DNA of 60,867 nt, from assembly GCA_012026655.1 (NCBI GenBank), contig JAAILG010001860.1:1-60867 (forward strand), read 5' to 3'. Both the position numbers and the translations under genes were made by a program. The first letter of the stretch is position 1. Each line of letters starts with the position of its first letter. This document shows, in pieces, positions 1 to 60,867 of this stretch. Source of the stretch: Hydrolagus affinis (Eukaryota). A model generated the notes under the pieces. It saw nothing but the letters and a program-made list of their open reading frames with translations. It searched no databases and was not told where the DNA came from.

Positions 1-145
1 TGTAGTTCAGTGTGCGGCATTCCGATTTTTTACCTCGATATATTGATTTTTCGATATATCGATTTTTTTGAAATGCCTATATCGGCGTATCGATATGAAA
101 ATTATATCGGGTTTTAGCGATATATTGATATATCGCCAGACCCTA
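1..145. mobile_element. Right end of a hAT-like MITE with CGATAT subterminal repeats (cut by window start)
   Basis: Dense CGATAT/ATATCG motifs ending ATATCGCCAGACCCTA (145). Shares GATATGAAAATTATATCGG with the copy at 28375-28521, which has an 8-bp TSD. Confidence 0.7.
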
Positions 146-154
146 CTGGACAGC

Positions 155-440
155 AATATCAATGGTAAGCTATGTGGTTTTAGTGGGTTAGACTCCAGCA
201 GTATACCCCTACGTAAACCTTTGCTTTTGCCGACCTGCACCAAATACTTTCTGGAATGAGGTAAGCAAGATGTGTCAGAGTATGCATACCATTCCAACAA
301 TCTATTTCTGGGATTTCCATGTATTGGAGGGGTATATGGATTTCTCAGCTTAGTTTACATACTTAAGCATGGTGATGGGTTTCTGCATGTGTCTGCATGG
401 GTGACCAAAAGGTTCTCCATGGTCTACTTTATCTTTCCTG
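155..440. repeat. Unclassified interspersed repeat, copy 1
   Basis: Collinear blocks GCTATGTGGTTTTAG...CTGGAATGAGGTAAGCAAGA...CATTCCAA...TTAAGCATGGTGATGGGTTTCTGCATGTG are shared with ~2160-2420, ~17320-17455 and ~22855-23110. Confidence 0.7.
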
Positions 441-510
441 TCATCACAATTAAGGATAGCAAGTGGGCAGCAGAACAGTTTGCCTATTAAAACATAATTG
501 CTTCAAATTT

Positions 511-743
511 ATAATAATCCTTGCATTTGATATAGCCATGTTATAGATCAAAATATCTCAATGTGCTTGAAAGGATTATACTGTAAAGTGTAGTGACTGT
601 GTATTTTGTAGACAACCAATTTGCACACTGTAATGTCCCATAAACAGACATGAAGTGAATCACAAATTTTATCTGGGGAATTGTTGGCCAAGACACCAGG
701 GGAAGCTCCCTTCTCTTTTCAAATACTGCCTTGGGATCTTCAA
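511..743 (-). mobile_element. Deu-domain SINE (SacSINE1-like), 3' half with L2-derived tail
   Basis: Reverse complement reads GAAGATCCCAAGGCAGTATTTGAAAAGAGAAGGGAGCTTCCCCTGGTGTCTTGGCCAACAA...CTATATCAAATGCAAGGATTATTAT, the Deu domain plus the tail seen in other copies. Confidence 0.65.
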
Positions 744-789
744 TTCAGATAATGTTGTTATTCAAGAAGGGAGAATACTACAAGCAAAA

Positions 790-1340
790 TAACTATATAT
801 CAGTAAAAATGAGAAAACTGCTAGATTCGATCATCATGGACGTGTAAGTGAGCGCTTAGATAAGTATAAGCAGTTCACAGAGAATCACCATGCTTTGGTT
901 TCAAAGGTAGGTCATGTCTAATTAACTTAACAGAACTCTTTGACAGAATCACTAAATTGGTGGATAGAAGACGATCAATTGATGTCACCAGAATGGAGTT
1001 TTAGAGTCATTTAATAATGTTTCGCTCCGAAGATTAGTGGTTAGAATTACTACATTAGATTGGAAGCAGCCTAGTAGCATGGATAAGAAATTGAGCAGAC
1101 AATGCCAAATTGTATCCCCATGGTTCTCTGCAGTTACCCAGCCTAGATGTGGGACTGTATGTCCAAGCTTTCCAATGGTATCAACATCATAGGAGACAAG
1201 TGAATTAAAGAAGAAATTAGAAAATTGCTCATCAATAAACTAATTATGTGAGTAGGCAGAATGATGGTAGATGCAGTTCAAAACCTCACAAGTTCACAAC
1301 TGTTGGATATAAGAATAACAAAAGGAATATGTGGAACTTT
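790..1340 (+). mobile_element. Degraded CR1 LINE ORF2 (reverse transcriptase) fragment
   Basis: Translates with lesions to KGRSCLINLTELFDRITKLVDRRRSIDV, matching the CR1 RT motif KGRSCLTNLLEFFE.VT..VD.G..VDV. Later part resembles W.MQF. Confidence 0.7.
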
Positions 1341-2159
1341 TAAGGACAGCAACGTTGTGATGCAAGATGAAGCTTTCGGCATAAAAGACCTGCATGCAAA
1401 TAATCCTCCTTTATGGCTCCAAACTCCTGATTTTGCAGTGGAGGGTCTGCCTGGGGCCCATTTGCAAAGTGCAGCATGTCGCAAATTGTCTTCTAAAAAG
1501 TACTCCCACCACACTGAAGGCAGATGTCCATGAGATAGCTGAAGAAGAAACATTGAGCTTCGGGTAGCAGCTGCTGGAAGACATTACCAGGAGTCCCAGC
1601 GCATGAACGCATTTTCATATATCCAGCATCTGGAATCCACCTTTGTTTGTTTGACGAAAGGTAAGCTGCTTAAGCTCCATACCTCCAACTGGTGGAGGAA
1701 CTATTGCTCAATGAAAAGTGATGGGAAGATGGTGACAAGGCTGAGCTATGCTGCCCACCAGGAAGTTTGCATGAAGTTCCTGGTACCTGCCATTTAACTG
1801 GTGAGGGCTCAAATCCACAAATGAAGGATGTCAAATAGCTAACGAGTGACTATCCTCTTTTTGTGGAGATAAGAAGGGGTCCCCTTAGAGCTGAACTGGC
1901 TCCAAGGTGATATATTTGTCATCGCAATGTTGATATTGAGCTCACGCTCTGTAGCCATCTCTGTAGTTCAGATCTGCAGTATTCCAGAGCACTGCTGATA
2001 ACAGCACAGCCAGGTTGGCTCAACATCAGGGTTTGGATGGGCAGACAGTCACTGGGGGCAAGAACTCTTCTTACTCAGCTCCTGCTAACGCTGCAAGCCA
2101 AAACCCTTACAGATAGGATGGTTCTACCAGGACAAGCAGGAGGAAAGCTTGCCAAGCAG

Positions 2160-2420
2160 TGCTTTGAATGTCAAGCTCTGTGGTTTTAGCTGGTCAGACT
2201 TCAGCAGTAATACATTGCACATTCAAAGATCCCCAAATCTTGGCTCTTGCCAACCTGTGCCTAATGTTTTCTGGAATTAGGTAAGCAGGACACGTTCCTC
2301 CAGGAAGAGAGTGCACATTCCATTCCAATAAACTTCTGTGGAATTTCCACATAGGTGGAATGCATGGAACTCTCAATATGATTCGGATACTTTTAAGCCT
2401 GGTAATAAGTTTCCGCACTG
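2160..2420. repeat. Unclassified interspersed repeat, copy 2 (may extend left through the GC-richer 1345-2160 block)
   Basis: GCTCTGTGGTTTTAGCTGG...CTGGAATTAGGTAAGCAGGACACGTTCCTCCAGGAAGAGAGTGCACATTCCATTCCAATAAA aligns by eye with copies 1, 3 and 4. Confidence 0.7.
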
Positions 2421-2710
2421 ATCAACACCCAACCGACCAAAACAAAATCTAAGGAGATCTCCTTAAGCCAAATAATTTGTTGTTTCAGGGACATACGCAA
2501 ATGCTAATTTGCAACAACCCCAAAACAATTTAGAAGGCTTAATTTGATGTTTTTACTAAGTCTGAAACATAAATGCAAGGGAAGCATAACCTAAAGCTGG
2601 GGAATGAAGTTTTTAAAGAAACGTACACAAGTTTTACAATTGTATGTCATGGCACCCAGAAACCTGCATTAATTGAAATAGTAGTATAAAATGTAAGCAT
2701 ATTGACTGAT

Positions 2711-3080
2711 AATAATAATAATACTCCTTGCATTTGATATAACATCTTATCACATCTTTGAGACATTTCAAAGTGCTTCACAGATTATACTGCAAAGTGA
2801 ATTGACTATACTTTATGGGCAACACGTGATAGCCAATGGCACACAGCAGTGTCCGATAAATAGTTGTGGACTGAGTGACCCAATTTTCTTTTAAGGAATT
2901 ATTATCCCTGAAAAAGCAATCCGCTATCGACTAATAACTGGGTTCCTACTTACAGTTAGGTGAACAGAGGCATGTAGAGTAAGGAAACTTGCCCAACATT
3001 TCACCCTGCCTGAAAATCAAACCCAGCAATTCTCACTTACAAAGCGAGTCACGTAACCACTACACTAAGCTACAGGACTC
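2711..3080 (-). mobile_element. Full-length tRNA-derived SINE with L2-type 3' tail
   Basis: Minus strand begins GAGTCCTGTAGCTTAGTG..GGTT (box A-like) and GGGTTTGATTTTC (box B-like), and ends ATATCAAATGCAAGGAG(TAT)n. Homologous to 31828-32130 and 59537-59876. Confidence 0.8.
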
Positions 3081-3539
3081 TATTGCACTACTTTATTTAT
3101 TGGTAGTAGACAATTGTTTTGTTCGCTATACCATCCATAGGAAACAGAAATTGATTTATCTCTGATTAAAATATTTCTCTAAGGCATCATAATGGAAAAT
3201 ATTTAATGAAAAAATTGCTATATTTTAAGGTAAGCAATATGCAGATACATTGGAGTGTCAGTTTATGAATTGTAAATATTTAGAAGGAAAAAATTGGGAT
3301 AGAGATAATCAAGGTCTTATGGAATATTTTAGTCCCTGAATTGTTGGAACAATGGAAAAGATATAGCAGGAACGTTATGGACAAATAATGGAGGATGCAT
3401 GGTTGGAATAGTTATTCTGGATATTTGCTTGATTCATCTTTCTGAAATGGGGGAGAGATTGAATGAATAGCCATGATCTGTCCTGCACCTTTTAAACACT
3501 TAAGACAATGATTTCATAGTTTTTGGTTATAAATATAAG

Positions 3540-3705
3540 AATATATGTATTGTAATAAATATTACAACATTACAATATTAATATCAAATATTAATATCAA
3601 ATTAATATTAAATATTAATTTTAATTGAATATTAAAATATTTATTGAAATAAATATTACAATAAATATTATTATTACAATAAATATTATAAATATTACAA
3701 TATAA
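3540..3705. repeat. AT-rich low-complexity tandem tract (AATATTACA/AATATTAA units)
   Basis: Almost only A/T, with recurring AAATATTA and ATTACAAT. Confidence 0.75.
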
Positions 3706-6183
3706 GTATATCCTGCCCCACACTCATATTGCTCAAAATGTAAATACTGTCATTCAAAAATCTGTGGTCATGGCACAAAGAGAATAGCATAAAGAGAATT
3801 GCATTAAAAAAAATTAGCAATCGTAAGAATGGTTTTATAATGGGTAAAAAAAAGTAAAAATCGCAATCATGAAACTTTTTGTCTTGAAAATACCAGACGT
3901 CTCTAATGCCAACAGTAACTGGTACAAAATTACATTTAGCCTTTTGTGTAAAACGAGAGTAACACTAGCACTCTATTTGTGCACTTGTGGGAAGGTCAAA
4001 GAATAAAGGAGCAGAAGAAAGGAAGCAGTGTTCTAAAGAATCTCATAAGTCTGAGAAAGCTAGTGTCCTTGTGGACAATAGACTGGGCCACATCATTCAG
4101 AATGTTCATCCATGAACTAAAACACATGAATATTAGTTTTTTTGCAATTTAAACTTGGCAAGCTTTAGATAATTGTAAATCGAACAGAAGTTAATTGTAA
4201 GGAAAGGTTCAAACCAACTAACAAAATGAACATGACTTAAAAAATGTTGAGAATTAAACTGAGTAAATCTGAAATAATAAGTTCTTCTCCAGGTCATAAA
4301 AAATACATTGAGGTTTTGAGGAACTGTGTGCTTGGTTTCCAAGCCAATTGATTTCAGAAATTCAATGCTCCAATCTTCAAATCAAAAAATAGGATTTTCT
4401 TGGAGAATATATTTTTTCTATAATTGTCTCTCTGTGCTGGGTATATTGCCTGAATTTTGAATCTATGTTGCACCATTTTCACTGACAATACTGGCAGCAT
4501 TGCCTTACTGCTGGGCAGAATAAAATAATTGGATAAGGGAGGAGGTGGTTTTAATGACCCATTACTGATTTATCCTCCTTCAAGGCAGCTGCATTACAAT
4601 GAATATATACCGCTGCTATTTACTTTGCAAAACATATCTTTGTTCAGATATAGCAGAGGATCCTTTGCACCAGAGTTCTCACCTATTGTAACTAAGCGTG
4701 CACAGAACATTTTGAATGGGCTTCTTTTACCATAAATAACATCTGTATTTCTGGCCCCAAAACATCAAAGCACCACTGGGATCAGTGGAATGATTTCTTT
4801 TGCAAGTTTACTGCCAGTCAGTGGTCCTCGGGTACTTCTGTAACAAGAACTAGCCACTGAGAGGAAACTAAGTAAAAGCCACGTATCTCTATTCAGTTTG
4901 CCTTTCCATTCACTGCCCGCACCATAGATCCACACAACTGCTTGCTGACAATCAGTCCTTGGCCCAATAACAAACATAGTGGGACAGGGACTGACTGTCA
5001 TTAAGCAGTTGCAAAGATATTTCCAGGTATCAGCCTGGCGTATAATAATCTCTCAGAAGTGTTTGTCCTCTGCTCGATGATATCCCTGTGACAGCTGAAA
5101 CTAAGATCCTGCAGTGAGATGGAAGTAAAGGTTCAATCCTACTACTGTTTACCAGCGTATATTGTAATACCAAAGCAGTGTAAAGACTCGTCCTGTGTAC
5201 TTATGTGAATTAGATTTCAAGAAAGAGATTGAAAAACCCCTCATGATTTTGTACAAGGCAATGACTATTCTTTCCTGCAATCACAGTTATACTTCAAGTG
5301 GCAAAACATGTTTTTGAGTTCAACCAAAACATAGAAATTAATACTTAAATTTGCTCTGTCATGCAAACATTTTTAAAAACAATTTTCATCAATCCTTGCA
5401 GCTACTAATCGTCACAGCAACAGAACATCTGCACAGTAATTGGAAAAGGCTGGAATCCGTCAAAGCAAATCAGACAGGAGAGAAGAATGCACTCAATTGC
5501 TAATGGAGATTATATATCATGTTGTCCACCGTATGTTTTCATATAATGAGCATCACATTTCCAGAAACTTGTAAGAATCTGCAACTAATTTCAAAGTGCA
5601 GAGCACCAAGCGCATGTTTTGAATGTTATTTAACAATTGCATAAAATAAATCAGTGCAAATCAGTGATCTGAAAGTCAGGAAGGTACAATATCCTTATGG
5701 TTAGGGCTTCATTCTCACAGATTAGTTGCAGAGTTCAACAGAATTCCACCCACCGAATTACATTATTATTCAAATCCAAGCCATGTGTAAGTTATAATGG
5801 GGTTGATTCTGCATTGTGTATAAAGCATGTGTAAACACATGATCACAGAGGGAATTACATGTGCCTTTAATTATGTAATGTTCAACCTATGAAAAAGATT
5901 TTCATATTTAGGAATTAACAATACTTTAAATTGGTTAAACATATAAATCAAAGGCACTTGTATTTCCTCCTACACAGATTTATTTACACATGAAACATAA
6001 TACGCATAGTTTATGCACAGCGCATTTTAGAACCCAATCAATCAGCTCATAATGTGTGTATACAATAATGTTCTTCATTCTGTTTATTCCTGGCCACCAA
6101 TTACAGATGACCCAAATGAAGTGATGTCATCATACAATGTCATCCTTGATTGAAAGCTTACCTTACTTGCCTAACACCAATTG

Positions 6184-6272
6184 CCCAGGTAGCAAGCCCA
6201 TGTGGGGCCCATATGGGCATGGATCCAACCCAATTTGTCCCATATGGGGCCCATATGGGCTTGCTACCTGGG
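6184..6272. mobile_element. 89-bp palindromic MITE, CACTA/EnSpm-like CCCAG termini
   Basis: 34-bp TIRs (CCCAGGTAGCAAGCCCAT...; 32/34 match) flanked by TG on both sides (6182-6183, 6273-6274), a 2-bp TSD. Confidence 0.75.
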
Positions 6273-7359
6273 TGATAGCTAATAATTTGAATCCTGAGTT
6301 TTTTTAAACACACCAAACTTTTTTTGAAAAGCATTTGATGATAAAAACAGCTTAGAAAAAAGAAATAATGTGACTCTTTTCTTGCTAAGATCACCATCCT
6401 TGCAAAACACCCCTTCATTGAAAAAGCATACCTATGCATAAAATGGTACTTTACAGTTTTATTTATCTTAGTAGCTCAATTATTCTGCAATTCCATTTCA
6501 AAAAATGAGCTATATTCAAAGGTTACATTGGTTACATTTGGTGTGGTGCCTTGATTCGTAAAATATTGTTCAAAGTCAACATATAAATGTTGAAGTTCGT
6601 GAGATAACATTGCAAGTGTCACAAGTCAAAAGACAATGCACTTGAAAGATTTTCTTCATGAAATTCCTAGCTGTTGCTTCAATTCCATCTGGCATGCACT
6701 GCATGCATCACTTTTTAAGGTTTTCTTCAGAAGGAAGCTGTAGTAGTGATAATGTACAAATTCAGGTAAGTAGGAAGCTCCAGTTTTTCTAGATCCCAAA
6801 GACAGAAGAGCAGTAGGAAGACAGCATCTTTGTATGAAGAGAATGAATGGCATTCAAAGAATGAAGACCACATAGAAGGTAATAAATATGACATTGTTCC
6901 ACATTCACTCAGCACACTATACAAATACTTACACCAGCTTGAAGCACAAAAGCACAACTAAGTGGTTTATTCTTGAAGAATAATTCTCGTGGTACATGTA
7001 AGTTATTCCATGCAATGTGTTGCATATTTGCTTTGATGACACAAATGGCAATTGAATATGGATGGAGTAAGTATGAAAGGATTCTGGGAAGCCATTCTGC
7101 TTGGGGACATTTCTTCCACCAATGTACAAAAGGACTTTTCTTGCCTCTACATACACAATCATTGTGTAATGTTATTTAATCCACATAATGCAATTTAGAT
7201 TCACTCAGTCCTTTAATTCAAACTTTACAAGTCACCCGCTTTCAAATCAACCTCTTTCACACTCTCTTTCAAATCTGCAAGTTGCAGTTGAATTCAATCC
7301 CATATTGTATCATCCCACATTGTCCGGAGTTTTTGCTTGGCCTGATAAGTGTTTCATAA

Positions 7360-7504
7360 CATTGCTGTGTGCAATTGGCTGCAGCGTTTCGCCTACAATT
7401 ATACAATTCACTAGTCAATTCACTCTACAGTAAATTCTGCAAAGTGCTTTGAGATGTCGATGAGATGTGAAAAGCGCTATAACAAAATGCAAGAATTATT
7501 ATTA
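7360..7504 (+). mobile_element. SINE 3' fragment (L2-type tail), tail-to-tail with an L2
   Basis: GCTGTGTGCAATTGGCTGCAGCGTTTCGCC...GTGCTTTGAGATGTC..GTGAAAAGCGCTAT..AAATGCAAGAATTATT. Confidence 0.75.
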
Positions 7505-8140
7505 AATAACAACAACAAAATTACATTTGTAAAGCGCTTTTCAAAACAGGAGGACGTCCCAAGGCGCTAAATAGCCAGGGATTGGGAACTGGATGGCAGG
7601 ATTGGGATGAGGGAGGGCCGAAAGGTAGGCGGGCGCCTGAAGGCAGAGGGTCTTGAGACTGGTCTTGAAAGAGGCAAGGGAGGGAGCAAGGTGAAAGGAT
7701 TGTGGGATGGAGTTCCAAAGTTCAGGAGCAGAGAGGTGAAAGACCAGCTGCCGATAGTAGAGCTGGTCAGGCAAGAGACATGGAGCAGGCCGGAGTCTGC
7801 TGAACAGAGGGAGCGGACAGGTTGATAGGGGTCAGCAGGTCAGAGAGGTAGGAGGGTGCAAGCAATGGAAGGCCTTGAAAATGAGGACAAGAACCTTGAA
7901 TTCGATCCTCTGAAGAATGGGGAACCAGTGGAGCTGGATGTGGGTGGGTAGGATGGGGTTGCGGACCCTGGGGTGGGAGAGAATACTTGCTGCAGAGTTT
8001 TGGATGATCTGCAACTTGTGGAGGGAAGCGTTGGAGAGGCCGACAAGAAGGGAGTTCAATGGTTGAGCCTTGAGGTGACAAATGTGTGAGTAAGGATTTC
8101 AGTGGTCTGAGAGGTGAGGCAATGGAAGAGGTGGAAGAAA
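7505..8140 (-). mobile_element. L2 LINE 3' end (ORF2 C-terminus, 3' UTR, tail)
   Basis: Translations NSLLVGLSNASLHKLQIIQNSAASIL, LHWFPILQRIEFKVLVLIFKAFH, LAPSYLSDLL and APELWNSIP are typical of the L2 ORF2 C-terminus. Tail GCGCCTTGGGACGTCCTCC..AAAGCGCTTTACAAATGTAATTTT(GTT)n. Confidence 0.9.
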
Positions 8141-8589
8141 CACACTTGTGTCTTGCTAGGGTTAGCATTTAGAATCCATGTGCAATAGTATTCTCAAGGA
8201 ATTTGATAGGATTCGCTGTATGTCCTCAATTCTTTCTGATTGGGGGGTAAAGCAGAGATGAATCAGGGAATTCTGGTTGGTTTTATAGGCATTAAACAGC
8301 AGGGGCAATCCATTCCATTAAGTATGCCACCGACTTTTCTGACTATCCATCTCAACAGAGAAACAAAATGGAAAAACAAAATGAAGAAACCAAGACCACA
8401 GTAGAAGATGTACCTTGCTAGTACTGACCCACTCCAATTGCCTCAATGATGGAATAACTATATAGAAACAAAATGGAAGATTGCTTGTATAAACGTAGCC
8501 TAATAAATGATAAGTATGATCTGAAAGTTCAATGCTGTTTGCCTGATTTCACCAAATTCCATCCTGTAGTCCCTCCACTTTGTCCCCTC

Positions 8590-8772
8590 CCAAACACCCT
8601 TCAAGTCCAACCTCAAGACCCTCCTCTTCACCGGTCCCATCCCAAATCCCCTTGTTTACCTCTACCCTCCCCATTCACGATCCCAGCTCGGGTCTGAAAC
8701 ATTGACTGTCCAACACCTTTAGACATCCTCCTGACATGAAAGGTGCTATACAAATGTAATGTTGTTGCTGTT
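8590..8772 (+). mobile_element. L2 3' UTR and tail fragment
   Basis: CTCAAGACCCTCCTCTT...CCCAGCTCGGGTCTGAAACATTGACTGTCC...GAAAGGTGCTATACAAATGTAATGTTGTTG. Confidence 0.8.
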
Positions 8773-9712
8773 GATATCAGGAGAGTTCCTTTTGGCATTT
8801 TCCAACATAATATACATTTGAAAGTTACGTCGACCCCCAGGAGGAACACTCTCTTCAGGATGCTGTTAAAAATACTTAGGCTGTCCAGCATCATTCCTTG
8901 GTGCACTACTTGGAACATTGCAATCTGCACCCAGTTAGTAAGACTTTTACAGCAAATCAGCAATACAACCAAAGTTATAAAGTTCAGATGATGATAGCAG
9001 GCTGGCAATGCAATTTATCCGTCTTGTTGCTGCTTGGTGTTTGCCCAAAGGGATCTAAAAATGAAGCAACCTGACGGAAATATGTTTGATCTTTAACCCC
9101 CTGTATTTCAAGAATAGGTTCTAAACTGCCCCCCAAGACTGTATAGAATAGGAAAAACAATTTATCACGATTTACATCTAATCATCCAGCAACTGCAGCC
9201 GAACATAATATACATATATTATGATTGGTGTTGTTTGTTAACTGCAGACATTTAACACATGGAGGATACAAGCTGTCCACAGGACAGTGTTGTCAGTTTT
9301 CATGATTAATTGCCAAGTTTAGGAAGTTATGAAAATAAATTATGAAAAAAGTTTGAATATTAAACATGGACTAAACATTAATTTTATTATTTGTAGAAGG
9401 GCTGTTGGGGCTGGCAAATGGTTGTTTGCCACTTGTAATTAATTTGTTTTCTAGTTAAAAACAAAGTTTGTATGTCCAGAAGATTCTGCCATGGAAATTT
9501 ATTTATGTTCCTGATTTACATTTACCACGTTTAATGAGTTGCTGCAGATAAGATTATGGCATAAATGTTTTATTCCTATACAACCACAATTATCACTGGC
9601 TTTAAAGACAACGTTTTTCTGGTCACATTTCAATTGTAAATGTTTTTTCAGCTAATGTTTGACAGAGTCTTAAAGACTTTTGGGTGTTAATACCTTATTC
9701 TAGGAAGCTGAG

Positions 9713-9819
9713 ATTATTTTGTCCTAGCAAACAAAGTTGTGATACTATCAAAATACAGTATCTAATAAGTGTTTAATAAATCACGATAGTTTTTCTTTAC
9801 AACATAGGGTAGCTATCAG
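9713..9819 (+). repeat. Donor copy of a local ~105-bp direct duplication
   Basis: ATTATTTTGTCCTAGCA...TAGGGTAGCTATCAG recurs at 11581-11682 with a few substitutions and one 5-bp indel. Confidence 0.9.
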
Positions 9820-10169
9820 GATTTTTATTATACTGTGACCAAGTTAGGTAACAAATCCAAACACCTACCTGAAGATTACATTACCCAAAGTTTTAACTGA
9901 TTACTAGGTCAGGACAAAATCAACTCAATCAATCATGATAAATTCAGAATGACTATCCAAATGGTATCAGATTAGAATTTTGAGATACTGTATATTTAAG
10001 AATACCAATTAAAATGCATGAACAAAAAGTTTGACTGGGTCATTAACTGAAAAATAAAGCAGACCTGAAATTTTAGTTGAGAGAGCTGCCGCTTATGGAA
10101 GAAACAGGAGTTCACTGAGTTTGCTCATCCTGGCTCAATGAAGAGCACTATGTAAATGCAAGTTGTTGT

Positions 10170-10475
10170 TAATGGTTGCTGGTCTTGGCTGGTTCTACAT
10201 GAGGTGGTTAAATTAACCTTGGGTTAGAGAGTAAGAGATATCAGCCAGGTTCTTTCTCCTGGATCCTCTGTGGCACCCTCGACAAGTTATGTGTGACAGC
10301 TATGTGGGAAGTGATCAGGCTCCGCTGTGATATTCTGTATTGTGACCTACTGATAATCACTGCCAAGGCTCACACAGGTATAATCACAAACTAGGCTGGG
10401 TACTGGAGGACAACCAACACCTATGGAACTACACAGGCAAAATTAGATCAGAGATGCATATGCCAGCAGGGAGAA
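10170..10475 (+). mobile_element. Ancient AmnSINE2-like SINE, degraded
   Basis: ATCAGCCAGGTTCTTTCTCCTG...GATCAGGCTCCGCTGTGAT...CACTGCCAAGGCTCACACA...GGTACTGGAGG...ATGGAAC follows the block order I recall for AmnSINE2. Confidence 0.5.
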
Positions 10476-10854
10476 TATCAGAAAAATAATTGGACCCTTT
10501 ATTTTGTCAAAAAAAACAAAGCATGCTAAACTAAAAAGTTAACTAAAGAAAAAAACTATATTCAATTCATAATGGAACCATCTGGCCATTCTTGTATCAA
10601 TTGTTAAACATTGTTATTTGATAATTGCTCCCACTACAATTGTTGCCTTGGGAGTTCACAAAAAGACACAGCAGCCTTCTCAGATGCCAATTGTGTTGCG
10701 CTTTTCCCTGTACAAACTTGACCAGAGAATCCAAACCAAAAAAAAGGCATTCCATTCAATTCAAATTAATTTGTGAGAAAGCTGTACTTATAGTTTATAT
10801 CACAGATTCTGTTTTGTTCCTGCTATCTTGCGTGAAAGGCACTATATCACAAAT

Positions 10855-11142
10855 CCTGGGATTTGATACAGTGATTTACAATGTCATTGAGAAATGTCAA
10901 AGTGCTTCACAGAATATATTGTCTATATATTTTTTGGGTGACACATGGCTGCCAATTGCTCAGAGTGGTGTCCCACAAATATTTGTAGATTGAGTGGAAT
11001 AATTTCTTTTGATGGATTATTACTCTCGTAAAGTGATTCGACAATCAACTAACAACTGTATTCCTACTTACTGCTAAGCAAACAGAGGCGTGTGGAGAAA
11101 GGAAACTCACCTAAGGTTTCACTCTGCACAGGAAGTGTAACC
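10855..11142 (-). mobile_element. tRNA-derived SINE with L2 tail, head degraded
   Basis: CAAAGTGCTTCACAGAATATA...GCCAATTGC..GTGTCCCACAAA...GTGTGGAG-AAAGGAAACT, collinear with 2711-3080. Confidence 0.75.
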
Positions 11143-11551
11143 AGTGTAATTTACTGAATGTGTTAATTGGTTCAAGGAATAGGTTAATCAAAAATACCTA
11201 TTTCTCTGACACAATCCTTAATCAAAACTCCACTCCACTCACAGATTCTGTTATACAGACGGATCGACCCATCCATGTCTATTGCACATCATTCCATAGT
11301 TTTTAATCATTAAAATAATGCATTTTTTTCTTCAAAAATATTACTGAACTTGTTTAAATGTGAGTAGGAAAATATACAATAATGCAAATTAATCTATAAA
11401 CAATATTATTGATAGCTATAAAGACCTACAGGAATCTGAAAGAATGAATGGTAATCTCCATTATATTAGCAGAATTATGATAACCCAGACTCCACGTTTT
11501 GTTGTCCATAACTCTGTTGTGGTACTTCTGTTTTTCTGGGTCCCCAAAGTA

Positions 11552-11682
11552 TAACAACGACAAAATTACATTCGTAGAGAATTATTTTGTCCTAGCACAC
11601 AAAGTTGTGATACTATCAAAATATCTAATAAGTGTTTAATAAATCATGATAGTTTTTCTTTACAAAATAGGGTAGCTATCAG
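11552..11682 (-). repeat. L2 terminal tail (~28 bp) fused to a copy of 9713-9819
   Basis: AACAACGACAAAATTACATTCGTAGAG (reverse of the L2 tail) is followed directly by the duplicated local segment. Confidence 0.8.
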
Positions 11683-12052
11683 AATGTTTTGGTCACTCTA
11701 TAAACCCTATACAGTAATGGAATACAGTCCTAAAATGTTCAATTATCTCATCACACTCTCGAGGTTACATCTTCCTAATTAATTTGAAACGTTTTTTGTA
11801 CATTTACCCACAGCAACTAAAAGTAGAATTGATAAGACTCTCAAATGGCATAGTTATCAAATTTACTTCCTATTGAAGAACTGATTCATATATGTTACAG
11901 TAAAATTGTAAAAAACAATTTCAATAAACAGTGTTATTTATTTCTTGATAATTCTAACAAGTGTCAAGGCAATACAATATTAGGAATATGATGAAATGAT
12001 CATTTTTTCATAAAATCCCTGACTTCTAATTTCAGTGATTTTTAATAGTTTC

Positions 12053-12275
12053 AACAACAACAAAATTACATTTGTAGAGTGCCTTTCAAGTCGGGTTGAC
12101 ATCCCAAGGTGCTGAACAGTCATCATGAGTTAGGAACCTAGCATGGTGGGTGTGGGGGCGGAAGGGGCAGGGTTAGGATAAGGGAGGGAAGAGAGGGAGG
12201 ATAGCGGCTGAAGGCACAGAAAAGGAGGGTCTTGAGACTGGTCTTGAAGGAAGCAAGGGGCGAGGTGGAGGGATT
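12053..12275 (-). mobile_element. L2 3' UTR and tail fragment
   Basis: (AAC)n AAAATTACATTTGTAGAGTGCCTTTC...CATCCCAAGGTGCTG...GAGGGTCTTGAGACTGGTCTTGAAGG. Confidence 0.8.
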
Positions 12276-12349
12276 CAGAATTTTACTGAATATTACAGGG
12301 ATTCTGTGAAATATCTGGTTTCATAACTTTATCATATCTACCTGAAACA

Positions 12350-12780
12350 AGAAGAAGAAAATTACATTTGTATAGCACCTTTCGCATCAGGAAGACGTCC
12401 CAAGGCGCTGGACAGTCAGTATTTCAGACCTGAGCTAGGGTTGGGATTGGACATGTGGAGGGAAGGGAGGGGAAGGGGGGTGACAAATGACAAGGTCGAA
12501 GAGGAGTATCTTGTGGCAGAAATTGAAGAAGGCTAGAGAGGGGGCGAGGCAAAGAGCTTGCGGGATGGAATTCCAAAGGTTGGGGGCAGAACAGCTGACA
12601 TTTCACCCACCAATGGTGGGGCGGGTGGGTAGGGAACCTTGGAAAAGGCTGGAGTCCGATGAGTGGAGGGAACGGACAGATTGGTAGGGTGTTAGGATGT
12701 CGCAGAGGTAGGATGGAGCAAGGTGAGGTGAGGGCCAGGGTCTTGAATTTAATCTTCTGAGTGATGGGAAGCCAGTGGAG
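12350..12780 (-). mobile_element. L2 3' end, internally deleted
   Basis: SLHWLPITQKIKFKTLAL on the minus strand, plus the L2 tail at 12350-12415. Confidence 0.85.
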
Positions 12781-12912
12781 ACTAACAGCTTGGCTCAATT
12801 AGTTAATACTCTCTCCTCTGGGTCAGAAGGATATGCATTCAAGCCCTACTTCAGGTCTTCAAATTCATAGTCTGGTCTGGCGCTATCATTCAATATTGTG
12901 AGTGTTGCACAA

Positions 12913-13739
12913 CAGGTCGACCCCGCTTAACGAACGCCCAGTTAACAAAAGTTCACTGTAATAAGGGTTTCTATTTGTACCACTTATCCACTTAACAAAG
13001 GCTGTGTTCGCTGTAACGAATGTTTACACACACTTTAAATCTTGTGGGCTTCTCTTGCGCAGCTTCTCATGGGTAGCGTCTCTCCCGGTTGCAACACACA
13101 CTAGTCTTTAGCGTGCCTCAATTAAGCAGTGCAGTGCAGCCCCTCCTATATGGGAGGAGCTTAAGCAGCTGGATTCTTCATGGCTTCAACAATAGTAAGT
13201 CGAGGACTGTCTGTATTTTATTGTTTATTGTTGTATTTACTAACATTTTAATATTTTATTATTGTATTTAAAGTTGTGTAGCCTTCAATAGCAGTTATAT
13301 CTACCGTAAGCCTTAGTTAGAATAGGCTGAGCGTCCTGAATTTGGGCTCGTAGCCGAGCCCAGGTTCAGGTATTTATGGACTTCGGAATGCCAGAAGCGC
13401 ATCACGTGTCCGGAAATGCCTGGGCCCAGGTTGCGATATTTCACTGCGGTGACTGTGAAGACCTGGCCTAGAACAGGTAGGATTGGCGTTTTAATTCTTG
13501 CAATTTTTGTCACATTCTGGATTCCGGAACTCCGGATTTTGGCCGCTCAACCTATACCCCGAAAATGTGAGCGCTAGGAACCGCTAAGAACTAAACTGAT
13601 TTTAGCGGGGAGGCTTGGGTCAGGGCGGCGTTTTGGCTGCGGCCAAATGCAGTAACACAGTTAAACTCTCGCTTAACAAAATTTTCACTTACCAAAGGAT
13701 GTTAAAGTCCCTAACCCCTTCGTTAAGTGGGGGTACCTG
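12913..13739. mobile_element. Non-autonomous Tigger/pogo-type DNA transposon
   Basis: TIRs CAGGTCGACCCCGCTTAACGAA / TTCGTTAAGTGGGGGTACCTG, TA on the right (AA on the left), subterminal CTTAAC(G/A)AA repeats. Confidence 0.8.
13323..13554. mobile_element. Second Tigger-like MITE nested inside the 12913-13739 element
   Basis: TAGGCTGAGCGTCCTGAATTTGG / CCGGATTTTGGCCGCTCAACCTA form imperfect TIRs, followed by TA. TCCGG subterminal motifs differ from the host element. Confidence 0.65.
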
Positions 13740-14059
13740 TATTAGAGATGCTGTTTTTTGAATGAAACATTAAAATATCACCTGGTAATTTTTTTCCACT
13801 ATTTTGTTTTTGTCATCTATGTAAAGTATCCTGCTGAGAAACGTGGTTACTTCTTATTGATCTCAGTAAGCCATTTCCACCCACTCATGATTTGAAATAG
13901 ACGACAGTTATTTTCTACCTGTGGTATAAGCTCCATGTGACTCTCCTCCACAACAGTTAAATATTTCAAATTTATAACAAGCGCAAAATATATTTGCATT
14001 TCGTTTACTAGAGTAATACTATATATTGTATTTATATTGTATATAGATGTGCTGCAGGG

Positions 14060-14555
14060 ACTTTTTAGGTCACAACTGGAATATTGTACACAGTTTAGAA
14101 TGCCACATTATACAAAATACATTAGGATTGTGGAGAGCATTCAGCACAACTTCACAGGAATAAAAATAGATGATATTTAAGATACTGAAAGATTTTAAGA
14201 GAATTATTTGTAAAAAAAAAACTTACTGCTGGTTTAGAATTTGAGGACATTAATAATAATAGTAACCATAAATTCGATAAAGAACCTCATCATGTCTTTG
14301 AGATGTCTCAAGTGGGTATGAACTCAAGATTATAATGAGGGAATAAAAGGAGAGATTTCAAAGAAATTCTGCCAGAGGATTGTTAAAAATTCTCCTAGAG
14401 ATTATATGGAATGGAATGAAGCGTATTAAAGGGTAAATGGTAAGAACAAAACATTGGTAATAGAGGATAGATGACATCTTGGGAGGAGGAAAAGAAATAG
14501 ACATGCAAAAATGGACCAAACTGCTCTTACTACACATTTCTATTTTGTTATGTTC
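14060..14555 (+). mobile_element. Degraded CR1 3' region
   Basis: RSQLEYCTQFRMPHYTKYIRIVESIQHNFT matches the CR1 motif RPHLEYCVQFWSPHY.KDI..LE.VQRRFT. Confidence 0.65.
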
Positions 14556-15269
14556 CATATCAGTGCTTTGCACAGTAGTTCAGAAATATGGAAACCATTA
14601 CTAACATGAGATCTTCACTGCTCTGCATAATCTGAACCTTACTACTGTACTTATAAATGTTTCTGTTATATAGTGTTATGTGGCTGTTAGTCCCTCAAAT
14701 GTACAAATTTCATTAATACAAAGTCAATCCACTTTATAATGTATCTGAACAATGCGGTAAGACACTATTTCAAATGCAAGGATTATTACTAATATTATTA
14801 TCAAAACTGAAGCATTATGGGTGGGTTAGTGCTTGACATAAGTGTTTATGGTGTATTTTGGGTGTGCTGTTGTATTTTGTCTGTCGTGAAAAAATACTCA
14901 ACATTTGTATGTACTGCACATTAAAGTCAAATGCTGCTGATTATTATAATTGCGTATTTTTTGGAACCTTGCCATAAATAAGTAATGTCTGTCTTTGCCT
15001 TATCTAATAACTTTGTTTTGTCTGGAGAAAGGCATGTGTAACCAGATGGTCCTTGTCTTATATGAGAAGTAAGACAAGGAAGGGGTGTCTGTGTATGTTA
15101 ATCAGGTGGACTTCCAGTCCTTATTTAATATAGTTATAGAGAGAAAGAATGCACAAATGGAATGGTCTTTGTTAGGTTAGAAATAAAAGCAAGCAAGCAA
15201 ATAAAAAGATAGAAGAAAAAGGAGAAAGAAGACACATTACCTCTTGTCTATACAGTACTTTTCTATACA

Positions 15270-15335
15270 GTACTGTGGCATTCCAAACTGTACACAACAT
15301 TCCAGCTGTGACCTAACAATTACCTGCAGCATTGC
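15270..15335 (-). mobile_element. Short CR1 ORF2 fragment
   Basis: Minus strand translates VRSQLECCVQFGMPQY. Confidence 0.6.
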
Positions 15336-15844
15336 TTTCATATCTAGTATTACTGTAGTAAATGAAATGCAAATATATTTCATACTGTATTCTGCTTCTC
15401 AGATGGATAACTTTATATTTTCGTTAATCATTAATAACACAATAAAGATTTGTGTACAAATAATTCTAGTCTCTGTGAGTGTGACTATCTTGGTGTCCAT
15501 ACCACTGACTGTCAAGGCAATAATACAAAGTTGTGTGTTTGGCATTATTGCCAATATATTAGATCAGAACAATATCACACTGTATGTCAGTAGTAGCAGT
15601 ACGTTTTATATCCTTTCCTCTTAGAACTATTGATGAGATTGGTTACCTTCAAATACTACATTCTTGATTTCTCAGTAACCCATCACTCAAAATCAGAAGT
15701 CAACACAGTATTCTTCCACTAGATTAATGAATTTATTTAGTAAATAGGTAAACCATGCTCATCAGGGATATCCCCATATGTGTCCTTTGATCTATGCAGC
15801 ATTAACTAACATTTGCAATGTAGAATGAAGGATGGTGCAAATGA

Positions 15845-16060
15845 CTTTGGTACTCTGGGAGGAAAATCCCTCTCGATTGCCATCCAGCAAGATCTGTTTA
15901 ATTTAGGTGTGAATATCTATGAAGCTGCATAAGGCCAGGAACAGGAATAGCAAGTACAGTCTGACCACTGTCAAGACTTATACATGGACAATGACAACTT
16001 GGTATGATACTGGAAAGCCATCAGTACTGTGAAGTAGTACCACAATTACAAGCAAATAGG
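15845..16060 (+). mobile_element. AmnSINE2-like SINE remnant
   Basis: GATTGCCATCCAGCAA...CCACTGTCAAGACTTATACATGGACAATGACAACTTGG..GATACTGGA, collinear with 10170-10475. Confidence 0.4.
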
Positions 16061-16404
16061 GATGAATCATCTGCAGAAGTGCTGTCAATGAATATAGTAT
16101 GGGCAATACTTTATTTATTGCCCAATAAAGTACCAACATTATTAATAAACCTCATTCTAACAAAATGTTGGCACTTATTTATTTTATTATTTTGTCATAA
16201 AGGAATGGTGTCATCATGGAAAAGTCAAGATGGAGGAGGAAACACATTGGTCCAATTGGTGTTACAATTTATTTACAACTGTGAGAGCTGGGATCAAAAT
16301 ATTAAATAATATCGAGCCATGCATGAGTTATGAGGCTGCAAAGTAATCGAATGGTTGAGAGGACATTTAATTGAATGCCTGTAGAATGAAGCTAGAGTAT
16401 ATCA

Positions 16405-16538
16405 ACAACAACAACAAATTACATTTATAGAGCGCCTTTCACGTCGGGAGGACGTCCCAAGGCGCTGCACAGGGGGAGTGTGACCCGAGCTGGGAGGGGA
16501 GTGTTTGGGCGGGGGTGAAACACGAAGGGGAGGTCGAA
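16405..16538 (-). mobile_element. Young-looking L2 tail fragment
   Basis: (AAC)n AAATTACATTTATAGAGCGCCTTTCACGTCGGGAGGACGTCCCAAGGCGCTG with CpGs intact. Confidence 0.85.
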
Positions 16539-17319
16539 ATTTTAGCTGAGCTAAACTTTATCAGAAACTTTAGCTGAGCTCAGACATGAGGTTCTACTGT
16601 TTAACATACTTCCAAGGTTTTTTTTATAGACATGGTGAATTTCAATCACTTTTTCATACAACAGTTTTCCGAAAATTCTAGTGTCTCATTATTTTCAGGA
16701 ATGTGAGAGAATTTCAAAATCTCAGTGTAGTGGCAAACAATATTCGCAGAAGAGTTTTATATTCCTTGCGGCGTTGTTACTGCAGATTTATCACAGAAAA
16801 CTGCCATTGATCAAAGGGATGTTTTCAAAGAGTCTAAAAATGGCAGTTACCAAAACCCATTTATCTTGCCAATACTGAACTGACAGATATGTGAGATATA
16901 TTTATGGGTGCACACTTTTAAAATGCCACTAAACAATTTGCACACATGAGCAAGATATACTGTATTTTTCAGTTGATCGTAGAATACAGAATAGATATGT
17001 TAACTTATTCAAAAATTGATATTTTCTGAGCACTTATTAATATGTTACTAAATATATTTTCTTTCCTTGGAGATCCTTTTTCAGCTGGCTTTAAATTATT
17101 CAATTTAAGAAAATCACAAGAAATCATCCATCTTAATTTACATCTAACATGGCCTCCTTATTCACGTGCTTCCTGGTCTCACTTATAGTATTGTGAAGAA
17201 AGGTCTTTCTTGGCATTATGCAATGAGTATGTCATTGTAAAACATGTTGTAAGATGCGGTTGAACTCTAGCACATACTTTAGTCCCCAATGCTTGGTTCT
17301 TACCAATTTACATTTCATA

Positions 17320-17455
17320 TTTTCCATGAATTAGGTAAAAAGGATGCATCCCTCCAAGAAGAGAGTGCACCTTCTATTCCAGATACATGGAAATCTCCAC
17401 ATCTAGTTGATGTGTCTAGTTTGGATATTCTTAAATATGGTAACAATTTTCCACT
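17320..17455. repeat. Unclassified interspersed repeat, copy 3
   Basis: GAATTAGGTAAAAAGGATGCATCCCTCCAAGAAGAGAGTGCACCTTCTATTCCA...TGGATATTCTTAAATATGGTAACAATTTTCC. Confidence 0.65.
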
Positions 17456-17489
17456 TGGGCAATTTCAGGACAGACACTAAAAAGTATTA

Positions 17490-17645
17490 CTTTAACAACT
17501 GGAACAGATTGCCAGGAAGAGTGGTTGAGGCCAAAATGCTGGATTTATTTGACAAATGAACTTGATGCTATGATAGGATGATGGTAGTTGTGGGTGTTCT
17601 GGAATGGTCCAAAGCACTTTCTTCATCCATATCAATCTTATGAAG
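17490..17645 (+). mobile_element. CR1 3' end remnant
   Basis: TGGAACAGATTGCCAGGAAGAGTGGTTGAGGCC translates WNRLPGRVVEA, followed by a CR1-type tail. Confidence 0.65.
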
Positions 17646-18804
17646 TTTCATTGATATGAAATCAATGCTGTGAATTATTTACTTTGTGCCTTTGTATTCA
17701 ATATTTCCTTTGGAATTGCACATGTATAAGCAAAACCTGTAGGTAATTCATTGTTTAACATGTTGAGTTCTCTTCAAAAAAGTGGAAAACCAAGTTCTAT
17801 TTGTCTTTCTTGGTATTAGAGAGGCAACTGTTATTCCTCACATTTAATACTTTGTCTAGATAAGTAAGAAAAACAAGTGCCTTTTTCAGATGAGCAGGTG
17901 GAAATAGATGAAGAATACAAGTTATGTTTTTCAGTATATAAAAATACATTTCCACTCTTAAATTATAAACTGCTCTTTTTGTTTCACCAAAATATATGTA
18001 GTCAATTCACTTTACAGTAGATTCTGCGAAATGCATTCAAACGTTATAATTACTTGATAATGCACTGTATCAAATTCAAGTACTGTATTATTAATATTAA
18101 TTCCAGCAATAGTGTCTCTGGAATTTAGAATAGTAAAGCTCAATCTTCCATAATAATGAATTTTTGCTTTCAAGTTTATAATAAAATTTGGCCTTATTTG
18201 TGCTTAATATAACAATAATCCTAGTAATTGATATAACACCTTATCCTAGCAAAACATCATTGAGAATGTTTCTCTAAAGCAAGGTGACATTTTCTTGTAA
18301 GAAAACAGGTGCCAACTCTGGGATTGTTTTTGCTGCAAAATGCCTTTCCATTCCATCTTCATTTCCATTTTCCTCCGAGAAAAACTGTTAAAATAAATGG
18401 TCCAATTTATTGTTGGAAATTGGATATGCAAGTTGGGTATGAATTACAGAGTTTCTTCCGCATGCAAAACATTCAATCGGAACTACTTTCTCCCTGGTAA
18501 CAGCTATACTGTATGTCATTCACCAACTGTGACTTGCTGTAACTGCAGCAATTCATGCCTAATGTTTTGTTTGGCATCTGTACCAAAAGGAAAAGATGTT
18601 GGCATCCTCACATTAGTTTTCAATATCAGCAAGCATGGTTTCACTATTACCCTACTGCACAAGAATTTGTGGGAATCGAATTCTATACATAAACCACAAA
18701 CACAAAAGTTAGATTAGTCAAATTTGTGAAATATGTGTAATGCGTATGCCAATGCTCTTCAGTCAGATCATAAAACACCAACTTAACTCTTATGTCATCC
18801 TCAT

Positions 18805-18866
18805 AGGGACGTCCTCCTGATAGGAAAGGTGGTGTACAAGTGTAATTTTGTTGTTGTTGTTGTTGT
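18805..18866 (+). mobile_element. Solo L2 tail with (GTT)n
   Basis: GGGACGTCCTCCTGATAGGAAAGGTG..TACAAGTGTAATTTT(GTT)n. Similar solo tails lie near 19060-19125 (-), 36310-36365 (-), 42172-42228 (-), 45020-45085 (-), 47245-47310 (+) and 58760-58810 (+). Confidence 0.75.
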
Positions 18867-21814
18867 GTGTCATCTTTCACTTTAGATTTTGACTGAAAAG
18901 GCTTTCTAAAGATGATGTGAATCACCAAGCAGGATGGAGAGGAGTAATATGATGATATTGTTCAAAGGCACAATGAGAATTTAAGAGCGTTTTGAAAGAA
19001 AGGAGTGAAGGCACACAGTGAAGGGATTTGGGGTGAGAGGTGCAGAGAGTGGGGGATAATACAACAACAACAAAATTACATTTGTATAGCCCCTTTCATG
19101 TCGAGAGGATGTCCTAAGGTACTGAAATAGCTGGGGTATTTATTCTCACGATAAGATAAGTTGAAGAGCACTTCAATGTTCGGGGAGTGGAGAGTCAAGG
19201 CAAGAGGCTCGGGCTGGTGGAGATTGGAGTAGGAATAAAAGAGACCTTCACCCATATTAATTTATCTGTAAGTGATGTGATCTCCTTAATAAACATATGC
19301 CCTGCAAATGCCACAAAACAATTCAGTCAACAAGCTGGCTTTCTTAAAACAATTTTTTTTAAAAATTCCCAAATCAACCACACAGCCCCCCCATCCCCCA
19401 CAACATTTTACAATAGAGTAGAATTAAGCCTTGGAAAAACTAGGTTAGAAATATTACTGTAATATTTTAATATTACAATTCTATAATAAGAATAAGAAAT
19501 ATCTTGAGTTAAAGATAAAGTATTACAGTGAACATTAACACATATGTTTTTCCTTCCCTTATTATATGCATGAATCAATATATTCGCAAACATATTTATC
19601 TTAATACACAGTCATTACAGTTCACAGTGCAATCCCGTGAACCACTTTGAGGCATCCTTCCGAAGTGAAAGCCAATATAGCAAATGTAAGGATTATCAAA
19701 AGCGAGGATGATTATTATTAGTATTCTTTAATTCAAAGCGCTCCAAATTGCCTGGGTGTGGAGCAGATAACCCATGATAGTACAGCACTGTCACATGCCA
19801 GATATCAGATGTAGCATGATAGAACAGTAGCTGGTGGCTGCACAACCAGCTCCAGCAGGAGCCAGTGTCTTTAGGAGAGAACAGGAGAATTTTGAAGACA
19901 AATAAATCTATAAAATGCACAATTTAATATTTATAAGATGTTGCCATTTGACACCCTTCAAAATATGTATAAGCTGACTAACAAAAACTTGCATTTGACT
20001 ATGGGTTCAAAGTAGCTACCAAGCTACATGGCAACACACCTCTTCATAGTGCAATAATATATTAATGGGTTTTCCGACTTAAAGTTACAGGTTAAAACCT
20101 TTCATGCTGCACATTAATCCTTCTTTAGTGTGACCACTTTTCCACCTCAATGGAAAATTATATAGCATTCAAGTCTCCTTTCAGGTTCTGAAAATAAATG
20201 ATCTGTATAATCTGTTCAATGCTATCCTCTTATCTCGAGGAAGATGCATGGTGACAAGGGGGTCGTTACTAGACAATATAGTATGGAGAACAGGCTGAAA
20301 AATAACATGGGGCAGAAAACAAAATTAAAAGTCTATTTGGTAACTTTGGGGTGAAAATTGTAATTAATTAAACTCTACTTAATGAATCTGTCCCTCTCAC
20401 TTGAACATTGTCAAAATGATTGGTCCCAAACCTAATTCCATTGTGGAATGAGGATTTGAGTGTTTATTTCTGAAGTACTAGCTAAACTTTGTTTTTTACT
20501 AAATTTAGCCAACATCTTTTAGACCTGTACACAAATGTTTCTTTCTGCATGTAATTATTTCCTTTGGCAAGTAGTTAGCCCATTGACAGTTGTAAATGTC
20601 TTCAGGCTCAATTTTTTGACAATGTCAGGAGATTGTAACTACCCCAGCCAGATCAAGTGGACAGAATTTTCTGTGGTTTTATTGCATCTTATAGCAGATT
20701 TTTTTTTTGCATTAACACTTGCTCTGAGGTGCAGAAATTCCAGGAAAAGCTCAATGTAGTCACGGTACTGATGGGACATAAGTACATTCACAGATAAATT
20801 AACTTTGCATGACTGCAGATTTTCTACTTCAATAACACACAGCTCAAACTGAAATGTCAGGCTGCTAAAACTACCAATAAATAGAAATCACTTAATTTTA
20901 GAGTTGAATGGTTCTGGCTTCCAAAAAGTTGTGCCACTCTTTTTAAATGTTACATAAATATTGGTTTCTTCTTGCGTAGCATCAATATTTGATCAAGCTA
21001 GAGGAATGGGATGCATTAGCCAAATGACATTACCGTGACCCTTATGTACCTTTGACAATATATATATGTCTACATGCATTACATTCAATCTATTCCATGA
21101 AATCCCAGGAGGAGCAGGTATCAGAGAGCTGTGAATCAATCTGAATAAATGCACTTGAACAGCCTGGGTAGCTATTCATTGAAATAATCCCACAACAATA
21201 CACAGTGAGGGTTGGCCAATTGTTTGCACGACCGGCTTCTGCAGGTACATTGTCCAATTTATACATTCAGACCAATGTCCCAGATAGTACTGTCTGAAAT
21301 CACATCTTTTTACCTCCCTTCCTTTCATTAACACATATCCCCCTCCTTCATTTTCCATAATTGCATTTAAAACTTGTATATGTATAGAGCCTTAACACAT
21401 CAAAACATCTCATAGTGCTTCACTGGTATTTATTAAAAGTAGTGGCTGTTTTCGAAGGGCTAGACAGAACATATTATCATTATATCCAGTGAAGTGCTTT
21501 GCTACACCAAATGTAAGGAGTTTTATTGTTGTAATATAATTACTCCAAGCAACTGAATCAATTAGGTACTTTTTAATGGAACTTCATAGCTTGTATCACA
21601 TTTTGAGGAAAACATCCCCTTCCAAAAGCAGAACACACTCAGACCGTTAACAAACAAATTTCTACCTGGCTCGTATATTGATGAATGAGAAGTGACATCC
21701 CTTCCAGCAATTAATTGATTAAAGGTGGGAAACTTGAATTACAATTACTGCCTACATGAAGACTTCTGATAATGAGAGCTCACTTTTAATACTTCTAAAA
21801 TGTTGGTTATTTAC

Positions 21815-22738
21815 CTTTGACAGTGTGTCTTTCTATATTGTGGACCACTCCATCCTCCTCCACCAACTCTCCTCTCACCTCAACCTTCAAGGTTCTGTCC
21901 TTAAATAGTTCAGGTTGTATATCTCACACAGTTTCCAATATGTCTCCAGCAACGGTTTCTCGTCTAGTCTTCATATGGTGTTCCTCAAAGCTCTGTCCTC
22001 AGTCCTCTCCTCTTCAACCTCTACATGCTCCCCCTTGGTGACATCATCCACAAACATGGGGTCAATTTCAACACGTATGCTGATGACGTGTTGATAGAGT
22101 TGGGTGATGACACCCAACTCTATCTCTCTGCATCCAGACTCAACTCCAGGACCACTGATGGTCTGACAGAATGTCAGACATGAAGTCCTGGATGAGAACC
22201 AACTTTCATAGCTGAATGTGAATATTCAGGGGCTCTCCTGATTGGCTTGTGCCTGTACTTCTGCAACTCAGGCACTGGCAGCATCAGCATCCACGGATGC
22301 ACATTCCACTTCACCAAGCCAGTCAGGAACTTGGGCATCTTCTTTGAACTTCAACTGTCCTTTCTCCCCTATATCCATGCAATGATCTGCTCTACTTTCC
22401 CCTACCTCCTCAACATTGCCCAACATGCCACTGTCTCACACCTCAGGCCTCATCTGGTTCACCCTACCATCAGCAGCTGGGCTTTCAGCTACTCTATCCC
22501 CACTCTTTGGAACTCTATTCAACAATCCTTTCGCCTAGCTTCCTCACTTGTCTTCCTCAAGGTGTGACTCAAGAACCTCTTTTTTGACTGTGTCTTCAGC
22601 CACCCTTCTACCTCTCTGCCCTCCCTCCCTCATCCCATCCCTGCCCCACCACGCTCGGGTTCTGAACATGGGCTGTTCAGTGCCTTGGGACATCCTCGAA
22701 CGTGAGAGACACTTTACAAGTGTACTTTTGTTGTAGTT
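21815..22738 (+). mobile_element. Internally deleted L2 LINE, RT region to tail
   Basis: GVPQ-like stretch, [29 protein letters not shown] (RT catalytic motif), VRNLGIFF, and a 3' tail GTGCCTTGGGACATCC. Confidence 0.85.
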
Positions 22739-22854
22739 ATTATCTGATGCTTTCAAAGCACTAACAATAATTCTTTAAAAAAAAATGGATCCTATGAAAT
22801 TTATTGGGAATTTCCAACAGACTAAAATGTAAGTGCTTGGTAGACAATGTTATC

Positions 22855-23110
22855 ATTGGCATGCTATGTGGTTTTAGCTCATTGGACACCAATGTAGATC
22901 AATGTGCACTCTAGGTCCCAAGCCTTAGCAACCTGCGCCTAATACTTTCCAGAGTTAGGTAAGCAGGATGTGTCCCTCTGGGGAAAGAGAGCGCATTCCA
23001 TTCCAATAAAAGTCTTTGGAAATTCCATGTGTAGATGAAATGCAAGGAATTTGGTTTGGTTACTCTTAAGCATAGTGATGGGTTTCTGCATGTGCCTTAA
23101 ACGTGTCTGT
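22855..23110. repeat. Unclassified interspersed repeat, copy 4
   Basis: GCTATGTGGTTTTAGC...GAGTTAGGTAAGCAGGATGTGTCCCTC..GAGAGCGCATTCCATTCCAATAAA...TTAAGCATAGTGATGGGTTTCTGCATGTG. Confidence 0.75.
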
Positions 23111-23659
23111 CCAAAATGTAATGTGAATAAAATGATGGGTGTTTCACCAGGAAATTCATTCAATGTTACAGGACAGGCCTACACTCAGTAAATGTGCAAA
23201 GAGTAACTTTCCACATCCTATTTACTTGAAAATGCTGGATTTGATTCCATTGATTTTTGGGACCATTTAACTATTGGTTCACATTGTATTTTATAAAGCT
23301 ACCTCATTGCAAATATACATAGATACAATTCAACACTAGGAGAATACACTGTTGACAACTAGCGTAAGAGGTAAATCAGTGCTGGCAACCACCCGCTTAA
23401 GGAGTAACTCTTACTCAAGGAGTAATTTAAGGAATATAGTTTGCAACTTTGCTGATACATTCCTGTGTTAACCTAAAGAATCATTATGAAAGCAGCAAAT
23501 TCATTACTGTATCCAAAGCGACACCTGTGAGGAAATTAGTGAATGCAAGTTTATCATTTCTCCCTCATTAAATATTCTTCAATTAATTCAACAAGCTACA
23601 ATGTTCCTTGTTAAATATGAGATTAGCTCCTTTTATTGCTACATGAATTATAGCATGTC

Positions 23660-23848
23660 AGAAGTAGTCTGAAAGTGCTTCACTGAATTCACTGTTAAAT
23701 GGAGTGATTGCATTCGTTTGCAAATGTGACCTCAAGATTGTACACAGCAATGACCCACAAACAGTCATAAAATGATTTTTATTTGGAGAGTTATTGGCTA
23801 GGACATCAAGAGAAACTCACATCTCTTTTCAAATAGCGTCATGGGAAA
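23660..23848 (-). mobile_element. Deu-domain SINE fragment
   Basis: AAAGTGCTTCAC...CACAGCAATGACCCACAAACAG...TTGGCTAGGACATCAAGAGAAACTC..CTCTTTTCAAATAGCGTCATGGGA. Confidence 0.6.
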
Positions 23849-23949
23849 AGACAGGGAAATAAAAATGAAAGGATTGCTATTTCAAAGGGTTAGCATAGAC
23901 ATGATGGGCTGAATGACATTCTCTGTGCCATGGTTCTACGGATTAGGAA

Positions 23950-24110
23950 CAATGGTTTATTTTTTTCATTCTAACCCACTGGGACTAATTGTAGTGCCCC
24001 AACTACTGCCACAGCTAAGATCACACACAGAATGGAAATCATACTGGCCTTCCTCTGTTCTTGGTGGTTAATGCTACACTGAGCAGTGACCTTTACCTCC
24101 CAATTCATTG
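23950..24110 (-). mobile_element. AmnSINE2-like SINE 5' head
   Basis: Minus strand GGTAAAGGTCACTGCTCAGTGTAGCATT..CAGAGGAAGGCCAG..GATCTTAGCTGTGGCAGTAGTTGGGGCACTACAATTAG resembles the AmnSINE2 head as recalled. Confidence 0.55.
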
Positions 24111-26563
24111 GAGAATTAGAACTGCAACATTATAATGATATGCATCAAACCTTATGGTCTATTCAACTGAAGTGCTTCAATTAACTCATAAATGACTCAA
24201 AATGCAAACTTATTATTCAGTGAATGGAAGTCATTTATTCTCTCATAAAGCCGTCAGCTCTACCATACTCTGATATTTACTATAGGTTAGACACTTAGAC
24301 AACATCCCAGTCATTGAAAACATTAAATAAGAATAAATGGTCAGTTTGACAGCACTCCTAATCTTGAAATGTACCCACATCAACTCTCTTGCTCATTGAA
24401 ATCCTTTGAGAATAGAACATCCTTTATAGCAAAAATTCCAAATGATCATTAACTACTCGACATTTTGTCTCACAATTTAGAATATCATAATAATCCTTTG
24501 ATCGAATTGCAGTCTTTCTTGTTTAAGCCCTTTTCTATATTTATTGTTCTGTGTACAGTACACAAAAAAAACTCAATTTCTATTGAAAATGAATCATCTA
24601 AATATCTAACTGGCTCTCTTAACTACATTATAAAACCAATTTAAGTACCACGAAAATAGTAAAAATATGTTTCAGACACTCCCAAATAAAGCAGAAATGC
24701 TGGAAATGTATGCTAGGTCAATCAGCATTAAAGGAACAGAGGCTAATATCCTGCATTAGATATATTTTAATGAAGTTTCATATCCAAATGTCAACCTATA
24801 CTTCTCAGCAGGTGACTTTTTTTTATCCATTTTTGGATGGGGTTCCTTCACTGGCTTTAGAAATATGCTTGCTTAAACACAACTGTTTAAGCTGTTTCTG
24901 TTTCTTCATTCATTATTTGGTGTTACCATGTTAGCTTATTTGGGGTCACCAGAAATCTGATCCATGTGGAAACACCATGTCATGGCTAAATGGTTTACAG
25001 AGCCAAGGAATTAGAGTCTCTGAAGTGTGTGTTGGGGTTACTACTGGAAATGAACCAAGTAAAACAATATAGCTAGCCTTTATGCCAGCCACCTATTAGG
25101 CCCACCCAACCATAAGGCAATTTTATCAGGAGCCCAGCAGGAATCATCCTATTCCCTAGTGATATGTCACACTTTCCATGTCCATTGATGAACCAGATAG
25201 ACCAGCATACAATAGTCAGCAATGCTTTGAAATCTAGATTTTCAATAGTTAAATGGCAGCTACAGGAAGAAAATGCAACTGCGAGTAAAGCATAAAAAGT
25301 GAGCACATCTGAAAAGTGTCTAACATAAATTAGTGTAGTTCTTTCTGGCTCAATTTTTAGTTAGGTGGACTTGTACTAAACACTTCCACTGCTTTTTAAG
25401 CCTTCAAATTTTAGAAGGGGAGTTGCCTGATCGAAATACAGGTCAGTAAACATTTGCAGATTCAGGAGGGTAAGACCATTTTATCATAAAATGTTCACAA
25501 TTCTGCATGATGTTAAATTTTAAGGCAAATGATTTAACAGACAAAGCCGATGTTAATTCTTGACTTCATAAACTGAAATACAATTATTAAAAATTCAACA
25601 TGAACACCAGAGTGATACGGGCATTCTGTCTGATTAGAAAAACTGCAGTTTTCTGCTTGATAGTAAAAGTCTCTATTAGTGTACCAGACACGTTGTTTTG
25701 TTTTAAAGCAGCAACCGCTGCAAGATGCCAATTCAGTCATTAAACCTATCAAAATAAACATTGCTATATTTAATTATAGTCACGTAATCTTTGGTTACTT
25801 GCAGCTGCTTGGCTGAAATCTTACTGATTCTAGAATTGATAATAGGGCGGATTTACTGTCAGAATGTTTTGAAATGCCCGTAAAGATTTTAACATAGGGA
25901 AGTTTCCTATGGAGCTTCCACCCTCAACAATTCAACTTTCATCTCAACATTGTTCAATTGAAATGAATAGAAAAAGCACCAACAATATATCCCTTCCCAT
26001 TTTGATGGGGTTCCAGCAAAACATTTCAATGTTTAACATCTTATTCAATTTCCAACTGTCTGTATAATATTTTATTGAATAAAACAAAGCAATGTATTGT
26101 TTTTAAGTCTTATAGTGCCGCTGGATAGTATTTTACTCTGGACACCACTATTAATCATTTTTATGGAAACAGATTTACTGATATAGAAGCTTTTAGCTAT
26201 AATGAGGTCAGAAGAACAAAAGTTACTGCAGGTGGGAACAGTATGCAAATAGCTTCTCTTCCAAGAATTACATCAAAAACATCTGCAATCAGGTCAGATT
26301 AAAAGTATGCATGTACTGTATATGCACATCTATACATATCTGCACCATTGACTTTGACAATTCTTGCGAGTGCAGCATATTTCTAAGCAGTCACATTGCT
26401 TTCTTAGTATTTATAGTATGAGATGTTACCAAGTGCTGTGTACTGTACCTTTCCCACAACATTGGGAGTCAAAGTTTCATGCAGACAATAATCTTCCTTA
26501 CATTTGATACAGAACCTATAGTGTTGAAACATCTCAAAGTGCTTTACTTTAATTCCTGTAACT

Positions 26564-27114
26564 CAGTGACGTGCGGTGGGTAAAATGACAGGGTAGGCAC
26601 TTTGCCTTAGTCCATACGAGCTTTTGGAGGCGTGGCTTTAAGATGTCGTCATAAAGCTACGCCCCCGAAGGCAGCAGCAGACTCTGCTTATTTCACCCGT
26701 TACTGAGAATGAAAAAGGAACGCGCATGTGCATCGGAACTACATTTAACTCGATGGGTAAAAAAGGTACAGCGTCTCGCTGCTTTTATGACACTATCATA
26801 AGGCCACACCCCCAATAGCAGCAACAGACTCTGCTTATTTCACCCGTTACTGAAAATGAGAAAGGTACGTGCATACGCATTGGAACTATATTCAACTTGA
26901 TGGGTAAAAAAGGCACGGCGTCTCGCTGCTTTTCTATTGCTTTTAAGGTAGGCATATAAAATCGCAGGTAAATAATTTTGGTAGTTTCTACTAAAAATCA
27001 TTTGCATTATGCAAAACGTGCATTGTAAAAATATAAACCATTAAATAATCATATACAATTTAATGTTTTTATTTTCATAAGGTAGGCACTGCCTACCCTG
27101 CCTACACGTCCATG
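26564..27114. mobile_element. hAT-type non-autonomous element inserted in a SINE remnant
   Basis: Termini CAGTGACGTG / CACGTCCATG (imperfect TIR), 8-bp TSD CTGTAACT (26556-26563) / CTGTAATT (27115-27122), GGTAGGCA subterminal repeats and an internal 147-bp tandem duplication. Confidence 0.8.
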
Positions 27115-27849
27115 CTGTAATTGTATTTGTAAGCTAACTTATCAGCCAATATTCCACATTCAGAAGACAAAAGTCCAATTAACTAAATCGAAGTAATTAT
27201 TTTATTTTAGTTTTTATTCTTGATTTCCACCCAAAGCAATTTAATTTAATCTGACTATTTGCTTAATTCAATTTATATGACCTTTGAATAATTATAGAAA
27301 TATCAACACTGAAGAAGGCCATTCAGTTCTGTGTTGTGTTAGTTTCCCAACAGATAAAAATTCTAATTCAAAGTTAATCTTTTGTAAAAAAAAAAGAAAC
27401 ATGCACTTTATCATGTGATGAATTTTTTGTTCAGACAGTGGAGTGAAAATAGCAACATTTGACATATTAATTATCCTAAGTGATTCTTACATTGCTAATA
27501 AACCAAACCAATCATAATGTGACTGTCACATCCCCACCCCAACCACCCAAAAAAAATCACATTGGTTGAGCTGGAGGTTTTCACTCACGATCAATGTTTA
27601 ATTCTTTCAAATATGTGATAATTAGCCCATCAAACATTGCAATTTTCATCCCAATTCTAAATTGGAGAAATGCACCTCCTCATATTGTTTGCATGGAGTG
27701 TAGTTGGTCATTAACACACTGAAATGAAACATACCTTTCATGCTAGTTTTTGAGATGCATAAATTGAGGGCATTTCCTAGTTAAATTAGGCATATTAAAC
27801 ACCAAGCATTATCAGATGGATGCATATTCTTTGAAAAATCTATCTACCG

Positions 27850-28032
27850 GTATATAAAATATGTATATATATCTATATATATACATATATAGATAGACAG
27901 CTAGATCAAATGGACTGAAGAGCTTTCTTCATCCAAATTTATCAAGTTATATGTATGTTTCTGCAATTGTGTCCTCCTGATGTGGATGGCGCTGTATCAA
28001 ATCTATCTTCTATGTTTTATATATATATATAA
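27850..28032. repeat. (TA)n microsatellites flanking short duplicated segments
   Basis: TA runs at ~27851-27892 and ~28018-28031. 27903-27947 is identical to 28944-28988. Confidence 0.7.
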
Positions 28033-28374
28033 AGCCTTAGGTATGTTTCCGCAATTGTAACAATGAACTTCTAAAAGGAAAACAAAAACCAATACAGCTT
28101 AAAAAAACAAAGAAAAACAACCCAGTGATTATTGCTCACCCTTTTTTTGTAAAGAATGCATTATTTTTTAAACGTTTCAAAATAAACATGTTCAAAAACA
28201 ATAGGCCGTGTATCTTACGCAGGGGTACAGCTAGTTCACAATATTTGGTTAAAAAAATGAAGTTCCTGATCTCTTTAGATAGCTGCAATGATTGTGTGAG
28301 TTAGCAAGCCTGTTGAAATAATGACAAATAGAAACTCATAGCAATATTTAGCTGCATTTTTAATTGCAGTCTTA

Positions 28375-28521
28375 TAGGGTCCGTCGATATGGAAATTTTC
28401 CGATATCGATATATCGGTTTGCCCATACCGATATACCGATATAACGATATTTTTAAAATTCCGATATCAGCATATTGATATGAAAATTATATCGGATATA
28501 ACCGATATATCGATATATCTA
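28375..28521. mobile_element. hAT-like MITE with CGATAT repeats
   Basis: Starts TAGGGTCCGTCGATAT and ends ATATCTA (right TIR internally deleted relative to copy 1-145). Perfect 8-bp TSD CAGTCTTA at 28367-28374 and 28522-28529. Confidence 0.85.
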
Positions 28522-30019
28522 CAGTCTTAACTGTTGCCAGTTTACTCTTAGCAATGTTTTAAGGGTAACTCATCCATTAATAACACTTTAAATATTGTAA
28601 CAAGACTACTCTTTGGGAAAAGAGTTCTGACCATTGCTAACCCCTGCAAATTCTGATCATATTGCAGACAGGGTGACCAATCTGCTCCACTTGCCAAAAT
28701 ATTTTTTTCAGAAACAGATGCAGATGACACGATTCTGCCTGATGTGATTTTAAGGTGATGACTCTTTAACCTCTGAAAACAAAATTTGGAAACATAGAGA
28801 AAAATGTCAGAATGGAAGGACTCGACAAAACATTACAACCCATCTGAACACATTGGCAGTCTGTGTTTCTTCTTTTTGAGGTTGTCTGTTTTATTAATAC
28901 AGAGTAAATGGAAGGACAGTTGCCTTGGTACTCTGGAAATATGAGATCAAATGGACTGAAGAGCTTTCTTCATCCAAATTTATCAAGTCATATGTGCTCC
29001 TAGACCTGCACCGTCTGAAGGGTACTGTATAAATGCAAGTTGTTTTTCTTGTTATATACAGTATAAAGTGATTCATAACATCAGGACCCCTCTGGTAACC
29101 TGAGGATTTATTACTTCTGGAGCAAAGAGTCTATTCCACTTGTAATTCCATGGAGGTTTTCACAGGGCATATGTATCCCCTGTGTTGATTTTATTTTTTA
29201 TGAAAAATATTATAAACATAAAAGTAAATAGTCAAAATGAAACAACAGATTCAGTTTTAATTTCACTCATGGCAAGATCTGGATACAATACAATTTTGCC
29301 TGTGGCAGTTTTCAAACATATGGTTATTCTGCCAGTGAAAAATGCTGATATTATACTGCTGACCATGCATTCCATATTACATGTTGTTTATTTGTATTGT
29401 TATCTTCCTTCCTCACCTCCTATATTGTTATAGATCTCAGGTCGGTCATATCTTACAGCAAACCAATCTTTAAAAGAATGTCAAATTGACAATTGTTAGC
29501 ACAGTTATCCATTGTTTAACACAATTTTACTAATAATAGATTTTTTGTTATACGAAATTGGGATTTTTATATTTTTAGGACAATTACCTAATAAAATATA
29601 TTTGATGTCCTACACGATTTTCACTGTTATCGGTTTATACCGGAGTTTTTTTGTGGAAGTTGAGCTTGAATTTTAAATTTTAATTTCTCTACAATTTAAC
29701 ATGAAAAGTAAAATGCAAGAGAATGTATCTTAGCACACGATTCTACATTACTTTGAAAACAACAATGAGTCCTGGTGTATAAGAACAAATGTTCAAAATT
29801 TTCAAATTTGTTCAAATTCAGGTTCAAGTTGATGTCTCCCAAATAGCACTGTTGGGGAAAGTGAAAAGTGTTGAACAAATGCTCTGACCTATTATTTTGA
29901 GGAGTCAGGCTGTTCAAAGTAAAATTGTAGTGGATCTTTATGCAATTCTGAGAGAGCACATTGGAAGTTCTTCCAGCACATACAGTCATTATTCATATCA
30001 CTACCAGCATGGTTGCCAA

Positions 30020-31548
30020 ACAACTGTGTAAACCTAAGGTAAATAAACCTCAGGGACCGGATAAATTGCATCCGAGGATCCTCAAGGAACTAAGGGCAGA
30101 AGTTGCAGAAACGCTGGCACAAATCCTTCAAAATTCACTGAATATTAGAGTGGTGCTGAGGGACTGGAAGAAAGCAGATGTTACTCCTATTTTTAAGAAA
30201 GGTAACACAAGTGACCCAGGCAACTACAGACCAGTAAGTTTGATGTGCATTGTGGGTAAAATTATAGAGAATCTTATGAAGGTTAAAATCATGGAGCATC
30301 TGGGCAGAAATAAAATCATGAATTTATGAAGGGGAGATCTTGCCAATCTAATTTACTGAATTTCTCTGATGGTGTGACAAGGGAGCCTGATAGGATAAGG
30401 CTGTGGATATTGTATATCTGGATTTCAGTAAGGCCTTTGATACAGTTCTTCTTGAGAGGCTGGTACTGAAAGTAAAGGAAACAGGAATCATTGGAGATAT
30501 ATTACAATGGATGTGCAACTGATTCACCAGAGGAACCCAGAGGGAGGTGGTGCAGGGAATGTCATCAGACTGGGAAAATGTTACCAGTGGAATTCCACAA
30601 GGGTCTGTTTTGGAAGCTCTTTTGTTTTATATTTTTATAAATGATCTGGAACTAGGAGTTGCAAGCACAGTGGCTAAGTTTGCAGATGGCACCAAGTTAA
30701 TGTAGGTGGTAGATGGTGAAGATGAACAAGATAGATTACAGGAGGATTTGAACATATTTGAGAATTAGGCAGATCAGTAGCAGATTAAATTCGATGTGGA
30801 GAAATGTAAAGTACTTCAGATGGGGATAAAAACAAATCCTGGAAGGGAGTATTATTTGAATGAATGGAAGGAAAATAATATGTAGGGAAAATTAAAAGGA
30901 CCTGAGCGTCCTGATTGACAATAAATTCAAGCTCTCCCAACAATATTCTGTGGCAGCGAGTAAAGCAAGATGTTGGGATGTATCAAAAGATCAATAGGAA
31001 GCCAAAATAGTGAGGTAATCCTGTGTACAGTTCTGATCGCCACAGTACAAAAAAGATATTGGAAAAATCGAAAAGATACAGAAGAGGGCAATCAGAATGA
31101 TTGAAAGAATGGAAGGACTGGACTATGAGGAACGACTAAATAAATTGGGCATATTCTCACTGGAAAAAAGAAGATTGAGAGGCGACATGATTACTGTCTT
31201 TAAGATTCTAAAGGAACTAGACAATATAGATCATGACTGGCCGTTTCAACTTACCCAGAATAGTAATACTAGAGGACATAGCTTGCAATTGATTGGAGGT
31301 AAATTCAGAACAAATCCACGCCAACACTATTTCAGTAAGCGAATAGTGAACCTGTGGAACAAATTCACTTGGGAGACGTTTAATTATTGATTTTTTCAAA
31401 TGCAGATTAGATTTTTTTTCCAGGAAATAACATTATGGGATATAGTACATAGGTAGTTTGGGACATATGTTCATGCAACCGCCAAGAAGGTGGAAGGAGA
31501 ACCAGATGAGCCTAGGTCTTTTTTCATCTAGCATTTCATATGTTCTTT
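30020..31548 (+). mobile_element. 5'-truncated CR1 LINE (ORF2 RT domain to 3' tail), disrupted
   Basis: GPDKLHPRILKEL, DWKKADVTPIFKKG..DPGNYRPVSL, YLDFSKAFDTV, GIPQGSVL, FINDL, KFADG and FSLEKRRLRGDMITVFKI, with multiple stops and frameshifts. Confidence 0.95.
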
Positions 31549-31592
31549 TCCCAGCAACATTACATTTTGTTTCAATGTGCATTTCCTCTTAC

Positions 31593-31682
31593 CTCAGGAG
31601 GAGACATGTGCATGTTTGGTGGAAGTAGGGGGAAGAAAGATGATCTTTTCTTCTTCATTTCTGAAAATTTCGGCCATGAATA
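31593..31682 (-). other. Candidate 90-nt internal exon, gene unassigned (YSWPKFSEMKKKRSSFFPLLPPNMHMSPPE)
   Basis: Minus strand ttgttacag|TATTCATGG...CCTGAG|gtaaga. Only one frame is open, phase 0-0. Peptide not recognised. Confidence 0.25.
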
Positions 31683-31827
31683 CTGTAACAATTAAGTCAA
31701 TTTTTACTGGAGTCCTATCCCACCATTAGTTATTCAGATGAGCATCTGATGCACTGGACATTAATCCAGTTGTTCCATTATCACACGGCAACTTCATCAT
31801 CACACCCTTTCTAACTCTGGTTTTATT

Positions 31828-32130
31828 GGAGTCCTGCAGCTCAGTGGTTAGAGCACTCAACTTACAAGTGAGAGACCAGGGTTCGTTTCCAGGTAGGGCA
31901 AAACCATGTGAAAATTTCCTTACTCCACATGCATGATAATAATCCCTACAAAAAAATGATAATAAATTGGCCATTTCAATCCACGACTGTTTGTGAGGCA
32001 CTGCTGTGCACAATTACCACATTTTGTTCACTTATCAATTCACTTTAAGAGTATTCTGTGAAGCACTTTGAGGTGTCTAGAAGATGTGAAAAGCGCTATA
32101 GCAAATGCAAGGATTATTATTATTGTTATT
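31828..32130 (+). mobile_element. Full-length tRNA-derived SINE with L2-type tail
   Basis: Box A-like CAGCTCAGTGG, box B-like GGTTCGTTTCC, tail GCACTTTGAGGTGTC..GTGAAAAGCGCTATAGCAAATGCAAGG(ATT)n. Confidence 0.85.
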
Positions 32131-32686
32131 CGTAGTATTTTAAATCATTGTTTGGGGGTGGTAGTACTTAATTTACGGGGTTATTATTCCTGTGAAACAC
32201 GTTCTCAAAGGATTTAGTTGAGGGGGATGCGGAGGCATGAAAACCACACAGAAACTAATAACTTTGTAAATTTAAACACAATTTCACCTGTCCTCAAAAT
32301 ACTCTGGTTTAGTTGGACCACAGAAATGTGAGTTGCAGCCAGTATCTTGGATTTAATATGAATTGTTGCAGTAGCTGAGAATGCCAGTTTCGGAGTCAGA
32401 AAATCAATTCAGCCAGTTGTGGCTTGTTTACCTTGGATCCTTTACTTTAACTTGACATTTCTTTGCTTGTGCATCTACAGATGTTCTTCTGAAATACTGT
32501 CAACATTTACTTTAAGTAATGCATTATGGTATTACAAAAAACAATACAGCCTACTTACTCACTAATCAAAATAGCAGTTTGTAAATATCTTAAAAAATCA
32601 ATTTGCATTAATATTTCACAACATGAATGCACATATTAAAAACAATTTGATAGTCTGAAATACAAATAAAATTCCCTATATAAATA

Positions 32687-32897
32687 CAGTAAAAGCCCAT
32701 TTATCCAGCATTCTCGGCACCTGGCCAATGCTGGTTAAAGTGCCTGCCGGATATTCAGCCGAAAACGTTAAAAAAAAAAAAAATTCAATGCATTTTTCTG
32801 GATAAATTCCAGTTAATCGAATGCGGACCTTTTTTTTGCGATGCCGGTTATACGAAAGTTACAGTTGATCAGGTGCCGGATAAATGGACTTTTACTG
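32687..32897. mobile_element. Tigger/pogo-type MITE
   Basis: 24-bp TIRs CAGTAAAAGCCCATTTATCCAGCA / TGCCGGATAAATGGACTTTTACTG (22/24), with TA on both sides. Confidence 0.9.
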
Positions 32898-33989
32898 TAT
32901 CCAGTTCCAACAATAAAAAAATGCACTATGGGTCTTTGTAGATCATGCTACATTATTGCTTACAACAAACTCACATTGTATTTCTAAGAAAATCTGAAAA
33001 GCAATATAAGAAACATTAGAAAAACCTGCAAAATATTTTAAAATAATAAACTTATTCTGTTGAGGAAATGTAGAAAATTAGTAGTTATTATATATAATTC
33101 AGAATGATGTGAGGTTTTTAAGTCAAAATAACCCCCCCCCCACCCCACCCCACCACCACCCAATTTTGAAATATTATTTTTTTGGGGAAATTAGCAATTA
33201 ATTACAGTGCACTCTGTATAATTTCATGGAGTCAGAAATAGGCAGAATAGGCAGAAACCGTGGAATTACACAGACTATACAATTTCTCAAAATTCAGTAG
33301 TGGTGCCACCATCTTGTCGCTCCCCACAGTGCCTCTCTTCATCCATCCAGATCAGGTTGTTTTCCCATTGTTCACTGAGCTGCCTCTCCATATACAATTC
33401 ACACAGTCAATTCTTCAACCAATGCAATTATCCAAACTAATTATACAAATTAAATCCACTGGCTATCTTTATGCAATTAAGAGATATACATTTGAGTAGA
33501 GTTAAATGCCGTGCAAATTAATAAGTGAATTTTCAGTACCTAGACATTGCTGCACAATTAAATGGGGTATCCAATTGTCTAATATGCAATTAAATGGAGT
33601 AAATAGTACTATCATCAATATGACAAAAATTACCTGGGGGTGGAAGGTGGCCTTGAGAGAGGACCTACGAAGGTGTAAAATAGTTCAGTGGTATAGATAA
33701 GTGAACTTGGCGAAGCGATACATTATTCTTATGGGAGAGTATAATAGCGGACAAGATGACTGAAACAATCTTGGTAAAAATTAACAGATTAATTTGCAAT
33801 CTTCACAAAGGATTTGTAAATAACTAATCCTGCAGGAGCCCTCATCAATCTCATGAGATTGGCACTCAAGGGGAGTTCCAGACACATCTGGGTACCCAGT
33901 AGGATTCACTATTTACTGAACATTTTGTGGAAGTCACAAATAAGACCCCAGAAGTGTAATATTGTATAATATTACAGTAATTGTCAGTT

Positions 33990-34240
33990 TATATTGCCCT
34001 CCAGTGCAAGCTCAGTCAGTAGATAATATTTTGTGGGCAAAACGCGTCAGCCGATTGCACACAGCAGTGTCCCACAAAGAGTCATGGTTTGAAATGACCA
34101 ATTTATTATTGTTTTTTTTGAGGGTTTATTATTAGGTGTGTGGAGTAAGGAAACTTGCCCACTGTTTCGCACTTCCTGGACCTTGAACCCAGGTCTCTCA
34201 CTTGCATGGCGAGTGCTCTAACCACTGAGCTACATGATTC
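33990..34240 (-). mobile_element. tRNA-derived SINE lacking its tail
   Basis: Minus strand GTAGCTCAGTGGTTAGAGCACTCGCC..GACCTGGGTTCAAGGTCC; body matches 59537-59876. Confidence 0.8.
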
Positions 34241-34984
34241 CAGATACAAAGTTATTTAAGTAATTAAGAGACTGCAGGAAATCATAATACAATAATAACA
34301 GTGAATTCAATTTCTCAGAAGTGTTCAGACCTACCAAGGTCATGGGATATCTAATGCATTTCACATAGATAATTGTTAATGACTGATTATTAACATGCAG
34401 GAAGCAGACTTCAAGAGTAGAAGTGTTTTTTGTATAGTAGTGTTCAAGAACTGTATCAAGTAGTAACTTAGAAGTTGACTTAGTGATCATTGTATTTGTT
34501 TGACAATGTATTAAAGTCTACGACCAATAATCCAGAATTGCAGGGTTTTTGAAGAGCTCTCAGAAAGTTTTCTCTTTTCCCAGAGGCAGAATTTAAAGCA
34601 TCTTCTGGTATTTCATCCATTATTATTATTTGGTTCTGTTGTCATTCAAAGTCCACTGATGCACATTCAAGCGAAAGTCACTCAATAGTGAACAGAACCA
34701 TAAGCGATTTTCATTCACTTTCCTGAAAGAGGGTGCGCATCTAACCGTCATCTAACTGATACCAGCTTGGATCTTCAAGCTAACATTGAACCTGAGACCT
34801 CCTTGCCTGAATAACTTCACTACTCACTGTGCCATCAAGGAAGACCATTAGGAATATATTAATATTTTATGCAAATCACTCTGCGTTTTCCCTTCATATT
34901 TGAATTTCTAGTTGCCAGATGAGTATGGAGAGGCAATCATAGATCATAATAACATAAAAATCCTTGCATTATACATTAGGGAAA

Positions 34985-35120
34985 AGAATAAAAGAACACA
35001 GGTTCAAAATAATGAAGGGCAATTTCAGGATGGACAAAGGGAGATATTTCTTCACACAAAGGGTAATTATTGATGGAACAGGTTACCCGAAGGTTGTTTG
35101 AGAACAGGACCGTGGATCTT
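34985..35120 (+). mobile_element. CR1 3' fragment
   Basis: Translates roughly KGQFQD..RRYFFTQRVI..WNRLP, the CR1 ORF2 C-terminus. Confidence 0.55.
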
Positions 35121-35781
35121 TTTTTCCAACTGAACGTCTCTTGCAATGTTGTGAATATATCTTTGTATCAACCATCAGTAATACTCTCACCCAATTGCTA
35201 CGGCTTCTGAAGTGTGTCTTGTGGTAGAACTTCAGTCAATTTCTTAACTCACATAGGTTTGTCCTGTACTGACCTGGTCTGTATGTGAAAGCCTGTGACT
35301 GTTCCAATAATGTTAGCTGTCCTTAACAATTTCAATTTCAAAATGAAAAATAAAATGTGATTGGCAAAAGGAGAGGATATGGGCATTCTGATTTTATTAG
35401 ACATTTTGAAACCTTTATGAGCAGATCAATAAGGTTCAGCAACAATTTGCATTTATATTATGCCCTTCACATAGGATAATGAATGACTCTAAATAACTGA
35501 CAAGTTCAAAAGTTATCGAGACTGCTTTTATTTCACAGCGGACCTAACGCATAATTGAAAACATGCTCAAAGATGTCCAATTCAAAATACACATCTAAAA
35601 AAAATTACTTTTTCTTTCTGTACCCGCCCTTACATTTCATGATACAGACTTATTCTGAAGTAGCATTCCACAGGTGACTAATCCAAGCTATTCATGTATG
35701 TCTTCAGATCAGTTATTTGGGAAAAAATAAAAGAAGCAAAGCAAAGAAAAAAAGCCAATTCCAAAGTAATCCCACAGTGAT

Positions 35782-35860
35782 ACTGAAATAAAAACAGAAA
35801 TCGTTGGGAACACGCAGCTGGTCAGGCAGCATCTATGCAGAGAGGAAGATGAGGTAACGT
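35782..35860. mobile_element. Penelope-derived terminal repeat fragment
   Basis: CTGAAATAAAAACAGAAATCGTTGGGAACACGCAGCTGGTCAGGCAGCATCTATG matches the arms at 58379-58424 and 58870-58985. Confidence 0.7.
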
Positions 35861-37099
35861 CTATTAACGTTTGCCACTATAATGCTGTTGCTGGGATCCA
35901 ACACAACACAACCCACCTTATAAGCAAGGGCGCTAAACAAATGCTGCCAGTCAATGATTCAGGTTGAAGCCAAAAGCGCTATATCAGATGCTAGGATTAT
36001 TATTATTATCATCAGCAAAGTCACTGGGGTGCACTCTACAGTTGTCCAGGAAGCTAGCCAGAATGTAATGTACTGCATACCTGTGCTATTTTCACATGCA
36101 TAATCTTAACAATAAAATTACATTTTCATGTCGGGTGGACATCAGAAGGCGCTAAACATTTAGGGGTCAGGACCCAAGTATAGTGTGTGGAGATGAAGTA
36201 GTTTAACTTTCTACTGCAAGTTCATGTGGTTGTGTATGGTTGCAATGCATAACCTTCTAGCACTATCCTTTCTTGAAAGAGATTTGTATGCTTTGACATT
36301 GCAAAATACAACAACAACATATTTGTATAGTGCCTTTTGCATTGGGAGGACATCCTAAGGTGCTGATATCAGCAAGGCAGCACCATTTTCAATGGCATTA
36401 TAACTGACTTCGTCCATTAAACCATTGCCTTATTGAACACAATTTGTGGTACAGCAGAGAAATTCCTTGTGCACTAATTGAGAGTGGCACAATTGCAGAT
36501 AAGTAGGCTAGATAATTGGACATCACATGAAATACAAATTGGCTGCAGCTCTAATTAAAAAAAAGTTTCATTTGGAATTATACTATCCTTGCAGTACTGT
36601 ATTGTGCCAGTTCTCACTCCCTCTGATACAAACTTTCCCTCTCTTCTATCCAAACACATACTCTTTCTCTTTTCTGATATACTGCCTGTCTTTTTGATAT
36701 TCATACTCTATCTCTCTTTGTACAGTACATACTCTCTCTCTTTCAGAAAGACTCTCTTCCTGAAACACACATACTCTCTCCATTTCTACACCGATAGAAG
36801 CTGATGAACTGAGCAGCTGATCACATCCTCAATGTGGATGCTGCAATTGGGCTCCACAACAAATTATTCCACAACTAATTTATACTGTTTGTATTTGCAA
36901 TGAATCACGAAAACTGATTGAAGGCCCTTTAAGGCCACTACCAGCAGAGAGAGGAAATTTTGTTCTCATTAGGCTGAACCAGATGTTGTTCTGATCTCCA
37001 CTGTATCAGAACAAAACAGCAAAGTGAAGAGAACAGCATAAGTTTACAAAGATGACATGAGAGATGGCAAGTTACTACTATCAGAATAGGTTATTCCTT

Positions 37100-37690
37100 T
37101 TTTCACTAGAAAAAATATGCCGAAGATGGGACCTAATTAACATGTTACAAACTATAAAAGGGTTTGATAAGGTTCACATAGATAGGCCGTTTCCATCGAA
37201 CAGGGCTTTATAATCTCTGTATACCAGGTTGTATAAGACAATCAAGATATTCACATGAGGGAGAAGAGAATAAAGGGTGCAGGAGGAGGTAAGGAATGGG
37301 TGGAGATTCGCTTGGATTATAAACACCGACTGGTTGGGGCGAGTGGCCTGTTTCCATGCTGTAACATCTTTGGAAATTTACCAAAATGGAAAGAAACATA
37401 GCAATGTTAGCTTACTCACTGCTTAGCATGTCCAAACAGCGTCAGGCAAAAATAAGCAAGACAAATAGAACACTGGGCTACATTATCAAATTAGTTGGTC
37501 CAGTTCCCTGCAACACAAAGGCACAATCTCAGATCCTGGAGGCCAGTGCAGAGAATGACGAGGCTGATACGCAGTGTGGGAGAATAAGCTATGAAAAACA
37601 CCTGATTAAGCTATCGCATCTCAGAGGGGATCTTAAAGACATATGCAAACTGTGAAATAGGAGAGAGAATGTTAGCCGAGAACATACATT
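37100..37690 (+). mobile_element. Two degraded CR1 3' fragments
   Basis: FSLEK..RWDLINMLQTIKGFDKV, a tail GGGGCGAGTGGCCTGTTTCCATGCTGTA, then KTNRTLGYI and LRGDL. Confidence 0.6.
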
Positions 37691-40209
37691 TATACATTCG
37701 AAAAACTACAAAAACAGCATTGAAACCTTTGAAGCTCTGATGTTGGAAGTCAAAGTTGGCAGCAGAATTTCCTGTTCAGGGCTGTACAATTTGCAGTAAA
37801 ATATGAGCTTCAACAAGGTCTGAATGGGCTCCAGCATCGATGTTCAAATTGGTTGGTTTTACAGATGGAGGATAGCTGGGTGCGGCATTGACAATATTTC
37901 CATCATTATACAAGCTTTCCACCTTGTTAGTGAATATTGGCAATGTCAGTGCAGTTAACAACATACGGCATTATCCGCACACCACCGCATAGGCTTCACT
38001 TCTATTTTAATGATATGAGAAATTTCTCGTCCAGTGTTTTTAGTATTTAGTTAAGTGGGTTAGCATAATGTTAAAGTGATAATGCGACCATAACATATGA
38101 GTCCACTGTATTCTATTATGCAAATATCCCTTTGCAGAACCATAGTGTGCAAGCTGGAAAAGTAGAAAACCGAAAGCTCCAAAACTAAAAGCCTTTAAGA
38201 ATATGCAGAATTATGGAAAATTTTCTAATTCATTCTTAATTTGGAAGCTAGCTTTCTGCATTTCTACAAAAGAAGCTTCAAAATTAACACTGCATTTAAA
38301 TTTTTTTCCAGATAATGATCTTACAAGCTAAGACTAAGTAGATTTTCAGGCCTCAAGAGACTTCAATTGACCGTCTGAAAAACAATTTAATTGTGCGTCT
38401 CACTCTCAGCATCAATTAATGCAGACAAGTCAGGAAAATAGACAAAGTAAATGCATTCTTTGTGGCCTTCATTTTAATGACTAATGCAAGGAATAGGAAA
38501 ACACACATTGACTAGTTGCTATTCATTAAACTATTACTGCTTATGTTGCAGATGTGACATCGAAGGAAAATAATAACATAAAATTTAATTTTCCAGCCAT
38601 TATGACACACTCAGTTCCCTCAGGCTCAACTGTGTACAAGTACAACTCTCATGTTCAGTCAATGGTTGTAATATATGAAATAAAATGCCTGCGTACCTTC
38701 TGGAAATTCACTACTTTAGGTTTTCTAGTCTCTACTGGGTTTCAATGAAACAGTTGCATGAAGCATTAGCTTATTTTTAGGACACCTGGTTCCATTGTTT
38801 GTATCTTGTGGCTTCTACTCCTAGGTTAGATTATGACCATTATTATGTTCAGGATCTTGTACAATTCTTGTCTATAATTACCAGTTCTGAACTTCACTTA
38901 TTGAATGTGCAAGTTCTTGTTCAGACTAACATTTGTGCTATGCATGCTGCTCATCCTTTGGGGAACGCTGCCAATATTGTAATGTACTTATGTAGTACTG
39001 CTGTTGCTTTGTGAAACTATCTTTATCAGATGAATATACTTCATTCCATTACTGGCTTCCCCACGCAATTGAGAGCAATTTTCTATTTAGCAGTGACTTT
39101 GTACAGTGACCAACCATGAAATTGTACTCAAGACAAATTGAATCGCATTGACCAGGGGTACCTATTATATTATCTTCTGTATGTCCATGTGTGAACACTA
39201 CAGAGCCATTGAAATATCTTGGGTGTACAATTTAGAACTGTCAAAGCTAGGTTGCTATCCGCTGCCAGGCATCTAACTGGAACCATTTTTTTGAACACAC
39301 AGAGAACCACTGCTATTTTGATGTTGATTTTGTTAGTGGATGCATTCAAGAACAATTTATCTGTACAACACAGTTCCCTTAAATCCATTCTATTATCTCA
39401 CAGTGTTCACCAATCTTCCTTCCCACGCAACCCATCACCACCTGCACACTTAACATTGCTCCAGAGAAGCTAGTTCCTTTGAACAACATTGTAAATCTCA
39501 TTAATGGATCAATTTGCCTCTGCTTCAGATCACCACCCACTGCTGAGCTCCCAAAAGATGCAAACCGTCTTTAATTACAAATATCCTTAATACTTAAAAA
39601 CACCAATTGCTTTAAAATACCAATTGCTTTTTGCTTTATTTGTAATTAAGTGGCCAGGATATTGTGGAAAAGTACAGTGGAATACAATTGCTCTTTAAGT
39701 GAAGTTCTTAATTTTAAACTCCTACCGAGAAATAAAATGTTCCTAGGAGACAAGTCTAAACTTCACTGAAAGTGAGGAATTGAGTCAAATTTTTGGTTTT
39801 CAAAACATAATAATCTGAGTCACACCTTAGCATACAAAATTGGCCATTCACTTCACGGCTATGGATTTGTGCTATTTCTGTGCACAAAGTGTATGCTGCA
39901 TTTGCCTACAAAAATGGCAGTCATTATTGCACTTTATAGTGAATTACATGAAGCACTTTGAGACATCCTCTTGATGTGAAAGGTGCTATATCAAATGAAA
40001 AAATGATGGATAAAGATGTAGAAATATTATTTATTATTACTAATTTGTATTGTTAATATAGCCATGCGGTCCTGCTCACTGTATCTCTGTGTTGGAGGCG
40101 ATCCTCGACACCTGAACTGAAAAACCCTCCAACAGCAGCACCGGCAGCCAGGAGAGACACATCAGTAAAGCCACCAGTGCAAGGAACAACTTACTGTGTG
40201 AGCCTGGTG

Positions 40210-40436
40210 CAGTGGTCAGAAGTATGTGGGTTCAAGCCCCACTTCGGGACTTAGAATCATATAATCTAAGATAACTCCAATACAGCACTGAGGTAAGTTG
40301 CATCCAACAGGAGGTGTCATTCTTTGGAAGAGACATTAAACTGAGGTCCTGTCTGCCTGTTCAGGTGAATGTTGAAGATCTCTTGGCACTACTCAAAAAG
40401 ACAAGGCAGTTTCTCCTGGTGTCCTGGCCAACAACT
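40210..40436 (+). mobile_element. Deu-domain SINE (SacSINE1-like)
   Basis: GGGTTCAAGCCCCAC...GAGACATTAAACTGAGGTCCTGTCTGCCTGTTCAGGTG..GAAGATCTCTTGGCACTA..TCTCCTGGTGTCCTGGCCAACA, the Deu-domain block order. Confidence 0.8.
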
Positions 40437-40439
40437 TAA

Positions 40440-40972
40440 GCATTAGGTTCGATTCCCAGTTATCCTTCCTCACCTACAGCTGGTCCCTCACCAGCACCGC
40501 TTTTTTGCATCTCCGCCACATGGCCCACCTCCGCCAATACCTCACCCCAATAGATGCTGAAACCCTGGTCCATGCCTTTTTCACCTCTTGGCTAGATTAC
40601 TCTAATGCCCTCCTTGCTGGTCTCCCATCCTCCACCATCCCCAAAATTCAGTTCATACAAACGCCGCCTCCTACATTCTCACCCACGCTAAACTTCATAT
40701 CCCGATTATCCCGGTCCTTACCAAACTGCACTGACTCCATGTCACAGAGCGAATCGACTTCAAGATCCTCACATTTGTGTTTAAATCGCTCCACATTTCT
40801 GAACCCCCATCCTGCCCCACCCACCCCCTCCCTTCCACCTCCACCTCTCTAACCTCGTCTCTCCTCACAGCAGTACCTGCTCCCTCTGCTCTACCGGGTC
40901 CAGCCTCCTATTTGTCCCCCGAATCCTCTGCTCCACCATCGGCGACCAAGCTTTCAGCCACTACGCCACAAA
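40440..40972 (+). mobile_element. L2 ORF2 C-terminal fragment
   Basis: HLRHMAHLRQYLTPIDAETLVHAFFTSWLDYSNALLAGLP matches the L2 motif AE.LVHAFI.SRLDY.N.LL.GLP. Confidence 0.9.
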
Positions 40973-41319
40973 TTTTGGATGATTGCAAACATTTACAAAC
41001 CTGTTTGGTTTCCCAGTTTTACCATGAACTTATTGTTTTCAGTTGTGTTTCAAATGGCTACTATTGTTCAATAGTTAAAAATGTAAAAAAAAAGTAATCT
41101 GATAGGTAAATAACCAGGCAGTAATCCCCAATGGACTCCTTCATTATAGGAACTTAATTTAAATGTCAGTGAAAGTGTTTCTTATGCAAGCATGAATACT
41201 CTTAAAGGGAAAATGTGCTAAACTACCTAAAGAAATACTCATTTTATTTATTCTGGGTTTATTCTGAGATAGAGCAATCTGAATTGCTCAAAGAATTTAG
41301 CTATTGACTCTGCTTAAAT

Positions 41320-41452
41320 TATTGTGCACAATTGGCTAGCGCGTTTCACCCACAAAATTTACAGTCAATTCACTTTACAATATATTCTGTGAAGCACTTT
41401 GAGACATCTAGAAGACGTGAACAGCGCTATATCAAATGCAATGATTATTATT
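41320..41452 (+). mobile_element. SINE 3' fragment (L2-type tail)
   Basis: TGTGCACAATTGGC..CAGTCAATTCACTTTACA..GAAGCACTTTGAGACATCTAGAAGACGTG..GCGCTATATCAAATGCAA. Confidence 0.8.
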
Positions 41453-42369
41453 TAGTTAGTTTAACAAAATAGTTTATATCCTTTAAGTAGTTTGTTTTTC
41501 CATTTTTTGTTTAATCACACTGGTTCTCAAGAAGTTCCCATGAATAAACATATAATGACCACAAATGCTTATTGCTTTTAGTATATAATTCTTTATTGCC
41601 ACTACACAATGGTCATGCATGCTAATTTGGTGAGATAAAAGATAAATTAATACAACTTCAGTTTTAGTTAAAATTGTCTTGTTCAAAACATGCAACCTTT
41701 CGTGTATTGGCAAGCATCTCATTAAAATGTATTCATAACACTTTTGATCTGAACTAAAGTTCTGGAAAATGATCAAAAACTTACAGGAATATACAGTATT
41801 GTAAAGAAACTAAAATCAAGATAATGCTTCAATGAATATTTTGCATGATTATACAGTTAAATATAATAATATAGCAAATTTGAAAAGACCATGAATATAT
41901 CTCTCACATTACACTAAAAAGACAATACTCAATTATTTTCACTTTGTAAGGCTCAATTCTAAGCACTTCATGGCATTTTGAATTCTGAAGACTTTTTTTA
42001 ATATTTCCAATTCTTAAGACTGTGAGCATTAAACAGAAAAAAATCATGAATTGATATCACTGGGAACCCACCAAAATTGATTCATGACACATGTGTAATG
42101 TGAAAGTGGAGGGCACACTGCGAATTTCAGGAAGTTCAGTTCCCTGTTGTTTTAAAATTATAAATTGGTTTACAACAACAAAAATTACATTTGTACAGCA
42201 CCTTTCACATTGGGAAGACATCCCAAGGTTTATAAAGGAACATGGAGGTCAAATGGCCACCGTAACATGGAAGTGATGCAATCCAAATGACTGTGTGGTA
42301 AGGGACGCAGACTCATTGGTTAGGCAATTCACTGGATACACAGACCCTCTAACCTTTCATACTACCGTC

Positions 42370-43625
42370 ATTTCCATCGTGCCCTTCCTTGCCAAAGTCC
42401 TGCAATGCATTGTTACAGGTTAACTTTGGCCACACTTCTCCCTCCAATCCCTTCCTCAAACCCGACAGTCTGGTTTTCACCCTGCCCATTTAGTGCTTGT
42501 CAAAGAGTCAAACAAGATCCTCTCTGTGACCAGAGCTCCCTCTGCCTCCTTGTGTTCCTGAATCACACTGTCATCTCCCGCTTGGATTACTCAAACACAC
42601 TCCTTGCCAATCTCTCAAACGCCACCATTCAAAAAATCCAGCTCATTCAGAACTCTGCTGCACACATACTGACCTGGACCAAACAGTGTACCACAAGCTC
42701 ACCAGTTCTGGCTAGGGTCCACTGGCGCCCTATCACCAAATGGATCAATATCAAGATCCTCGCACTCATTTTCAAATCCCTTCTATCATTCGAACATCCC
42801 TACCTCTGCAAACCCACTCACTCCCCAATCGACCACCCAGCACCTCAGCTTGACTGGCACTGGCCTCCTGCTCGTTCCTCACTCCCTCTGCTCCACCATT
42901 GGAGATCGCTCATTCAACCACTAGGCCCCGAATTTCTGGATACTGTCCCTCAACATTGCCCCCTCTCTCCCCCTTTTCAAGTCCCATCTGCGAATCTTCC
43001 TTTTTGACCGTACTTACGGTCACCTCCCCCACCTGCGGCTCGGAGTCAGGCTACACCCCACCCCCCCACCCCTCCGATAAATGCTCTCAGGTGCTGTCCT
43101 GCATCTCTCTCCTCGTCGGCCTCCCCAGCTCCTCCCTTCACAGGCTGCAGATCATTCAGAACTCTGCAGCTCATGTACTCTCCCGTACCAGGCTTCGCGG
43201 CCACATCACTCCCACTCTCGCCTCACTGGCTCTCTGTCACACAGGTGATCAAATTCAAGATCCTTGTCCTCACTTTCAAAGCCATTCACGGCCTTGCCCC
43301 CACTTATGTCTCTGACCTACTGTCTCCCTACCAGCCTGCCTGCACCCTCCATTCAGCAGACTCAGGCCTGCTCCGCATCCACCGCCCTAACTGCCCAACC
43401 ATCGGCGGCCGGGCTTCCAGCCTCTCTGCTCCCACACTGTGGAACTCCATCCTCCACCTCGCTTCCTCCCTTTCCTCCTTCAAGGCCATTCTCAAGACCC
43501 TCCTCTTCGACCGCGCCTTCGGCTGCCCCACTAACTCTTCCCCCTCTCCCACTCTCCTTCCCCTTCCCCCTACTTTGACCCTCCCCCACCCCTCCACTTT
43601 CCCGACATGAAAGGCGCTATATAAA
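42370..43625 (+). mobile_element. Two tandem L2 3' fragments (~42370-43100 and ~43105-43625)
   Basis: ISRLDYSNTLLANL..IQKIQLIQNSAA..HWRPI, then LHRLQIIQNSAA, IKFKILVLTFKAIHGLAPTYVSDLL and APTLWNS; tail GAAAGGCGCTATATAAA. Confidence 0.9.
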
Positions 43626-43779
43626 AGGTAAAATTTAGCCCTATGCTAAGTTAGCCTACATGAAAAACTCTCTGCAAATCCACACTGTTGTTTAGAATGG
43701 CAAAGGACCAGTGAGTGTGATGAACTGTGTTGAAATGACAGATTGACAAGAAAAACAGGCAGACTGATGCACATAAAAA

Positions 43780-43855
43780 CAGTGAGTCACCACACACAGG
43801 GATACAGAACAGAGGCAGGAAGTGAGGAAGTGAAAACCATGTGAAAGATAACAGA
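43780..43855. promoter_or_regulatory. Candidate enhancer: AP-1, RUNX, 2x ETS (one ETS-IRF composite), E-box and GATA within ~70 bp
   Basis: TGAGTCA 43783-43789; ACCACA 43789-43794; CAGGAAGT 43816-43823; GAGGAAGT 43824-43831 overlapping GGAAGTGAAA 43826-43835; CATGTG 43838-43843; AGATAA 43846-43851. Motif evidence only. Confidence 0.4.
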
Positions 43856-44659
43856 CTAATTTCACAAAGAGAACTCACTACTAACAGTTCTCACCTATAG
43901 ACTAAGCCCTTCAGCTTCCAGTCCATCCTGGGATAGGTCAGTTTACTAGCTGGGTGTAGATGTGAATTTATTGCAGATTATTGTGGAGCGCATTATTCAT
44001 TGGGTGAATTAAAATATCCATTTCACGAGCCCTCCTGCTCATTTGGTCCTTCTATAACTCTGCAGAACTTCTAAAGTGTTTGAAAAGCACAATCAATTCA
44101 GCAAAAGGAAATTCTCTTCCCTGTAAAATGCTCTCATTAAGCCCATCTTTTGTACTCTTTCAGTCTATATAGAGTCAATTTATACCTCCTCCACACCCAA
44201 CAACTAATTTAAAGTTGAAAGGTGGTAAGAAAAAAAGTTTAATTTATCAAACTTTCACTGGATGCTTAGAAGATAAACTCAGCGACATGAAATCCGTGTC
44301 TAGGGTTCAAATAACTAATTATATGAAAAAAATGCTGGAGACTAACATTTTATCCTCCTATTGATTTTTGTGGAAGAAAACGAGTGGGCTGAGCAATAGT
44401 AGATCCTTCACGGAGAGCAGCTGACTGACTATACAAAACACAGGATCTCTTTATACCTCCTGTCTTGGAATAAATATTATACTATCTACACAGCGAAAAA
44501 AAAGGAAGAGATGCAACAAGAATCAAAAACATTTCCAGAGCTTAGGAGCACCTATCATTTATGAATATTTTACTGAATATATTAAATTTGTATCATATCA
44601 CAAACTTAAAAAAGGACAATCCTTTTAAGACATAGATAAGAAGTATTAATTACAACATA

Positions 44660-44940
44660 GTTTCCTCTGCAATCCCTACTCAAACCTCTCTAATCCAGCT
44701 TCCACCCTGCCACAATAAGAGACAGCGCTCATTAAAAGTCACAAGCAATGTCCTCTCTACCTGCCACGTTTGACACAGTGGATCATGCCATCCTCTTCCA
44801 CCTCTCCTCCAGCATCAATCTCAATGGGTCTCACTCGCTTGGTTCTAGTCCTACCTTCCAAACCTCCATTACTACATTTCCACAAATGGCTTTTCTTCCT
44901 GTCATCGCCCAATCACCTATGGTATACCCCAAGGTTCAAT
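44660..44940 (+). mobile_element. L2 RT fragment
   Basis: ETALIKV-like stretch, ATFDTVDHAIL and GIPQGS. Confidence 0.75.
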
Positions 44941-45129
44941 CTATGTTACAAAGCACTACATGGGCTTCATTTCTTCTCCATGGTGTAAAATAGTATGACA
45001 TACAACAATGAAGAATAAGAACAACAACAACAAATTACATTTGTACATCACCTTTCGCTTTGGGAGGACATCTCAAGGCACTGGAAAGATAATACATTTT
45101 CAGCCATTATGCCTTTGCTCCTTCTTAAA

Positions 45130-46060
45130 ATGTGTCCACCTTGTTGCTTTCCCTCATTGCCCTCTGTTCCACCCTTGAGGGCCCCACTTCAGCAATTATG
45201 CCCCGAAACCCCCTTCCTCTGTCCCTCCACCACCTTGCCTCTTTTGCAGCTCATGCCTGCAGACCTTCCTATTTGACTGTGCCTATGGCCACCTCCCTCC
45301 AGCTTGGAGTTGTGCTCCACTACTTTGCAGTGTACTGTGATGTTATCCTGAGAGAGGTTGCTATACAAATGCAAGTTCTAATTATTCCTTCTGTTTCATC
45401 TTTCTCCAGCCAAAAACCTGCCTCTTGCCCTTGGTAATTGAGGGGATCCATTCAGCCATCTCTACCCCATATACCACTATCCCAGGATCCACCCTCCACC
45501 CACCTCCCATTACACAACTTTTACCCTATCTCTCCCTCCACCCTCTCTGCTCTCATTCGGAAAATGAAATCCAGCACCTGCTCCCTCCACAACATCCCCA
45601 CCTCTCTTCTCATCTCAAAGCTCCACATCCAAGCCCTCCTCCTAACCGACAATATCAACCTCTCCCTATCCACTGGCCATGTTCCGACCCCTCTAAAAAC
45701 AGCTGTCATCATCACCCCCATCCTGAAATAACATTCTCTGGAAACCATCCCTACTCTCCAACTACCACCCCATCTCCAATCTCTCATTTTTCTCTAAGGC
45801 CTTGGAACGTGTCACTCCTTTCACTCCTTTCTCTCTTGTCATTCCCTCTTTGAACCCCTCCACCTCGCCCCCTCCCTCGCTTCCTTCAAGTCCTGCCTCA
45901 AGACCCTCATCTTCGACGGTCCCATCGATCACCCCAAATTCCCTCCTCTCCCTCCACCCTCCCCGATGCCGACCCCAGCTAGATCTGAAACATTGACTGT
46001 CCAATGCCTTGGGAAGTCCTCCTGATGTGAAAGGCGCTATACAAATCTAATTTTGTTATT
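45130..46060 (+). mobile_element. Cluster of L2 fragments ending in a tail
   Basis: INLSLSTGHVPTPLKTAVIITPILK (L2 pre-RT region), a YHPISNL-like stretch, and tail GCCTTGGGAAGTCCTCCTGATGTGAAAGGCGCTATACAAAT. Confidence 0.8.
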
Positions 46061-49000
46061 AGTAACTGTGGACTTGATCACTAATCTCGAACCCCTCCCT
46101 CAACTTCCTAACTCTATAAAGTCTGAAACAATTTCCAGCCTCTGTAGTGTTTAGCATTTTTTTAAAACTCTATAAAGTGTTTGGAGGCATTTGATTGAAT
46201 TATTTTAGTTATATAAAGATGAACCTCAGAATGTGATTACATCTGTGAACTGCCTTCCCACCAATAACAACAAGCAATAACCAGTAATAAGAAAGAAATT
46301 GCATTTTTATAGCAGCTTAGCAATTTAGCAGCTTATCAATTTGAAAAGTGCTTCACAGTTAACTACTCTGATAGATAATTGTACAGCTCGGAAACAGGCC
46401 ATTCAGATCAGATTCAATCTCAACTGTAGTGACTGGTTTTGTAACCAAAACACAGCAGTCATTTGTACCCGCAGATCTCAAAACAGCCATGGGATTAATG
46501 ACCAATTATGAATTACTCCCCCCCCATGTTCATTTACAACTACAAATTTAGCATTCTCATAAAATATTAGATATAATCAAGCAAATTTAATAGATAACAA
46601 CTGAAAATTAAACACTCAACCTTGGATAACATGTCAAATATTACAACCTGGAAAAGCAAAAGAAGCAGCAAAATAACATGAAAGTCTTGGTTTTCCTCAG
46701 TTCTTAACATGTGTGTGAAAACTTACTAAACTTAATTGAGATTTTAATTGGTCTGCACGGAATACAGATTCCATCCCACACACTATTCAAAATAATAAAA
46801 GGGACAATTTGAAGCAATAAAGCTATTTTAGCAGTTGCAAATCAAAATCTCAACCTTTGTTAACAAAAAAGAGCTTACTGCTGAATTGATTGTGTAGAGC
46901 CTGAAAGAGTAAAGATTCTCCTTAACTCAGGAGATTGTTTAGTCCCAGAATTGACACTAAAATCAGGTTTAAGAAGGACACTTTAACCACAAATTCTATC
47001 CCACTCACAGCCAATTGTTAAAAAACAGCCAAAAAATGGTATATTTTTACAATCACTGCAATTTTGAGCTCTAAAAGAAGCAGAAGTTATAAATTCATCA
47101 GGTGACATTCACTGCAAATATACCACTGATCTGCCGTCTTGTTTTTATTTTAACTCAGTAGTTTTTCAAACAGAAAAGCCCTCACAATGTCCTCAGAGAG
47201 AAAATTTATAGCTGAAAGGATGGGTCCGAAACACTGATTATCCAGTGCCTTGGGATGGCTTCCCAACATGGAAGGCCCTATTCAAATGTAATTTTTGCCA
47301 TTGTTGTTGACTATTATTTGGAAAGTTATGCTGCAAGCTATGTTGGGCCACTTGTTATCTGCCTAGGTATAGAGATACCGATATAAGGTATATATGTAGG
47401 TGTATGTGAACGACTCAACTTGCAGATGAAATGGTGATTCATTAAAAATATAAATACAATCCTATTGCAATATGTAGCTATTTACTTGGGGAGAAAAAAT
47501 AGAAGTGAAATCAAACCTTATCATTGAAAAAGCTAAAGGAAATGATTTATCACATGCAACATGTTATACTTACAGTACAGTGAGGGTGGCACATAAGTAG
47601 ACAGAGTTGAACAATTAATTCCAAATGAATTATGATGCACCTTATTTCCAAATCATTTTGTTTCATGTTCCCTCTTCAAATGAAGGGTTTTGCTTGATAC
47701 TTTACCCTTTTGTTTGTGGAACGTTTCAACAAGCAGCTCTGGTTTCCCTGCTCAGCAGCCACAATATATGATTTGCACTCTTTGAGAAAACGAGTTTCAT
47801 ATTCAAAAAACACAGGTGGTCTACACACATTCATTGCAAAAAGAAAACACTTGTGTTGCTCACAGATTTGCAGAAATATATGCCACACAATCTATTTAAG
47901 TTAACTACCCTTTAAAGAAAGTTTAAAGAAAAAATTCTTGTATTTGATGCAACAACTTTCACGTCATTAAATCTTTCAAAGAGCTCCACAAGATTCAATA
48001 CAATATGCAACTCTTCTTTTTGTGTGAACAAGGCAGTCAATTTGTACACAGCAATATCCCACAAATAGCCATAAAGTAAATGACTTTATGCAGAATAATA
48101 AATGCAGAAATATATTTTTTAATGCATGTAAGATATGTAAGAAATAATGCAGTGCTCAATGAAAAAAATTAACAGAGCAGTATAGCGACTAAGCAGAAAG
48201 CATTTTGACTATAAAATAAAAGGAACGCAAATGTTAATGTGCAAGCAAAGACTCAAGGCTACAGAACACAAAAATACTACAGAAACAAATACAAATTGTG
48301 TCTTTAAATTTCTAGGGAACATTAATGAAAGACAGATGACCGAGAAGTCTTCAATTAAACAAAAAGAATAGTGTGCAAACGTGATTATGGAAGCTGTATC
48401 TTCCACACACCGTAATATTTTCTCTGTTACATGAATTCCTTAGGTGCAAGCCACAATGTCAAAGAAAATACAGTAGCTTGTATTATTAAAATGCAATGAA
48501 AACAAAGATAATGTTTCTGCTTCATGAGAATGTTTGCAAACGTTACTATAAAACCTGGAAAGTGAGTAAGAGGAAATCAACCAGGGAAATGATGTATACT
48601 GTGCTTTCACTGAATTCCATTTATTACTTAATTTATATTCATATTAGTTTTAATTTAAAATCAAACTGTTTGGAAAAAAGTATTATGGTTTACAGTAAAT
48701 ACGATTTATTGCTTTTTATACACCTGTTTTGGTGAGAATGCATTGCTCGGATATGCACTCGGATATTTTGAGCATAATAAAATAGTATGCTTCAAAATAT
48801 TTTAACCTTACAAGACATCCATTCCAAACAAACTATAAACAAAAAATGTAGATATTAGAATCATAATTTTGATCTGCTAGATATGCTGGAAACTATCAAT
48901 AACAATATATAGTATTAATATCAATTATAATCAGATAGTTGTCTCTTTGATTTACTTTTGAAAATACAGAGATAATTTTATTGTTCAAGGAAATGAGGAA

Positions 49001-49739
49001 AAGACATTATCCCACAAAACAAAATGATCAAATATCTATTAAGGCATAATTACCTCTAGCATTGCCAGCTTTTAACATCAATTCAGTAATTAGATCTGTT
49101 GCAAGCCATAAACTTGCATGAATAACCATTAAAAAGATGCAAGAACAGAAGGGGAATCAAGAGTGAAAGGGACTGAAGGACGTCCACCTTGCTCCGGGCA
49201 GGAAAAGCAGGAAAATGAAATTGTAAAAGGAAAACCCGAAGCAAACACGGAAAACATGAATGTAATACTTGTAAAAGCTAGTTAGGAAATGATAGCATGA
49301 AGGATGTGGGAAGAGTTTGTATATGTAAGAAAAGTGGGAATTGAAGATTTGGGCCTATATTTACCACATGAGAAACTATCTGAGGCCGCGTGAAACTGAT
49401 TAGAGCGATGCCTTACCCTGACTGATAACTAACTGTTTAATCACCAGCTCTTCCTTCATCTAGTTGATATTTGATAAGAGGCAATGAGGAGCAGCGTGTA
49501 CAACATCTGATATCCTTCACCGGCTCCAAGTCTTTAACATTCTTTGTCTTGTACTGACTGATAAATTCAGACTCATTAATGTTCAAACAAGAGGATTCCC
49601 ATAATGCTCGACAAACTACTGTATATTGATACACCATTAACTAACTGCTTGACAAAGAAAAGGTTACATTGAAAATTCCCATGGAACAGTTGGAAACATT
49701 ACTCCAAGGAAAACTCAATACGAGAAACAAACCCTCAGT

Positions 49740-50110
49740 CGCAAAACGTGCTATTGAATTTGTGCACAATACTAGTCCTGCCCCACTTGGAGCCAGCAAT
49801 AGGTAAGTTGTTGCTGTATTACAGTAAGAAGGTTTTTGCAGTGGAGAGAGTAAAGCAAAGGGCAACCAAATTGATAGCTAAAATAAGGCACATGGGTGAC
49901 AAATTGAGGCCACAAAAGCAGGAAATATTCACGTTGAAAAAAAGAAATCAAAGTCATCCTACTGAAGTATTCACATTGTAAAGGGTTTAGATAAACTGAC
50001 TATAATTATATGTAAAATAAACTACAAGCGGAGATGAAATTGAGCTAAGAAGAGGGAAAGTACACAGAAAGATCAGATTGAATTACTTTACACAGTGATG
50101 GATACAGTGA
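49740..50110 (+). mobile_element. Degraded CR1 3' fragment
   Basis: LVLPHLE...YSKKVFAVERVKQRATKLI...FTLKKR. Confidence 0.7.
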
Positions 50111-50116
50111 TTCATA

Positions 50117-50455
50117 CAGTGAAAGCTTGTTTATCCATGACCCGATTAACCTGATTGCTCAACCCCCACTCCCGGGGCAATTCCCCATTCCAGCAATCAC
50201 AAGTATGCTCAATTTGCGCATGCGCACTTATTAAACTTATGAACTTGGGAGTTTTTTAAAAATTGTAAAAAAATGCTTTTTTTACCTATTTTTACTGAGT
50301 GTGCTGAAATCTTTATTGGTAAGTAGCTATACAATATTCTGTTACTATTTAGTATATTATTAATATAGTATGTTTCAAAATAAGTACATTTTTTGTGTTG
50401 GGTTTTCGGCAACTTGCCGTCCGATTATCCGGCACAGTCAATTAGTTGAAACCCC
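50117..50455. mobile_element. Tigger-like MITE, one end missing; inverted relative to 50739-51096
   Basis: Starts TA|CAGTGAAAGCTTGTTTATCC. Body is the reverse complement of 50739-51096 (e.g. CCCGGGGCAATTCCCCATTCCAGCAATCA vs TGATTGCTGGAATGGGGAATTGCCCCGGG). Confidence 0.85.
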
Positions 50456-50464
50456 CCAAAGACG

Positions 50465-50657
50465 TCACCTCACTGATATCTGTCTGCTGCCGCCGCCGCT
50501 CCTGCTACGTTTACAGCTGCTGCGGCGACGCATGCTGTAGGAGTCGAAGCAGGGCCAGCCCCCCAAAATTTTCGCGCCCCCCCCAAATATCAGCGCCCCC
50601 CAAAATCTTGGCACCCTAGGCGACCGCCTAGTTCGCCTAATGGTAGCGCTGGCCCTG
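50465..50657. mobile_element. GC-rich hAT-like transposon end
   Basis: GCGCCCC and CGCCTA subterminal repeats ending GGTAGCGCTGGCCCTG. A matching CAGGGCCAGC at 50550 gives a 10-bp inverted pair, but no 8-bp TSD is visible. Confidence 0.55.
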
Positions 50658-50659
50658 CT

Positions 50660-51530
50660 CCTCACTGTTTACTACTTTGCATCATCTGCAAACTTGGAAA
50701 TTCTACTCCCTATACCTAGTCCAGATCATTTATATATACAGCAAAAGCCCGTTTATCAGGCACCTTCCAAAAAGTCGACTAATTGACTATGTCGGATAAT
50801 CAGACGGCAAGTTGCCAAAAACCCAACACAAAAAATTTACTTTTTTTTAAAGCATACCATATTAATAATATACTAAATAGTAACAGAATATTGTATGGAT
50901 ACTTACCAATAAAGATTCCAGCACACTCTGTAAAATGATCTGGTAAAAACCCAGAGTTTGCAATTTTAATAAATGCGCATGCACACACATTGTGTAAAGT
51001 GAGCACACAGTACTCATGATTGCTGGAATGGGGAATTGCCCCGGGAGGAGATCGCGCAATCCGGTTGATCGGGTCACGGATAAATAGGCTTTCCTGTATT
51101 AAGAAGAGTAGTGGTCCCAATACGAATCTCTGCGGGACACCACCACACACATTTCCAGTCAGGAAAACACCCATTCACCACAACTCTGCATTCTGTCTCC
51201 CAGCCAGTTCAGGATCCATGCTGCCACTGTCCCATTAATACCATGGTCATCTATTTTCCTTACAATTCTCTTATGTGGCACTTTGCCAAATGCCTTTTGA
51301 AGGTACATATAAGTTACATTAACTGCACTACTGTCACTCACCCTCCTTTACCTCATCAAAAAACATTATCAGGTTTGCTAGACAAGATTTGCCTTCAAGA
51401 AATCCATGCTGGCTGTCCTTTATTAACCCATATTTTTCTGAGTGAAGATTTATTTTGTCCTGGATTATATTCTCTAGAAGTTTCCCCACTACCGATATAA
51501 GGCTGACTGGCCTGTAGTTCCCAGATTTGA
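50660..51530 (-). mobile_element. CR1 RT fragment split by a MITE
   Basis: Minus strand: NYRPVSL, YMYLQKAFGKVPHKR, GVPQRFVLGPLLFLI, then the MITE, then YINDLD and SKFADD. Confidence 0.9.
50739..51096. mobile_element. Complete Tigger/pogo-type MITE inserted at a TA in CR1
   Basis: TIRs CAGCAAAAGCCCGTTTATC / GATAAATAGGCTTTCCTG with TA on both sides. Removing it rejoins the CR1 motif LFLI-YINDL. Confidence 0.9.
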
Positions 51531-51804
51531 TGAAGAAATCAGTTAAAAGATATAAGCAACAGAGCAGTGTAGGACTATTTTTTTGCCTCAGAATAGATCC
51601 AATGAACAGAATTATTATTTTCTGCTGCTAGATATGCCTTTGTTAATAACTACAGCATATTAACATATTTAGCACAATTGTACTAATTGGGTACACTCAT
51701 TCTCCACACCAGAATTCACATACAAGTTCTATAGGTATAATACAAAGGATTTTTGTGACCATTATCTTATAGTTAAGAATTCCTCAAGAAAAAAACAATA
51801 ATAA

Positions 51805-51965
51805 TATATTGGTCATTTCAATCCATGACTGTTTGTGGGACACTGCTGTGCGTAATTGGCTGCTGCATTTTGCCACAAAGTCAATTAACTTTACAGTATA
51901 ATCTGTGAATTACTTTGAGACATCTAGAAGACATGAAAAGCGCTATATCAAATGCAAGGGATATT
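51805..51965 (+). mobile_element. SINE 3' half abutting the connexin pseudogene
   Basis: TTGGTCATTTCAATCCATGACTGTTTGTGGGACACTGCTGTGCG...GAAAAGCGCTATATCAAATGCAAGGGATATT. Confidence 0.85.
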
Positions 51966-52603
51966 ATCTGGCTTTCCTTCATCTTCAGGATCATGATTCT
52001 TGTGGTAGCGGCAGAGAGTGTGCGGGGCAACGAGCAGTCGGAATTTGTGTGTAACTCTGCAACCTGGCTGCAACAACGTGTGCTATGATCACTACTTCTC
52101 CATCTCTCATATCAGGCTCTGGTGCTTCCAGCTGATCTTTCTGTTTCCACGTCTTCCCTGTTGGTCTCCTTGCATGTCACCTACAAACAGCAAGAAGAGA
52201 AGTAGGTGTTCCAGAAACGCCAGGCACCCTGTTGAGCAAGGATGATGCGGAGGCCCTGAAGAAACAGAAACTGCGAATCGTTGGTGCTTTCTGGTGGACC
52301 TACACTACTAGTATCTTCTTCCGGATTGCTTTTGAATGCGTGTTCACCTATATGTTATTCTTCCTCTACGGGGCATTTCAAATGGCTCACCTGGTTAAGT
52401 GCAGTTCCTCGCCTAATGTGGTGGACTGTTTCATTTTCAGGCCCAACGAGAAGATTGTGTTCATCATGTTCATGGTTATGGTGTCCGGGATCTGCATCCT
52501 ATTCAATGTGGCTGAGTTGCTTTATCTGCTGGCAAAGGCTTGCTCCATCGGGAAGCCGCATCACCCCAACCACATTGAATGCGTAATGCATATGTATGAT
52601 TGA
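51966..52603 (+). pseudogene. Beta-connexin (gap junction protein, GJB2/GJB6-like) pseudogene, 5'-truncated
   Basis: Stitched translation: [30 protein letters not shown] / [28 protein letters not shown] / [20 protein letters not shown] / KKQKLRIVGAFWWTYTTSIFFRIAFE..LVKCSSSPNVVDCFIFRPNEK..SGICILFNVAELLYL. Three frameshifts (~52057, ~52140, ~52230), in-frame TAG at 52203-52205, one EL2 cysteine lost, first ~22 codons absent. Confidence 0.93.
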
Positions 52604-54151
52604 GCCTACAATTTGAAAATAGGGTGGATTGTATTCTACCCACCATGCCCAGGTTTCATTACAACTGATCAGTAATCATTAACATACAATTGTATGTCAT
52701 TATGAGTAATCTTTAAGAAAATCCTGTTTGTAAAACGTACAACACTGGCTGGAAAAACAAAAAACAGTTTTTTCAAAAAGAATAGCACTCATAAATTTTA
52801 TTATTGCGGCATTTTTTCAAAAATGTAAATGAGGAAAACTTGTCTAAGGTTTTTCCCCAATGTAGGATTGTATCCTCATCCCTTGAAGCAGTATTTCAAA
52901 AACTATTTTGGTTACACCACTCTGATTCCCTTTAATCTAGTTTGTCAAGCCGCTCTGCAAAACAGTTTGTGTAGCAGGTGCAACAGTGGCCTGTCAGCAT
53001 AAGTCAGTGACCCTCGGGCAGCCTTTGAAATTAAGCCAGAGTACTCAGACTGGCCACAGTATAAACGATGACCCTGCCAGGGTAACTGGAAAAGATGCTA
53101 ATCAGTGGTAATGATAGCCAATGGACTTGCAACTGAGTGAATTGCAGATCTAAAAAATTAATTCTATGTAGCAAAGGTAAAAAAATTATTTTCTCTACTG
53201 AGTAGCAATAACTAAATTATCCATAATTAATGGATTGGGAAGGGGTAAGGTTGGAAGTGATGTTTGCAAACTTATTCCCCTTGAGCAAAGTTGCTCTCTA
53301 AAAATATTTCCTTTCTGAAAGCATCTGGCTACTGCAAAAACAACAAAATAAATTAGAGTATTACCTCTTAGAATATCCTAAATGGCAGTTTTCTATAACT
53401 TCATATATGAAATGCTTTTGCTTTTTAAATAATTAAAAGATACAATAAATAGTCACACAACGTAAGACAAAGTACAATGAAACAGTATTTTCTTAGACAG
53501 AATCACACCTTAAAATTGAGGCCCATTGCAAGCTACAGTGCTGTGTTTTCCCATAAAAAGTTATTAAACTTGGCAATTATTACCTGTGAAATGCTTGAGA
53601 TTTTGACGTGGCAAGACATTATAACAGTGCATGTTCTTTCTTCTGCTCATACCGATTCAAAGTAAGAAAGCAGATTGATGTCAAAGACACTCTTATTGGT
53701 GGCTGAGGCACATTTACAAAACTAAACTCACATGCAAAGTTCATTTGTAACAGGAAGTTGAAATTGAGTCAACCATCAGAGATGTTCTCAGAAATCCAAT
53801 TCCTGAACTACTCTATTCCAAGGCACTACAGATGACTGACCAACCAGTGTGGATCACTGACATGGCTTGAGGGATAGACGCCATTTGGAGCAAGGATTCT
53901 TCCCACTGTGCTCTCGTTAACCATGAAAGCCAGATTATTAATGTAATCTAGCTTGCCAACAGTGGGAAGCTCGCCATATGTTTAATGGCAAGCTGTACAG
54001 CTTTTTCTAGTTTTACATCAGCAGTACCTCGACTTTTACCAACTGATTCGTTCTTTTATTGCCTAATATTCTCTGCAATTAGGTATGCAGGGCAAGTCTC
54101 TTCAGGGACTGTTGTTGCATACAAAGGGAAATTCAACAAAAATGCGTCAGA

Positions 54152-54306
54152 ATTGAGGAAGGGTCGTGGACCCAAAATGTTGACTCACTTTTCCTTTCTC
54201 CATGTATCACTTTTCCTTTCTCCAGCTGCCTGACCTGCTGAGTGTTCCCAGCGATTTTTGTTTGTGTTTCAGATTTCCAGCATCAGCCATATTTTATGGT
54301 TTTGTA
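54152..54306 (+). mobile_element. Penelope-derived terminal repeat with degenerate hammerhead motif
   Basis: TGAGGAAGGGTCGTGGACCCAAAATGTTGACTC, then CTGCCTGACCTGCTGAGTGTTCCCAGCGATTT..AGATTTCCAGCATC, homologous to 58427-58529. Confidence 0.7.
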
Positions 54307-56569
54307 TCCCTTGCAATCTACATTTTTAGTTTTCTATCTACAAGTAAATTGTTAAATTAATTCATGCAATATACCTTTCAGGACAAAATAACTTTACATA
54401 GTCATTCTTTCCAATCTCTCAAGATGACTGACACATCTCTAGCCAATAAGATTCACTTGACTTTCATTCACCCAGTCCCCTCTATTTTGCTATAGATGCT
54501 AATCATGATGTTTTGATCCAATTTTTATGGATCAGAATTTAGTCCACATGATAACTATGGATAATATGTAGGCTCACAGGTGAAATTCACTACCAACAGA
54601 GAATTTGTACAACAGAAGAATGGTAAAACTATTTATTTAGTCCCATACCCCTGCTTTTTCACTGTACTTTTTAGTAATATTTTTCTTTTTCAGATACTTC
54701 TGTAATTCAGATGTTTGTCAAATTATTTGTTGCTTCAGGTTATTATTAATTCAGGAAAACTGTTTTTATTATAAAAGGTGTAGACATTCTCTACAAAGTC
54801 TGTGCAGGTTTACCATACTGAAGGCAGTAATTGCTTCCTACATCTTTGTTATAAGATTCATTGTCCTTCAAAACCAGAGCAATTTTGAGCTTTAATTAAA
54901 TTTGTTGTTGTCTATTCTTATTAAAAGCAACCACCATGTTTTAATTAATGTAGTCTTTATTGGTTAGCCATCAACCCATTCTTATTTTAAATTAACTGGC
55001 AGCATTTTAAAATGATATATGAATGTGACATATTCTCACAATAAAGTTGGTCAGGTAATAAATCTTTACATTTAAGATGACCTTGATGCTTCTGTTAAAA
55101 AAAGGCAAATAGTAAAATTAAATTAAAGCAATTACTTAGGACTCATCAGAAATTTAAGAAGCATGTGAGTCTAAGGATATAAACCCAGATGTATCTGGGA
55201 AGCAAAATTTTAAAAAAGGTAAAGCTGGGTTAAAAGTCTGCTGGCCTTTAGTTCGGTAAATGCTTACTAAGTAAGAAGGAAAAATCTGTCAAAAGAATAT
55301 TTTTGTATTAATAATGTTATTAGTACCCTGTGCATTTACTCAATAAATCATTAAAATGTTTTGGGGGGGGGTTGGGGCCGCGGTGTGGGGAGCGAAAAGG
55401 CTGATATCGTTTGCAGGTAAAATAAATAAATTCTGTATAACAAAACCTGACTGTGTTACATTACAAAGATATCAATGTTAGCTCTAGCCATAAGGTCAAG
55501 TGCCCAACAAACATTTAAACTTGACATTCTAATTGGAGATCATTCAAACAATGAAATTGAACAGAATGTCAGTTGGAATTAAAGTAAAGATGACCACAGA
55601 ATTGATCTGTTATCAATAGATATCTGTACCACATTTAATAAATACTATGGTATGTTTGCAAAGCATACTAAATGTCACTTTTTGCTTTTCTACATATGCA
55701 GCAAATGGGAAGGTACATGATAATGTTCCTAAAGTACATGTATTTAAACTGTAAATAGGGCCAGTGTGATAAACGGAATGGATTCTCCTAATCTTTCTTT
55801 CCCATTAAGTGCTCTGAGAGGCTACTCGTGAAACGGGCGCTATACAAATGCAAGTTTTTAGCTAAACATATCATCTGTATTGACGGTAGCTTGCTTCGAA
55901 TTACTGATTCTATTAAAAGATACACAAAGACACCTTCACTTTAATACAGAACAGCGATTAGAGTCATAGTTATAGTTGCAGCAGCTATATGTTCTACATC
56001 TGTAAAATAATGGCCTCATATATTATACTTGTTAACAATAATGTGGCAATATTTCACTGACCTCTCTGTTGAGTATTTCCACACGTTCATCAATTAACAC
56101 TTGACATACTAAAAATTGCTTTCTCTATATTAAAGACAACGTCTGACCACGTTATTTAAAACTCTATTCTTACAATAGTTAGCTCTACCATTTTAAGGAG
56201 AAAGCATAATCTATTGATTTGGCCTGTAATCAGAAATGATATACAGTACTGGTAAGTTTTACATTTTGTAACTACTGGTCGGAGACAGTGTGGAAGCAGA
56301 TAGGCTCAGAATGGTATTAAGCTTTAGAGCAACCCGATTTATCACATGTTCTTCTCTTATTGAAGATTAGACAATTTTCCTGCCAAAGTGGCAGATTGAA
56401 ATGCTTACATACAAATCATGCGAATAAACAATGAGATGTCCCAGCACCTCTGAAAAATGTGACCAGCCATTTCTTATCCACATCTAATGATTTAGAAGAT
56501 ATCTAGAAGACGTGAAAAGCACTACACAAAAATGCAATGATTATTATTTCTACTTTCTGTCCTTCAGCC

Positions 56570-56865
56570 CCGCAGCCCACCATTATCTTTACCATTAATA
56601 CTACTTATGTGGCACTGTATCAAATATTTTTTGAAAGCCTGTGAATAGAACATTCAATGCGTTCTCTTTATCTATATGATTGTTCATTTTCTTGACATAC
56701 TTGACCAAACTGGGGAATCAGAACCTAGCCGTTATAAATCCATGCCAAACGTCACTCACACAGTCATGGCTTTCCATGTTTTCACTAATATTATCCCTCA
56801 TTAGAGTCTCTAGAAATGTACCACCCTACTGATCAAAGAATTGAGTGATCTGTAGTTATCTGGCG
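56570..56865 (-). mobile_element. Degraded CR1 RT fragment
   Basis: Minus strand gives NYRSL, HGFITARF..PQF and FQKIFDTVPHK. Confidence 0.6.
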
Positions 56866-57666
56866 CCTCTTTATTTCCAGAATGCACTTAAGAAATTTCA
56901 GAGTTTAAACATCTGAGAAATCTTCCCTCTGGATAGTCACCTCAGATTATTCATGTCTCTCAAATGATTCATTAAAACTGTAGAGTGCTCATGTCAGTGT
57001 GATATGTATATGGTAGTTGGAAAGAATAGACTTTATAGAACTATGCATAATAGAGATGAATATTCCCTCCACCCCTCCACACACACAAGCACAACGTCTA
57101 TCTCACATCCCCAAATGGCAAAAATGTAAATATTTCTAAGATTTCTTGTCAAAATGACTTATATTTGCTATTAGTGCTATTTTGTCTAATTTTGTTTGTG
57201 TTTTATTTATAAGCTATTTCCATGGTTACGCAGCACCACTTGCAATTTATGAGAATTAATAGGCCTACATTATTCTGACTGAATGGCTTCACCATAAATC
57301 ATTGTTGAAGCACTCTGAGATGCCACCTGACGTGTAGGCCACAAGTTGCTGTCATTGTTGTTGCCATTAATTTCTTAAAGTAAGATTTACATTGTGGTAA
57401 TGAAAAGCAATGAAACATGAAAACAGAATCATTCTGTAAAAGGTCACTATCTTTATTCCTGTAAAACCCATGTAAGCATTTTGAAATCAATGTAACACTA
57501 CAACCTACAGCAGAGATACAATCCAATATCACTTTAGCACCCTAGAAATGTTGAGTTTCAATACTCTTTGAGACAGGGACTCTCTAGATGGATTAGCAGG
57601 CTGTAACAATGGTTTTTCTCATATTGTTTATCCCTAATTTATGCCTTGCTCTTTATTCTCTTCCAG

Positions 57667-57762
57667 GAAAGCATGTCATTTAGTGACAATCTCCCTATGC
57701 TGCGTCTGACACCAACTTGCACTGTTGTGCAGTTGCCAGGAGCCTCCAATGCATTAATTAAG
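57667..57762 (+). other. Candidate 96-nt exon, gene unassigned (ESMSFSDNLPMLRLTPTCTVVQLPGASNALIK)
   Basis: Strong acceptor ccttgctctttattctcttccag| with upstream CTAAT, weak donor AAG|gtacaa. One open frame, phase 0-0. Confidence 0.2.
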
Positions 57763-58344
57763 GTACAATATGTTGGTTTTCCTCATGGTAGGGCAAATCA
57801 ATTAGAAGCTCAACTAAGAATTGACAAACCCCATCACACATACATGTATTAGCTGACAATGAGATTTCAACATCTAACCATACTCAGCATCGTAACTATG
57901 ACACTGCTGAGATGTTTGAAGAGATTTCAGAATTTGAGGGTCTTCACAAGATCCCCTCACATACAGCTGAGAAAGTTGATAATGTGTTTATCATGAGTTA
58001 TTTATGCCATAAAAAATTCATAAGCACAATATACCAAAAACATCAACATGTCACAGATGTGGAAATTTAAACCTAATACTGTACTATCAGATATAGGCAA
58101 CTAAAAATCTTAATAGTCATCAATAAGCAATTTAATTATAATTGTAAATTCTCCATGAATTCTCCTTTATTCCCAAAACCCCAAATCACAAATTTATTTT
58201 CCTTTTTAAAATAAACAACTTCCTTCTGTAAGACACGTATTGGTGCAAACAAAATGGGCAAATTGCCAGCACTCTGATCAAAAAGATTTGCAGAAACTTC
58301 TTTGTTCTATTAAATAGCATAGTGTGTGCAATAATATCCTAAGT

Positions 58345-58526
58345 AAAAATGCAAAATACTGTACTGCAGATGCTGGAAATTTGAAACAAAAACAGAAATC
58401 TCTGGGAACATTCAGCGGGTCGGGTTCTGACGAAGGTTGTGGACCCGAAACGATGACTCACTTTCTTTTCTCCATAAATGTTGCCTGACCTGCTGAGTGT
58501 TCCCAGCGATTTCTGTTTTTGTTTCA
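58345..58526. mobile_element. Short Penelope-derived insertion with inverted arms
   Basis: 12-bp TSD AATATCCTAAGT (58333-58344, 58527-58538). Near-perfect inverted arms 58379-58424 and 58484-58529. Confidence 0.85.
58422..58459 (+). ncRNA. Minimal type I hammerhead ribozyme motif (Penelope-type), mutated at the cleavage triplet
   Basis: GGGUU-CUGACGA-A-GGUU-GUG-GACC-C-GAAA-CG-AU-GACUC: both core boxes present, stem I GGGUU/GACUC, stem II GGUU/GACC. The sister copy near 59135 keeps GAAACGUU. Confidence 0.65.
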
Positions 58527-58863
58527 AATATCCTAAGTGAGCTCAATTGTACACTTGCAAAACATGTATTGAGGAATCAATGGAAAACAAATAATGAAAG
58601 CAAGAAACTTAATTTTGATTTGGTTCTGAATAGCTGATTCAATTTACTTGCTCAAGATTAATTAAAGATACAATTTTATCAACATTTATGCTGCAGTTTC
58701 TAGTCCTACTTTGACAGTCAATGCACTTGGCAAGAGAACAAGAGATTGAACGTTAGGTATGTCCTCCCGAAGCGAAAGGCACTATACAAATGTATTTTTT
58801 TGCTGTTGTTGAGGGTAGATAAGGATTACCATTGCTTGAGGATAAAACGATAGATTCAGTTAA

Positions 58864-59192
58864 CAAAATTGCAAAATACTGCAGATGGTGGAAATCTGAA
58901 AAAAAAACATAAGTTGCTGGGAAAACTCAGCAGGTCAGGCAGCATCTATGGAGAAAGGAAAAGTGAGTCAATGTTTCAGGTCCAAGACACTTTTTTAGAA
59001 GTGGGGTATGTTGGGAGGGTTTTGAGGATTAACAGAGGGGGAGAGGCAGGGCAAGGAAGACAATGGAGAAAATGGGACAGAGGGCAGGAGATCATGGGTT
59101 AAAGAGGTGTCAATGTTGTGAAATGTTGGACCCGAAACGTTGACTCACTTTTCCTTTGTCCGTAGATGCTGCATGACCTGCTGAGTTTTCCC
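58864..59192. mobile_element. Second Penelope-derived insertion with inverted arms
   Basis: 12-bp TSD AGATTCAGTTAA (58852-58863, 59193-59204). Arm ~58917-58985 is the reverse complement of ~59127-59194. Confidence 0.85.
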
Positions 59193-59536
59193 AGATTCAG
59201 TTAAGAAATAGGTTTATATTGCACTGAGAAGATAGGAAAATAAGAAATCTAGAAGGAATATGACCAAGCGTTTTTTTTCGATCTTATTCAATTCAATCCC
59301 TTCTTTAATTCAATTCATGCACTATTTATTTTAGATTCAGCCTACAAGCTGGATGTGAGATGGTGTCTCGCAATCACTGCAGCTTCTGTAGTGTATAGAA
59401 TATATAATTTATATATCAAACTGGTTTAAACAAGACTTCTTGTACATGAATTACCAAACCATTGAAAGTAGTCAGGTCACTTTGATCAAGTCAATGTAAT
59501 TTCAGTCTTGGCTTATTGTTCAAACCATCTGATAAA

Positions 59537-59876
59537 TAAATAATAAATATCCTTGGATTTGATATAGCGCTTTTCACATCTTATCGACGTCTCAAAGCGC
59601 TTCACAGAATATACTGTGAAGTGAATTGACTGAATATTTGTGGGCGAATCGCGGCAGCCAATTGCACACAGCAGTGTCCCACAAACAGTCGTGGATTGAA
59701 ATGACCAATTTTATTATTGTGTTTTTTTTTTGGGAGGGATTATTATTAGGTATGTGGAGTAAGGAAACTTTCCCAAGGTTTCGCCCTGACCTGCCTTAAT
59801 TTGAACACAGGTCTCCCCAGGTTTGTCTCCCCAGCTTGCAAGACAAGTGCTTTAACCACTAAGCCACAGGAGCTCC
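59537..59876 (-). mobile_element. Full-length tRNA-derived SINE with L2-type tail
   Basis: Minus strand GGAGCTCCTGTGGCTTAGTGGTTAAAGCACTTG..GTGTTCAAATT; tail GCGCTTTGAGACGTC..GTGAAAAGCGCTATATCAAAT. Small internal duplication GTCTCCCCAG x2. Confidence 0.85.
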
Positions 59877-60322
59877 ACATCTCAGATGTCACTTGTCTTT
59901 CTTCATCCGAACATGCTGTTGAACATCAGATGTCAATCTATTTAAAATACAAACATCCCAACGGAACCTTTTCCTATAAGAATGCACTTAGTTGCCTTGA
60001 ATGGTTAAAAGAACATGACTGATAGATTCAAGAGACTATTAGTCTCTTTCCTGTATACATTTCCCTTAGGTTCTCCAACTAACTTTACTTACTTCGATTG
60101 AATGTTATATAAGGATGACCTATATATGACCTATAGGAAGATCAAATGAATGCTTTACAGAATTTACAGTCAAATTGTTTTGTCTTGATTCACTAGTTTC
60201 AAAGCTTCTGAATATTAATTTTTAATGTCCCATCAGGCAAAATATCTCAGTATAGAATAACATTGATACATTTCAAAAGAAGAAAAAAAGTCTTTATACA
60301 ATATTTTGATTGAAGTACAATA

Positions 60323-60580
60323 CAGGTACCCCGCCCCCAACCACGGCCTCATTAACTGCGAAACTCACGCATCCATGGTTTGCTAAATGCAACAACCCTT
60401 GCAAACCACGGGTTTTAACACTAACACCAGCGTTTAGCGCTAAGACCCAGTTGCATCAACCAGCCTCGATGTCGCTTCTCGCTAGTTTATAGCACTAGGA
60501 CCCAGTTGCGATGTTGCAATCAACCAGCGACAACGCTTCTCTTTTAGGATTAAGGTAGATAACATAAATTTATTGTCGCA
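60323..60580. mobile_element. Left end of a Tigger/pogo-like DNA element (other end not in window)
   Basis: TA|CAGGTACCCCGCC start resembles the 13739 terminus; AACCACGG subterminal repeats; CpG-rich. Confidence 0.5.
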
Positions 60581-60584
60581 TCTC

Positions 60585-60867
60585 TGCATCCTTCTCTCTC
60601 TGTGTGTAAGCGTATCTCTCTCTGACTCACCTTCTCCCGATTTCACCTTCTCTTCCCCCCACCCCCCTCCCCCACCCCCACTTCTCTCTCTCACCTTCTC
60701 TCTCTGACTCACCTTCTCTTCTCCCCCATCCCCCACCCCCACCCCTACTTCTTTCTCTCACCTTCTCTCTATTTCATTTTCTCTTCCCCCCACCTCCCCC
60801 CTCACCCACCCTCCCTTCTCTCTCTCACTTTCTCTCTCTCACCTTCTCTTCCCCCCACCCTCCCCCT
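60585..60867. repeat. Polypyrimidine minisatellite-like tract (CTCACCTTCTCT / CCCCCCACCC units)
   Basis: Almost entirely C/T, with repeated CTCACCTTCTCT and C-runs, continuing past the window end. Confidence 0.85.

What the first reader, a model, noticed from the sequence alone, without database searches (positions are those of the whole stretch)
58333..58538. ~180-bp Penelope-derived insertion whose inverted arms enclose a minimal hammerhead ribozyme motif
Seen: a 12-bp TSD (AATATCCTAAGT), near-perfect ~46-bp inverted arms, and between them CUGACGA-stem II-GAAA with a closable stem I (GGGUU/GACUC). Established: Penelope-like elements carry minimal type I hammerheads with a very short palindromic stem III that cleave as dimers, and they often insert with inverted terminal segments. 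Inference: this is a tiny non-coding unit mobilised by a Penelope RT, resembling a retrozyme. This copy has GAAACGAU instead of GAAACGUU and is probably inactive.
Basis: partly seen in the sequence, partly recalled or inferred. Interest (0 to 1): 0.72.

Follow-up and report, generated by a model that had tools for sequence, protein, structure and literature searches.

The report
Two-armed Penelope retrotransposon stub
This small hairpin-shaped insertion is real, but it is a one-off, mirror-image stub of a very common Penelope-type jumping gene with a damaged ribozyme motif rather than a self-copying mini-element, and its many sister stubs likely record where that jumping gene's RNA begins and how it is copied into both sides of a DNA cut.

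Summary
Observation confirmed: 12-bp TSD, 43-44-bp inverted arms (91%), a minimal type I hammerhead with GAAACGAU. The parent is a Neptune-type Penelope-like element (PLE) in the same genome: longer copies run into RT, zinc-linker and GIY-YIG coding sequence. The foldback is not a mobile unit. 58 of 60 two-armed insertions have different junctions, and in 53 of 58 one arm ends at +100 and the other at +135 (0 short-short), the known PLE 'tail'. Each target strand therefore likely primed its own cDNA. 5' ends pile up at the front edge of the hammerhead (72 of 179 arms at -7..0, 8 expected), not at its cleavage site (5 seen, 5 expected). ORF-bearing copies stop at the same place, often after an extra G, which points to a capped transcript start (inferred). 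No tandem arrays, so not a retrozyme. This copy's ribozyme is predicted dead: U16.1 to A, one G lost from stem II, and its helices are absent from the predicted fold. The scan already noted this pattern on other genomes and on other pieces of this one. Known class; modest mechanistic interest.

The parts
58333..58344 (+). Left target-site duplication (12 bp)
   Evidence: family TSD control
58345..58381 (-). PLE 'tail', on the inverted arm only: family positions about +102 to +133, with a 5-nt internal duplication; its outer end is the long (L) reverse-transcription start site
   Evidence: tail described in PMC11167929 and 10.1101/2021.04.23.441226
58382..58424 (-). Inverted arm: antisense copy of family positions +59 to +101, truncated at +59; 1-nt microhomology (G 58424) with the forward arm
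58424..58526 (+). Forward arm: family positions -3 to about +101; starts at the 5'-end hot spot and ends at the short (S) start site
58424..58459 (+). Decayed minimal type I hammerhead: native stem I 5' strand GUU 58424-58426, CUGACGA 58427-58433, extra A 58434, stem II 58435-58446 (one G lost), GAAA 58447-58450, U16.1 changed to A at 58453, nominal cleavage site 58454/58455, stem I 3' strand from 58455
58527..58538 (+). Right target-site duplication (12 bp)
58852..59204 (.). Independent sister insertion of the same family: two arms, 12-bp TSD (58852-58863 and 59193-59204), long arm extending about 130 nt upstream of the hammerhead into the 3' UTR

Best explanation
The 182-bp insert is a two-armed stub of an abundant Neptune-type Penelope-like retrotransposon, flanked by a 12-bp target duplication, and was likely made in one insertion event in which the element's enzyme cut both DNA strands and primed a separate cDNA from each end. 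Shown: one arm ends at the short site (+100) and the other at the long site (+135) of the PLE tail; the inner junction differs from copy to copy; the forward arm stops at the 5' edge of the hammerhead, as do most family arms that reach it. Inferred: the RNA template is the front of the element's own transcript, which likely starts (capped) at about -4, right at helix I of the hammerhead. Internal priming at the 5' copy of the tail then yields only 105- or 140-nt cDNAs. Here the cDNA primed at the short site ran to the RNA end, the cDNA primed at the long site stopped at +59, and the two were joined head to head by end-joining. The hammerhead is a passenger: the templates were uncleaved, and this copy is predicted inactive and dead on arrival.
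For: Parent: longer copies continue upstream into GIY-YIG coding sequence. L329 holds a 487-residue stop-free frame with RT (RVT_1 E 1.4e-6), a YIDD motif, a CX4CXXC linker and YIGET. In L323 and L329 the tail runs on into the element's 5' region. 3' ends are bimodal: 80 arms near +100 and 88 near +135 of 183. Two-armed insertions: 53 of 58 pair short with long, 0 short-short, P about 1e-11 against random pairing; 58 distinct junctions in 60. The two arms agree at subfamily sites in 153 of 181 comparisons against 47% shuffled. 5' ends: 72 of 179 at -7..0 (8.4 expected), 5 at +27..+31 (5.2 expected). Genome-wide exact counts fall from 1127 to 119 when 9 upstream bases are added. Copies that carry the internal 5' region and reach the hammerhead stop at -3, -4, -6 or +5 in 4 independent loci, run upstream in 2, and none stops at +29. 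G precedes 30 of 55 ends at -4/-3 against 15 of 102 other ends. 5 independent internal-to-front junctions, none at a GT donor. In vitro precedent: both strands cut and extended, two adjacent internal RT starts equal to the tail, uncleaved RNA used as template (PMC11167929).
Against: No RNA 5' end was mapped, so the transcript start is inferred. Ends are spread over -7 to 0, not one base. The extra G could come from fold-back on helix I (TG precedes 10 of the 13 G-preceded ends at -4), and the G comparison is inflated because one base is excluded by definition at each end. The site also looks like a 3' splice acceptor (pyrimidine tract, then CAG), and 4 of 30 loci stop near a second AG at +157..+162, so a protein road-block remains possible. 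[quoted passage not shown] Pfam scores for RT and GIY-YIG are below the curated cut-offs; the clade call rests on the linker motif, not a tree. The samples favour younger copies because they were anchored on exact patterns.
Confidence: 0.8

Rival explanations
1. The foldback is a small non-autonomous element (MITE-like or retrozyme-like) that is transcribed and mobilised as a unit by the PLE enzyme.
For: The ~180-bp form recurs with TSDs: the 30 best matches to this copy look alike. About 4300 first-look candidates genome-wide.
Against: Those 30 were picked for likeness, and even among them the inner end of the inverted arm varies. 58 distinct junctions in 60. The tail may lie on either arm. 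No tandem arrays. The hammerhead helices have pair probability 0.0 in the folded insert.
Confidence: 0.04
2. The foldback forms at insertion, but the templates are mostly transcripts of short solo copies (a SINE-like monomer with its own internal promoter) rather than the front of full-length PLE RNA.
For: Short copies vastly outnumber ORF-bearing ones (4331 against 110-365 first-look candidates). Internal priming would erase 3' read-through, so solo copies could act as sources unnoticed. An internal promoter is known for the fly Penelope (PMC2377424 passages).
Against: Front-stopped and long arms carry the same two haplotypes in similar ratio (46:47 against 22:13, P 0.23). ORF-linked copies stop at the same place. 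No short-only subfamily was seen, though the test used only two sites.
Confidence: 0.25
3. The 5' pile-up is not a transcript start but a processed end or a road-block: exonuclease trimming that halts at the hammerhead, or splicing factors bound at a 3' splice-site-like sequence that stop the RT.
For: A pyrimidine tract and CAG lie just upstream. The fly Penelope intron ends at helix I (PMC4209133). Ends also cluster near another AG and near the short/long sites in ORF-linked copies.
Against: No common exon sequence upstream, and the TSD often abuts the front directly. Internal-to-front joins lack GT donors. The excess of G before the end fits a cap.
Confidence: 0.25
4. Hammerhead self-cleavage defines the 5' end of the RNA that is copied.
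For: The family has an intact minimal core in 108 of 236 arms, with the ACGU palindrome in 53.
Against: No excess of ends at the cleavage site (5 seen, 5.2 expected); 106 of 179 arms contain the whole ribozyme, so their templates were uncleaved.
Confidence: 0.03

Closest known systems
Insertion units of endonuclease-positive Penelope-like elements: pseudo-LTR, adjacent inverted 5'-truncated copy, one-sided 30-40 bp tail, TSD (Craig et al., 10.1101/2021.04.23.441226, passages; Arkhipova et al. 2013, PMC3846280, passages)
   Same: Head-to-head inverted copy, tail on one end only, 9-16 bp TSD, hammerhead in the terminal repeat, parent with C-terminal GIY-YIG and zinc-linker (Neptune/Nematis type).
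   Different: This is the shortest form, with no coding sequence. The strict short/long pairing and the 5' pile-up at helix I are quantified here; I did not find them stated in the passages read.
PAc (Poseidon of Anolis carolinensis) mechanism, Frangieh et al. 2024, PMC11167929 (abstract, main text and part of the methods read)
   Same: Two adjacent internal RT start sites equal to the tail, both target strands cut and extended, AT-rich targets (TSDs 71% A+T here), uncleaved RNA as template.
   Different: Different clade; here the ORF appears to start about 45 nt after the tail, not inside the hammerhead. In vitro the two strands showed no difference in start site, whereas single insertions here use one site each.
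Minimal hammerheads (min-HHR) of metazoan PLEs, Cervera and de la Pena 2014, PMC4209133 (results and discussion read)
   Same: Extra nucleotide after A9, G10.1-C11.1 pair, palindromic 15.2-16.2, 4-bp helix I; mostly lone motifs in truncated PLEs, some pairs on opposite strands 100-700 bp apart.
   Different: Helix II is 4-5 bp rather than 7-8 bp; the window copy has lost U16.1 and one stem II base.
Animal non-LTR retrozymes (PMC7229834, passages; bioRxiv 10.64898/2026.07.22.740005, parts 1-3 of 5)
   Same: Short, non-coding, PLE-related, type I hammerhead.
   Different: Retrozymes are head-to-tail tandem arrays whose ribozymes release monomers that circularise; this family is dispersed, inverted rather than tandem, with a minimal rather than canonical ribozyme.

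Membership tests
EN+ Penelope-like elements | Single ORF with RT followed by GIY-YIG endonuclease, linked to this terminal sequence | tested here: met
   Walk through overlapping loci; L329 frame. Pfam scores are below cut-off; the motifs were read directly.
EN+ Penelope-like elements | Terminal repeat overlaps both ends (pseudo-LTR) with an optional 30-40 bp tail | tested here: met
   Tail continues into the 5' region in L323, L329 and others; 3' ends at about +100 and +135.
EN+ Penelope-like elements | Inverted 5'-truncated copy and target-site duplication | tested here: met
   37 of 93 set-B arms have an adjacent inverted arm; TSD control.
Neptune clade | CX2-5CxxC zinc-linker between RT and endonuclease (shared with Nematis) | tested here: met
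   CX4CXXC in L057, L256, L329; criterion.
Neptune clade | RT phylogeny groups with Neptune | not tested
   No reference PLE proteins were on hand; no tree built.
Minimal type I hammerhead (family consensus) | CUGANGA and GAAA boxes, helix I and II, palindromic 15.1-16.1 | tested here: met
   93 descriptor hits in 1.94 Mb, 0 in 0.65 Mb shuffled.
Minimal type I hammerhead (this copy) | Intact core including U16.1 and foldable helices | tested here: not met
   A at 16.1, one G lost from stem II, fails the descriptor, helix pair probabilities 0.0.
Minimal type I hammerhead | Compensatory changes in helices I and II | tested here: inconclusive
   Changes are mostly CpG decay and one-sided; no second family with different stems was found.
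Minimal type I hammerhead | Self-cleavage as a dimer | not testable with these tools
   Needs in vitro transcription.
Non-LTR retrozymes | Head-to-tail tandem repeats with a hammerhead in each unit | tested here: not met
   2 same-strand neighbours within 600 nt among 210 arms, both separated by PLE 3' sequence; the sample was 1.4 Mb, not the whole genome.
Non-LTR retrozymes | Circular monomer RNAs | not testable with these tools
   No suitable RNA data.
MITE-like fixed foldback element | Constant internal junction and symmetric ends across copies | tested here: not met

The most novel reading that the evidence does not exclude
These stubs are a genome-wide fossil record of PLE integration: one ribonucleoprotein primes the two strands of a cut at two fixed sites of the 5' copy of the tail, one each, runs to a capped RNA end that coincides with the first base of hammerhead helix I, and can jump from that end into internal sequence, which would explain inverted arms, the one-sided tail and pseudo-LTR formation, and would mean the ribozyme sits at the transcript's 5' end without cutting the templates that get inserted.
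Probability: 0.5. Interest if true: 0.55.

Novelty: new member of a known kind. Interest (0 to 1): 0.3.

Why it matters
As an object it is ordinary: one of thousands of dead PLE stubs. Its value is statistical. How Penelope-like elements integrate, and what their hammerheads do, is still open (PMC11167929; passages). The short/long pairing and the 5' pile-up give direct, testable predictions: a transcript start at helix I, one start site per strand, and no need for ribozyme cleavage. It also warns annotators not to call such hairpins microRNA precursors, MITEs or retrozymes.

Tried and rejected
Rfam: no hammerhead match at E up to 10; mir-3913 rejected as a hairpin artefact. Cleavage-site hot spot: a first pass gave 17 of 179 ends at +27..+31, but my reference carried a CpG-decayed base at +26; after correction the excess vanished (5 against 5.2). 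Spliced first exon upstream of the hammerhead: rejected, no shared upstream sequence and no GT donors. Arms copied from different RNAs (lead from note e1-9321724): no support; discordance at the two cleanest sites (6 of 84) equals ordinary arm-to-arm divergence (337 of 3653), though RNAs from one source locus cannot be told apart. Covariation: uninformative within one decaying family. RNA: no RNA holder listed. Raw reads of an organism whose relation to this genome is not given cover the front on both strands, about 200-fold deeper than the internal region, with no sharp start at the front, which fits passive transcription of many copies and says nothing on the start site. No solved structure matched the RT frame. 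No tRNA gene in 55000-60867. Literature: five searches found no paper describing the short/long pairing or the 5' pile-up; subscription journals, Repbase/Dfam entries, figures and the supplements of PMC11167929 (its Fig. S2 maps genomic ends) were not seen and may already show them.

Full report
Observation. The insert lies between two copies of a 12-bp sequence at 58333-58344 and 58527-58538. The arms pair at 39 of 43 positions and the insert folds far better than shuffles (z = -12). Three details differ. The first two G of the proposed stem I come from the inverted arm; the family helix I is AGUU/GACU. One G of stem II is missing. The left arm is 37 nt longer than the right.

Family and parent. 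A search of the 1.11-Gb genome gave 4331 first-look candidates, 40 scored. An exact 34-nt hammerhead pattern has 301 matches and an exact 33-nt downstream pattern 1815, controls 0. Longer copies continue upstream through a pyrimidine-rich 3' UTR into a GIY-YIG domain. Walking further reached a zinc-linker, thumb and RT. L329 holds a 487-residue stop-free frame with RT (RVT_1, E 1.4e-6, 28.6 bits, below the 29.6 cut-off), YIDD, a CX4CXXC linker and YIGET. GIY-YIG scored only E 0.015-0.077 on fragments. The linker marks Neptune or Nematis according to Craig et al. (passages); no tree was built. In L323 and L329 the tail runs on into the element's 5' region, so the same sequence sits at both ends: a pseudo-LTR.

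Samples. Positions count from C3 of CUGA as 0. Set A is the first 90 of the 301 hammerhead matches. Set B is 93 arms anchored at +52..+85, from 90 loci taken from the first 100 listed of 1815. Both favour young copies. For 5' ends I used all 259 arms in these loci and the window, dropping 80 that were chosen on the hammerhead pattern or lay at an edge, leaving 179.

3' ends and pairing. 80 of 183 arms end near +100 and 88 near +135: the 30-40 nt PLE tail, which Frangieh et al. showed in vitro to be the distance between two internal RT start sites (PMC11167929). Among 58 two-armed insertions with both ends scored, 53 pair a short with a long arm, 5 were scored long-long (all with intermediate ends) and none short-short; P is about 1e-11 against random pairing. 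The junctions are 58 distinct in 60. The two arms share subfamily letters in 153 of 181 comparisons against 47% when shuffled. TSDs of 7 bp or more flank 99 of 183 arms against 10.9 in shuffles. The foldback is therefore built at insertion, from one source, with one start site per strand. That the two strands of the cut each prime a cDNA is inferred from this pattern and from the in vitro paper, which however saw no strand difference in start site.

5' ends. 72 of 179 arms stop at -7..0 against 8.4 expected, 34 run further upstream, and 5 stop at +27..+31 around the cleavage site against 5.2 expected. An apparent excess at the cleavage site was an artefact of my reference. Genome-wide, exact matches fall from 1127 to 119 when nine upstream bases are required; ordinary divergence would explain only part of that fall. 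Of 30 loci with the internal 5' region, those that reach the hammerhead stop at -3 (four loci sharing one flank, counted once), -4, -6 and +5, two run upstream, and none stops at +29; the others stop further in. Five independent copies of 136 tested show internal sequence joined straight to the front, none at a GT donor; L340 is one such TSD-flanked case. G precedes 30 of 55 ends at -4/-3 against 15 of 102 elsewhere, as copying of a cap would give (recalled from LINE biology, no call), although fold-back on helix I can also supply it. The simplest reading is that the element's RNA starts at helix I, that priming at the 5' copy of the tail gives 105- or 140-nt cDNAs, and that the enzyme can jump from the RNA end. 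This is inference; a trimmed end or a road-block at a splice-acceptor-like site is not excluded. An internal promoter is documented for the fly Penelope (PMC2377424, passages).

Ribozyme. The family fits the minimal type I hammerhead of Cervera and de la Pena (PMC4209133): intact core in 108 of 236 arms not chosen on the exact pattern; 93 descriptor hits in 1.94 Mb and none in 0.65 Mb shuffled. Variation is mostly CpG decay, with no compensatory pairs, so covariation is untested rather than refuted. The window copy fails the descriptor, and in the folded insert the hammerhead helices have pair probability 0.0.

Not a retrozyme. Retrozymes are tandem arrays (PMC7229834 passages; bioRxiv 10.64898/2026.07.22.740005 parts 1-3). 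Of 210 hammerhead-bearing arms, 2 had a same-strand neighbour within 600 nt and 26 an opposite-strand one. Front-stopped and long arms carry the same two haplotypes (46:47 and 22:13, P 0.23), so no separate short family is evident, although transcribed solo copies could still act as sources.

Comparison and novelty. The inverted truncated copy, one-sided tail and TSD are described features of PLE insertions, and lone or opposite-strand minimal hammerheads were noted in 2014. Five literature searches did not turn up the short/long pairing or the 5' pile-up, but figures, supplements and repeat databases were not seen. The scan's own notes report the same reading on other genomes and on other pieces of this one; I had reached it before opening them and tested it independently. 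RNA data gave nothing usable on the start site. Verdict: a real feature, a new member of a known kind, interest 0.3; the mechanistic reading would deserve about 0.55 if confirmed.

Noticed in passing
window 58852-59204: A second two-armed insertion of the same family only 313 bp away, with its own 12-bp TSD; the long arm carries the tail and reaches about -131, the other arm is cut short at both ends.
   Followed up: partly
window 54154-54295 (+) and 35784-35853 (-): Two more solo, older arms of the family, no clear TSD found.
   Followed up: partly
window about 51950-52603 (+): Connexin-like coding fragment (Pfam Connexin E 1e-28) with a frameshift near 52200 and no start of the gene; a dispersed repeat lies just upstream. 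Looks like a broken connexin pseudogene.
   Followed up: partly
window 51337-51627 (-): Reverse-transcriptase fragment (RVT_1 E 2e-6), probably a LINE remnant.
   Followed up: no
window 59529-59870 and about ten related places: Abundant dispersed repeat with a weak tRNA-like match at 59790-59870, probably a tRNA-derived SINE.
   Followed up: no
L331-L360: 5' ends of copies carrying the internal 5' region also cluster at +86..+108 (9 of 30 loci), +130..+135 (3) and +157..+162 (4), that is at the two RT start sites and before an AG ahead of the likely start codon; a bound protein may block the RT there.
   Followed up: partly
L326, L332, L335, L336/L340, L345: Internal PLE sequence joined directly to the front of the hammerhead unit, as if the RT jumped from the RNA 5' end into the body of the element; a possible route to pseudo-LTR formation.
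   Followed up: partly
solo arms in sets A and B: Short fillers at the 5' junction often repeat flanking DNA or mirror the first bases of the element, as expected from end-joining repair or fold-back priming.
   Followed up: no
L256 and L245: Both PLE copies share about 700 bp of unrelated upstream sequence, possibly another repeat fused to or carried with the element.
   Followed up: no
window 60615-60867: Tandem repeat of about 82-bp period running to the end of the window.
   Followed up: no
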